A stretch of DNA of 64,000 nucleotides, from contig MU619265.1 of NCBI GenBank assembly GCA_025201805.1, positions 179,394 through 243,393 on the forward strand, written 5' to 3'. Made by a program: the position numbers and the translations under genes. Positions 1 to 64,000 of this stretch are shown here, piece after piece; the stretch's first letter is position 1; every line of letters starts with the position of its first letter. Below the pieces are notes generated by a model. That model did no database searches, was not told the DNA's origin, and was given only the letters and a program-made list of their open reading frames with translations. Origin of the DNA: Parasitella parasitica NRRL 2501 (lineage: Eukaryota; Fungi; Mucoromycota).

Positions 1-1042
1 AAAATTGAATTATATATTATCACATAGCAGCATTGAAAGATATAGGGAAGAAAGGGATTCAAATTTATTATTACTATATATATGAAAAATAAAGCGTGGC
101 TCTGAGAGCATTTACCACATTTCCAGCCTTCGCTTCGGCAACATTTTGATTTCAGTTAAATCCGATTTTTAGCCTCTAATAACAATTTTTCAGTATAGCA
201 TTTACTAAGATTATCACATTTAAATTAGTTCAGCTTTATATACAAAATGTTTATTTTGTCCTTGTACGCCAATTTTTTTGAGGTTTAACGAAAAGTAGAA
301 ATTTAATATATTCCAAAATTTTGAAGTGTCTCGCAGTCCAAACAAAATATAAAAAATACCATCCGATAGAAAATTAATTGTTTAGTGATTGGCATTATCT
401 TTATATAGAATATTTATCAGCTGAATTGTACTCGAAAAAATCTTTTCAAGATTTTTTGCTTCCTTTTTTTGTTTTTTGTGGCAATTCTATCAAAATTTCG
501 TCCCAGGTGCAAACAAAATTTAACGTCCGCACTACCTGCTTTTTCTCGCTAGCATTACCTTGGGAGCCTGTATACGACGATGACAGACATCTAATATATA
601 TTGAAAACCAACATCAAATGTATTTAGAAAAGTAACAGGTTAATTAATTCTTGGAATCGCCCTAATTTTGGTAATAGGGGAATGTCATTTAAAGGGATCT
701 GCATGGAACGAGCATATACTTTCTTGATGAGCAAGGTAGATTCAAAGTATCCAGACACTGGAATTGTAGTTTCCCACTATAAAACAAAGGCCAAGTATTT
801 AAGCTGAGACATTCGGTTAAATAGCTTGCTGGTAGTCATTGCCGACAGGATTTTACTGTATGTGATACCTAACATTGTTTAATCGTCATTTTCTTTTATT
901 TTGTCCCAGTAGCATTTGGAGTTCATAGGTGAATCTAGTTCATTATCTTTTATGATAACACTGAAATGAACACTGATTTTTTCATGAATTTAATTTGGTT
1001 GACTTGGAAAATGGTGGCCAAAGAAAGAACTCCTCTAAATGC

Positions 1043-2404
1043 TCAACTTTTACGCAAATTTTGGATAAACAAAGATGTAAAGATAGCTGAATTATCCCCA
1101 ATAGACTGATAAGTGCTGGTTAAATTCCAGTAAAATTGAGGATAAGAGGGTATGAAACGCGAGGGCCCTAACTGACCATTGGATTTTTCTCGCTGTGCTT
1201 GCCGATATGCGTCCAATTCTGACACTGGGAATAAAATTTCATCTAGTTTAGTCATAGAGTTCAGCTTTGAATCTTCAGAAGACCAAATGTTGGCAGCATC
1301 CCAGTCTCGTTTGTTTAATTTAATGGCGCCCTGATTGCGCTTTGTTTGCTGCAATGATTTTGATACGGCTAGTGCTGTTTGCAGCTCCTCATCCAGTTTA
1401 TCTTGTTGCCTTTGATTAGTTTCAGATATACGAGTAACGTGGACGATGACCTTATCAGAGAAGTCGTTTTCGTTGTCGTCTTCGCCATGGCTGTCGTGAA
1501 TGCAGGCCACTAATTGATGTTCTGGTATTTTCAGTGGTAAGCGTGACAAAGTTTTATCGGGTATGGTAGAAGAGGTAGCGACAGAAGGAACAGGTGCATG
1601 GCCCCATCCAATCCATTGAAATTTTTTTAGTAGCTGGGGAACAGATAATTGATTTCGCCTAGCACATTGCTTTATGTGTATGATTTTTTGCTTTAGTGTG
1701 CGATTATTAAATGGCCCAAATTCATGACAGACAGGGCAAAGGTCCAATGTGCTTAAAAAGGGTACATGTTGGCCAGCAAACATAGACTCTTGATTTTGTT
1801 TTTCAAGGTAATCTGCCTCGTCAAGGCAGATATTGATATGAATTTGTCTTCTTTCCGAATTGAAATGCGTCAAATTCTTGCCACAAAATACACAATCATC
1901 GAACTCCAGGTCTTGTTCTCTTCCTTGAGAATTGCTTTCAATTAGAATACAATCTTCCACATGCTTCTGGCGAACATAGCTTGATCTCACATGCGATAAG
2001 TCTTGGCTGCAAATAGGACAGGCATATTCATCTAACTTTGGGTGGTTTTGTGGTGAATATTGGGTTTGCGTTTGATGACTGTCCTGTAGCTTTACGTTGC
2101 ATGGCCATTGCTCACATTCGGGTTCTATCTTCACGCTTTTAAAGTCCTTGCACTCTTCTAGCTTGGCTATTTCTGATTTAAAATTGCATTCGTTCTTTTT
2201 GGCTATAGTTGGAGGTGCTGTTTCTTCGTATGCAGGTTCAGGCTTAATCTCAAATTGGGATTGCTGCGAAGACGAGTTACTTTGATCACGAGATTTGGAT
2301 AGAGAGATTGCTGTTTTCCCCCTTTTAGAGGTGTTGTTTGGATCCAAATCAAACAGTCTTTTCAATGAAAAGGTGCGCTGTGTTTTGGGAGGGACTTTTT
2401 CCAT
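1043..2404 (-). CDS. SLX4-like N-terminal protein (three UBZ-type zinc fingers + MLR-like helix); no SAP/SBD domain visible
   Basis: ORF with CPICSQDLSH..RQKHVEDC, CVFCGKNLTHFNSERRQIHINICLD and CPVCHEF..IIHIKQCARRNQLSVPQLL, followed by ELQTALAVSKSL. This resembles metazoan SLX4 UBZ1/UBZ2 and MLR. First in-frame ATG is at 2404 (the ORF track starts at a TTG). Confidence 0.6.
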   Translation of the reverse strand: MEKVPPKTQRTFSLKRLFDLDPNNTSKRGKTAISLSKSRDQSNSSSQQSQFEIKPEPAYEETAPPTIAKKNECNFKSEIAKLEECKDFKSVKIEPECEQWPCNVKLQDSHQTQTQYSPQNHPKLDEYACPICSQDLSHVRSSYVRQKHVEDCILIESNSQGREQDLEFDDCVFCGKNLTHFNSERRQIHINICLDEADYLEKQNQESMFAGQHVPFLSTLDLCPVCHEFGPFNNRTLKQKIIHIKQCARRNQLSVPQLLKKFQWIGWGHAPVPSVATSSTIPDKTLSRLPLKIPEHQLVACIHDSHGEDDNENDFSDKVIVHVTRISETNQRQQDKLDEELQTALAVSKSLQQTKRNQGAIKLNKRDWDAANIWSSEDSKLNSMTKLDEILFPVSELDAYRQAQREKSNGQLGPSRFIPSYPQFYWNLTSTYQSIGDNSAIFTSLFIQNLRKS

Positions 2405-2597
2405 ATTATTTGTTGATGACAAGCAGCATCGTTTTTATTGAATTGTACGGAGTTGTACTAAAGCTATGCATCGCGCCGACTGTTGTCCGGGGAAAGGTTT
2501 TTCTCGCTTGATTCAAGGCCGAAAATCAAAAAAAGAGGATGCATCCATACAAGAGTTATGAGATCCTCCTCTTTTCTTTGACAGATCTTCAGCAACC

Positions 2598-3418
2598 ATG
2601 GTCAAATTCATCAAGGCTGGTAAAGTACGTATCAAAAACCATATCGACTTAATTTAGAAAGATCAGCAAAAACTATGGATGGATGCAATTTTCCCATCTC
2701 AACCATCATCTCGCACAAAAACTCAGTTCTCATTTTTTTGTTTTACAATAGGTTGTCGTTATTTTGCAAGGTCGTTATGCCGGCAAGAAGGCCGTCGTCG
2801 TCCGTAGTACGTAGTTTTTATTATTATGAGAGGGACAGAGAGAAAAGAGATGTAGAATACGCTTAGTTCTGCATTTGCGTGCACCACAACAGCCATAAAT
2901 TACGAACCATGTTATGACAGCTCAATTGCTCGATGTAGACATAGCTATATTCAAAATAGCACACGGCATTCCATCTCAATTTTCTTTGATCTCTTTGCGG
3001 CAGATATAGGTACTAATATGAGATAATTAGACCACGATGAAGGAACCAAAGACAGACCCTATGGTTATGCCGTCGTCGCTGGTGTCGAACGTTCTCCTCT
3101 CAAGGTCACCAAGGCCATGGGCAAGAAAAAGACTGCCAAGCGCTCTAAAGTCAAGCCTTTTGTCAAGATTGTTAATTACAACCACATGATGCCTACTCGG
3201 TAATTATGCTTGGTACACATTTGGTTGACGTTGTTCATTAACATGATTGTACTACTAGTTACGGTTTGGAATTAGAACAAATCAAGGGTACTGTCTCTGC
3301 TGACACTTTCAAGGAACCTACTCAACGTGAAGACTCCAAGAAGGTTATCAAGAAGCTCTTTGAAGAGCGTTACCAAACTGGTAAGAACAAGTGGTTTTTC
3401 AGCAAGCTTAGATTTTAA
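2598..3418 (+). CDS. RPL27: 60S ribosomal protein L27 (eL27), 4 exons
   Basis: Spliced translation MVKFIKAGK|[18 protein letters not shown]|[21 protein letters not shown]...NYNHMMPTR|YGLELEQ...[11 protein letters not shown]; canonical GT-AG introns. Confidence 0.97.
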
Positions 3419-3864
3419 GCATATCCAAGAAAAAATACACGTTCTGTCATTTTCTTTATAAATTGCAAATAAATTCATAAAGAAACTCCATTTTTGAATT
3501 TTGTATGCGCCTAATTGGTTGTGTGCCATTGTTGATTGCCAATTTGTATCTGATTCCTAGACAAAAGCTATGCTGATAACATCTTGATCAGATGTACATT
3601 GCCTTGTCACATTTCGAAAGACGGATCAAGTAAATTGAAAGAGTAGATTCTAATGTTTTCGTTTGAACATTTGCCGGACACTGGCAAGTAGCAATGTGTT
3701 ACGGACCGGGAGAACATGCAATCACAAGCGGATAAACAAATCGATAGCAATTAAAAGGTGTCAAATCTAGCAAGCAAAAGAAGCCTTCTCTTTCCCTGCA
3801 CATACAAGTATGTATACATCCATCGAGTATTATCCATCAAGTACTAATCATCCATCCTGAAGAC

Positions 3865-4827
3865 ATGTCTCGTGTTCCTTCAATTCTCAGCCCTACCGAG
3901 GAAGATATCAAGCTCCTTTTGAGTGCCCAATGCCATATTGGTACCAAGAATGCCAACACCCGTATGTCTCCTTATGTCCACAAGCGTCGTGCTGATGGTA
4001 ATTAATTGCTTGCTGCCGTATGTAATAGTGTAGTTTATTTACGTGGAATGCTGTAGGTATCAACTTGATCAACATTGGTAAGACTTGGGAGAAGCTCATC
4101 TTGGCTGCTCGTGTCATTGCTGCCATTGAGAACGTAAGTATATATATATATATATTTGTTGGACAAGATTTGGAGGAGGAAAATGCTGACATGTGTAAAT
4201 TCTGTGTAGCCTCAAGACATTGTTGTCGTCTCTGCTCGTCCTTACGGTCACCGTGCCGCTCTCAAGTTCGCCAGATACATTGGTGCCGAAGCTATTGTTG
4301 GTCGTTATACTCCTGGTACTTTCACCAATTACATTACTCGTTCTTTCCGTGAACCTCGTTTGGTTATCTGTACCGATCCTCGTTCTGATTTCCAAGCCAT
4401 CCTCGAAGCTTCTTATGTCAATGTCCCTGTTATCTCTCTCGCTGATACTGATGCTTCTCTCAAGTTCGTTGATGTTGCCATCCCCACCAACAACAAGGGT
4501 AAGCATGCTATTGGTTTGATCTACTGGCTTTTGGCTCGTGCCGTCCTCCGTCTCCGTGGAACTCTTGACTACGAGACCGCTTGGGATGTCATGGTTGATA
4601 TGTTCTTCTACCGTGATCCTGAAGAGATTGAAAAGGAGAATGCTGAGGAGAATGCTGAAGACGAATTTGCCGCTGCCACCGAAGCTGCCACTGGCGAATG
4701 GGGTGTTGAAGTTGAGGCCGACGGTGTTGCTGGTATTGCTGCCGCTGCCGAGTGGTCTGCTCAAGCTACCACTGCTGACTGGGCTGATGAGACTGAGCCT
4801 GCCGCCAACTCTTCTTGGGATGCTTAA
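3865..4827 (+). CDS. RPS0: 40S ribosomal protein S0/SA (uS2)
   Basis: [29 protein letters not shown]..., [76 protein letters not shown]. Two coding introns plus a likely 5'UTR intron (~3808-3862). Confidence 0.97.
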
Positions 4828-5113
4828 ATAAACTCTTTCTTTTTTTTTTTCTCATAGAAATAAAACATAAAGATTATATTATATGTATACAACCTAAAAA
4901 ATAAGGAGTGCTTTTATTTTATCTTATTGGGCTTCTTTAATAAGGAGATGTCATTTGTCTTTTATTTGGATGAAGTGTGTAAAATAAAATAAACAAATCT
5001 TTTGTGACACATGCAACATATTAAGTAGGGTAATTTATTTTCTTTTACGTTTCTTTTTTCCTCTCCTCTCAATTCATTCCTCTCCTTAAGATAGAAAACC
5101 ACTTTGCAAATCA

Positions 5114-6247
<1,134 letters not shown>

Positions 6248-7947
6248 GCATATAATGTTAGTGTATGTCACTTAATTTCAGGAGATAAATGTATACATAT
6301 AAATCGCTTTTACTCTAAATTTCAATTTCTTTTTAATTCAGGATCTTACTCCTAAAAGAAGACAATCACCACGGTATACCATGTTTTCTTTTCTTATTGT
6401 TTTTTTCTGAAGCGCATTATCTACCGCTGCAAACAGAAGAAAATCTCTGTCCCTAATTTACCAGCCCAGACCTGTAATAAAACAGCGAAAAATAAGCGAA
6501 AAATAAGCGTTGGTCTGTATTGTTTGCAAACTCTCACTAAAAACATCGATGTTGGGTATTTTTACTCAAATGGACCCGAGTAACCATTGATTCTGTGTTA
6601 AGAAAATTGAATTTTCTCTACTGGGATGAAAACAGTAAATGGGAGGCAGGGTGCATACAATTCATCTCCTCTCAATTAGTTAATACATTGCCTTCATATC
6701 TGCATAAGCGCTATTGATGTATTCTAGGCTACAGCACCTTAATCTAAACAGTTATTTTGGTAAAAAAAAAAAAAAAAGAAAAAAAAGGCGGGAGGGGAAG
6801 GATGGAAGGTACATTGTCCAATATAGAGATCATACTGTCATCAAAAGATAGTTTTCTCTGGTTCGAAACCTCTCGCAGTTTATATCTAGTGCTGGTTATA
6901 TTCATGTTAATACATGAATGGCACAAAATTTACCAAGAACGTCAAAACCACACATTTTTCTTAAAATGCTCACCCACACAAATAGAATAAACTCTGTTGC
7001 ACCTTGATTAAAAAAAATGCAAACCAATTCGAGTCAATCTTGAGGCACGAATAGCGTAGCATGGTATTTTTTCGTTGTTGATCTTAAAAGAAATTAAAAA
7101 AAGCATCGCAACGAGGACATGCACAATTCAAGACCTTACATATGCTTACATTTTATAGTTTTGGCTATATTTACCACGAATAACTGATAAGTGATCTGGT
7201 GCAATGAATTCTTGGTTTGTTTTCATCGCCTGAAACAGTCTGATAAGAGGCTAACTGTTCAGTTTAGTGAATGTTATCACTTTTAATGATGCTAAGCTGG
7301 ACAAAGCTGTAAAAAAGGGGCCACTCACAGCTAATACACTCGGCATTTGAAAACGGCAACCCATTTAGAAACGAATAGTACTTTTTGGATCGCCATGGGT
7401 TGCCTCAAGACATTCGCGCTAATAATGTCTAGATTCAAACTGTGTAAAAAGAACGCGGATCATTTAGAATGTCTCATAATAATCTAATGAATCCTCTTGG
7501 CTAGCACTATTAATATGACGCAGCCTTTGCCAGTGATAAATAGTGGCAACAACTGTGTGGCGAATCGGAGCAGCAACGTACAAGTGAATCTTGGGAATGA
7601 AACGGCCTAAAATTAGATTTGCAATAATCTTCTTTGATTATTATAAATAATAGGACATAAGATTTGTTTGAACAACAAACAATGTGATTTCTGTCAACAT
7701 GTCAATTGTACTACCTACGTTTGAAATGGCCTACCGCATACACATAGCATCAATTTGATAGTACATCTGTTGCAAATCTTCCATCTTCCAAGGCTCACTC
7801 AGTTTACTCCGAATCAAGATATTTTAGTCAGAGGGGCCAGGTCCCACCATTTTTGATTATTATATAGTGGATGTCAAAACTATAATTAAACTTTCTTTTT
7901 TTCTGCTTCTTTCTCTTTCTTTCTTTAGATCTTAACAATTGAAGGAA

Positions 7948-9337
7948 ATGGTATAATCCAGCTACAGATGACAAAAACATTGATGCTGACATGTCATATC
8001 TGAATAGGGTTGTTGTGGAGATAGCAAACCGAAATGGAAACGAGAGATTGTCCCTGATCATAAATTCGAAAATATCGATCTCGATTCATTTTACAAAACA
8101 TCTTGCAGTTCTCGCTGTGGACATCTGTTTATTTTTGTCCTAAGTCTCAAGTCATTTGCAGTATATGTGGCAGATTTGTGGACAGCAGGTATAAAATCAC
8201 CTTCTTGATTAGTAATTCTCCTTTGATTAACTATATCCATATATGTATATAGTATCACTTCTGGTAATTGGTCAAACGACTGTAACACCAGCCATTCCAA
8301 CAGAATACTCAAAATGGATTTTCTTTGCCTGTATCATGGTATCATTCTTACTGCTGATTTGGGACATGTTCAAGGCTCGCCGTATATTGAAAACACAAGA
8401 CATTTCATTTGCATTCACTTCAGTCATTGCCAACCGATATTTATCCATGAAAGATTACCGATACTATTGCCTATTCCAGGCCATCAACTCCAATAGTAAA
8501 GGGATTGACAGTTATGCCTTTTTCATTTTCTTTCAATTGAAAGGCTGGAAACGGTTGTTGCTGGCCGAAGCGCCTCGTCAGGTAATCAACATAGTTACTT
8601 TAGAAGCGTTGGCTCCTGAATGGCTCAAAATTCATAATGGGTCAATCAGTTTCGATAATCAAGTGCTGGGTGAGAATCTGTTGCAACAAATTCTGACAGG
8701 CACAATGGCATTCTCTGTGTTGCTCTTCGCAATCTCGTTCATCCTTGTTTGCGTTGCTGCTGTCTTGTACATACCTTTGTTTTGTCATATTCGCGGGAAT
8801 CTAAAAGAATATTGCTGTCATAAGGTGGATAAACGCATCAGTGAGATTCTTCGCAAGCAAGGTTATCGTAAAAACAGTGGTGGAAAAAATAATCTATCGT
8901 GTGAAAATGAACTACTCGTCGATCAAAGCGGATATTATAAACGACCATTAGCTGCCAGCAATGCTTCAACAACACCATTTTTTGAATATGAGAAATCGTC
9001 CATTTTCCAATCACCAGCGATGTCTTTGCCTGGCCTGCAACATCAAAATAACACACCTATTAGTGAACATCGGTTGTTAAACAATAATAATAATGGATAC
9101 TTTGATGAATATCAGAGCGAGATGGAAGGATCTGGCGTAAGTATAAGTCAACAGTATTTCCCTCGACCTGTTGCACATCAATTGCCGTATCAGAATCGCT
9201 CTTATGGACAGTACTCACCGCTGGTAAATATTATGCCAAGCGTTCAACACACGCAGACAGCGAGCACTCCTCCGCCTTCTTCGACTTGTGTGAATGAACA
9301 ACGCTACCAAAAAAGAAATTATCCGCATGGCTATTAA
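7948..9337 (+). CDS. Kch1/Kch2 (Prm6)-family fungal low-affinity potassium transporter
   Basis: Spliced N-terminus (M)GCCGDSKPKWKREIVPDHKFENIDLDSF; motifs YVADLWTA, FFQLKGWKRLLLAEAPRQVIN, LYIPLFCHIRGNLKEYCCHKVDKRISEIL. Confidence 0.8.
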
Positions 9338-9545
9338 ATCTTATTTGAAAATGTGGAAGCTGTTACTTATCGTCTTTATAATATCAACTGTACATAAATC
9401 TATCTTGTAAAATAAAAAACCTATGCTTCCTAATTCTGTACATAACGAGAATAGTTTTGTGTTGCGTTTCGTTGCGAATATAATGAATATTCAGTGTAGT
9501 ATTTATAAGTTTTATTAAATTTTGCAATTATATGTCGAAGTGAAT

Positions 9546-12500
9546 TTACCAGAATGCACACCTAAATATAGCAGTTAAATCAACCTGAAAATTAAGCAAA
9601 AAGGTAAACACTAACCATCCAACATAACATTGACATAGATTTTCTAACGATGTGGCCTGCTGGATCAGTTTCTCCACTTGGGTAGGAACATCCAACGTTA
9701 CCCGATGGTTAAAATCACGACCTGTCAACTTGTTTGACACTCTATTCACTACAGCAACAGCTCTAGAATTCAATAATTCGGGTCCTTGAGGGTTTTCTAT
9801 CAAATAAAGTAAGTTAGTTGCATGCAAACTACTGTTACAACAAAATGAAATCTACCATTAGCTACAGCTTCAACTTCGATGCGATTCAATCTTCGGCTGA
9901 CTGAAAAGTTACGATGACCATCATCGGGTCCATCTTCATGGACCATACTTTCCATACCTCTCATGCGGTCATCTAATAATTATACAAAAGGTGAGATAGA
10001 ACCTTTGGTCATATTTGCCACTTACTTTGAGCCGGGCTTTGAGGCTGTGTATTCAGCAATCTCCAATTGATCAAAGGGTCATAAACAAAGGCTTCTAATA
10101 CAGCCATCAAACTTTCCTTGTTGTCTCGCAATACACGCATTACATGCTCACAGGTCGTTCGGAAATTACCTTCAATGCCACTAACTTCCATCGCTTTAAC
10201 GAGCATACGAGTCAAGCGGAAAGGAATCTTTTCAGGGAACTTTTCACGATGCATTGCCACTTCAAAACAATCGCCAAAGTCAATATGAACAACTTTGCCA
10301 GTTACACGATGAAGCATAAGATTGGAAGGATGGCGATCACCGAGGCCCAAGATATAACCTACCATAGACATCACGGCAAGAGATCGGGTATAATTTGTAC
10401 GTCTGTCTAGCCATGCTTCAGAGTTGCGACTCTTTAACCAAAGAACATTATATAAATCTTGGCCGCTTGTCTTTTCAAAAGCATATTGCAGTACTTCGAC
10501 TTTTTGAATTACTGTCAGATTGTCGTAATCAGGAGCCATCTGAAGCATAAGACGATGCTCCAAGTTGAGCAAGATCTTTCTGCTATCTCTGTAATCTCGG
10601 ATGAGCGTGTGCAAGGTATCAGTTTCTGTAACCCAGCCAATTAAGCCTGAATTGGGCGACAAAGGCACTGCAGGGTAACGCTGGATGTTAAGATGGCGTT
10701 TGAAGGTCTCAGCATCATTGGTAAGCAGCGTATTGACTAGGCCAAACAGCTGCATGACACGCTCGTCTTGACGGAGATCTTCATGGCCCTTAAGCAAGTA
10801 CATGTAATCCTTGCCATCGCTACCCACGATTGTCAATTTTCTTGGTCTCTGCTTGGAAGCAATAACACTCAAACTAGGGTTGAATTTAGCAATGCGGACA
10901 ATGGGTTCGCCACTACGATAGTAACCAGGTACACAGAGTTCCAGATTACGGGCTTCCAGCAACTGAGGAGATATATACTGCAGTTCCAAGCTAGTCAGCT
11001 GAGGCAATTGTCTTACGATGCGTCGAAACACTTGGTAATAAAGCTCCCAAGCTTGATTCAAGTTGTTAAGGTCTCGATTCTCTTGATAGCGATGACACCA
11101 TTCTTGAGCTTCCTGTAAATCACGGCCAAACGCTTGCACGAATGACTCTTCACGCATAGTTTCAGGTCCACGATCCAACATTTGATGCAATGGCTCCAAC
11201 GTAGCAAACATGGCTTCGACGTTGCGATCACCAAAATAAAGACGAGAAGCCTCTTCAAGCCCTTCATGCCACATTTCGTGCCATAAAATAGCTACACGAA
11301 TCAGCTCTTGACTGACCATCAATGCCTGTTCCACTAAAACTGCACTGTGCATTCTCATGCGATCCATAATAACAAATGTTGCTCTTCTACGAGGCACGCT
11401 CTGAGATTTTGAAGCCACAGTCAGCGAGTACACAAGTGCTTGAGGATGTTCGCGGCCAATATCAGTCAGTAGTTGATGAATCAAAAGACGTACTGTGGCA
11501 TTCGGAGCATGGATACGAGCAATCAACTGGGGAATAACCTGTAACCAAACATCGATGCTGATGGTGCCAAAACCTTCGCCGATAGCAGCGCTGACTTCAG
11601 CCTGATATCCATACTTGAACCACAATGTCAAGAGACGCAATGTGTCCTGTAGCGAGTTTTCTTTGGAAAGAGCAATGGATCTGAAGAAGCCTTGAACAGC
11701 CGGCACAATATGGTGATTAAAAATCTGCGCTGGCAGTTGATCAGGGTGGAGTCTTTCGTGATAGTCGATAATGTCGAAATTAGCTAATGCCCAAGAATGC
11801 CATGCTTTGTACCAGTTTTGATCAAATCGAGTAGCAAGTAAGAAGGAACACAGGATCTCTGGGATGGTTTCTTGTGATAATTCGTAGGAAAGAGCACGCT
11901 GCCATTCACCTTGACGAAGATAGCAACGACTTAATAAACGAGTATACTCTGCAACATCATCAGTGATGCGACTAGGATCAATGGGCATACTGACAGCCAT
12001 CTCATCTGGATTCAAGCCAAGATCTTGCGTCTTTTGAGCAGTGAAATCGCGCAGAATGCTTAAGGCTCTAGCTCGAATAGCAGGAGCCTTCTCAGCAGGT
12101 GCAATAGACGCAGAATCCCACATGTGCTTCAGTTGAGCGTAGACAATCTTGGGATGAGGAGTGCCTGAGCCATCGCCATCAACCTCCATAAGACTGCGCA
12201 GTGTCTTTTCAGATAAAGAGAAACGCCCGCTCTTGCGACAAAGGTTAGCAAACTTGATCCACATTTCCATGTCTTCTTGAGGAGAGATAACCATGGTCCT
12301 CACTCGTAAAATGCGCTGCCATACTTCAACATTGCGCTCGCAACCTTCCAAACGTTTAACCCAGGTGCGTCTGATCTCCCCTTGTCGCTCGATATCGTTG
12401 GCAGACTGTTTGTAAATGATCATTTCTTCCAGCTCTGCAAGCATCTGTACGCGAACAACAGTGGCATAAGCACGGTTATAACTTTCGCCTAGCAAAGCTG

Positions 12501-15500
12501 TTAATTCAGTATCGAGTAAATCTCGCGTTTTGTCAATAAACTTTTCTGCTTCTGCATATCTGTTGCGGTGCATTGCCAAAATAGCACGGAAAAAGGTACG
12601 ATCAGGGCTCTCGGCCTTGAGCAAAGCAATGTATTCCTCCATCTGTTCCCATTGACCCTGACCCCAGGCTGCAGCTGCGGCGAATGGTGCCATGCTCTTA
12701 CGGTTTTCAATCGGTGCGTGAATCCATTTCTCTTGCGCCAGCGCAGAAAGTTGATCCCATTCACCCAAAGCATGCAAGCAGCGCATACGACCCAGTGTAA
12801 TCTCCATGGAATTGGGGTTTTCCATTTGCTGCGCCTCGTAAGCATCCAAAGCATCTTGATATCTGTGCAATTTTTCAAACCATGATACTCTGCGCTCCAG
12901 ACCTAAGGAATCTTGAGCAAATGTCAAGATACCCATGGCAGCATCGGGTTGTTGCAAGAGGTTGTTGATGGACATGAGCATTTCCACAGCTTCAAATGAC
13001 TGCTCAATATGGAATTCAGTTTCCTTGTAATGGAGGGCCTTGGCATAGGCGTGGCATTTCTGAGCATAGACAGCTAACGTACGGATATCAATTGGCAACA
13101 TCTTGTTATCGTGTTCCATGAATTCGGCAAGATGCAGCAGAATCTGGATGATTTCTGGAGGGATATTGGGAGCTTTGAGAGCAACTTCGAGCGATTTCAC
13201 CAATTCGTCAATATATTGGTCGTATAATTCGTTCCAGCAAGATACAAAGGCAGCGTTGAATAGCTCCCGAGCAAGTGGAGTATACAAAGATGCCAAAAAG
13301 ACGCAAGCACGAAGAGCATGCGAAGGAGATTGTTTCAGCAGCTCTACACTGAGCCTACGGATCCACTCCATCCAATCTTCTCTGGTGGATCTTTGAGACG
13401 CTTCCCAAGCCTTTTTCAAGTGTTGCTGATTTACGGGCTGTTTCTTGGCTGTGCTCTGGTCAGCAGAAGGTGTTTCATCGCCCTTGGCGTCTCTGTCATC
13501 AAATGCCTTGCCCAACTCTTGAGGGAGGTTTTCCCCCTTTAACAGTTTTCCAATGAGTAATTCGTAATTGGCATGCGAAATACGATGTCTAATCAAAACT
13601 TTGTTGATAACAGGTATAAACTTGGTATAGTCAGTGCCCAGCTGGAACACAAGAGCACACAATAAATCCATGGCAACATTTCTAGCTTCCATAGGCAACA
13701 CAGGCAACACGCGAGCCAAGGGATGAATGATACGAGAGGCATAATCAAACATATTGACTTTCTTGGAGAGCGCTGTGATGGCCGAAATAGCTTGCCGACG
13801 TACTGACACTGGAGCATCAGGCTTTTCAAAGAACTTGATAACTGCAGGAATTACTAGATGCATGTATTCCTCAATATTGGCACCAAACACAACAAAAGCA
13901 TGCAAAACCTTGATAGTAGGTAATCTTCTGTCTGTATCGTCGCTATCGAAGATTTGGAGCATGTGGGGCAACAAGCGAGGTAAGTACACTTTGAGTTCCC
14001 CATCCAATGCTTTGGCAATAGCTTCAATCAATGAGATGATGGTGATTTGGATAGTTGGTAAAGGTGTCCAGTAGTCGTCAATGAGATCAAAAATGTCTTT
14101 GAGATAGTTTCGAATGTGTTGCTTGACAATAGAGACAAGATCACCTAATTTGTGGAAATAAAGTTCGAGCATATTTGACGAAGATGTCCTCATTAGCGAC
14201 AGGAAACCAGGGATAACCAAAGGTAAGAACTGTACTACTTTAAGGCCTAGTGTCTTGAAAATGAACATGATGGCATCAATGACAGCATAATGGTGTTGAC
14301 TAAGCGACGGATCTCTCAAGATTTTCATTAGTGAATGCATGACAACCTGGGGATAATAGTCTTCAGATGAGGGTCCAATGCCCATCATCAGCAGAGTAAC
14401 ATCGTTGCTTGCCAACTTCGGGTCAGCCAATTCCTCACTTGAATTACCTATGGCATTCATCTAGCAATGAAAAAGACAATTTGTTGGTATTGCATTTGAA
14501 AAAATGTCAGATTTAACTTTACCTTGTGTTTATAGGGGTCCAGTGCACCAAGAATACCCATAAGTTTTACTGTCTCTCTTCGGATGATAGGATTTTGCTC
14601 GGTTTTCATGATATTGATAAGAATATTCAACAGTGCGGGATACTTGGTATAGGGCTCAATAACAAAGCCTGTGTTGCTAGCAAGCTGGCCCAATGTCTTT
14701 AATGCTGCATCACGTTTGGCACTGGAGCTTTGATCCTGTAATGTCTCCATAATCAGGGGCATCAATTCGTCCAAATGGGGTCTCATATCTTCACCGCTTA
14801 CAGCAGCCAATTCACCCAATGCACCTAAAACAGCAGAAACAACGCCTGTAGAAGGATCTCTTGCCTTTGGCAATAAAACTTTGAGCACAGGCTCAATGTA
14901 TGGTTTTGTTAATCGCTGAGCAGCTCTCACAAGCAAAGAAACCAATCGAGCAGATTCTTCCTTTTGTCGACTCACTACTGAATACTCTAATTCCGTCAAA
15001 AGCTGGATCAGTGTCTTTCTAAGCGATGGCATAACATAGGCTGGGTTGAATGTTGTCAATCTACCGATAATTGTAATTGATATTTCACGAATTGCAAAGA
15101 CTTCGTCATTGAGAGCAATGAATAGCGATCTAACGTTATCTGCTTGAGCTAAATGACGATCAAATCGAACATCCAATGAAGACAGTACTGTTTCGCGGAT
15201 AACAGGGTCTGGATCCGCAATGCCCACTGTCAATAGTTTCTCCAGCACTTCACCAACTACTTTGATAGCATGAGCACTTGTTTGATTACAAATGGGATCA
15301 CGCACAAACAGCTGGCAACATGTTACTGCTGCAGCCTTTCTAATCTCGGGGAGATCATCATCCAGATAATTCACAATGCAATCACGCACAAATTCATTCA
15401 ATACATGGTTGGAGAAATCAAATGAGCCTAGCGTTGTTAATGCAAGCACAATTGTCTCATTATCTTTTCCGTCTCCTAATCCGTTTTCTCGAAGTGGCCT

Positions 15501-17268
15501 TTCAACAGTTTGAATGATGGTTCGATTGGTTGGTGCACCAGGTTGCTTGTACGGCTGTCCGCTGATTGTGATTGAAATGACATTTAGCAAGCGTTCTATT
15601 TACTTACGTTAGACAGTGCGAGGGAATAGGCATTTTTCGGATTTGGTATATGGGGTTTACCTTGAATAACTGGTGATAATGGCTTGATGCGATCTGCTAT
15701 GTTGCTCAAAGCTGTTACCAATGGCTCAGATAATCCACAATTAAACATCAAGTCCAAAATATCATGCAAATATTTAGTTAATGCTTGTCCAACAGCAGTT
15801 GCCAACATGCTTGTGCATGTAAAGATGGCTGATTCGTTCTCTTTTCTTTGCCGTCTATTAATTGCCTATTAATTGCTTGTTTTGATAGTTTTCGTGACAA
15901 CACCCACCCTTTGACCATCAATGCTTCTTTGATACAAGTTAATGTGGCATCCAAGTAAGGACTCATATTACTTTTGACTTGAATAGCAACTTGTCCAATA
16001 GCAATAAAAGCTAACGTATAGAGAAAATGTTAATCAACCCATATTTCATCTAACATGTACATTATCCGCTTACCGTCTCTTTTTTCGTTACTTTTGCGAA
16101 GCAAATTTAGTAGATGGCTCATTGATTTGTGCAAATATAATTCAGAAAATGTTGCTGGATCGTAACACGCCAAAGTTGGGATAATAGATACAACTGTCTT
16201 TCTAATCAATGCGTCACGAGCATCTTTCAAGCGAAATGTGATATCACACACATCCTTGTACATATCTGTCATGAACTATCAAACTGTAAGTGTATCATAA
16301 GAGATACGTGTATAAATTGAAGGTTCTTACCATGCCAGCATGCAACAAAAGCTCTCTCATCGCTAATAAGCTACCATGAGTAGCTTCAGGACTATTCATG
16401 CGCAATCCACGATTGACTTCTTCCCAAATTCGAGCATACCAAGTCTTTCTCATGGGAGTTTCACGTTGCTGTACAATTTCCAAGCATTGCGAAAGGCAAT
16501 CAGCTGCGTTTTCACGGATAACATTTCTGGAGTCTCGCAGTGCGACCCAGATAAGATCAAGGATACGATGAACGTATGCATAAATAAGTGTAGGTGCGTT
16601 TACTGCCAACTCTCTTAATACAAGTACTGCTGCTAAGCGGCTACGATCACCTTGAAGCCACTCAAGTGCATGTTCTACTTGAGTATCCACTAGGTCTGCA
16701 GTGAAAGCAGAAGAACTCACAGCTAAGCGACCCAAGGCTTTTGCGGCTGGTACCATAATTTGTTGATCATGATGGGGTAGCATGTGCTGCAGATAATTAT
16801 GGAAACGTGTGGCATTACTTTCTGGTTCTAATCCGATCAAACGATCTATCACGACGACATATGTTTAATAGACATTTCTCAAGACTCGACAGTAGCAGTA
16901 GTATTTTTACCTATACCAATAATAGCACCTAATTTTTCATTGTTGTCATTTCCATGAGTCCAGTCAAAGAATCGTTTATTGATATCATTTGTAAAACGAT
17001 TAAGATTCTCCTCTGACAGCTCTCTAGAAGCTGTTGCCGCCTATACTGAATGAGTAACCCAATAATAACTTTAAAAAAAACGGATTGTATTCTTACTGTT
17101 TCACGAAGTTCATCTGCAGCTTTAATACGTCTATCCTCGTGTCTACGGCAATGGCTTTTAGTCGACAGGAATATTACTAATAGTTGACAATTTTGCTTAC
17201 TTTGATTTTAATTCACTGAATATTCTGTTCAAGTTCTCCTGAGAGTTGAGCATAGCAACTGTGGCCAT
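9546..17268 (-). CDS. TOR: Serine/threonine kinase TOR (HEAT-FAT-FRB-kinase-FATC), multi-exon
   Basis: [22 protein letters not shown] (rapamycin-sensitive Ser retained); kinase [36 protein letters not shown]; [18 protein letters not shown]; HEAT exons extend up to [17 protein letters not shown] at 17268. Confidence 0.98.
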
Positions 17269-18225
17269 TCTTTGTTGTGGATAATGATGATGGTTTCGAT
17301 GTAACTCGTTTGTTTTATAACGTTGAAAAAGAGTAGAATAGATAAAATATTAATATAACAATTAAATCGAGGAAATATCACCTTAGGATAATATTAAGGG
17401 TATATCTTTGTAAATATCCTTTGTTGATGAAATGAAAACAAAAAAAAAAGGGAAAAAAAGAAAGTTCAAACAAAAGCTTTGGAAAGGACTTGTATTTCGG
17501 GTGTACACCACTTGCAGCCAATGGAAATATGATGAATCCCTTGACAGGAATCTATCAGCAGCAGATTATTTAATAGCGAATGTACCAATTGATGAACAAA
17601 GTAATAAAAACTATTGAAAACAATCTATCTTCATTATCGCGCTGAAACTGTTATGTGAAATCTTGAAAAGCTAAATTGGAAAGAAGATGCATCTCTTGAG
17701 CATACTGAGCTACTAGAGTTTTGGAATAATGGCACTCGAAGATGTATTTTAAGGGGTTGTAACTAACATTCAATAGAGTAGTTGTAGCTGTTTGCTAAAC
17801 GTCAGTTTAAACAATCCCTCAACCCTGTTTTGGGCAACTAATTTTTTCATTAACATGTACATGCATAATTTATGAAAATATAGTATGCACTGTTATATAC
17901 TGCACGAAAGATATAGTCATAATGCTCTATTAGTATGATATAAATATAATAAAACTGGGGGAAATTGGGAAGCGATATCGTGCAAAGCAGTTTTCAGTAG
18001 AAGGAGCAAAACATTGCCTGCTTAAGAGTACTTGTATACTTTGAATCCCTCTACTCGCCCCCAAGATTCATATCTTATACAATAAAATAATGGTGTTTTT
18101 ACAAATTACCAAAGTTGTGGAATCAGTTGTAACTTATGCTTTCTGATGCTGCGTTACTGCACAATTTCTTCTGCCCTAAACAGTGCATCTACATCTTATA
18201 ATCAAAGGACTACCTCTTTAAAATC

Positions 18226-18316
18226 ATTACAATTGTCAAACAACTGATTATAGCACAGTATTAGTCAGAGCAAGACCTATCCTATATTTAATCAGCTAAT
18301 TATTATGAATGTGAAT
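18226..18316 (-). repeat. Fragment A of a local non-coding repeat family (reverse orientation)
   Basis: Reverse complement reads cacattcataataattagctgattaaatataggataggtcttgctctgactaatactgtgctataatc, matching 18810-18890 and 21128-21210. Confidence 0.8.
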
Positions 18317-18807
18317 TATTCATTGATAATTTTAGCTTTGCAATTTCGGATAAGTAGGACCCAAAAAGATAGTTTCTTATACAAGACGCTCTATTGATTA
18401 CTTCTATTTACTATATAATAGAATAGGCGGTGACATGTAACCTTGGATTCGAACATGAACAGTTGCCATGGCAACTGAGTACTAATCATGGAATTCTAAA
18501 TTCATATATTTTGGAGTCTGACAGCCTTGCAGAGCAAGATGGACCCCGCGTAAACGAAGGTCGATTTTTACCGTAGCGTAGCGAAGGTGCAAACATCACC
18601 AGAGTGGTATAAGCTTTGTTTATAAACTAGCACTGTGTATGTGACACAACATCACTAAGGCGTCAATTTTTTATGACAGATTCTCTTCTTTTTTCAACGT
18701 ATGACACCTCAGTTTTCAGGCAAAGACATAGAAATAATCATGGAATGTCTTGTGTGAGAAACCATCTGCTTAATTTAAGTACGTAGATAAAATTATCGTT
18801 GAATGAT

Positions 18808-19085
18808 CTCACATTCATAATGATTAGCTGATTAAATAAAGATAGGCCATGCTCTGATTACTACTACTGTGTTATAATTTGTATTGACAATTGATATCAA
18901 GCATGATCTAAACGCATTCAAAGATTGATTCATGTAAATTTATTCACTATAAAGAGACAGCTTCCTATCAATATATATGATCATTGGTTTTTATCTGGTA
19001 AATTAAGTCTTTATAACTTTACATTTATATGATCACATAAAATCATTTGCAGATGGCCACTTAATTTCATGTCTTGCCCAGTTGT
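18808..19085 (+). repeat. Fragment B of the same repeat family
   Basis: Aligns by eye with 21127-21400 (attagctgattaaa, agattgattca, agacagcttc, tctggtaaattaag). Confidence 0.8.
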
Positions 19086-20277
19086 GTTTGGAATCGATCA
19101 ATATTCCTCTTTTAAATTCACTTGCACCACAATGTTTAATTATAAGAAGGCACAATTATACGTATTTTCGATTGTAAAGACCATAGTCTCACGTAAAACT
19201 AACTTTCCTTTCACATATGCAAACATTGGCTGCTTGACGATGTACCAGGTTACACATTTTACGTAGATGAATTTTGTGATTTGGCTATCTATATCACTAA
19301 CTCTGCTCTCGATGTATATTGTCTTAATTGTATTTCATTTATTGGTTACGCAATAATGCGATATGCTTTTCTTTATCACCCAGAGCCACACATCAGTCTG
19401 GCTCTCTTTTCATACATTCAGAAATCGGCCTCTTGACGATGTATTATATGATTGTGGCAGTTGGCACAGCTTACCCTAAGCATGTATTTGTTCAGGAGCG
19501 GGCATCTGAGCAGATGTGGCGTTTGTTATATCAGGTATAACGTTATTGACGGACTGAACGAGATTACCAACAGGTTAAGATTGTTCATACAAAATGATAC
19601 TATTTTATAAACCAATTTTTTTGTGAATAAATCAATCACAATATTAAGTGTATTTATTTTCTATGCTTGTTCCGATGGCTAACATGATAGATATTTGACG
19701 TCCCAGGAGCAATAACTTCAGGCTTGAGTTTTTCTCTTCTTACGTCGTTTTGATAATCCATAAACACACTGCGAAGGTATAATGTCTGTAGAATTGATAT
19801 CAGGCGCACAGTGTATGATTCTGATCCCAAGCATGAGATTGTGGTTAATTTATTCAGCGAAAAACAAGATACGTTAGATTTACCAAATCATTTAGTTACC
19901 CCTGCCTATTATCATCCTAATGTGGACAATTCTACACAGAAGTTTGTGTGAGGCCAGCCCCAACTAAAGTCTCTCCGAGTCTTTCTAATGGAGGTCTTTG
20001 ATCATCAGAAACAAAAGCTGATTAAGTACGTCTTCCTGTATTGCGTGAGATGAACTGCAGAAACGTACGTCTACCACTTATTACCATTATCTTGCTTGTA
20101 TCTGATATCATTATTTCCTTCTTTTAAGGCTACGGGGGACCAAAACACAAAAGGATTCTTCTTTGGTGTTACAAGCTCTGTATCCTCGGGTTCAAACACT
20201 TAAGATACTAAGCATTGTTGGGTTAAAAAAAGATAATAAAAAACCAAATGTTAACGAGATACGAAAACTTATAGATA

Positions 20278-21761
20278 CTTTATTTAAGATCGAAATTGCA
20301 TCTGCTATTTATACTTTTTACAACTACATAAATTTATGGTGACTTATTTACATTATTAATTGACAAGACTAATTCACAGCGACAATCTACTTGACAGGGT
20401 ACGATATGAGGTTATACAGCAAGGGCTACACGTCTTTGATCTGACAGTGTTTTAACCTTTATCCTGGTGCTCAGATCTGTGTTACTTACAGGAATAACCT
20501 TTTTTTTTTTTTTTTGTATGAAAAGTGTATCTTTATTAATCTTTCAGTATGAATTATGTATTAAGTATAGACAGGGTCAAGGGGTCAGCTTGGACACCTG
20601 TAGGAGACAAAAGAGAAGAAATTAAAGAACTATGATCGTGTCTGAAAATATTAATAGCAACAGAAGGTATCCAATTACAGGAATAACCTTCTTGATTTGA
20701 AACAGAGACTTTATTCTCCAATTTACACAATCTTCAATTGAAGTATATTGCCATGATCTCCTGTCTATAATTATGGCAGATCACATATATTATACACATG
20801 TTTATCATAGATCATACCATCATTTTAAAACACCCTAAATAAAAAAGCTTATTTCACATTCACAATTAATCAAGAATTATACTCGTCGAAGTCTTTAACT
20901 AATTTTTCAACATCCCAATCTCTTCAAATAAGAAAACTTATTCTCAATCTCGTTAAACAAACAACAGAAGCACACCTAACCGTTCCTGATCGGATCTAAG
21001 GTTAAATGGCATCGATTATTCTATCTAGTGTAAATAGAAGTATTCAATAGAAAGTCTTGTATAAGAGACCATCTAATTGTGTTCTACTTATTATAAATTG
21101 TGAAGCTCAACTTATCGATGAATGGTTCACATTTATGACGATTAGCTGATTAAATATAGAGATAGGTCTTGCTCTGACTAGTACTGTGTTATAATCTTGT
21201 TTGACAATTTAATGTCAAACATGACCTGATTGTACTTTACAGATTGATTCAGATATATTTATTCTAATATAAATAGACAGCTTCTTGTCAATCAATAAAT
21301 CAATAGTTTTGTGTCTGGTAAATTAAGCTTTATTACTTTCTAATATTTTTTATATCACATACAATCACCTGCTGTGCTCATTTTTAAGACCTGGCACAAC
21401 TGATCTGCCATAATGTAGGATAAGAGATCATGATAATGTACTTCAATTGAATATTGGAGATTGTCCAATGATGTGTTGTTAAACTTGTCGAAACAGGAGA
21501 ATAAAGTTTTTGTTTCAAATCAAGAAGGTTATCTGTAACACAGATCTGTATGATTGACAAACAATTATAAGGTACTGTCAGATCGAAGATCAATAGCCTT
21601 TTAGTATAATAATACATTGTACCCTGTTATTGAAAATATGATGTTGCTTGCAAATTACTCTTATCGATTAGTATCGACTCTAGTATTTTAAATAAGTCAC
21701 CAAAAATATATGGAGTTGTAAAAAGTATAAATAACAGATGCAAAGTTGGATCTTTAATAAA
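20278..21761. repeat. Decayed long inverted repeat / foldback-like element (arms ~20278-20785 and ~21400-21761); fragment C at 21127-21400 lies inside it
   Basis: tgcatctgctatttatactttttacaactacat..ggtgacttattta (20298-20350) is the reverse complement of 21689-21742. aaccttcttgatttgaaac (20685-20703) pairs with gtttcaaatcaagaaggtt (21512-21530). ttatggcagatca pairs with tgatctgccataa. Confidence 0.75.
20486..20690 (-). mobile_element. 5'-truncated non-LTR retro-insertion (polyA tail, 16-bp target-site duplication)
   Basis: ttacaggaataacctt at 20486-20501 and 20675-20690 flanks ~173 bp that starts with a polyT run. The minus strand has a short ORF end (WIPSVAINIFRHDH...LNT*), AATAAA, then polyA. 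Confidence 0.85.
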
Positions 21762-21870
21762 TTAATCTCAGATTCAGGAACGTGAACTCCATTGGCTCAA
21801 ACATTGATCACGTGTGGATATGTAAGTAACACAATAAAATAAATATTTTTATTTCACTATAATATAAAAA

Positions 21871-21944
21871 GCTCGCTTAGCTCAGTTGGTTAGAGCGTGG
21901 TGCTAATAACGCCAAGGTCACAAGTTCGACCCTTGTAGTGAGCA
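21871..21944 (+). tRNA. tRNA-Ile (AAT)
   Basis: Acceptor GCTCGCT/AGTGAGC, D arm AGCTCAGTTGGTTAGAGC, anticodon stem TGGTG-CTAATAA-CGCCA, T loop GTTCGAC, followed by a T-run Pol III terminator. Confidence 0.97.
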
Positions 21945-22567
21945 TCTTTTTTTGCAAATATTTTTAGAGTGGTGTTTGTAGACAGTATTTTTTTTTGAAA
22001 GAATTAAGTTCACTTTGCAAAACTACTTGAATGTATACAAGAAATATAGAGCAATCTGCCAGAGCAGCTACTTCGATATCGTGGTGAGAGCCAGATTTAT
22101 ATTTATCCAACTGACGAAATTGAGGAATACTTTATGAGTTTTTTTTGTTGAAGTGTATATCTAAACTAAATTCTGGCTAATTACTAAAATAAAAAGTGTA
22201 GATATTAGACGATTTTATTTCTTTGATTTGATATTTAAATGCTGTTTATCTCAATTTAATGTTATTTAAAAGGCCTTTGAGCAGTTAAAGTAAATTGATG
22301 TAAAGTGAGATTAAAATTCGCGTGAGTTGATGCTAACCCAAATAGTTTGACAGTACTAGTTAGCTTCATTGTTTGAAAAAATGATGCTTAATGCAGTATT
22401 GTTATAAAATGACCTGAATATTATGGTAATATTCAGAGTAGATGTTGAAATAAGAAAGAGTAAGCAAAGAAGAAATTACAATCGTAGTAAAACGAACGAT
22501 AGAATATGGTTCAAGTATTTTTTGTTGTTCAAAACAAATCTACTTCAAAATGCAAAGTTAAACATTC

Positions 22568-23269
22568 TTATAAGGTGGGGACAGGACCATTTTTCGGGGC
22601 AAATGAAGAAGCTATAAGAGCGTCCTTCATAAATGGTTTAAAACGAAGTAAATATATTGCCTCTTCAAATGTACACTGTATAATATTAGTCAGGTTTAAA
22701 CTGTCATGCGTTCGGTTACAAAAACTCACCCATTTACGTTGACGAATGTCTTTCTCAGGCCAAATATCCAAAATATCTTCTACTTCAAGTTCATAGAACC
22801 AAACATTGGCTTTGATTTCACCAGTGGAACCATAATGTAGAAAACTGCCTACAAACCTTTTGACTTTTCCCGTTACTCCACCTTTAAAAGGTATTATTAG
22901 GCATTCTTTCATTGATTAAATATACAATACCCTCTTCGTAAGTTTCACGCTCGGCCGATTCTTCTTTGGTTTCATCGCTTTCCCAACCGCCTTTAGGCTA
23001 TAACCAATTGTGTTTCACGTATTTAATATAATGCATTAATCAGTTTCTAATACTTACAAGAACCCAGACTCCAGCATACTTTGTACTTGATATTATGAGG
23101 ACTCTATTGGTTTTTGGATCTACTGCGATTGTGCCAGCAACCTAAATAATTTCAGTATTTTCAACATGGATGTTTGATTTAGATGACTTACTTGACGAAC
23201 ATTATTTTCATCAAATACTTGCTTTTCTCTACCTTCACGAGCTTCAGAAGAAAATTTATTCTGACTCAT
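22568..23269 (-). CDS. DDP1: Diphosphoinositol polyphosphate phosphohydrolase (Ddp1/Aps1-type Nudix hydrolase), multi-exon
   Basis: MSQNKFSSEAREGREKQVFDENNVRQ|VAGTIAVDPKTNRVLIISSTKYAGVWVL|PKGGWESDETKEESAERETYEE|GGVTG...WPEKDIRQRKW; contains a Nudix box. Confidence 0.85.
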
Positions 23270-23589
23270 GATATCTTGTTATGAAAAAAGAAGTAGAACT
23301 ACAAAGCAGTCTCTTTAAGTTTAACGATCGGGTATTTTCCAATGCTGGATGAACCAATGTTCACTTGGCATTAGAAGACAAAACAGTCGATCTACCGTAC
23401 AATAAAACATCATTTAAAAGTTATCTGAGCTAGCTTTCGAGCTACCATTATCTTGGTCAACAAGTTTGTAACTTGCAATTATTTAGTTTCTATTTATTTA
23501 TTTCATGCAAGAGTGTAGCGTATATATAATAATAATATAAAGGAAAAAAGAACAAAGATTATGCAACAAAAAGAGGGAATACAAATTCT

Positions 23590-25564
23590 CTAACGGAAAT
23601 CTGTCGAACCCATACCACGTTTACCACTATTTAAATGCTTGGGTTTCTTGACTAGGATGTGTCTGTCGGCTTCACCACGTTTACCCATCTTAGAAGATTG
23701 CTTTTGAACATTCTTCTTTTGTTTGTCAGCTTCCAGCTTTTGTTTGACGTTGCGGAAACCTTCACTGGCGATTTCTTGAGCGACAGACTCTCCACGATCC
23801 ATAGCACCAGCATCTCTGACAGCTTCATCAGGGATAGCTTCGTTACGAGTACGTTTACGACTTTCAGCAGCTGATCTTGTACGTTCAGAAGCATTTGTAC
23901 TATCAATACCCAGACTGGCAAGTTGTTTATCCATTTCACCGACAGTTGTGAATTTAGCGGCAGTGGTCTTGGGTAAAGCGGGTCTTGTTCCACGAGCAGC
24001 CCGATGAGCTTGAACAATCAGCTTCTTACGATCACGAATAGCATCAGCAGCAGCACGAAGAACCTCTTCATCATCATCTAAGATTTCTTCGTCAGATTGA
24101 TAGAAGCCTTCAGCTTCCAAACGCTCTTCTTCTCTCTCTAAAGCTTCCAATTTCTCTTCAATCTCAGGATCAATAAAGTCGGCAACATTATGGCCATCAA
24201 GAAATTCAGGGATAGTATCGTATTTCCAGTCATCATCTTCTAGGAGGTACTTCTTCTTGACATCAACATTATAAACACCAGCGCCACCTTGTTCTGCTTC
24301 GATATCTTTTTCAAGTCTACGACGGTTGGGGTCATTGAGATCATATTTAACACGAGTCTTGGTTTCAGGAGGAATATTAGGTAAACGAGAAATGTTATCT
24401 CTTTGTTGAGGTTGAGCCAAATGAATCTTATTAATAACATCGTTGATCTTGTTACCCTTCATCTTCATTTCAACACGAGCAGCCAGCAATTTGTCACAAG
24501 CACTGTTACGGACATTCATGACACCAACATCATTATAGCAAGACATGGTCAAAACAGTAGCATTCTCGTCGTTGGCAATATCCTCGATCCACTTTCTTTG
24601 CTCCTCAGGGAGATCCTCAGGCTTACATTGATCAATTTTGTTGATAACCAATACAATAGGCTTGTTGGCAAAAAGAGGCTTGATATTGTTGAATAATTTG
24701 ACTTGATCTTCAACACTGTAACCACATTGTTCAGAAAGATCCATGAAGTACATGATGCATGATCTCAAATGAGCCATCGCAGTAATAGATTGCATTTCGA
24801 TAGTATTACGTTCTTCTAAAGGATGATCCAAGATACCTGGAGTGTCAATAACTTGCCATCTCATATACTTGTAATCCATGTGACCAACAAAGAGAGACTT
24901 GGTGGTAAAAGCATAAGGTTGAACGTCAACCTCAGCACGAGTAATCTTGTTAATGAAGGAAGATTTACCAACATTGGGGTAACCGCAGATCAAAAGAGTA
25001 CGAGTATTGGGATCAATAGATGGTAGACGAGACAAATGTTGGCGAACTTGTTCAAGATAAGCTAAACTGTCTTTTTGACGCTTCATGACAGTAGCCATTC
25101 TACCCAAAGCAGCCTTCTTGAGTTGCTTGCAACGATAAAGTGAATCACCAAACTTCAATAGGCGGACATAATCCTTGGCAACTTGATCAATCAAGTGACG
25201 AGCAGTGTTGACTTGACCAAGGGCAAGCTTGTAATGATCTTTATCATACAAGACATTCATGAGATCAGCATAAAAAGGATGGATATCCTATTATACTTTG
25301 AATAAGCTACCATAAAATAAACCCCTAGTGGACCAAACTAACCTCTAACTTGGGGAATTCATCCAAAATATTCTTAAATTTTTCATCGAAGTTTTCTTGA
25401 GTAAACTTGACCTTACGCATGTAAAACTGTCTAATACGACCAATATTGTAGTTCTTGTGGATGACAGTGGGAGTCTTTCTTTGAGTTTTGGACAAGATAA
25501 TGTCAACAAAATCTGAAGAAGTGGGTACAGGCTCAATCTTCTTGAAATTATAGAGTGAGGACAT
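23590..25564 (-). CDS. NOG1: Nucleolar GTP-binding protein 1
   Basis: [50 protein letters not shown]-terminal [18 protein letters not shown]; one intron ~25288-25342. Confidence 0.97.
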
Positions 25565-26935
25565 TGTTTATGGCTACAGTTCAATCACAAAAGAGAAATC
25601 CAAACTTTAGAAAAAAAAAAAACTTTTTTTTTCTCGGTTTCCTTGAATTATCTCCAACAGTCCCAGGAAGCAGTCCATATGAAATCCTTAATAGGCGCTT
25701 GGGTGGCTCAAGCTACCGAATCATTATTTCTGCAAAAAAGTTCAAGTAAATGATAAAGATCATGGTGCCTATGATAAAATATATTACGGTTTCTGTCAAC
25801 AACTCTTTTATTTCTGATAACAGCTGAAAAGTTTTTGAGAGAAGATTAAAAAATGCCCAAGAATAGAGAACATTTTATATTGATATGCGAAATCGCGACG
25901 CCCTAATTATTCGATCAAACAGCCATTGTGCAGGAGCAATAGGTATTTTTATTATTCCATTTTTCAATATGATAAAAATTTTCAGTCAATACTATCGACA
26001 TGCACTTCATAACCTGAAACTGAACAATCATCAACAGGTCACAATTCAAAATCATTTGGATTTCATAATGTTCAAATGTCGATAAATCATTTCAGATATA
26101 TCCGTAGATATTAGACATCTAATTAAGCCCAAATATTTAGACAAGTCTATAGAACTGCGTTGGTCTGAACTAAAAAATGGTTAAAACACGAAACCATCAA
26201 AGTATCAAAGTATCAGACTGTATATACTAATAAGGCATTAATTTGTACGTATCCATCAAATTATGCATTTACGCAATGGCAGTTTATTCCTGAATCTAAT
26301 TTTAAACCAACCATTTCATTCTGTTATCTTTAATTATATGTCTTTTCAAAAATCATAGCATATTCAAGCAAACGACAATCTCTATTTTATAATCTCACAT
26401 TACCATTTTATGTTTCATCTGTTGAGATAACGGACGGATTAGTGTACAAAAATGTGTTTGGTATAGCGAGTTATTCCCTATTCAGAATTCACACTCTACA
26501 GTGCTGTGCCTGGAACCTACCAAAAGCTTATTATGAAGCTTAACTTTTGTTGGTAAAATTACCCTCAACCTCAATCCCAACCTCTATTCTACTTTCTATT
26601 TTACTTGTTTAGCATTAGAATCACAAAAAAAGTGACTCTTGAACTGACATTAGGCACTATCATAAGCAACAATGTTATTAGGTTTTCTCTGTCACTAATA
26701 AGTAGCAGTTTATAAATTATTCACAAATAACAAGGCAAAATATTGTATTCATTAATTATCCTTTTCTGCTTCCAACTCGCTGGCCCATACTGTTTGATCA
26801 TATTACTATGAAGAGAGGTATACTTGTGGAATCAAAAATACTAACTTTATAAAGCTGCGCCACGTACTAGAATTGATATTGACATGATGTCGTCTCTAGA
26901 AAGATATTTTTACAGCTAAAAAGCAAGAAACTTAG

Positions 26936-27313
26936 CCTTGTATGCCATTTTTTAATTGATTTTCATAATCAAAAGTGCCCTGAAAACACCAGAAATAGTA
27001 TCCAATGGGAAAAAACTATATTATATATGACTTTGGTGCAATTTGAGCATGATTTTTTTTTCGATGCAAAATGACAGATTTTTTTTGATTTTTTCCTTGT
27101 ATCCACACATCAAAATCATTGATTATGCATAATCCTCGATTTTGACATCAAAAATGCAACTTTTTACTATGGCATATATTGGAGGAAAATGATCGTAAAA
27201 GACCAATCCTTGGTCTGAAAGAATAAAAATGCGCTCTGATTAAGCAAAATACTTACTTTTTCCTCTTAATCTGTTTTTGAGGTTTTTCGGTAGAATTTCT
27301 TCCATAGGCATAC
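26936..27313. repeat. Possible decayed MITE-like palindromic element
   Basis: Perfect palindrome gattatgcataatc (27121-27134) flanked by tcaaaatc/gattttga. gtatgcc (~26940) and ggcatac (~27306) are roughly equidistant from the same centre. Confidence 0.3.
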
Positions 27314-28427
27314 GGGAATTATTAAAATAACACCATTGTGTAGCGTGTCCAAATATACAGCTATTATCATAGACTGACAGCCGTGATATGCATAGTATCA
27401 GAGGATAATATCTTGCCTCAAAGGAGTAATTTTGTTTTCTTTTTGTCCAAATAGAGTTTCTGAAAGAAGTTTTCCTTCCTTATTTTGGACGCGTTTAATC
27501 TCCGCTATAAAAAAAAAGATGTTTTTTTGAAGAAAGCACTGGCTTTGAGAAGCCATAGCTTATCCAGTTCTAGTGAAAAACAATTTTAATTTAGTTTATT
27601 TAAATGGTGTGCTTCGTGGATTTCTAATGGTAGTGCTTGCATGTCTGCACATGGCCTGACGATCTCACGCTCCGATTTTGAAAAACACTTTTCCAAAAAA
27701 AAAAAGTCGTTACCTTCATCTGATGTCAACTTAAAAGTGTAAAAACTTGCTCTAATATGTAATCAAAGAGCGCTTATATTCTAATGCATGACTTTTGTAT
27801 AACTTTTTTTGTGTTTGAGATCGCTAAAAATTGTTTTCTTACAGTTTTTGTCCTTTTCTGACAATATTACACTGAAAAGAAAAACAGCCTACAATCTACG
27901 TAGCTGGCTTTTGCAAAGACACAAACTTTTAAATCAATATTATGGAAAAGATGGCACAGACTTGACTAGCTGTTCTACCGCGTAATTGGATATAGAGAGC
28001 CTTGCCTAGTACTTGTCTGACAAGACCTTCTACACTAGAAGACGCTAGATCAATTGAAGGTATAAGAAAATGACAGAGAATAGGAAACAATCTGCCATCA
28101 GGATAACACACCCAGTCATAAAAACTCATCTGTATATGGAGTAGATAACTCTTATTACAGCGCATTCTTTTCGTATTTTCACTATGAATAAAACAAACCA
28201 ATTGCTCTCGTCTTTCAGAAACTTGTTAGCTTTTATCAGAAATAAAAGTTTTGTTACCAGAACCGTAATATTTATTATCATAATCACCATGATCTTTATC
28301 ATTTACTTAAAATAAAAATTTAGAAACGATAAAAAAATAGTGTCATAAGTAAAACAAAATATTTTTAGAAATAAAAGATTTTATTTCCTCCAAATTCAGA
28401 AGGCAATAACTGAATATTTCCCTGCAG

Positions 28428-31400
28428 TTGCAATTTCGAATTTGTCTTCTACGCTCAATTGTACACTGCAGAAAGAAAAATAGAGACTATGATGAGCTGT
28501 ATATCTATTTATTGAAAAGTATTAGAATACTTAAAGGTGTAGTGCAAGAGGCAGAAGCAAAAATCAAGGGTCCAGGAAAAATCACAACGATGTTAAGCAC
28601 CGTGTATACACAGAATAAAAAGGCTGAAAGTCTAAAAAAGGATTATGAGTACTGGAAAGAATCTGTAGAGAAGAACTTCCAGTCTCTTTTGGATTTACCA
28701 GAAAAGGATGATGGTAGCAATGATGATAAAGACAGTGAAGATAGCGAAGATGAAGACAGTGATAAAGCGACTCAAGATGACACTGAGCAATTTCGCGCAT
28801 GCTCAACTTCTTTAAGTCAAGTGCTCAGGGACGACTTGCCAGACGACATCAGGTTGTTATTCATCAATACAATCGGTGCTACCATGGAGCAAGTATCTAA
28901 TTGTACCTCTGACTTCAGCAAGCAGGTTCTCAAAGTCGCTCTGTTGTTTGCTGAGTATACATTTGAATCTAATGACAGCAACATTGAACTTGTCTACGAT
29001 GGTGGAAACAACATTGCGTCAATACTGCCAGAAGGGTATTTAGAGGAATACATCACTGTACCAAAGCCATTAGATTCCAGCTCTCTCCAGAATGACGAGT
29101 TCAATGCTCACTATCAATCGCTGTTTCTAGAACCCCACTTGGAACAAATGCACTCAACATACTATGGTCAAATGGGTATTGAAGAGTCTACCCTTGAAAA
29201 GTCGCCTTCGCACAAGGCAATTGTAAACGTTTTGGGCCGTGACGAAGCCAACCCACATCAAAATTTGTCCTCGCACATTATGAAGATGGCTCGCCAACAG
29301 TATTACACGAATCTTCGTATTATGTGGTCCGAAAATACTATTGTCAACAAGCTACTTAGAAAGCTCTTGAACTTCTTGCTGTTGATCCATTTATCTCCCG
29401 ATCAAGACCATGCTATCAAGGCGAAGAAAACTGAAAGAGAATCGGCCAAGCTCCGAAAAAACCATAAAGGCAAATAGAGAGTAACAAATTGCAGTATCCC
29501 AATGGCAGAAATTTCAGTGTTAAAGAAGACAAGAAATGGAAGACGAAAGCTGTTTTCTGATGAAAAGAAGCCAAAAGCCAAGTATGAAGAAAAGGAAAGC
29601 ATGAGGCAGCAGACATGTGCCAGACGAGAATCGATAAATATGAGCAAGTACTTTATAGAGAGGTAGGGGTCGTCTAGTTTTCAAAGGAAGACATAGTGTC
29701 GTAACTCGGAATGTATGTAGCAAGCGGAAAGGGTCAGAAATCCAAGACAGCAGCAGCAGCAGCAGCAAAAACAAGGAAAGCGTCAAGAAAGCGTTACTGA
29801 TGATAGAGAGGACTACGAGAAAGGGAACAATACCAATGTATCTAGAAAAAGAATCAGTCAGTTAGGCGACATTCCAAGATCAACATTGTTTGCCACGCAA
29901 GATATCACAGACGCGTACCTCCAAGATCAGGATGAACACATCACCACACAAGAATCTGTAACAATCATCAAAATTTCTAGCTTCATTCGGCCATACATAC
30001 CATCAAGCGAGACTTATCATCTCCTTCCATGCCAACTCAAGTTCATCTTGATGGCAAACCAAGTACTGCGCTCTATTGGCTATGAAGGCCAAGTTGCTAA
30101 ATTTCTTCCAATAGTCAGACCCACTACTTTGCATGCACTTCTTATTGACACAACGACCCTGTATGCACTTTTCTGCTCGAGCAAACTTTCAAAACGGATG
30201 TATCTTCGAGACTTTCAAGGCAATTACGTAAAGCATAAAGACACCAACGCAAAAAAAGATGCCGTCTTTAGCAATTTCTTTAACATTGAGAAACTAAAAA
30301 GCGTGACATCAAGCTATGGGATGGAGTTCATAAATAGAATACACATCTTACCAGGATCGAAGACTGTTAGATTGTATGGCAGCATTGGACATTTCAAGTC
30401 TAGTCGCAGGAACCCAGAAACAAAAAAAGCAAGCTGAGCCATCATACAGATGACGACTAGTTACGAGCTATGAAGGCTCAAAAGAAGGAGCTCGATAAGT
30501 CACTCAGGGATCGCACAAACGAATTCTATCAGTTTCTTCAAGACAACGACAGTGTTCGTGGCCTCAAGAAAGCTTGGAAAACCAACTTTGAAGAACAAAA
30601 ACAATGTTATGAGAAAGTCGAAGATGCCCAAGAAAGGGACAAAACTTCTGATCTTACGAAGACTTGGAAGGCTAAAGTTGAAGAAAACGACGAGCGCTAT
30701 CGGAATGTGGAATCAGTAAAGTTAAGGATTAATGGTGGCTATTCGAGATACAAAAGAGAGGCTTCAGTCCCTGCGGCGAGAGATTTATGAATATGGAAAA
30801 CCTTTAGTGAATGATTTGAAAACTCTAATACCATTTAAGCCCTTCACTGTGGGTAGCAATAGATGCTGTAGAAAGGTAGAGGAATGCAAGCTGGACGAAG
30901 ACATGGATCGGACAACAGCCGTGTTCAGTGGCACGGATAATGGCATTATAAAGACTACCGAGATAGTGTTTTTTGAAGTCGATCGTTTCGCACCACACTT
31001 GAAGCTGTACAATAGGTTTCAGATCTTGGGTATGTAACTCAATGCCTTTGAACACATATGTATATAGTTAAAGAAACTGATTCTATATATGTTTGCCTAC
31101 TATAGAGGATACCAAAGATGCAGACAATGCTGATGGTTCAAATACAGATGAAGCTGATATTTTTGAACACTTGACTCTACCTCGCGCTCTCACTTTGGGC
31201 TCCAAGCAAATCAACCAGATACCGGCTTGGCTATATTTATAAATTCGTTTATTCGGAAAAAAAAGACCACAGAAGACAGGTACAGAGTTTTGGAGATGGA
31301 AAAGGATCTTGGAAAAAAATAGTCTTTATCAATGCTCAACATCTGATGGTTTGGAGCAAGCCTATTCGCATCACACTAATGCGCGCGCATCGTTGCGCTC

Positions 31401-31980
31401 ATTCTATTACAACCAATCCATGATAAAAAGAAGAAGACGGCTGGAACTCTCTTACAGAAAAGGCTCTGACAGACTAGCAGCTTACGAGAGAAAGAGTTGT
31501 TGCAAGAAGCCGATTATGTTTGTCGGTGATCGTGGACACGGATTCGGCTCTCGCATCAAGGGACACAGACAATTTGGTGGGTTCTGAAAACAGCAGCGAC
31601 ATAGCCGCTATACACCAACTCTGATAACAAATGCACATAATACGTCGCAAACATGTGTTTTCTGCTTCTACAAGCTCTCTCATCCTGTGGCTGCTCTCAA
31701 TGGCAAAATACAGCGAACAGCCGGTTCATTTCTTTTCTTAAATCCCGAATGCCCCAATGCTTTCAAAACAATGTGCTGCGACCAAGTCCCAGCACTTGCA
31801 ATTGGTCTTGCTGATTTTGGTTGCCTTTTGTTTGGAGTAACTTTCCCCTGCTTCGACCCAAACCCCACCACATGCCAAGCGCACACAATTCAGCAATTTG
31901 GCCCTATCTTTTTTGTACAGAAAACAGATACTGGGCTCGCCTTTCGATGGAGGCAATACTCTTTGAAGGTTAGTAAATAA
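28428..31980 (+). pseudogene. Degenerate Fanzor (eukaryotic TnpB-like RuvC nuclease), copy 1
   Basis: Fragmented ORFs homologous to 39125-42830: SLSQVLRDDLP, LLLIHLSP, FIRPYIPS, FILMANQVLRSIGY, RuvC-I FSGTDNG, MFVGDRGHGFGSRIKGH..FGG, LITNAHNTSQTCVFC, NPECP..DQVPALAIGLA. Multiple stops/frameshifts and a catalytic E to A change. Introns at 29663-29720 and 31030-31105. A degraded N-terminal exon may lie at ~27860-28070. Confidence 0.88.
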
Positions 31981-32140
31981 ATATAAAACGTGGAGATAAC
32001 TTAATATTAATCGAGCGCTACATCTTTGACTTTGACCTTTTAATACTATTGGGTAAGTGACATTCCCACTTATAAATTGTTTATAGAAAGTAACCAAAAT
32101 CATCTGTTTCTTCTTTCGGAATTTAGCTTGCTATACCGTT
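31930..32140 (+). ncRNA. Candidate omegaRNA region of Fanzor copy 1 (boundaries uncertain)
   Basis: Hairpin gcctttcgatggaggc (31939-31954) at the ORF end, matching the equivalent hairpin of copy 2. This position is typical of TnpB/Fanzor omegaRNAs. Confidence 0.35.
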
Positions 32141-33213
32141 ACAGTATGTGAAATTACATAGCAGTGCTATCTAGCCTGTCTCCAATAATAGTACGGTATG
32201 CATAGATAAATAACGTTTGTCTTTGAAAAAGTGGTGGTAGATGTTGGCTATATGTTACTGAACAACTAAACAATTTGAGAATCAAATCAAAAATGTACAG
32301 TACACTATAGATTGGATATTGGATATTGATTGAAGAGAGTTCATTGCCGCCTGTTAACACTTCAGATTTTTTAAACCAATAACAAGCTCATCTAGCATCA
32401 CACGCCGTGGGATGTGTGTACTTAATTCCACCTAGACAACAATTAATGAAGTGGCGGTACAGACCTTGGGCGCCTGTATGCCAAGTTTGGCAACTTCCAC
32501 TGATGGCTCGTTTTGTCTTGACCGGATAAGATTTTTGCAGAAGCATTGTTTGGTATTAAAATTAATTGTCATTAATCTGGGATGGCCTATGATAATCAGT
32601 ACGTTTATAGTTTTGGTTTCAAGGGGCTGCCATCACCTTTCTCATGGACACCAACTGCTCCTAAATTGATTTAAGACTGCGCCCTTTATGTCTAATGCCT
32701 TTAATCTCGAATACGCGTCGAGTTTAGATGTGGTAAAAACACTGCAGCCCATCATGACAAGGTGACCTATAGGAAGAACTGCCACTGTGTGCATTAACTT
32801 TTTATTGAAGCGCATAATGTGAGAAAATTTGAGAGCGACTCTCTATCAGCTTAACATGTAAAAAGTGTTTTTGGCTCAATATAAACGATGAGTCCCAGCC
32901 AAAAGAGTTTCTGAATAATGATCTTCCAATCTCTTGAGTTTATATGCTCTCACTCATCGAGCTGCGCCAATTAATAGGCAAAGGAAGTATCAAATGTCAC
33001 CATAGCAAATCGAAAATGCCGAAAACTAGTAATCGTATAGTCTTGATGGTTTTTAAAAAAAAACTGATCCATTCAGCTCTTTACATGTCACTTTTGCTGA
33101 AGCTTCTAGCAGTTGAGACACTTGTCCAAGCATTCATAAGAGTGCTGAACAAAACTGTTGAGATCGCCAAGTCTTTATCTTCAAAAGCTTCGCTGTGGAT
33201 TCTCGTCATTAAT

Positions 33214-33862
33214 CTATCTTGTCCTACACTGAGTATGGAAGGTTCACTCTGCGGAATGAAAGGTCTGCCAACTATAAACTATTGCAATGGAGATTGTAAG
33301 TCTGTATGAACTTAAGACAATCAATTTAGTAGGTTTGCAATGCATTCGATAATTACTATTTTTTGATATGAATAGATAATCAAAGACAACTCCTGTACAA
33401 GTTTCCACGTACAAAATTCTTAATGTTATGAGTAAAGATACGAAGATTTACTGTGCATTCTACTGGCACTCATTATAGATTTCAGCAATCATTAAACAAT
33501 TCAACGTTTAAGATAAGCTTGTTACTGAGAGTGATTTCTTGAGGGAATGAAAGCTCTGAAAAGAATGACATTTCTTGTTGCTTCAGTTTCTGGTGCAGGA
33601 TTGGGTTTGATGGGCTTTACATATTAGTAAATTCTGTGATGTGTCCTCGTTTAAATCAGAGTAGGCACATTGGCGGTCTAGAGGAGGTGACGCTCAGTAC
33701 AGGTAAAAAGAGAAATTTAGATTGTCATGCATACTTGAGGCAGCCTAACCAATATTCATTCAGTCTCACGTTTCTTGGCCAAATTTCAAAAAGACAAGTT
33801 CAACAAAGACACTTTTGGTTCTGGTTCAAAGTAAATGCGATACTCAGTGTAGGACAAGATAG
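33214..33862. repeat. Perfect 23-bp inverted repeat pair (possible TIRs of a non-autonomous element)
   Basis: ctatcttgtcctacactgagtat (33214-33236) and atactcagtgtaggacaagatag (33840-33862). Confidence 0.7.
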
Positions 33863-34342
33863 GACAGGTATAAAAATCTAAAAATGGAGGAGGCCTTGGG
33901 TACCTATCAACCCAATTTTGATCACACTAGCTTTTTTTTTTGATTGGCTGACCAAAAGATTTGAACGCACTGAATTCTATTTTCCCAAAAACTTGTGCAA
34001 ATCTGTATATATCCCTAATAAACAACCTCCTTCTATTACCACTCTCGCTTTCATTCTCTCACTGTTTCCTTCGTTCATTTCATTCATCAACTATAGTAGA
34101 GGTGCTTTGCTTTTTACGATTTCATTCATTAAAAAAAAAAGCAAAAAGGAAAAAAAAAACTAAACCCCTCCCCTCACTCTCCTTTCCTTTCCTTTTTATT
34201 ATTTTTCCTATTTGTATACTTTTTTTTTTATATATATATAATTTTTGTGTGGACGAAAGCAAACGCAACAAAAACTATCATAGTAATTCCCTCCTCCTCT
34301 CTCTCTATCTCTCTCTCTTTTGTTTTTTTTTTGTTCTAAACA

Positions 34343-36234
34343 ATGAATCAAGTAGAAACACAGGCACAGCCTACCACGATTACTACAGAATCGTCTCCAA
34401 ACACCACAACCATCAACTGTACTGCTTGTCATCAACAACTGGAAGGCAATTTTGCGCGCGCCCTGGATGGCGCTTTTCACTGGAACTGCTTTCTTTGCAT
34501 AGTAATTAGAAATGAATGATTCGATCCACAGTATAACTGATGTTAAAAATAGGATTGTAATGAACCAGTTGCCGAAAAATTCTTTCCTATAGAATTTGAA
34601 GACGGTATTCAAAGGCCTTTGTGTGAAAGAGATTACTTTAAACGACTCAACTTGGCTTGTGATAACTGTGGAGAGGCATTGCGAGGATCTTACATCACAG
34701 CTGTAGGAAAGAAGTTTCACCTAGAGCATTTTTGTTGCAGCATTTGTTCGGTTGTATTTGGCCCTGATGACTCTTATTATGAACACGACAATAATGTATA
34801 TTGCCATTATCACTATTCAATTCAATTCGCCATAAAATGTATTGGTTGCGAAACTGCTATTCTCAAACAATTTGTAGAAATCAATAGAAATAATGTAGAT
34901 GAACATTGGCATCCGGAATGCTACATGATTCATAAAGTGAGTTAATACATATCATTACTTATGTTTATTTACTGATGATCAATAGTTTTGGAATGTCAAA
35001 TTAGCACAATCTTTTGGAAAGGATGATTCAACAACAACTCTTGGTAACATAACTATAATACAAACATATAATGGATCTTCTCCTAATACTCCTATCTTCT
35101 TGAATCGAAATTACTATTTAGATCTAAGCCTTATGAGCTCTGAAGAACTGAAAGATGCCCAAACTAACATGGAAGAAAAAGTGTATAGAATCTGGACAGT
35201 TTTATCAGCATTTGAAGGTATGATAACTACATTAACACAGACGTATCCATGTACACAGTTGGACGTAATTAAACACTTACTTGTCTACTCCTCTGTGTCT
35301 CCTTATTTTTTCTGTTTCTCCCTGAATACTGATATTATCTATTTGCATAGAATCTGCTGCTGGTTGTATATCAGACATGCTATTGCATGTATCCGAAGGA
35401 AGTTATGCAGATGGTGTCAAAATGGCTGATTATTTCGTTACGCATGTCGATGTTTTGTTTACTGCCATTGACGACCTTGCTGACCACTATTTTAAACAAA
35501 TCAAAGAAGAACTTTTCTACGATCGAGAATCTAGTATGCTCTGTAAAAAAGTGTCTAATTTTTTTTCCCTGTTATCTCATACTCAAGAGAATGGTCTTCG
35601 CAAGATTGGCATTACGCAAGATTTACTTTCATTAGTGACAGGTTTAGCTCATTATCTTAAAGTGCTAATTCGGATCGGCCTCACAGGTGCATTGAAGTTG
35701 GAAAAGAAGAATGACACCAAGTCTGCAGTTATCAGCCGTTTCCTGAGTCAACTAATGGAGCTCGCAAACAAAAAACGACAATATCTACATGAAGCGGATT
35801 ACACTGTATCATCTGATTTATGTCAGTTTTGTAAAAAAGCATGTGAAGATGCTTGTTTTAGATACAAAACTCACCTTTGGCATGATCAATGTTTTGCTTG
35901 TACACATTGTTGCGCGCCGCTTCGACTCGAATACAAAGAAGCGTGGATTCACGATCATAATTTATCAATTACATGTAGAAATTGTATTACAGCCAACAAG
36001 GAGAGTTATTGCCAAGGCGTTGAATATGTTTCCAAGTTGAAACAATCGTCCTTTTTATTGCGAGTTGCTTTGCGTAGACTATATAGTCTATTGAATGTAC
36101 CAGATCCAATGGTTGCTTATTATGGCCAGCCCATTGAGCAGTTACAGCATCAAAATATACAACAGCCGTCATTGCAAAACCTTCAAATTCAACAGCAACA
36201 GCAACAGCAAGAGCAAGAGCAGCAGCAGCAGCAG

Positions 36235-36266
<32 letters not shown>

Positions 36267-36282
36267 GCAACAACAACATCAT

Positions 36283-36322
<40 letters not shown>

Positions 36323-38048
36323 CATTCAGACAACAAACACAAGCGCAACAACCATCTTCAAGTCAAGCTCAAGACGTGCACAATGAAGAAATTCATCTAA
36401 ATGATATCAAACGCATGAAATCAACTCAAATGAACCGTAAATTCACCAATTCACATCGCGTTGGTAAACGCTCTACATTGATGGAAACACCTAGTCCAAC
36501 TACAGCATTTGTTACCAACAAAACTGATGAAAACAACAGTATTCATAGCAGTCGACCCCACAGTTTAACATCTTCAATGAAGCGAACCTCGCTGAATGAA
36601 TTAGAAGGGGATTTATCTCAGATGAGTGTGAGTAGTGCAACTCGAATATACACGCACAAATATACCAAATCTGTACCCAAAGCCAAGAGCTTTTATTTTG
36701 CAGAATTGGGTGCATTACAGCATTTCATGTTGAAGCATATCGCCGTTCTCTATTTGGAAGAAATCTTGCACGATCATTTTACCCTGGAAGAGCTCGCTGA
36801 TTTGATTGATGATAGAAAGAATTCAACATTGTGGGGCAAATTCGTCACTAGCTTAAAGGCTGGTGGCAATAAAAAAGTGCCGAGGGCGAAAGGTAATTAT
36901 TACTTACTAGCTAGTTTTGAAGAGTAATTAACTGAATGATTTAATAGAGGGAACATTTGGTGTGTCAATTGATATTTTAGTCGAAAAGAATGGAATTGAA
37001 TCAAGTCTTGGTGTCGGCCCGACCCGAATTATCAAAATCCCTTCATTTATCGATGACAGCATTTCAGCCATGAAACAAATGGATATGTCTGTAGAAGGCA
37101 TCTTTCGAAAAAATGGTAATATTCGTCGATTGAAAGAATTGAGTGAAGAGATTGATAAGAACCCCAATTCCGTGCAATTTTTAAACGAAACACCCATTCA
37201 AGTGGCTGCAATAATCAAAAAATTCTTGAGAGAGCTGCCTGATCCGTTATTAACCTTCAAGTTACATCGTTTATTTATCACTGCTCAAAGTAAGTACTTT
37301 GTTTGGAGCTTATTCTGAATAAGTTATGCTAATTTAAAGTTTAGAGTTAGAATCAGAACTAGACCGAAAGAGAGTAACACACTTAGCTTGTTGTCTCTTG
37401 CCTAAAACAAATCGTGACACAATGGAAGTATTATTCACATTTATGAAATGGGTATCTCAATTTGCTGATGATACTGATGGCGGGGGTAGTAAAATGGATG
37501 TAGTAAATCTAGCTACAGTTATTGCTCCTAATATCTTGTACTCCAAAAGCAAGGATCCTATCAAAGATGAATCATTTCATGCTATTGAATCTGTCACTGT
37601 TATGATACAAAACGCAGAGGAATTTGCTACGGTTCCTGAAGATTTCATTCCATTATTGCAAAATTTATCGTATGAACAAGGTGATATGGAATTGAATGTA
37701 AGACACATTTTGAAGAAGTGTGAGGTGGTGATGAAAATGAGAAGGTCCAGATCTGCAGGAGGACCTCTTCCGCCTCAGTTACCTAGACAACACTCATCAC
37801 CAGCTGCAGTTACCACTAGTAATATAGATAATCCAATCTATTCATCAGGTGAACAGCAGCAATCGCCAGAAGCATCATCAGCGCAGCAAAACTATTACTT
37901 GTCTTCATCACCCCAAAGTATAGTGTTGGAAGACCCAAATGATAGTCTTGCCCCTCCTACAATACCTCCCATCATCCGTTCTCAATCATCCACTCAGCTG
38001 AATGGCAATGAAGGAGGGAATCTTTTGATAAAAGAACTCATTCAATAA
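34343..38048 (+). CDS. LIM-domain RhoGAP (Lrg1/Rga1-like), multi-exon
   Basis: LIM domains (CTACHQQL..FHWNCFLC; CDNCGEALRGSYITAVGKKFHLEHFCC; CIGCETAILKQF..WHPEC), EEKVYRIWTVLSAFEES, GAP motif EGIFRKNGNIRRL, KKFLRELPDPLLT, NLATVIAPNIL. Confidence 0.93.
36190..36320 (+). repeat. CAA/CAG microsatellite encoding a polyglutamine tract
   Basis: Run of roughly 40 mostly Gln codons inside the RhoGAP exon. Confidence 0.95.
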
Positions 38049-38899
38049 TTTATCTTTCTTTCTATTATAAATATTCCCCATTTTCTCTCTACTTGATTGA
38101 TATGCAGACGACACTAAGCCCTCGCATTTTAATCCTATCTAATTATTAAAATACTTGTAGGCTCATTCTCATCACAGAGCGTTTTGGATAATTTGGAATG
38201 ATGTGGGATATGGTTGACCATATAATCAAGTTTGGTAATTTCGGTTGATTCACTTATAACGGTGGTTCGTGATGAGATATGAAGTAGGCGTTCAGAAGAT
38301 CAAGAACTTTTTTTATAACACATTTCATTCAAATTTCAGATGTTGAACTAAAAAGGTATGTGCTATATCAAAGTTATCTCATAGACCTTTTATGCAACGT
38401 CCCACTCGTAGTATTGGTATCTGAGGTAAATCATTGATAATCCTGATTTACATTCATAGTAAAACCCTTTGTTAGTGGATCTATAGTAATTCTTTGACGG
38501 ATTTGTTTTATTTGACTTTAGACATAACGCTATAGTGTCTTGAGTGGGTCATGTAATAATTTTTACTAACAAGAGTGGTATACAAGTCATTTCAAATCTC
38601 AGGTACAATACCGATCGATTAGAATAATGTACCACTCTTTGCAATGAAAAAAAAAGCTTACCAAACCTAAAAGATATAACTAATTCTGACCTCACAGAAT
38701 TTTATATATAACTTTATCCCTTGGTAAATCTTTTTTATGCGGAAGAATCCCCTTCAAATTATGCTCAGAGTCAAAACAAACAACACCTACATCTCAGACC
38801 ACAAACAACTACATAATGCAGGCAATATGTTTATTTGAAAGTAAGGACTGTGATTCGGTGGAGTAATGCTTTCAAATGACAAGAAATTCACAGCGCAGG

Positions 38900-39130
38900 A
38901 AACCATAATACTGATAGAGTAAATGAACTATGAGACCAAGCGAAAGCCACAATATTAAGACCGTTAATAAAAAATAGCGCAAAGAGTAATTGCATACATA
39001 CCAACAAAAGAGATGGTTATGTTGTAAAAAAATTATATAGAAGAAAAAGAGAATGAGTTTCTGATAGTAATAAGCTTTATAGAGTTTCTGAATTTACCGA
39101 ATATAGCCCTCATCGAGGGCAGGCCTATAT
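38900..39130 (-). ncRNA. Candidate omegaRNA region of Fanzor copy 2 (boundaries uncertain)
   Basis: Perfect hairpin GCCCTC-GAT-GAGGGC (39120-39106) 4 nt after the annotated stop; homologous to the copy 1 hairpin. Confidence 0.4.
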
Positions 39131-42100
39131 TTTTTTCTTGTTAAGAAAGACATCAGCAAGTTTGTTGAAATTGTCAGTTCTTGAAAAACTGGTTTTTGCG
39201 TCGAAGGATGGGAATGTCACGCCGAAGACGAGTTGGGCCACACCTGCCAAACCGATCACAAGAGCACTGAGAGTGTCTCTGTTGTGAGTGATGTGGGCAG
39301 ACTTGACAGAGATACAGTCTTTATTGACACAAATGAATGCACCTTTGACTGTCTTGACTTGGGTTTGGTCGTTGTCTCGTACGACACGTAACGGGTGAGA
39401 GAGCTTACGAAAGCAGTATGGGCAAGTCTGGGATGTATTATGCTCGTTTGTGTAAAGTACCGAAGAATACAGGCTATTCTTTTTGGGCTTCCAGTGACCA
39501 CCATAACGCAAAAAGCCTTTCGTTCGTGAACCAATACCAAGCCCGCGATCACCTACAAACATAACAAGGCGCTTAAGCCTTTTGTCTTCTTCGACGATGC
39601 AATGATTTCGTTCAGCGGAGCATAATTTATCAATGAATTTTCTTTTCCGCAACTCGTATTGTCTCTTCTTTTTTGCAAGGTGAGCAGAGTTGTAGAAGCT
39701 TCGGACCTCCTCAGCACGACTAAACTGTTTGTTCTCCCAGACAAGTAATTCATCAATCGTGTTGACGTCGGATAGGCTCACACTGCTCAAGTCGGCTTCA
39801 ACATCAAACATTCGACTACTGCTTTTAAATTTCAATTTCCTTGTATGGGCCTCTAGGGCACGAGCTCCACTCCCATAGCTGATATCTGTGCCATGAACTC
39901 CGAATGACTTTGGCATTTTGAGGAAGGCAGGTACTTGATTTGCATGTAAGCTTATTGATCCTGAAGATAGAGTTAGACAAAAAAAAATAGGCGCATCTAC
40001 TTGAAAATTACCTGTAGCAGGAGATGCTTGTTGCCTATGCAAATTCAAGTGATACAGAAACCTATCCATAGTAAATACCACTGTTTCTGTCATCGTTACG
40101 AGGCCATTATCTGTGCCTGAAAATCGAAGATTTCCTGAATTGAGGAGGTCATCATCAAGCTTGAAGGATGTAACATTGCCGAGACACTTGAAATTTGTCT
40201 GGCTGATAATATGCTCTTCTTGATCTTGATCTTTTGTAGCAGAGTCAAAACATTCTTGATACATTCGTTGTCTAAAATTTGCTAGCCTCTCTTTACAACC
40301 TAACAATCTTTGATTGATTTCATCCCTTGTGTTTTTCAAATGTTGAATTTGCGTATACAAAGATGTCTGATTTTTNNNNNNNNNNNNNNNNNNNNNNNNN
40401 NNNNNNNNNNNNNNNNNNNNNNNNNNNNNNNNNNNNNNNNNNNNNNNNNNNNNNNNNNNNNNNNNNNNNNNNNNNNNNNNNNNNNNNNNNNNNNNNNNNN
40501 NNNNNNNNNNNNNNNNNNNNNNNNNNNNNNNNNNNNNNNNNNNNNNNNNNNNNNNNNNNNNNNNNNNNNNNNNNNNNNNNNNNNNNNNNNNNNNNNNNNN
40601 NNNNNNNNNNNNNNNNNNNNNNNNNNNNNNNNNNNNNNNNNNNNNNNNNNNNNNNNNNNNNNNNNNNNNNNNNNNNNNNNNNNNNNNNNNNNNNNNNNNN
40701 NNNNNNNNNNNNNNNNNNNNNNNNNNNNNNNNNNNNNNNNNNNNNNNNNNNNNNNNNNNNNNNNNNNNNNNNNNNNNNNNNNNNNNNNNNNNNNNNNNNN
40801 NNNNNNNNNNNNNNNNNNNNNNNNNNNNNNNNNNNNNNNNNNNNNGGAGAGTCAAGCTTCAGAGCCAATAGAGAAGTTGGTTTTACAATAGGCACAATTT
40901 TCCTGACCCATTTAGAGTATCCGGTACTTTTAAGGAGATTATTGGCCATCAGAAAAAAAGGAAGTTGACGAGCGACAACAAAAGATTTGCTTCTCTGAGG
41001 TATGAAAGGCGATACAAAATTGATGATAATTAAGCAAACTCTGACTTCGTTATTATCGATATCGGGTAAAGAAGCTTTCAATCTGTCTTCACATTCAGTT
41101 TCAAGTGTTTTTTCGAGGATGATTCGTCGCATTGTTGTTTTTAGAGTATTAATACGACGGCTTGGTAGGTCGGTGGTTGTTTGATTCCCTGAATCTTCCT
41201 CATTTCGCAGTTCTTGTGCAGCAGTCGGGTTGGCGTCAGCTTGTAGTTCTAATTCCGTCTCCTGGTCATCTTTGATTGCAGTTGCTGAATGAATTTCACG
41301 AGCTTGTTTCTAAATTATGTCATCAGTTATAAATGCATATATCTACTATGTATATATATCTTCATTGATAAATTTACCTCCGTGTACAAAACATGTTCAT
41401 ACGTATTAATTCTTTCGCCGCATCGAGTCGCTTTTTTAAACCATTTTATCTGCATTGGGGCGATCATTCATTGCTTTTATCTGATTAGATTCTTCCTGGC
41501 TTCGTTCTTTCTTAAACAATCGCTTTCTTGCATGGTAAGACAATCCAATAAGTAATATATCGTCAACGGGAATAGAGCTTGCGTATTGTTTGACATTACG
41601 AGCATTTTGACGGTCCCTTTGACGATCTAAATAATCTCGTTTTTTAGCCTCACGCAAGGGAGCTAAATGAACACGAAGGAGAGCAAGCAGCAAATGATTA
41701 AGCAGGGAATAGAACGCCTTGTTGTTGGACCACATGTTTAGGAAATAAGTTTTGTATTTCGCCAAAGCCATCTTCATGATAAAGGGATCTGCTTCGATAT
41801 CTGATTTATTTGTGATAGGAAGTGCCGATATTATAGTTTTTTCGATTCGACGGTTGTCCTTTGTACCTTCTCTAATACCAAGTTTACCAAAATATTCAGA
41901 ATGAATACGATCCAAGTGGCTGTTATTAAAAAGTTTATCAAATTCTTGAGTGAAGATTTCATTCGATAGACAATCGCCTGGTAACGGTGGCGGCATTTGT
42001 CCAAACCGCGGATCGAAATGATATCCTGCTGGTAAAACATAGGCAGGATCTGGGCCAGTTTTGGGTTCAAGAGCTACACGATCATTTTCATGCAAGACAA

Positions 42101-42830
42101 AGGATGACGTTTCAAATAGCAAGACGATTTTCAATATCTGTAAGCTGTATCTAATAATGTAGTCTGTAGCATGTGTCGTAGCTTGCGATATTCTATTAAA
42201 AAATTCTTGTCTAATATCTTGTGGTAAATCTTCACGGACAATAGATTCTAAGCTGCAACTGATTGTTCTGACAAATTCTTTATCATCAACATCTTCGAAA
42301 GTAGAAACACTACCAGTTGATTGCTGTTCTGGAGTAAGAGAAGCAGTCGAAGTTTCATTTCCTTTGATTTTTTCTTTGATTTCTTCAGTAAGAGTAACAA
42401 AGTTTTTGTTTATGAAATCTTTCCACAGTTGGATGCCCTTTTTGCCCTTACGAGAAAGTCTGTTTATGTATTTTTCAATTTCCGTTGTTTGTATTGCTTG
42501 ACCATCTATAGTGTTCCGTTTTTCAGCCTCTGTCACTGTTCCTTTCGGTAAAGCCTTCATCGATATAAGCATATCCTTCAAAGGTGATACATCATCTTGA
42601 CCTGATTTGCAGTATGCGTGGATTTGAAACGAGATTCTTCTTCTAAACTCATTTGCATCACGTGAGCCATTCCCTCGACTGCGTTTGGCTGCCGCTTGAC
42701 TAGATTCTGCTACCACTTCTGTTTCCTCAATGGCTCTTTTTTTGCCCATTGATTTCCAGCGTGGAGGAGTGTTTATTTGTGTTACGCCAGGAATATAAGT
42801 TAATCGTTGTTTCTTTTTAGTTCTAGCCAT
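39125..42830 (-). CDS. Fanzor1-type RNA-guided RuvC endonuclease, copy 2 (near-intact; one +1 frameshift near 41445; interrupted by an assembly gap)
   Basis: RuvC-I LRFSGTDNGLVTM; VMFVGDRGLGIGSRTKGFLRYGG; relocated catalytic Glu TNEHNTSQT; zinc finger CPYC...CVNKDC; RuvC-III HNRDTLSALVIG. Introns at 41310-41377 (phase 0) and 39961-40011 (phase 1). About 1,190 aa if the gap size is right. Confidence 0.9.
40376..40845. other. Assembly gap (470 N) inside Fanzor copy 2
   Basis: Run of N. Confidence 1.
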
Positions 42831-43169
42831 TTTTCATCTGCAAAGGTTATAAAAAAATGAAAAGAGAAAGAAAAATGGATTGCAGAATCTTCATTTTTAT
42901 AATGAGAACAAAAGGGTCTGATGCATATGTTTCCTGATTTATCTCTGTGTGAGATAAACAATATCGTTCTTCAATTAGAGGAACAATACGTATTTATCAG
43001 TTAATTCCTCGGTGAGGTTTTTATGTCGTAGTATTTTTTGTTTATATGGAGACCTTGGTCCCGATTTTATTTGAGTGAAATTTAATGCATAATAGCAAAA
43101 CGCAACCTTTTTTTTTATTTTTTTTTAAAGATCAAGTGTATACATGCGGATTATTTTGTTTTTCTTCAA

Positions 43170-46100
43170 TTATTTGCTTGCAGCCTTTGCATCAGATACA
43201 ACCTCTGAGGGTATACCCGCTTCAAGTAGCACTGATTCCGGAAAAGCTTGACCAAATTCAGCACAACTTGTTTGCAAGATCTGATAAATAATATCTATAT
43301 ATAACAGTCAGTGATTTCTTTTGGACAACACACAATTAATTTAAAAACTTACAAACAGGGAATGATGGAGTAGATGGATAAAAACGCTTTGCCATATCCT
43401 TCAACTTTGATTGCAGTTTTTCTTTTGTAGTACTAGATAACCTAATGATGTTTTCCCAAGCAGCGCGCTGAAAGTTCCAATTATATTCATCCAATATGTG
43501 CATTAAGCTTAATCCTTCTTCGTATAATGATTGGGTATAAGCGCATTCCAGCAAGTCGTACTCAGGAACAAGTCTAGAGTTCAAATCCTGCAGGATCTTT
43601 TTGCTGGGATTCTTTTGTTCAATCAGTGATTCGCACATTGTATATTGCACCTGCGCAACCTTGTATTTGCGTTCGATGGATTCACACTTTTCTTTACAGA
43701 ATCCTTCAGCTCGTGGCAGGTATTCGCATGCTTTCTTCAGGGCGTTTACTCTGTGAGATAGGCCGACTTGATCAGCCTCTGTCGCCAGCCGATAGACAGC
43801 GTCGGCAGATTTGGCAAACTCGTTACGATATGCATAATAGTGCTCGAGCAGTATTAATCTTTGACGAAGATCAGGTTTTTGTGTTTCGATATATGTGAAG
43901 AGTGTGGGTATTTCCAAACTTGTCAAAAGATGATGATGATCGTGTTTATCAAGCCATGCGTAAATAGCGTAGTGATAGGTGCTTTCGTTTGTCATTTTTA
44001 GTGCGTTTGTTATTACGTCTTTAGCGTATTTCTCCTCGTTTATCTCTATAGCTTGTTGGATTACTTCAAGAACATTACTGCAAACTTGTGAAAACTCCAA
44101 ATCCCCACGAGAATAGCTTGCAAACGCAAGTTCAATGGCTGCATTATGATCCCCTAAATCAGAAAACTGTTGTGTAAGGGCAGTGATTCGCTTATCATTG
44201 CAAATATTAATAACATTCTTGAAATGCTGTAAAGCTAAACGCAATGCTTGTTTTTTTTCGCTTTCATTGGTATTGCTGTACGCAGCATATAAATTTTCAA
44301 CACCCTAGACGTAAGATAAATAAGGGCGTGTCTTTTTTTTATACCAAAAACTGTTGTCACCTTAAAGTAAACCACATTGTCTTTCCCTAAAAGGGTTACG
44401 CATTCGCTATCCAAGAAGTTACCGATAAAGTTGAAATTATTGGAGGCGTTAGATAATTTCGATATCTCTATGGCTGTGTATACGATGTTTTGGGCTAATA
44501 TACCACCTTGGTATGTTGTTACAAACTCACAGAATGTGCAGACAGTGAATTTGCTTCCAAGTCTACATAAGCTAATAAGTTACAAGAGAAAAATACATCG
44601 ATTATTTGATCTTACTTTGCTACAATTTGTTCCCACTTCAAATCATGTGCAAAAGATATTAGTGAGATAGATTCAATTGAAGCCAATACAAGATCCATAA
44701 CATCCTATAAATGATAATATGAGTAAAAAGACTCGTTTTTATACTTCGACTCAAAATTACCGTTGTTGGGATTTGGTTCCGCTGATATTCATGAGCTAGT
44801 GCTTTCAGACGTTCTTGAACTACTAAAAATTTACCTTTGGCAAACCTATCAAATATCGATTAACTCTAGCTATCGAGTGCTCTATCTTTTCACATACTTT
44901 TCTGACTTAATATCTAAGGTCCATATATCTTTGACGAGACGGGCAAAATAAAGTAGCAACCCCTCTTGTTGGACAACAGATTGGCGGATCAAGTCTATAG
45001 CACGTGATGTTTGTCTCTGTGAACAAGCCAGCACATGAGCGACATAGCAAGTTTCAATAGGTCCATAGCGTTGTTCGAACTTTTGTAAATTTACAGGCGA
45101 GACCGATTGCAATGCTTGTTCTAAATAATCAGCAATGTGTTGTTTGTAATAGCGGACAATTCCACGGGTTGTTAGTGTTGAAATTTGACGATGTGAGCTA
45201 GCAAACGGCTCGAACGTTGCCTTCAACGTAAAGTCTGTCTGTCCGCTTCCTTCCTCTACAATAGACCACACTTTGTCATCGAATTGTTTGTAATATACAT
45301 CTTCTACAAGGACTGGCTTTGTCTCTTCGACGGATGCGAAGTTTGTGCCGGTCAAAACTAGGTAGTGCTTTTCTGATTTAGAAAAAATGGATGCGAAAAT
45401 TCCTTGCTGGTAAAAGGATAAATTAGCATGCTGATCAGTCAAATCGTTGAATAGAATAGAGCCTGGCAAAGGTGGTGCTGATCGAGTGAATTTGAGTTTG
45501 ATATTTGGATATTCATATTGGAAATAGAGTCGATCTCCATTCTTTGCAACTGCCATTAGGCTAGGTTTTTTGGTATCTTGAACAAGACAAATAGATTCCA
45601 GATCTCGTCCCATATAGCGCTGCAACGGAACATAACGTACACCTCCAATTGAAGCAACATGGATGCTGGAATCCGATAACAACACGTACAATAAATCCTC
45701 TGCTTCGTCCAATGCTAAAGATTTTAAATCAGCAGCAGGAGGAGATTTGAAAAACATATTCAAATAACGTAAGACCGGGTTCATCGTAAGGCAAGAAAGG
45801 CTTCCATCTATTGGAGCACCATTATTGTCAAAAGTGAGGACAAGCTCATACAAATGTCCATCGTCGCCCTTCATGAAGACTCTCTTCGTTTCTTTTGTTG
45901 CTACAATATCAGACATGACAACGCCAGTTGAATTCACTCTGATACCAGTTGCTAGCTGTATTTTGTGTTGGCCTTGCGTGATGGTGTGCAAGTAAATGAA
46001 ATCTCGAGTACAAACAATCAGTTCCTCGCGAGTAGCAAATGCTACGATATCAACATGCTCAATCACTTGGTTTGTCTCGTATTTAAACACCTGTGAATCC

Positions 46101-46520
46101 TTCTTGCAAAAATCCCATAAAAGCAACACGGTTACTCTTGCCAGCCAAACATGATCTATACCCTTCAAGAAGCCAAGCTTGTAATCGCTGCGGGGCTCTA
46201 TAATCAACCATGTCAGTAAAAGCATTATGCTGTGCATGGTTTGTAGCATCCTACGTTCAATTTGCCATGCTATTTCTTCAGGAAATGTTATATTGCTATG
46301 TTCATAAAACGCATCTTCATTGTCTGTGCTGTATTGAAGTATCGTAGAATCTGCAGAATGCGTTAGTACTTTCATATTTTTCAAGCCTCTGATGGATGAA
46401 TATACCTTGCAAGTATAGATCGAATTCAACATTTTCTTGGTCTTTATTCTTAATTTTGCAGACTTTCTCGTCGAAACCAGTGAATATTTGGTTTATTTGA
46501 GGCTCAAAAGTGCTGTTCAT
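43170..46520 (-). CDS. Nup170/Nup157/Nup155-family nucleoporin, divergent and compact, multi-exon
   Basis: Propeller motifs GIDHVWLARVTVLLLWDF, KRVFMKGDDGHLYEL, LMAVAKNGDRLYF, RSAPP; solenoid motifs EGLLLYFARLVKDIW, YHYAIYAWL, LEHYYAYRNEFAKSA, LSHRVNALKKA. Confidence 0.8.
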
Positions 46521-47174
46521 GTTGAAAATATGCTGAAGATACAAGTTTGGAAACTTGTGCTTGTTAATTCGAGGCGCGTTTCTGTCTAAATTTTTTAAAA
46601 AAGGTGACTTTGATAAGTGTAAACCACATCAACTTGCAGGTGCATCGAGAGGTCCACAAGGTGATGAAGCAGCATGCTAAATGCTATCGCACTTCATTAA
46701 TCAGATATTGGTTTAATAAAATTACATAGCGCCTGCTTAAAGAGTTCTTAGTGCTACTTTTTTACCATCCAAATGTTCATTACAATAAATTTAGTTGTTC
46801 ACCTGGTATTGAAAACCTCTTTTGAAGTTGGCAGTTTTAGGAGCTTGATCAAGCAAAAAAATAAATCATAATATCTTCAAACTAAATTTACGGTAGTATT
46901 CAGAAAAATTAGAAATATGAAATCCAAAACTAGACAGTATATATTTTGTTTTTGATAAAGATATAATTCCTTGAACTACTTCTCTTTCTGGAATCCCTCT
47001 TTAAACTTCAACGTATTACATCCTACATATAGCCAGTCTGCAAAAGCTTGGAATCATACACAACTGCAAAGTAAATGATAAAGACTCCATATAGCATCTG
47101 ATAACGAAAAAAAAAAGTTTATTCATAATGTATTACAGTGATTCGAGTATAAAGGGATGTTGCAGACTACACAT

Positions 47175-49488
47175 TTAGCCAAATACATCTGTGCCCAAGC
47201 CAAGCATTGCCAAATCATAAATGATCACGAATAAAATAGACAAGGAGAGTATAGTACAAGTAACAATGGCTAAATAAAGTGGATTAAACCATGTTTTGGT
47301 TCAAAGGCAGTGAATTTGTCTGCTTGCATAGGCTTTTCCTGCGTTTCGTCATTGTGGGGAGCAACAGCAGAGGACTTAAATGAAAATACGCTCGCCAGCA
47401 TGGATGAATGGCGAGAATGGATAGTCGAATAGGTGATTGAGTCATCGGAGCCGTAGATATTTCAGGTGAGCGAGGTAGCAATAGGCTCATAGGAACTAAC
47501 AAGTTGCCCGTGAAAGATGGAGATGGTACTGGTGTTCTTGAGCTGTTTTCTCTTTTGGGAGATGAGGGAAGGCTGGGCGGGAAAGCCAATTATGTGGAGC
47601 CATCAGACAGATGATGAGATATTCCCAGGCCGTTTGTTAATAGTCTGCCATTGTCTTCATCAGCAGCACAGATTGAAGAAACAAAATCACTACTGTAAAC
47701 AATTGTAGGGAGGCCAGGTTTGTCTATTGTGGGCGAACGAGCGGCGGCTTCCAACTGACTGTACTTTGATGGCTTTATGCTTGATCTTTTATTTGATATT
47801 GAATAGTTATCGTCAGGAATAAACATTTTAACGTCGTTGTCATCGTGATTCTGTAAGACGGGAAACTGAAAGTTTGTCCGTTTCTTGGTTTATCGGCTCA
47901 ACGGAAGCAACGTATTTTCATAAAATTAACAGTCTGTTGTATCTATTAGGCATTTTTTCTCATCTCGGTTAATAGTGCTTACAGATTGAAAGAAGAGACA
48001 ACTCCAGTTTTGGATTGTATTGACCCAATCTTCTGTCTGTAAAGGGCTGTTATTTACAGCATTTTGAGTACAATATAAATACTTTCATGGACATGACTTA
48101 CATGCAGAATAGCCAAGGAAACAAATTTGACCAGAAAAGTGCCCATGCTAGACTACAAATTTCGCCGCGTAGAAAATTAGATCGGATGACAATAGTGAAA
48201 ACGGGAATGAAAGCACAAACAGGAAACAAATATGCAGTGACCTTGGGCGCAGTAGAGCCTAGGCAAACAAACATGCGGACATAACGTCAAATTTCATGTA
48301 CCATTTTCACTTAAAATTGATATAATGTCACTGGTTGCATCCATTTTGTAGGCCATCGCACCACAAATGCCTAATATATACTTTTTATCGGTATTCGTTT
48401 GACGTTTTACGCCTGCTCTTCTTTTCTAGTTACCTAACAGCAAGTAGAATACGGTGGATATGACGACAGATATCCATACGCATCGATGGATATCGATATG
48501 TGGTTTTAAGCTGTTTACCCATGAAGGAATCTGACAAAAAAAAGGGGGGTTAGCATCCACCAGTTCAGTCCATTTGAATGTGAATCAGAACTGCTTTACC
48601 GTGGTAATAAAACTATAGTTGAATATAATAATGCCAAGCACCATAGAAGAATTGCTGCCACCTGCAGGTAGCAGTGATGGATCAAATCCTTGCTGAACAA
48701 ATGCAGCCACCCATTGAGCTAAAATGCCCGCTAATAAAACGAATAAGGTTATTTGAACTGCAATGTTCTCTACCAAGCTAAAGAAACCCATAGGAATAAC
48801 GAGCAGGGCGGTGAGGAGAAACCCAAACGTAAAAATATAGTAACCTCTGTGGATAAAGGCGAGTTACCGTCAAATCCAGATGATTGAGAAACGCAGAACC
48901 AGTCGCCTGGATAGACTCCTAGACCACATGAGCCTCTAAATACAGCGATGAACATGCTATCAAATGTCTGTATACGAAATCATTAGTTAATACGATTCAG
49001 CAGAAATTTGATGCAAGACCTACTTGTGCTGCAATGATGATGCTGGCAATGTTGACAGACTGCAATGATACAAAAAGCATAACTTGGAAGAAGTAATGGT
49101 AACTTGTGCCCAAATAGACTTGCGCAATGGTTGTTAATTCGACTTTGGCCTGAAATGTCTCATTTCCATGAATACTAGACAAAGCTTCGCAAATAAATAA
49201 AGCAGAGTAGCTAGACAGAAATGCCACGACAATAAATATGAATCACGGAGCAGCCCAACCAGACTACACATTTGATATCAATACAAATGTATGGAGTGTA
49301 ACCGCAATATATTACTCAATTATTACCTGTTAAAATAATGCTGGAATAGTAGATAAATCTGGACCCTGAATATAAATAAATGTCAAACTTACATTAGTTG
49401 TAAGGCAGATCAATTTGAAGCTTACAGTCATGCATGATACTAGCATTGCAGTGCTACCAAAGCTGCCTATGCCTCTTACTGCGGTCAT
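47175..49488 (-). pseudogene. Amino acid/auxin permease (Aa_trans) family transporter, apparently disrupted
   Basis: MTAVRGIGSFGSTAMLVSCMT|GP, ALFICEALSSIHGNETFQAKVELTTIAQ, FNYSFITT|IPSWVNSLKP, C-terminal TM ..IIYDLAMLGLGTDVFG*. In-frame stop after GWAAP, stop at 47590 and frameshifts near 48800 and 47295. Confidence 0.7.
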
Positions 49489-50938
49489 AGGTGTGAAGTT
49501 ATTCGTTTGGTGAAGGAAAAAAAAAGAGATAAATAGACTTGGAAGCCGAGCTTTTTAATATGGATATGTCTGATATATATGCTCTAGATCAGGATTGGAT
49601 TTGCCTTTTTTCCCGCAATATTTGGCAAGACCATTCACAGTAAATATGGCCATATAAAAGCAGTTAATTGTTTCGATTTCATTTCTGGTGGTACAACCCT
49701 TATTTCGACAGTTTTACTCTTTTGCTAACGGATATGCTCTCTGTTTATAGGAGATCTACTAGGCTGTTCCTTTACAAAGGTCTCTATGCACATTTCTATT
49801 CGACATTCCCTCAAAATCTGACCAAGTATCTACTTTGGATATTGAAAATCTCCAAAGAAAACATCAACATGGTTATAGGTCTTGTGTGTTTTATTTATCA
49901 GATGAGCGATACATCGATAACCTCAAGGATATGTAAGACAAACAAACAAACAAACGTTATCACTATTTCTTCAGGTTCCTTACTGTCATTCTTTGTTGGC
50001 ACGATGTTTCAAACAATTTCGGATTCATCTTGCGAACAAACATCCAGGTGGCTCCAAATGCCCAACGAAATCAACATGACACAATAGGATTTCGCAAACC
50101 ATATACCTGATATTCAAAAAAGCCTAGCATGAATTTTTAAAATCTATTCCACTAAGAAATACAAATACATCCAAGTAATAGCCATTCATCAGCACAGATG
50201 AAAACACCTTAATCGCTTAAATTCTAAACAGAGTTGCATAACATGCAATCCACATTAAAAACATTCGTTCTACCAGAATTCGTTTCTTATCAGTATAGTG
50301 TCTTCTTTATTGGTAGCATTTAAACAAATAGCATTAAATGTTCAAATGCGTTCAGTATGAGGTTCATAAGCCTTGGCTTCTAAAACTCTTGGCATAAAGC
50401 ATTTACATACTGCTTGATGTCATAATCAAAGCAAATCGACTCCTAGCATTGCGTTTAATCGATTTTCTTTATCTGTCTTGATTGAGGAGGCTTGTTTCGT
50501 TCTAGAAAAAAAAAGGAGTGCTAGTAATAATTTCACCATGACAACGTAAATGCAAGTGAATATGTATGGCATTAACAATGTCGTTGTCTTTGAGCTATGT
50601 GTAGAGACTACATTTCCTTGGGGAACAAACGTCACTTATCTTCTTTGACGATGCCCAATCATAACTACTGGCATTCAGAGAAAACCTTTTTTTTTTTTAA
50701 CAGACAGGATAGAAGGATTTCATTTATAAGTCTGTCGGCTAGGCTCAATTACTTGATCACCCTTTTTTTTTTTTTTTTTTTTTTTTNNNNNNNNNNTTCC
50801 TCTCTAAATCAATTTCAAGAGAAGAGAATAAGTGAATAGACCAAAAGGCTTTCTCCTGGATTCACACATACCGCAAATCAGAACAGACGATTCATCTGAA
50901 ATTCTCTCACTTTTTTTTTATTTGCATACACAAATACC

Positions 50939-54040
<3,102 letters not shown>

Positions 54041-54534
54041 ATTTATATCAAATTTCAAATAACACTACTATTATATAATCCTTTCTTTGTATTTTTGCAA
54101 GGGCGATGCACTTCCACCTTTTAACTTTGAATACGCCTTCAAAGCTCAACGTGGTAGCTTTTGCTGTGTTATACATTCTCATGGTCTCCAAATAACTAAA
54201 TACAACATGAACAAGGCCCACAACTGAGTGCATGTTGCATGTTTTTTTTATGAGGCTTTACGCTTATCAAAGAAGAAAGAATTCTTCAAAGCCTTATACT
54301 TTATTAGCTCGGGTGCATATTTCACAGACATTTTATCTAGCTGATTCAAAGGTCTGAAGACGAGGTTTGTAACAAATCCATGCATTGTTAAAATCCATTT
54401 GTTATTTGTTGGAAATTCTCTTGTTTATTTTTTTTACAGTAAAGATATTAAATTTTAGTGAGAATAAATAAAACCACAAACCGAATTAGTTGCTAACTTT
54501 TAAAGTGGTATTTACATTGTAGTTGCTAATTATA

Positions 54535-56962
54535 TTAATTATCCACAATGAAGAAACCTTCAGCATCATCATCAACAATGGCAGCTGCATGTTCGTTAGG
54601 TTTAACACCAAAGAATTCCTCATCAATTTCAGGAAAAGCAGAGGGAACATGCTTGTTCAAATTTAAAGCGAGAAAAGTACAGGTGGTAGCCTTGATGGTA
54701 GTAAATTTAGCACCAATTTGGCGAGCATCTAAAAAAGTGAAAATCTTTAGATTTAGTGGTCTTGCAAGAGTCAATCATTTCAAACTTACAATCAGAACAT
54801 GCACCTTTTTTAGCATTTAATGAGGCAGGGGCGATTCCAGCGTTGACATTATCAGAACCATGAGCAGCCCAAGTGCTTTTGTTAGACTTTTTAACGCCAT
54901 TAGGAGCACAGGTATTTGATGAGGCCGAAAGTGTCGTATTAATGGTGCCAACTTGAGTAATACATGGATTGCAACACTTCTTGACAGAAAAGGTTGATGT
55001 ACCAGATTTACTATCAGCAGGATTGGTGATAAATTGACGGTGAAAACCATTCGATTTGGAGTTTACTAAGGAAGCATCCAGAACAGAATCAGCGAGACCA
55101 AGTTTGCCAACAACAACAAAGTCTTGATCAATCTCATTCAAAGTAACAGAGGCGGTATCTTGAGGGACATAGCGATTGAAATAACCAGCCAAGGAAGTCA
55201 AAGCACAAGCAGCAGCAGTAAGGACAGATTTGACAACAAAGAAGCCAAACTCAGTTACAACAAAGGGCTTCTTGAAAGGAAGAGGCGAGCCATCTTGTTC
55301 CAATGAGCGTTCATGATAAGTGGTGACAGGAGATTGAGCAACACAAACGTTATGATAACCTGTCAAAGAAAAGAAGACACAAGCAGTAGCAGCAAAGACT
55401 GAGGCATCAACAAAGAGACCAGAAGAAGCAACCTCAATGGCGACAGAAGTTTTTCCAAGATAAAGAGAAGATTCATTATGCCTCAACGGATGCTTAGTAG
55501 TAGGTAAACCGTAAAAAGGGTTGTGAATAGAGCTTGTAACATTCATAAAGCCACCAAGACTGTCTGAACTAGAAGCAATAACCAAACTAGCAGCAACAGG
55601 GACATCATAGTAATTATCAGAGTTGGTAGAATTGTCAGAGTCAGATTCAAAATCAACAAAAAATTCTTCATCGTGATCAACAATAATAGAATCATTACCG
55701 TCAATAGGTTGTTTATCAGAAAGAGTATCCTCTTCAGATTTAACAGCAAAGAACTTTTCATCAATGCTAGTAAAAATAGGTTGACTACCAGAAACACCGC
55801 CAGAATAGGTATTACTCAAATTCGTAGCAGTAGGAGTACCAGCAGCACTGACAGCAGTATTAGCAATAGCAAGCGCAGCACTGTTATGGTGATCATCTAA
55901 AGAGGTAAATTTGTTAAATTTGAAAGCCTTACAAGAGTAAATTACTTCAACATTACCATTAAAATAACCATTGTTTTGGTCACAGTTCATTAAAGAAGCA
56001 GAAATGGAACCGTCAATAGCAGATTCTTTGAAGCCAAGCTTGTCAATGACAACAAAGCCTGGGCCAGCCTCATTGAAGGCAACGAAATCAGTACCTTGAT
56101 GAGCAGAACGACTTAAAGAGCCAGCCAAGGCAAGAGCAGCAGGAGCAAAGATCGATTTATCAATGAAGTGACCAAATTTAGTGGTAACAGATGACTTTTT
56201 GAGATGGGAAAACGTATCAATTTTTTCCAATGGGTCAACGGAAGCAGAAGCTTGAGTAGCATAAAGACAGGGATAACCGACCAAGGAAGAAAAAGCACGG
56301 GCAGTAACAGTATATGCGTCGTAACAACCAGCCAAGAGAGAGAAACCACGGGCAGTAGCAGCAAAGTCTAAGCTATCAACAAAGAGGCTATAGTAATTAG
56401 TTTCAGTGGCGGCAGAAGTCTTGTCAAGATGGAGAGAAGAATCAGCATGGTCCAATTGACGTTCATTAGCTACGCCATAGAAAGGATCATACACGGTATT
56501 TGCTACATTGGTAAATCCATCAAGATCACCACGATCAACACTAGTCAAAGAAGGAAGGGCAGAGGCTTCGTAGAAATTATCAGAATCGGTAGTTTCCTCA
56601 GATTCAGATTCATAATCAATACAGACGATGTCTACAAAGAACAAATCAAGAATGTCAAGAGCAAGACCAAGTTCATTGGAAGTGCCAGCGTAAGGATTAT
56701 AAGGTGTCAAAGAAGCAGCTTTTTTCATAGCAGTGGCACATTTTGAGGTGGCAGATTTATCAGATCCCAGTTTAACAGAATGTTCAAAGCAGGAGGTACT
56801 CTTGACAACTTTGACAAGTATGCAGTCTTGGAATTCAGAGCAGTTTCGCATGATAATATCACAAGTAGCACTTTTAGAGGAGTTTGAAGTTCGAAAAGCA
56901 TTGCATATGCTGTTATACACAGTTGCAAATGGAGAGTAACGGCTCAGTAACTGATCAAACAT
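54535..56962 (-). CDS. Hypothetical Ser/Ala/Asp-rich protein with a large internal duplication (possible 3' frameshift)
   Basis: Long intronless ORF (54707-57139; likely ATG MFDQLL at 56962) with two ~200-aa homologous blocks. A third partial block lies in the shifted frame 54535-54774. Confidence 0.55.
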
Positions 56963-57924
56963 CTTGCTTAAAAAAAAAAAGAGAAGCTTGATAACCTTGA
57001 GTTTTTTTAGTCTCTTGATTTGCCTGGAGTTACTTGTTTCTTCGAGTTCCTCAGGGTTTCTTTTGAGAGCTTTGAGGGTTTTGAGAATTTGATTGAAGAA
57101 AGTATGGAAGAAGAGATATAAAGAGATATAGAGAAGCAAATTGAACTAGACTCATTATATACCATCTCTATGTGGCTTTTTGTACATTTTCTTTTTGTTT
57201 CCATGGTATTAAACTTTACAGCATGGTTACAATCAAGTACGTAAAGAAAAATGCATTAATCAAAACTGCTTCATAAACAAAAAAAGTTTCTCGTTACTAA
57301 ACAAAAGAATATGATCCTCCCCTACAGTTATTAGAGAAGAAACTTTGCTTTTATCACAAATCAACACTTTTTTACCTATCACAGCAATTCAGTGCATTGG
57401 CATTACGCAAAAGTCGAATGAGCCGAGTTTTGCTTTTTCAATCCATCAATTGATTACAACTGTGGCAAATTCATGCTACCTATGGACTTTTCTACAAAAA
57501 AATAATCTATAAGAGCTAGGCTCCTCAAAAAATGCAAAGCACACTTTTTTTTTTGTGTTCCCTGAGGCAATTCTATCTATTAAATTAATACCACTGCGTG
57601 CACCAACGGCTTCACACATTTAAGGTAAAGATTGAAACATACGTTTTTGACACATTGGGGTATAGCCTACTAACAACATAAATTCGAGCTATATCATTAG
57701 TTTCACCTTTTCTTGGCAAATCATTATTTAACAGAAAGCTTCGATACAAACAATTATAGCAATAACAAATACACCTAGAAAGGTTGATCTTCCATAGAGA
57801 TGCTTGCGACAGATACGTAGCAAAACACTACGATTAGCCATAAACTTTATTTCATCTCGCATGCTAATTCTAGACTTCGAAACAAGTGGGAGAGTCATAA
57901 AATGTGTCTTGATATTTCAGCTTG

Positions 57925-58012
57925 GATGCACTCTTAAATGCCTTGCTCTGAACGCATAGTTTTCACTTGCAATTTGGATGAGTGTAGTGGCAAGGCTTCT
58001 CTCCTGTATGCG
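57925..58012 (-). pseudogene. Relic of a C2H2 zinc-finger gene
   Basis: Minus strand reads SHTGEKPCHYTHPNCK* and, after a frameshift, RHLRVH. Confidence 0.4.
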
Positions 58013-60066
58013 AATTTTCCTGATCTGTTTTGATTGACAAAGCACTTAATTCAGCATTGTCTTTTTTTTGCATTCGCTACAATTTTTATAGACAAGAAGG
58101 TATAAGGTTTTAGCTCTTTGCTTTGCATATCAACGATAGTTGAAAAAACGTTGTTTCCTTTAATGGATGGCGATTGAAACAGCATTAGTGGTATTGATGT
58201 CAAGGCATTGATTACCTTGGCTCATTCACATTTATAACGCCAAGTAGTTCGGTCAGATCGACAGTAGGTGGTAATGCTGCAAATCTGCCTTTACTAGTTG
58301 ACAGCTGTAGCAATGAGGTTCAAGTATTGCTTGATCAGATGTCTTTACCTGGTGCATGCATCACTGTTGTTTTGTTGATTGGTCAAAAAATCGAGTATGG
58401 TACACTATCTTGATGTGGTTGCACGACTATCACATGTAAAAAAAAAATGTGTTGAGAAAATGCATAATGTGGGGGGGGATCCTCTCGTGTGCAGTGTCTG
58501 CACATGAGAACTCTAAATTTTTGTATGGTGTTGCATTGTCATATGAGCAGATTTGAATCGAACGTATCCGGATCACTATACAAAAGGAATGATGCTACAT
58601 TCATGCACATTCCCATAGCCATTTTTCATTGCATTAACGAACACTTGAATCTTGCGCTCTCTATCCCCCTTTCTTTATCCAGGGGACACGCAATATTAGT
58701 CAATAAACAAAAATTTTCACACCTTTCTTCCATTCAAAGGCTTTTACTCTAACTAATAAAAGCTGGCGAGTATTTAATAACAATGCTGTAATTATTTATT
58801 AGCATTTATATAATAACTTTTTCAAGTGAAATCTGCTTTGATGACTTCCTAACGGGTTAGTTCTGTAGAAGCATAATTATTCATACTCTGAATGACAGTT
58901 CTCAAAGTATGTCCTATTATTTTAATGATTATACAGTAATTTCCAAATAATTTTGATACTTACTCCTCAATTGATGAAAACAATAATTCATGCCTCTCTT
59001 CCTGCTGCTGTATAGCTATATCGATTTCGATTTGCTCCTCGTGTCCTCTTGTATCATATTCAACCATTGGCAAGTGAGCATCTTTTTCGGTCAAGCCAGT
59101 GTCGTTAACTCTATGCAACTAGTACGATGAAAATTTTGAGGTCATTAGCAGTAAGATAAAGTGTTTAAACATTTACATACATGGTATGTGCTTACAAGAA
59201 ACTTTACTAGTTTGCTAATCCATGCAAGTGCATGATTTTATTCAGTTTTGTTGAAGGTCAACATCAATTTTAAAAGATTTGTTATCTTATTATCAACACT
59301 AGCAATAGTACTATCGCAAGTAATAGCTACAGTTTAACATCCAGTCCAAGCAACCGCAACCAATGTCAAGTCAAATGCAACACTCTCTACATCATGATAA
59401 CAGAGAAAAAGAGGGCTTCAATTTTGAGAATGGGTACATTTAAAGCACATAAACAACTGCTATACATCAGTGGTTTTGATGATTAGTATGAGAGGAAGGG
59501 CTATACTTTAATACATTCGTATGTACATGAAAAGTGATTCGGTAGTACAGTCAGAATCGTTGTCTGCAAGTCTGAAAAACTTTCAACATAATTGATGGAG
59601 AGTGACAGAGGTCCGTCGTATAAAAATGTATATTTGAGCCATCCTACAAAACGCACGACCAGCCACAATATGTATTATTATACCAGTTTTGCTTGGCTTG
59701 CAATTTTGTTCCAAGATTTCTTGAATGGATGAAACTGCGCTATACAAGCCATGTGCCTTACTTTTATTATATATAATACGGCCACTGCTGCTGCCTATGA
59801 TAAGCCATCTCGACTTGATTTACTAAGCTGACTACTGTTTAGGAGTTTACCTTGCATAAAATACAACAAAATGAAAGAATGAAATCCCGGAATAAGTTCT
59901 ATGAATGAAGAAAACAATGTAATTTATTGAAAAAGCAAAGACTAAACAGAGAAAGGAATCGAAAAGAAAAGCAAATGTTCTTGTTTTGGGTGTATATATG
60001 TAAAGATGTACAAAAAAAAGTGGAAGTATGTGTATGTGTCGTATGTATAAGTTTTGTGTGTGTGAT

Positions 60067-60480
60067 TTAACAGGCCATCACAGGGATCAAGTAGCCATGC
60101 TCTTCTTCGTCATCTTCGTTTTTGCATTTGTAATGAGTTGATAACCCAGAAAAGAACAGTGGAGTCAGTGATTGAGTATTGATAGTTAATTTAGGCTTTT
60201 TGGAGTTAATTTTTGGAGTCTCTGGAGTACTGGGAGATTCAAAAGCGCGTCTACGAGAATTGGGAATAAAGGACAAATCGAGTGGCATGATTGGAGGTCT
60301 ATCTTGCTGCTGATGTTGGATAACGGGTATAATAGTAGAAGCAGTAGAGTCTGCGACACTAGGGATTGTAAATGTGTACTGGATAGGTTGCGTGGATGCA
60401 AAGCAGGATCTATCATATTCATCGGCACTATAGGTAGTGAAAATAGTGATTTCAGGATTAAAGCGAACAAATTTTGACAT
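60067..60480 (-). CDS. Small protein with a Bni4/neurabin-like PP1-docking motif
   Basis: MSKFVRFNPEITIFTTYSADEYDRS: RVxF-like motif followed by TYSxxEYDR; ATG in good context with a TATA-like sequence upstream. Confidence 0.65.
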   Translation of the reverse strand: MSKFVRFNPEITIFTTYSADEYDRSCFASTQPIQYTFTIPSVADSTASTIIPVIQHQQQDRPPIMPLDLSFIPNSRRRAFESPSTPETPKINSKKPKLTINTQSLTPLFFSGLSTHYKCKNEDDEEEHGYLIPVMAC

Positions 60481-60994
60481 GTTGAGTTGTTTTGATGGTT
60501 TTCAACAAAAAAGGATCTTCACAAAACATCTGGTCCTTTTATACCTTTTGATGAGCAAGTAGATCTATTTTTAACCCAAGTAACACGATAAACTTTTATG
60601 GTACCAATTACTACCAGTAGTTCTATTTTTACGCATATATATATATCAAGGAAAGCGGCTGCTTTTCATAATTCTTGGCTCGCTCAGAAATATTAAGGAG
60701 AGCTGTATTTGTACTGTTGTTTCTTTTCTATTGTGCTTTTAATAGATTTATTCAACTAGCATTCTGTAAATATAGAATCTGTAGGTTTGAGAAGATTCTA
60801 TCAAAAAACAAATCATGTTGAAATCAAGTTCATCTTTTTGATGCTAATCGTTCATTGTTCCACTAAAAAGGACATGACACTGTCTATGCTCAAATTGATT
60901 TAAAGATTCGTACTCCACACGCGCTAAAGCTCTGCCTTGACATTCATTGATGCCAAACCATCAAATTGTGGTTTAACAATTTTTTATTTCAGGT

Positions 60995-63126
60995 TCAAGC
61001 CTCTACTGTCATATCAGTATTACTATTAGAAGAGCTGCTATTATTAATGGGTATTAATTCGTTTGCGGTTTGGGTGCTGCGTTGGTTCAGCAGAACGTCG
61101 CTTGTCACATAGTTGACATTTTGAGCGTGATGGTGATGATGTACGTGGTGATGGGGACGGTGGCGTTGCTGGTAATGAGCACTAGTCCCAGCAGCGGCTG
61201 TTGTATTAACAGATTGGGAAATCATAGTATTACTATTACTAGCATATACATGGTGATGACTGGAATTACTTGTGTTGTAAACTGTATTTTGCTGCTGTGG
61301 TTGCGATTGTCGCGGGGATGGTGCCACTGCTGCTACATATCGTGGTCGTCCCACTTCAAGCACTGCCTCCTTTGGCACAGCCTCAAGAAATTCTTCTCTC
61401 ACAGAGGAAGGTAACTCCATTAACATGTTGGATTTCAGTAGATAGCCATAATTTTGAAACATAAAACCCAGAGCAAGTAGCTTCAGCCCAACCTCTTCTG
61501 CCATAATTGCCTTTTCAAAAATCAACCCACAGCTTTCAACAGACATATGGCGTCGATACAGCCTTCGGCAACATAATTTCTTGAGCCTGTGTAGTAAGTA
61601 CATATTCGCCATGACTAATAAATCGCAAACTATTTGCCACGGCTCTGACTCATCTAACCGGTCGCTGTACAAAAACTTCAAAAAAGCCATAATCACTTGA
61701 ACTGGCTCTGGTATTACCATCTTTCGTTCAATTGCTTCTGACATGCCTGATTTGTGTATATTTTTGAAATGAGGCCAGCGTGTCAGCAAGATGACTTGAT
61801 GTACATAAATTTCCTCTCCGTTTTCGGCAATGATGGAGAAATCAGATAACTCTGGGCTATTTAGTAACTGAACAAACTCTGTAGTGAATCTTGGCTCAGC
61901 GATATCATAAAGCCCCAACGATTCTCCATGTATCACCAAGGCATCCCTTTCATGTTGTTAGTATGTAAACAAAAAAAATTACCGAGAATCTAGTATATTT
62001 ACCTGAAATGATCATATCCTTGTGGTCTATAAGGATCTGTGTTACCAAGAAATAGTAAATTGTTGACATTGATTTGAGATTGAACATCTGCCTGTTCTCC
62101 GGATGATTCATTGACTATGGTAAAATAATTCCAACCACCAACTTCAAAATGTCCGTCGCATTCTTGCTTTTCCCACTCTAATGTGTCCAAATCCAACATC
62201 CATAAACTATATGTTGATTCGGGACTATTTAGCTGCTGTTGCTGCTGGTGGGGGTGTTTATTGTTGCTTAAATATCTCCCAAAAACTAATAGCTTACCAC
62301 ATGCTGTATCGCAAAAATGTTGGCTCTTTAAAAGAACCATGCTTTTATTGCATGATTGTTGTTGCTGTTGGTTGCCGCTAAGCACTAAATGAGGCGTGTA
62401 AGGTAATTTCTGAAGGTTGACCATAAACAAATCAGATACTGTGTTTCCTTGCTCATCTTTGCCAGCGTAAATGTACATTTTATTTCCAACAAGCGTGGCT
62501 GAGTGGTTGTATCTAGGTGGCATGTCATGGTATCGTGTCCATACCATTGAATTCAAATCAAGGATACACAATTCATCCAAGACATAAGTGCAGTCAGAGC
62601 TTTTAGCAAATCCACCATATATAATAAGTTTATCTTCGAATACTGCTGCGCTGTGTAGATAGCGAGAAGATACATTTCCTGTAATGTTGGGTTGATGCCA
62701 TGTCGATGTTTTGAGATTGAAAATATGCACATCTCCACAATATTCTTGGTACTCGTTGCAGCCCCCTAATTAGTAATATGCATGTTAGTTTGTATTCATG
62801 AATCCGGTCGTTAAGTGTACCGAAAACTATGATTGAATCTCTCCATCTTGTTGCTGAATGTCCATATCTTTTGCATGGTGGAATACCATGTGTGTTCTAC
62901 GCTGTATTTAGTACCCAAAATAACTACTGATCATTTTTTCACATACCTGTATAACCTCCCATTGCATATTCTTTAAATCAAGATAATGCAAATTATCAGT
63001 TACATTTCCACCTCCACCAAATACGTACAATCGTTGATCTACTTTTACAAACGATGGCCTCCATAGTCCAGCTAAATTTTGACCTATCGTTTTTATCGGT
63101 TGACCGGGTTTCATAAGCATTGCCAT
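60995..63126 (-). CDS. Kelch-repeat + BTB/POZ protein (LZTR1/Ral2-like), multi-exon
   Basis: Kelch repeats (LYVFGGG, RYGHSAT, RYLHSAAVFEDKLIIYGG, RYNHSATLVGNKMYIYAG) and BTB (SDFSII..IYVHQVILLTRWPHFK..FLKFLYSD..LLVMANMYLLHRLKKLC). Confidence 0.9.
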
Positions 63127-63553
63127 TGTTTGGTTTGTTTATTATGCAATGAAATTAACTGTGGTTATATTAAAAAACAAAACAAAATTCAGAGGAACCA
63201 GTAATTGAAGATTGAGAAAAAATAAAAATGAGATATAAAAAGAAGAGAAAGGAAGTATATTAAATACGAAAAGCTTTATTTCTTGTTGATTGTTGATAAA
63301 CTACAAAAATTTCCGTATGAAAGAATATGGGTTACCAAATAACAAAAAAGAAGGGGGATGGAGGAGGATTTTTACTTCAAGAGATGAAGGGGCATTTACA
63401 AATGCTCTGAATTAAAGTTTCTCGATTCCTATGTTCCCGTTGCTATACATTATTCGTTCCTGATATTTTTTTTATTATTATTCAAGTTCATCACTATAAT
63501 TGTCTTATGCTGTTAATCTATTAAATGTGATTTTCTATACATTCTTTCTCAAT

Positions 63554-64000
63554 TTAGGATTCAAAGCCTTTTAAAAAAGGTACCATGAGACCTTTATAGA
63601 GACCGGTATCATTGGCCTCATTATTAAACTGCTTAAGACGACCTTCTAAAAGAGTGATGTCCGTAATATGGGTGGTATCAACCATGCAGAATTGCGCCCG
63701 AGACCTTTGATGAAAGGGCGAACAAGCTCCACAGGTGCTGGTTGCGCTTCTCCGGACAAGGCTTGCAAGAGACCGAAATCGCAACACTGGGCTGAACAAT
63801 AGCTGGAGTGAACGGAATGTGTCGTTGCTTTTCTTTGATGCCCTTCGTGACAAGGACCCAGCTATTGGGTTGTGATGATTGCGAGGAAGATCCAGATAAC
63901 TGAGGATCTCCTTTGTTAATTGTATCTTTACTAAGAGCTGTTACTATGAGAAAAAGTCTCATTAGCTTTTGAAATGATGTATTCAGCCAAGGCAGCCTTC
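63554..64000 (-). pseudogene. Frameshifted coding remnant, possibly LINE ORF1/gag-like; continues beyond the window
   Basis: Overlapping broken ORFs (KAALAEYIISK.., PNSWVLVTKG, PFIKGLGRNSAW/DTTHITDITL). The family assignment is only an impression. Confidence 0.3.

What the first reader, a model, noticed from the sequence alone, without database searches (positions are those of the whole stretch)
39125..42830. Near-intact, very large, intron-containing Fanzor RNA-guided nuclease with no adjacent transposase
Seen: all three RuvC motifs (GTDNG; NEHNTS; NRD), a CxxC..CxxxxC zinc finger, two GT-AG introns, and a long basic N-terminus (MARTKKKQR, AAKRSR, NLS-like). The spliced length is about 1,190 aa. 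The only visible lesion is one extra base near 41445 (GATAAAATGG): removing it gives KWFKKATRCGERINTYEHVLYTE, which matches copy 1 CQTRIDKYEQVLYRE. Established: Fanzors are eukaryotic TnpB homologues, guided by an omegaRNA, with the catalytic Glu relocated next to the zinc finger. Inference: this is a recently active or still functional programmable nuclease that is larger than the characterised Fanzor1 proteins, and its N-terminal ~450 aa may hold uncharacterised domains.
Basis: partly seen in the sequence, partly recalled or inferred. Interest (0 to 1): 0.92.

Follow-up and report, generated by a model that had tools for sequence, protein, structure and literature searches.

The report
Large expressed Fanzor1 transposon copy
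This is one copy of a young, multi-copy mobile element of the fungus Parasitella parasitica that encodes an unusually large (about 1,195 aa), transcribed and spliced Fanzor1 (eukaryotic TnpB-like, presumably RNA-guided) nuclease: a real but not unprecedented find, because Fanzor1 is already well known in this group of fungi.

Summary
On the minus strand of 39125-42830 lies a three-exon gene with the Fanzor1 hallmarks:
- the RuvC Asp/Glu/Asp (GTDNG, NEHNTS, NRD);
- a CxxC...CxxxxC zinc ribbon;
- a basic N-terminus.

A family profile matches the solved Spizellomyces Fanzor1 (E 2.5e-6) and aligns our Glu and last Asp to its catalytic E541 and D606. A confident model of the C-terminal 416 aa (pLDDT 86) matches SpuFz best (Z 15.6), then PpFz and Cas12j/f.

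Contigs of an RNA-like public run skip exactly the two predicted GT-AG introns (68 and 51 nt). All four runs laid lack the extra base at 41444, so the dominant and expressed form is in frame there.

The 470-N gap is not bridged. Two truncated copies elsewhere supply 221 and 253 nt of its two sides. Both are open in frame and collinear with a Rhizopus homologue.

The gene fills a 4.18 kb element (38908-43087) with sharp ends, no inverted repeats, no consistent target duplication and no transposase. There are 10 or more copies.

The genome is P. parasitica, where a different Fanzor1 (PpFz1) is already characterised. I file it as a new member of a known kind, about twice the usual size. The N-terminal region remains unexplained. 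Other first-stage notes of this scan also flag Fanzor relics in this genome.

The parts
38908..43087 (-). Whole mobile element (about 4.18 kb, counting the 470 N as written). Its ends are shared with 10 or more other loci of the genome.
   Evidence: Own-genome DNA searches and end alignments. All 11 copies with the gene-3' end start at the same base, ATACTGATAGAG on the + strand. All 7 copies with the gene-5' end stop at ...GAAATTTAATG. There are no terminal inverted repeats and no consistent target duplication.
38908..39124 (-). 217-nt non-coding 3' terminal region, from the stop codon to the element end. This is the expected place of the omegaRNA scaffold, with the guide read from the flank below 38908.
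   Evidence: The position follows Fanzor1/TnpB loci (PMC10432273, PMC11423790). It is 96-97% identical among copies and present in more loci than the interior. The fold is not more stable than shuffles (z -0.73) and there is no Rfam match. The role is inferred, not shown.
39100..39131 (-). Hairpin over the stop codon. The core is GCCCTC-GAT-GAGGGC on the gene strand, at 39106-39120.
   Evidence: The second Fanzor lineage of the genome has a homologous hairpin, GCCTTT-CGAT-GGAGGC, inside the end of its coding region. One pair changes on both sides (C-G to U-A).
39125..39960 (-). Exon 3 with the stop codon. It encodes the RuvC-II/III part, the TNB zinc ribbon and the C-terminal tail.
   Evidence: Translation, the intron joint in X6, the profile match to SpuFz1 and the fold matches.
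39275..39277 (-). Codon of the RuvC-III Asp (NRD).
   Evidence: It aligns to SpuFz1 D606 (residue named in PMC11423790). It is D in 30 of 32 family members that cover the column.
39314..39424 (-). Zinc ribbon, CPYC ... CVNKDC.
   Evidence: Weak Pfam PF07282 Cas12f1-like_TNB match (E 0.0016). Each of the four Cys is kept in 30-34 of the 33-35 members that cover its column.
39443..39445 (-). Codon of the relocated catalytic Glu (NEHNTS).
   Evidence: It aligns to SpuFz1 E541 and is E in 35 of 35 members. The canonical RuvC-II place reads FVGDRG, with no Glu.
39961..40011 (-). Intron 2: 51 nt, GT..AG, in frame and without a stop.
   Evidence: Skipped in an X6 contig and not in the DNA runs. When read through, this stretch is the low-confidence segment 129-139 of the model.
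40012..40375 (-). Exon 2, the part after the gap: a long helix, then the first RuvC strands.
   Evidence: Translation and model. VIA aligns model 39-394 to SpuFz 357-633.
40109..40111 (-). Codon of the RuvC-I Asp (GTDNG).
   Evidence: It lies at the end of the strand 83-89 in the model, within the range aligned to SpuFz 357-633, which holds D383. It is D in 17 of 23 members that cover the column. The residue-level equivalence is inferred.
40376..40845 (.). Assembly gap (470 N) inside exon 2.
   Evidence: Contigs of four runs extend into it from both sides. L040:5385-5605 (221 nt) and L039:5389-5641 (253 nt) supply the two sides, open in frame and collinear with P0032. The middle is not bridged.
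40846..41309 (-). Exon 2, the part before the gap: an acidic linker, then a conserved region ending in the Fanzor1 WED-type motif P-I-V-K...L-D-S-P-S-L-Y.
   Evidence: Translation. It is collinear with P0032, P0016, P0004 and P0035. The motif was compared by eye with the SpuFz1, PpFz1 and GtFz1 sequences of Table S3.
41310..41377 (-). Intron 1: 68 nt, GT..AG.
   Evidence: Skipped in an X6 contig. Copy 1 of the window has GT right after the homologous ...YEQVLYRE, which suggests the same position.
41378..42830 (-). Exon 1: 484 codons once the extra base is set aside. It holds the basic N-terminus and a conserved helical region.
   Evidence: ORF 41436-42830. It is 100% identical to NCBI KAI8643850.1. 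It is homologous to the N-terminal parts of P0090, P0038, P0016 and P0113 and to 25 other own-genome matches.
41444..41447 (-). T4 run (A4 on the gene strand) that holds the one extra base breaking the frame in this assembly.
   Evidence: One base is left out here in the single contig of each of X1, X2, X4 and X6. Homologue P0113 supports the reading without it.
42831..43087 (-). 5' untranslated and presumed promoter region, up to the gene-5' end of the element.
   Evidence: An X6 contig reaches 42948, which is 118 nt upstream of the ATG and inside the element. The region is shared with other copies at 89-95%.

Best explanation
The stretch is one copy of a young, transposase-less mobile element of Parasitella parasitica. 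Its only gene encodes a large Fanzor1-type nuclease of about 1,195 aa.

**Shown here**
- The element has sharp ends, and the assembly holds 10 or more copies.
- The gene is transcribed from inside the element, and its two introns are spliced out.
- The C-terminal 350 aa fold like the RuvC/TNB module of solved Fanzor1 proteins.
- The relocated Glu, the last Asp and the zinc ribbon are in place and conserved across the family.
- The dominant and expressed form is in frame at the one place where this assembly is broken.

**Inferred from what is established for SpuFz1, GtFz1, PpFz1 and TnpB**
- Basic N-terminal patches take the protein into the nucleus.
- It binds an omegaRNA made from the 217-nt 3' end of the element. 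The RNA's last 15-20 nt, read from the flank beyond 38908, act as guide.
- It recognises a short motif (TAM) next to the target.
- It cuts DNA with the RuvC site at about D885, E1090 and D1146.
- Cutting element-free or excised sites would let the element be copied back by homologous repair. Transposition itself would need a partner enzyme supplied in trans, which was not identified.

**Where the extra length lies, against SpuFz1**
- about 360 aa upstream of the WED motif;
- about 127 aa (a Ser/Lys-rich linker plus a long helix) between WED and RuvC.
For: - **Homology.** Profile A1 against PDB hits SpuFz1 8gkh at E 2.5e-6, with E541 and D606 aligned.
- **Fold.** The AF2 model has pLDDT 85.9. 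Foldseek's top hits are SpuFz and PpFz. VIA gives Z 15.6, rmsd 4.1 over 261 residues to SpuFz 357-633, Z 13.4 to PpFz, then Cas12j, Cas12f and TnpB.
- **ESM Atlas.** The nearest clusters carry PF07282/PF26935 and come from eukaryotes and giant viruses.
- **Conservation.** Catalytic and zinc positions are conserved.
- **Family size.** 531 relatives at E <= 1e-3. The ten relatives looked up by name include hits in Mortierella, Halteromyces, Mucor, Helicostylum, Rhizopus and Lunasporangiospora, up to 1,285 aa.
- **Expression.** Introns are spliced and the 5' UTR lies inside the element in the RNA-like run X6. The base at 41444 is absent in four runs.
- **Mobility.** Sharp shared ends in 10 or more copies.
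- **Constraint (weak, small counts).** pN/pS is 0.28-0.52 between copies in the RuvC exon.
- **Collinearity.** All pieces, including both gap sides, are collinear with homologues.
Against: - No omegaRNA, TAM or cleavage was observed. The 3' region is not predicted to be unusually structured and has no Rfam match.
- Pfam sees only a sub-threshold TNB match. Single-sequence PDB searches find nothing.
- The middle of the gap is unread.
- The window copy as assembled has a frameshift that contigs cannot assign to or exclude from this locus.
- The N-terminal 464 aa gave a useless model (pLDDT 42.6) and no match.
- The 5' flanks of seven copies show no single clear TAM: TA in 5 of 7.
Confidence: 0.8

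Rival explanations
1. This particular copy is a dead pseudogene. The extra base at 41444 is real at this locus, and only sister copies are functional and expressed.
For: The assembly shows T4 where the dominant contigs show T3. The window differs from the dominant contigs at about 1% of positions, so it is a distinct copy. Many other copies are visibly deleted or truncated: L022, L030, L039, L040.
Against: A one-base error in a homopolymer inside a collapsed repeat is a typical assembly fault. There is no other indel or stop in the CDS. Contigs drop minority variants, so they cannot show the window's own allele either way.
Confidence: 0.4
2. The assembled gene is a chimera. The interior was pieced together from reads of several copies, or the two sides of the gap come from different copies or genes.
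For: The interior has about six times the word depth of the unique flanks in X1 (668-772 against 112). At least four other full-size loci have 3-4 kb runs of N between the same ends. So the assembler could not separate the copies.
Against: Both sides lie on the same strand and in the same order as in homologues P0032, P0113, P0016 and P0004. Other copies have the same two ends 4.0-4.35 kb apart. RNA and DNA contigs run into the gap from both sides with a single consensus. A mosaic of 97-99% identical copies would not change what the gene is.
Confidence: 0.1
3. The protein keeps the Fanzor fold but no longer acts as an RNA-guided nuclease, for example as a domesticated DNA- or RNA-binding factor. 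The large added regions would carry the real function.
For: It is twice the usual size. The added regions are conserved across Mucoromycota. No omegaRNA was demonstrated.
Against: The catalytic Glu (35 of 35), the last Asp (30 of 32) and the zinc ligands are conserved. It is multi-copy with sharp transposon ends and deletion derivatives, not a single-copy host gene.
Confidence: 0.08

Closest known systems
SpuFz1, the Fanzor1 of Spizellomyces punctatus (PDB 8GKH, 9CEU-9CEZ; PMC10432273, PMC11423790)
   Same: It is the best sequence-profile and fold match: E 2.5e-6, and Z 15.6 over model 39-394 against chain 357-633. It shares the relocated Glu next to the TS-CxxC motif, the RD motif, the zinc ribbon, a WED motif of the type P-L-R-R...I-D-T-x-x-L-Y, and a basic N-terminus. 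It sits in a multi-copy element without a transposase between its ends.
   Different: SpuFz1 is about 640 aa; ours is about 1,195 aa. Ours has about 360 extra residues upstream of the WED motif and about 127 between WED and RuvC-I. Identity is 13-15% in the aligned fold. Spu-1 elements have inverted repeats and ours has none. SpuFz1's omegaRNA and CATA TAM are known; ours are unknown.
PpFz1, the characterised Fanzor1 of the same species (PDB 9CF0/9CF1; PMC11423790)
   Same: Same host species. It is a Fanzor1 fold match at Z 13.4 and is also larger than typical Fz1.
   Different: It is a different protein. The N-terminus and sequence differ, and identity is about 14% in the RuvC part. Profile A1 does not reach it at E <= 10. 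The core of its 71-nt omegaRNA is not found in this assembly at up to 3 mismatches. Whether our protein has an FRI-like cyclophilin-binding insertion was not tested.
MCi-2 and MCi-5 Fanzor1 elements of Mucor circinelloides (Bao and Jurka 2013, PMC3627910)
   Same: They are Mucorales Fanzor1 elements with several near-identical copies, no recognisable inverted repeats, no working transposase of their own, a well-defined 3' end and variable or fuzzy 5' ends. Here three copies carry 50-113 extra shared nt beyond the gene-5' end.
   Different: MCi-2 and MCi-5 are flanked by 11-12 bp or 6 bp target duplications; no consistent duplication is seen here.
Bacterial TnpB of IS200/IS605 (for example ISDra2) and Cas12f/Cas12j
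   Same: Same RuvC plus zinc-ribbon core (Z 9.5-13.4). The element has no inverted repeats or target duplication and has a non-coding 3' end next to the nuclease gene.
   Different: This is a eukaryotic gene with spliced introns and a basic N-terminus. The Glu is relocated, there is no TnpA, and the protein is three times as long.

Membership tests
Fanzor1 | TnpB-type RuvC fold interrupted by a zinc-ribbon (TNB) domain | tested here: met
   The AF2 model has pLDDT 85.9. Foldseek's top hits are SpuFz and PpFz at E 1e-6. VIA gives Z 15.6, 13.4 and 10.4 to SpuFz, PpFz and GtFz. Profile against PDB gives E 2.5e-6 to SpuFz1.
Fanzor1 | Catalytic triad with the Glu relocated next to the TS-CxxC motif, and no Glu at the canonical RuvC-II place | tested here: met
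   The Glu of NEHNTS aligns to SpuFz1 E541 and the Asp of NRD to D606. They are conserved in 35 of 35 and 30 of 32 members. The canonical place reads GDRG. The first Asp (GTDNG) is placed from the model and the aligned range, not residue by residue.
Fanzor1 | Eukaryotic gene with spliceosomal introns | tested here: met
   Two GT-AG introns are removed in contigs of run X6 and kept in the DNA runs. The genome is Parasitella parasitica.
Fanzor1 | N-terminal nuclear localisation signal | tested here: inconclusive
   The first 50 residues hold 12 Lys/Arg, with patches KKKQR, GKKRA and AKRSR. No NLS predictor or localisation test was available.
Fanzor1 | Carried by a mobile element present in several copies | tested here: met
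   There are 10 or more loci with identical element ends at 92-97% identity, plus internally deleted derivatives.
Fanzor1 | omegaRNA encoded at the 3' end of the gene or element, with the guide running into the flank | tested here: inconclusive
   A 217-nt conserved non-coding 3' end and a hairpin over the stop codon exist, with one compensatory change against the sister lineage. There is no significant overall fold (z -0.73), no Rfam match and no small-RNA data.
Fanzor1 | WED-domain motifs (P-L-R-R...I-D-T-x-x-L-Y, then TDG) | tested here: inconclusive
   The first motif is present just before the gap (P-I-V-K...L-D-S-P-S-L-Y), compared by eye with Table S3 of PMC11423790. The place where the TDG-type motif is expected falls in the unread middle of the gap.
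Fanzor1 | RNA-guided, TAM-dependent cleavage of double-stranded DNA | not testable with these tools
   This needs protein-RNA purification and a TAM library assay.
PpFz1 (same protein or orthologue) | Sequence identity with the published PpFz1 protein and omegaRNA | tested here: not met
   The N-terminus and sequence differ. Identity is about 14% in the aligned fold. The omegaRNA core is absent from the assembly.
TnpB of IS200/IS605 | Prokaryotic insertion sequence with a TnpA partner and an intron-less gene | tested here: not met
   This is a fungal genome and the gene has spliced introns. There is no other gene inside the 4.18 kb element.

The most novel reading that the evidence does not exclude
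The large Mucoromycota lineage (about 860-1,285 aa in Helicostylum, Mucor, Halteromyces, Mortierella and Parasitella) may be a distinct Fanzor1 clade. Its conserved extra regions are about 360 aa on the N-terminal/REC side and about 127 aa between WED and RuvC. These could add an activity that lets a transposase-less element with no inverted repeats spread on its own, for example RNA-guided homing or recruitment of host repair factors. That would explain how 10 or more near-identical copies arose without a visible transposase.
Probability: 0.12. Interest if true: 0.8.

Novelty: new member of a known kind. Interest (0 to 1): 0.45.

Why it matters
- **Biological role.** Fanzors are the only known RNA-guided DNA nucleases native to eukaryotes, and their role in the cell is still open. 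This family is young, multi-copy, transcribed and spliced, and has short 'ghost' derivatives. It lives in a fungus where another Fanzor1 has already been purified and solved. That gives a natural pair for asking what Fanzors do for their elements.
- **Size.** At about 1,195 aa it is roughly twice the usual Fz1 size. The extra regions are conserved across Mucoromycota, so it could show how the compact TnpB core is elaborated in eukaryotes, much as Cas12 grew from TnpB.
- **Annotation.** The public gene model is a truncated 569-aa 'hypothetical protein' without the nuclease domain. The locus is therefore effectively unannotated.
- **Editing.** For genome editing, its size makes it less attractive than compact Fanzors.

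Tried and rejected
**Searches that gave nothing useful**
- Single-sequence PDB searches with the C-terminal exon and the N-terminal ORF found nothing meaningful.
- Pfam on the three pieces and on nine long homologues gave only sub-threshold PF07282.
- The word-based protein search with the N-terminal ORF found only the gene's own NCBI model. With alignment A2 it added only P0090.
- The N-terminal 464 aa folded with a 6-sequence alignment gave pLDDT 42.6, so it was not used for a fold search. The ESM Atlas gave no usable hit for residues 185-464. The A2 profile against PDB matched only the C-terminal part.
- There are no Rfam families in 38300-43400, and the 3' region is not more stable than shuffles.

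**Readings rejected**
- Terminal inverted repeats: none at 38908 or 43087.
- Target duplications: 'CATA' flanks the window copy only, not the other five full-size copies.
- Helitron ends (5'-TC ... CTRR-3'): they do not fit either strand (read).

**Steps that failed or were left out**
- Bridging the gap failed. Only C30 and C10 hold the two edge sequences, and they do not overlap. C125 shares just 61 nt and continues into unrelated sequence with a stop.
The short terminus-only matches (C251, C89, C95, C28) were therefore not examined.
Pieces were used by reference. The 416-aa C-terminal piece was read through the in-frame intron 2.
- No complex prediction was run.
Full report
**1. What is there**

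The minus strand of 39125-42830 carries one long gene.
- A 464-codon ORF starts at the ATG at 42830.
- It breaks at 41436-41445. A reading shifted by one base continues to a GT at 41377.
- The original frame resumes at 41309 and runs into the 470-N gap (40376-40845).
- A 416-codon open stretch then runs from 40375 to the TAG at 39125-39127.

- GTDNG, with the Asp codon at 40109-40111;
- NEHNTS, with the Glu codon at 39443-39445;
- NRD, with the Asp codon at 39275-39277;
- CPYC...CVNKDC at 39314-39424;
- basic N-terminal patches, with 12 Lys/Arg in the first 50 residues.

**2. The gap (tested first, as asked)**

The gap could not be bridged, but both of its sides are now known from other sources.
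- Contigs of four public runs continue past 40375 (256 nt in X1) and before 40846 (206 nt in X1). Each side shows a single consensus.
- The two 30-nt edge sequences occur once each elsewhere in the assembly.
- C30 (L039:5389-5641, 253 nt) continues the downstream exon part. It has no stop back to a poly(A) tract, where a LINE-like insertion cuts that copy.
- C10 (L040:5385-5605, 221 nt) continues the upstream exon part. It has no stop until an internal deletion joins it to the last 26 nt of the element.
- The two pieces sum to 474 nt against the 470 N written. They do not overlap, and no other copy bridges them.
- Against the Rhizopus microsporus homologue P0032 the order is collinear: pre-gap piece to residues 1-135, gap-right to 133-204, gap-left to 244-282, post-gap to 298-395, exon 3 to 424-527.
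- At most a short linker is therefore missing. By comparison with P0113 it should hold the position where Fanzor1 has its WED 'TDG' motif.
- For the frames to join, the true gap must be 1 mod 3. With 472 nt the protein has 1,195 residues.
- Continuity is inferred, not shown.

**3. Introns and the frameshift**

- Run X6 is labelled only as a guess at RNA. Its contigs skip exactly 41310-41377 (68 nt) and 39961-40011 (51 nt). Both read CT..AC on the + strand, which is GT..AG on the gene strand.
- The DNA runs X1, X2 and X4 keep these stretches, and X6 has no contig that retains them. X6 therefore behaves as cDNA, and both introns are confirmed.
- X6 contigs cover the CDS from 42948, which is 118 nt upstream of the ATG and still inside the element, down to 39683. 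A further contig covers 39125-39353.
- In all four runs the single contig over 41444 lacks one base of the T4 run.
- Without that base the frames connect. Exon 1 has 1,452 nt, so intron 1 is in phase 0.
- The 22 residues that follow match Helicostylum P0113 residues 215-236 at 55% identity, directly after the N-terminal match. They also resemble copy 1 of the window.
- This is the only indel in the CDS between the window and the dominant contigs.
- Contigs drop minority variants. Whether this locus truly has T4 therefore remains open.

**4. What it is**

Pfam gives only a sub-threshold Cas12f1-like TNB match (E 0.0016), and single-sequence PDB searches give nothing.
- An exhaustive HMMER search with the C-terminal 416 aa finds 531 relatives at E <= 1e-3. 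Most are fragments.
- The long ones are unnamed proteins of Mucoromycota: Mortierella 1,285 aa, Halteromyces 975, Mucor hiemalis 937, Helicostylum 861, Lunasporangiospora 802 and P. parasitica CEP18690.1 757.
- A 36-sequence profile (A1) hits the solved Spizellomyces Fanzor1 (8gkh) at E 2.5e-6, and Cas12f next.
- In that alignment the Glu of NEHNTS falls on chain residue 935, which is native E541. The Asp of NRD falls on chain 1000, which is D606. The Cell 2024 paper names both as catalytic residues (PMC11423790).
- Folded with A1, the piece gives pLDDT 85.9 and pTM 0.80. The only weak segments are the read-through intron (129-139) and one loop.
- Foldseek ranks SpuFz and PpFz first, at E 1e-6.
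- VIA gives Z 15.6 (rmsd 4.1, 261 residues, model 39-394 against chain 357-633) for SpuFz and 13.4 for PpFz. It gives 12.4-13.4 for Cas12j, about 11-12 for the best Cas12f entries, 10.4 for GtFz and 9.5 for TnpB.
- The strand ending in the Asp of GTDNG (model 83-89) lies inside the range that holds SpuFz D383.
- Across A1 the Glu is kept in 35 of 35 members, the last Asp in 30 of 32, the first Asp in 17 of 23, and each Cys in 30-34 of 33-35. The canonical RuvC-II place reads GDRG.
- ESM Atlas neighbours carry PF07282 and PF26935, and come from eukaryotes and giant viruses.

**5. Host and annotation**

- The N-terminal ORF is 100% identical to NCBI KAI8643850.1, 'hypothetical protein BD408DRAFT_442320 [Parasitella parasitica]'.
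- That 569-aa model jumps over the frameshift with an invented intron and ends at the gap. It therefore lacks the nuclease domain.
- P. parasitica is the source of PpFz1, which has been purified and solved. It has a TAM of ATN, a 71-nt omegaRNA and an FRI insertion that binds cyclophilin (PMC11423790).
- Our protein is a different one. The N-terminus differs, the aligned fold is about 14% identical, and profile A1 does not reach PpFz1. The PpFz1 omegaRNA core is not found in this assembly.

**6. The element**

- Own-genome searches place sharp boundaries at 38908 and 43087.
- All 11 copies that have the gene-3' end begin at the same base. All 7 that have the gene-5' end stop at the same base. 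They are 92-97% identical.
- There are no terminal inverted repeats, no consistent target duplication, and no room for a second gene.
- Four other loci (C21, C109, C179, C47) have the same two ends 4.0-4.35 kb apart, with 3.0-4.1 kb of N between them. I read these as unresolved repeat copies, but I cannot exclude that some N are withheld letters.
- In X1 the interior has a word depth of 668-772 against about 112 for the unique flanks. The terminal 150 nt are higher still. This fits several collapsed copies but is not a count.
- The window differs from the dominant contigs at about 1% of positions.
- Derivatives exist:
  - a 333-bp copy on C2, made of 263 nt of the 3' end plus 71 nt near the 5' end;
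  - C46, with several internal deletions;
  - C10 and C30, both truncated.
- The 3' end is present in more loci than the interior, like the 'ghost' omegaRNA loci described for Spizellomyces (PMC10432273).
- Transposase-less Fanzor1 elements without inverted repeats and with variable 5' ends were described in Mucor in 2013 (PMC3627910). 'No adjacent transposase' is therefore ordinary.
- Between copies, pN/pS is 0.28-0.52 in the RuvC exon and 0.7-0.8 in the N-terminal exon. These rest on small counts and are weak evidence of constraint.

**7. Where the extra length sits**

I used short motifs shared with the three published Fz1 sequences and counted residues, which is inference.

| Landmark | Ours | SpuFz1 |
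|---|---|---|
| Asp of the WED motif (P-x-x-x...h-D-S/T-x-x-L-Y) | about 637 | 278 |
| RuvC-I Asp | about 885 | 383 |
| Relocated Glu | about 1,090 | 541 |
| Last Asp | about 1,146 | 606 |

- About 360 extra residues therefore lie upstream of the WED motif. They comprise a basic, probably disordered 190 aa, a conserved helical region and an acidic linker.
- About 127 extra residues lie between WED and RuvC-I: a Ser/Lys-rich linker and a long helix, model residues 3-48.
- The N-terminal region is conserved in Mucoromycota homologues and in 25 other own-genome matches at 27-33% identity for the distant ones.
- It gave no usable model and no match. Whether it is an enlarged REC/WED or something new is open.

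**8. Putative guide RNA**

- The 217 nt between the stop codon and the element end are where a Fanzor1 omegaRNA would lie.
- A hairpin sits over the stop codon (core 39106-39120).
- The sister lineage of the genome has the homologous hairpin inside the end of its coding region, with one pair changed on both sides.
- The region as a whole is not more stable than shuffles (z -0.73), and Rfam has nothing.
- On the gene strand, the flank 5' of the element ends in TA in 5 of 7 copies. That is too few and too mixed to call a TAM.

**9. Verdict**

- It is a new member of a known kind. It is notable for its size and for the direct evidence of splicing and expression, but it is not a surprise in Mucorales.
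- RNA guidance, the TAM, cleavage and the role of the added regions remain to be tested.

**Method notes**
- The exons were never joined. All searches and folds used pieces by reference.

Noticed in passing
window 28428-31980; also G000 C55, C40, C25, C52, C233, C50, C38, C8 (loci L008-L020, L026-L029): A second Fanzor1 lineage has the C-terminal tail ...FLYRKQILGSPFDGGNTL. It turns up at more of the paralogue loci examined than the one studied, and is 40-49% identical to it in the RuvC part. Several of its loci also hold 3.3-4.0 kb runs of N. The window's own copy has stops.
   Followed up: partly
L039 (G000:C30:114000-123999), about 5640-6900: A truncated copy of the element is cut, at a place inside the window's gap, by a LINE-like insertion. 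The insertion shows the end of a reverse-transcriptase ORF with a Cys-rich motif, followed by a poly(A) tract.
   Followed up: no
L043 (G000:C125:60052-60106): 61 nt that code for the Ser/Lys-rich linker (PSSSKGKAPEKPLASTSK) recur on C125. There they are preceded by unrelated, partly open sequence and a stop, and are boxed in by N runs. The linker may have been captured from, or donated to, another gene. Unexplained.
   Followed up: partly
L030 (G000:C2:241027-241358): A 333-bp internally deleted derivative: 263 nt of the gene-3' end joined to 71 nt near the gene-5' end. It is a candidate 'ghost' locus that keeps only the putative guide-RNA end.
   Followed up: partly
L022 7149-7260, L032 4863-4973, L033 537-586: Three copies share a further 50-113 nt (TATCCGTAT...) beyond the gene-5' end, while their other flanks differ. 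Either the 5' end is variable, as in Mucor MCi-2, or they inserted repeatedly into one repeat.
   Followed up: partly
G000 C251:7962-8012, C89:133811-133848, C95:93856-93895, C28:264382-264418: Four loci match only the last 37-52 nt of the gene-5' terminus at 92-95%. They may be ends of related elements, including a possible autonomous partner.
   Followed up: no
window 41533-41647: One X6 contig joins 41533 to 41647, skipping 113 nt. The ends are GT..AG on the + strand, which is antisense to the gene, and the shorter side is 29 letters. It could be a deletion variant of another copy or antisense splicing. Unexplained.
   Followed up: no
window 39125-42830 (NCBI KAI8643850.1): The public gene model is a 569-aa 'hypothetical protein'. 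It bridges the frameshift with an artificial intron and stops at the gap, so the nuclease domain is unannotated.
   Followed up: yes
whole assembly G000: The core of the published PpFz1 omegaRNA (35 nt, up to 3 mismatches) is not found in this P. parasitica assembly. It may lie in an N run or be absent from this strain.
   Followed up: partly

Follow-up and report, generated by a model that had tools for sequence, protein, structure and literature searches.

Two Fanzor1-like genes in a sequence from the fungus Parasitella parasitica NRRL 2501 each carry a short hairpin at the 3' end, and this raises the question of whether the hairpin belongs to the omegaRNA that would guide the encoded nuclease, or serves the mRNA, the protein or the transposon DNA instead. 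Both genes lie in the stretch of DNA analysed here (the window, 64,000 nucleotides), one on the minus strand (copy 2) and one on the plus strand (copy 1), and the positions of their features are collected in Table 1. The original prediction had read the hairpin as the stem of a lineage-specific omegaRNA, with the reservation that the segment might also be coding.

Table 1. Features of the two Fanzor1-like copies and their 3' regions, in window positions
Feature	Position	Strand	Remark
Copy 2, Fanzor1-like gene, intron-containing	39125-42832	minus	motifs FSGTDNG, TNEHNTSQTCPYC, HNRDTLSA
Copy 2 stop, TAG	39127-39125	minus	followed by GCCT, then the hairpin (4 nt past the stop)
Copy 2 (family A) hairpin, 6-bp stem GCCCTC/GAGGGC, loop GAT	39106-39120	minus	non-coding; GCCCTC 39120-39115, GAT 39114-39112, GAGGGC 39111-39106
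AATAC block (alignment A5, columns 27-31; TATAT in family A), copy 2	39105-39101	minus	
Copy 2 first 5'-splice-site-like motif, GTAAAT	39092-39097	minus	8 nt past the hairpin
Copy 2 second 5'-splice-site-like motif, GTATGT	38996-39001	minus	GTACGT in sister copies
Copy 2 branch-point-like motif to candidate 3' splice site	38928-38970	minus	TTATTAAC 38970-38963, pyrimidine-rich run, TAG 38930-38928
Family-A terminal 20 nt, ending ...TCAGTAT	38908-38927	minus	copies diverge past 38908
Family-A element left end, approximate	43087-43090	minus	similarity to two other copies starts here
Copy 1, decayed family-B Fanzor1-like gene	28428-31966	plus	
TGA stop used by intact family-B copies	31964-31966	plus	
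Copy 1 (family B) hairpin, GCCTTT cgat GGAGGC	31939-31954	plus	
Copy 1 hairpin, register shared with other lineages	31941-31945 with 31949-31953	plus	loop GAT 31946-31948
AATAC block (alignment A5, columns 27-31), copy 1	31955-31959	plus	
AATACT block 3' of the copy 1 stem	31955-31960	plus	
Copy 1 first 5'-splice-site-like motif, GTTAGT	31969-31974	plus	2 nt past the stop; GTAAGT/GCAAGT in sister copies
Copy 1 second 5'-splice-site-like motif, GTAAGT	32053-32058	plus	
Family-B terminal 21 nt	32127-32147	plus	preceded by a pyrimidine run and TAG (32124-32126)

A diverged Fanzor1-like family

To describe the family to which the two genes belong, we used the C-terminal 416 residues of copy 2 in a six-frame search of the genome from which the window is taken (32.8 Mb, 450 contigs), which gave 74 matches. 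Family A consists of copy 2 and six further copies at about 88-97% identity, family B of copy 1 and some 40 copies, and family C of two diverged members (L028 and L033). Copy 1 is a frameshifted family-B pseudogene, its frame being shifted by a 1-nt insertion near 31878, approximately 60 nt upstream of the hairpin. Copy 2 is interrupted by a run of N at 40376-40845, as are most of the other copies by similar runs, and the open frames of 1300-1450 amino acids seen at other loci proved to be artefacts of N runs and not intact genes.

A profile search of 1.84 billion representative proteins returned 1120 related representative clusters, 169 of them at E <= 1e-30, and the named relatives are Rhizopus hypothetical proteins. 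The Pfam model PF07282 (Cas12f1-like TNB) was matched at E 0.0013 and 19 bits, which is below its cut-off of 26.3 bits; in the scans run here no Pfam match rose above threshold, and this large Fanzor1 clade thus stands without annotation. A look-up aimed at transcript-derived contigs found no record of the family-A protein P0112. Neither phmmer nor a profile search built on six members matched the family protein to any PDB chain, the solved Fanzor1 chains being too diverged from it for any HMMER match, and a fold search was therefore needed to place the family. The AlphaFold2 model of a homologue of 713 residues (P0012; mean pLDDT 78.5) had SpuFz1, PpFz1 and GtFz1 as its top seven Foldseek matches in the PDB (E 2.5e-7 to 3.5e-4), followed by Cas12f, CasX and TnpB. 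The low TM-scores (0.25-0.35) are in line with a flexible protein of several domains.

The three motifs of copy 2, FSGTDNG, TNEHNTSQTCPYC and HNRDTLSA, are conserved across the homologue alignment and were read as the RuvC triad, an assignment made by motif position and not by structural superposition. They include a Glu that is followed, after six residues, by a CxxC zinc finger. This is the Fanzor arrangement, in which the RuvC-II Glu has moved to a position six residues ahead of the zinc finger (PMC13565253). On the basis of the predicted fold and these motifs, rather than of curated sequence models, we treat the family as a diverged Fanzor1 subfamily.

Covariation and coding status of the hairpin

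The hairpin strings and coordinates quoted for the two copies in the original prediction are exact. The bases of copy 1 can, in addition, pair one register over with GAT as the loop, and this is the register common to all lineages (Table 1). In DNA, the two copies agree at 52% of the last ~370 aligned coding columns and at 64% of the hairpin block, and downstream of it their identity falls to the background level of 38%. That stem pairing is kept between them in spite of this divergence had been proposed from the two sequences, and it was borne out as a 5-bp covarying stem across 14 lineages. Folding energies of the single hairpins are ordinary (z-scores of -0.4 to -1.7 relative to shuffles). 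Since no hairpin is unusual in energy when taken alone, its significance must come from the comparison of lineages.

Gene 3' ends from the same genome were compared with those from Rhizopus azygosporus (L051) and R. microsporus (L052 and L053), from read-archive assemblies (L054, L056 and L142), from ENA metagenomes (L055 and L141) and from three NCBI assemblies (L057-L059). L057 is probably Parasitella, its accession belonging to a series given for P. parasitica in published tables. The alignment was anchored on a nearly invariant AATAC block. All lineages have the same layout, with a six-base arm, a three-base loop (GAT, GGT, GTT, GCT or AAT) and a second six-base arm. In the alignment of 12 lineages, 87.5% of the cells were paired, compared to 71.4 +/- 3.1% with shuffled partners (0/500 shuffles), and the covariation score was 0.707 versus 0.35 in shuffles (0/500), values that should be read with the lineages being not fully independent and the register having first been spotted in one of the sequences. 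Pairing was 31-69% when the partners were slid by 1-3 columns. The five inner pairs were formed in 58/60 cells, and the third pair occurs in six types (C-G, G-C, U-A, A-U, G.U and U.G). The sixth pair is formed in just five of the 12 lineages, and we therefore take the conserved stem to be five pairs; a seventh pair is possible in the lineages Rz1 and L056. Adding two more distant lineages gave 83.3% paired cells compared to 64.9 +/- 3.5% after shuffling (0/500), with a covariation score of 0.703 versus 0.332 in shuffles. One of these two additions, L142, forms its own 5-bp hairpin, 5 nt out of register.

A second control keeps the five residues of each lineage and redraws their synonymous codons, and it is independent of where the register was first spotted. 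With the amino acids thus fixed, 38.5-39.3 +/- 2.6 paired cells were expected and 52/55 were observed (0/20000 trials). The clearest single case is L056, in which the peptide ATGGG replaces PFDGG and the stem is still perfect. The covariation that the original prediction called for was thus observed across these lineages, with pairing above both the shuffles and the codon null. Moreover, the inner five pairs in the 12-lineage table include ten G.U cells and not one A.C cell, indicating that the structure belongs to the sense-strand transcript.

With regard to coding, the hairpin falls within the last ~10 codons of the gene in most lineages (...D-x-G-N-T-L*). Intact family-B copies end in ...FLYRKQILGSPFDGGNTL, and the hairpin lies inside their last ten codons (...SPFDGGNTL). 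In family A, the stop lies 4 nt before the hairpin in all seven copies (TAG in six and TAA in L004), and the length of the preceding A-run is equal in all of them. This in-frame stop and the equal A-run length indicate that the family-A stop is genuine and the hairpin non-coding there. In L054, a Logan contig related to family A, the open reading frame ends inside the hairpin in another frame, and the stem has a bulged base. The reservation about coding was consequently right for family B and most lineages, but not for family A, where the hairpin is non-coding, nor for L054, where it is out of frame; a shifted A-run in copy 2, invoked to make the segment coding, is not needed, as the seven family-A copies share both the in-frame stop and the length of the run.

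The AATAC block follows the stem in 12 of the 14 aligned lineages, the exceptions being AATAA in C2 and TATAT in family A, in which the block is non-coding. Among the aligned lineages, the 13 that have the Asn codon all use AAT and none AAC. The bases of the block thus seem to be constrained at the RNA level as well.

A covariance model of the hairpin block found 54 places in the same genome, 52 of which are Fanzor 3' ends, and no new lineages. Rfam gave no match at E <= 1 in 38700-39400 or 31700-32400. The original prediction called the stem lineage-specific; on the contrary, it is conserved across the whole family, for which the profile search returned 1120 representative clusters. Judged from these alignments, a chance origin of the pairing is disfavoured, and the covariation shows that selection maintains a short RNA hairpin on the sense strand at the 3' ends of Fanzor1-like genes in Mucorales-type fungi.

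From the hairpin to the right end of the element

It had been suggested that a guide boundary might be found where the identity of paralogous copies drops, and such drops are sharp. The family-A copies are alike up to ...CTATCAGTAT and then diverge, which places the right end of copy 2 at 38908, whereas the family-B copies are alike up to ...TATACCGTTACAGTAT before they diverge, placing that of copy 1 at 32147. These ends lie 198 nt (copy 2) and 193 nt (copy 1) past the hairpins, and the distance varies from 130 to 293 nt among lineages. The family-A terminus recurs in the Rhizopus relatives and the family-B terminus in L056, L057 and L059. No terminal inverted repeats were found in the family-A element, and the flanks of three left ends gave no consistent reading of a target-site duplication or TAM.

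In the same genome, the terminal motif of 16 nt has 22 exact occurrences and 15 that differ by one mismatch. This motif, TATACCGTTACAGTAT, also ends stretches that lack a Fanzor gene upstream (L063, L065, L070, L071/L073, L074, L077 and L079), and overall the terminal 16-25 nt are common to elements without a Fanzor gene nearby. In L065, the motif is preceded by a decayed open reading frame whose C-terminus may resemble a Pif1/Helitron-type helicase; a Pfam scan of this 115-residue fragment gave no match. Fanzor elements may thus share their ends with another transposon family. At two further loci, L066 and L068, no more than the final 100-130 nt of this 3' region of family B remain, placed behind unrelated DNA. 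The hairpin is lacking there, and these loci are either 5'-truncated insertions or non-autonomous derivatives. As copies without a Fanzor gene and derivative copies carry the same terminus, transposition by itself would suffice to explain why the terminus is conserved.

As for the stretch from hairpin to terminus, consensus folding of its last ~110 nt in two clades revealed no helix that is conserved or covaries, a weak negative since the MAFFT alignments of this diverged DNA are crude. Single-sequence folds of the whole 3' region gave z-scores of -0.9, +1.5 and -2.0. A second hairpin considered at the mid-region GTAAGTGA forms in family B and has no consistent partner in other lineages. Within these alignments, the hairpin at the end of the gene is the sole covarying structure between the open reading frame and the right end.

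What the stretch does contain are signals that look like those of splicing, two of which keep a nearly constant distance, one to the hairpin and the other to the right end. A donor-like motif (GTAAGT, GTAAGC, GTTAGT, GTAAAT or similar) is located 8-15 nt past the hairpin, just after the stop, and a second one (GTAAGT, GTATGT or GTACGT) approximately 100 nt past the hairpin, with branch-point-like motifs downstream of it. A pyrimidine-rich run and a YAG come 20-21 nt before the right end in 10 of 12 lineages. The layout is the same in L051-L059, L141 and L142, with L055, L056 and L142 as textbook cases, and the introns in the coding regions of the same genes have the same signals, at sizes of 52-75 nt. 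Judged by these motifs, the stretch from the hairpin to the end resembles one or two spliceosomal 3'-UTR introns rather than a scaffold. No intron-less or spliced forms were found in the same genome, and a scan of metagenome contigs for a compact or spliced form gave 61 matches that were all unrelated, mostly bacterial-looking coding repeats. In L142 (positions 835-915), the donor GTAAGT overlaps the stop TAG, and a perfect TACTAAC and a CAG acceptor follow ~62 nt on; splicing there would drop the stop and lengthen the protein by a few residues.

Possible roles of the hairpin

The reading that we consider best compatible with these observations is that the hairpin is the protein-binding stem of a Fanzor omegaRNA or of its precursor, which is plausible but unproven and to which we assign a probability of roughly 0.5. 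The solved Fz1 complexes have a 5' stem-loop, SL1, of seven pairs, which is bound by the RuvC and TNB domains and represents the conserved feature of the RNA, whereas the region between SL1 and the guide is variable (PMC11423790). In our family, the hairpin would be the 5'-proximal protein-binding stem-loop, equivalent to Fanzor1 SL1. The gene transcript would run past the right end of the element (38908 in copy 2 and 32147 in copy 1) into flanking DNA, which would serve as the source of the guide, and the nuclease would hold the hairpin together with the last ~20 nt of the element. Between these two parts lies a variable stretch of 110-270 nt, which would either be tolerated, as in other Fz1 omegaRNAs, or be spliced out. 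It is because the position, strand, conservation and uniqueness of the hairpin all fit SL1 that we favour a role in the omegaRNA. Of the original proposal, a covarying sense-strand stem that is not explained by coding alone, located at a Fanzor1-like 3' end and facing a sharp right end, stands, while its restriction to one lineage does not.

The likeness to the SL1 of SpuFz1, PpFz1 and GtFz1 (PDB 8GKH, 9CF0 and 9CER; PMC11423790) is considerable. Here, as there, a small 5'-proximal hairpin is the sole conserved RNA element, after which come a variable region, the right end of the transposon and the guide (in our family, the putative guide), and the predicted fold of the associated protein is the same. 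The two SL1s of the Parasitella omegaRNAs likewise differ by compensatory changes. There are also differences: SL1 has 7 bp and a loop of 6-9 nt, in contrast to five conserved pairs and a 3-nt loop here, and the scaffolds of SpuFz1 and PpFz1 measure about 55-75 nt, whereas our hairpin lies in or at the end of the open reading frame, 130-293 nt from the right end. Sharing of bases between RNA structure and coding, with constraint on synonymous sites as a consequence, has precedents in the TnpB of ISDra2 and in GtFz1, the omegaRNA of which overlaps 17 C-terminal codons (PMC10432273). In those systems the overlap was mapped by sequencing, and here it is suggested by covariation. Several findings weigh against the omegaRNA role. 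The stem is short (five pairs, with six or seven in a few lineages) and far from the right end, the derivatives L066 and L068 lack it, the terminus recurs in elements with no Fanzor gene nearby and may owe its conservation to transposition, and the hairpin of L142 is out of register. Furthermore, the spacing of the hairpin is tightest to the donor-like motif (8-15 nt), an arrangement that fits a role in the mRNA or in splicing equally well.

The strongest rival follows from this last point. It holds that the hairpin is an element of the mRNA near a splice donor in the 3' UTR, where it would tune splicing, the fate of the 3' end or translation termination, with any omegaRNA confined to the sequence nearer to the right end; we regard this as possible, though on the doubtful side. 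It would account for the module of hairpin, AAUAC and donor that is kept at constant spacing in 11 of 12 lineages, for donor-like motifs that vary as real donors do (GTAAGT, GTATGT, GTACGT, GTAAGC and GCAAGT), for the signals and sizes shared with the coding-region introns of the same genes, and for the derivative copies in which the hairpin is missing. However, the last ~110 nt, having no conserved structure, would then leave no candidate for the protein-binding stem that every solved Fz1 has, and family A combines a weak first donor (GTAAAT) with the strongest hairpin. To our knowledge, moreover, no known mechanism needs such a hairpin beside a splice donor.

The splice-like signals may also be reconciled with the omegaRNA role if the guide RNA is encoded by a split gene, such that removal of introns from the 3' UTR joins the hairpin module to the last ~20 nt and the flanking guide. 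This proposal is tentative, and we consider it rather unlikely. It was suggested by the spacing, which would become regular after intron removal: in 11 of 12 lineages, 28-40 nt would then separate the hairpin from the guide, similar to the 34 nt of the PpFz1 omegaRNA, whereas the genomic distance ranges from 130 to 293 nt. Splicing out one or two introns would give a compact scaffold of about 45-55 nt; omegaRNA maturation would in that case include a splicing step, which might also act as a switch between mRNA and guide. Against this, the PpFz1 omegaRNA itself carries CAGGTAAGC...AAACAG unspliced, and donor-like motifs can therefore be part of a scaffold. A direct pairing of the AAUACU block with the terminal AGUAU was the best duplex in four lineages, but it was no better than in shuffles. 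Both published Parasitella omegaRNAs contain CAGGTAAGC and a scaffold end AAACAG, which are donor-like and acceptor-like, respectively, and lie ~23 nt apart. As a speculation, donor-like motifs may be general in the Fanzor guide RNAs of Mucorales, for instance as U1 binding sites.

Two other explanations fare considerably worse. The hairpin might act as single-stranded DNA in transposition, as the subterminal hairpins of IS200/IS605 or the ends of Helitrons do, and both the lack of terminal inverted repeats and the terminus common to Fanzor-less elements would agree with such a role; nevertheless, we hold it to be very unlikely, given that the hairpin lies far from the end, at distances that differ between lineages (130-293 nt), that pairs of the G.U type occur on one strand only, and that the hairpin is absent from Fanzor-less elements and derivative copies with this terminus. 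Hardly credible is the notion that the lineages share no more than a conserved C-terminal peptide (...P-x-[FVL]-D-x-G-N-T-[LF]*), whose codons happen to pair, for although this tail recurs in many homologues and the loop is usually the Asp codon GAT, the observed pairing exceeded the synonymous-codon null in 20000/20000 trials, the stem is kept in family A, where it is not translated, and in L054, where it lies out of frame, the residues vary (FDG, VDD, TGG, SVG and SGG) with the pairing kept, and the Asn codon is AAT wherever it is present in the alignment.

Fanzor1 proteins are of interest as compact eukaryotic genome editors, yet no more than a handful have a defined guide RNA. For the omegaRNA reading, the covarying hairpin and the mapped right ends provide concrete and testable omegaRNA boundaries for a large family. 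A parallel for the splice-like signals exists in IStrons, bacterial IS605/IS607 elements with a group I intron, TnpB and an omegaRNA (bioRxiv 10.1101/2023.11.20.567912), which also have splicing signals and a guide RNA in the same 3' region of the transposon, so that splicing and guide maturation could interact; the candidate signals described here differ in being spliceosomal and inside a 3' UTR. If introns of the 3' UTR were indeed removed during maturation, this would be, as far as we found in the literature, the first guide RNA of its class to depend on the spliceosome, and it would represent a eukaryotic counterpart of the interplay between splicing and guide formation in IStrons.
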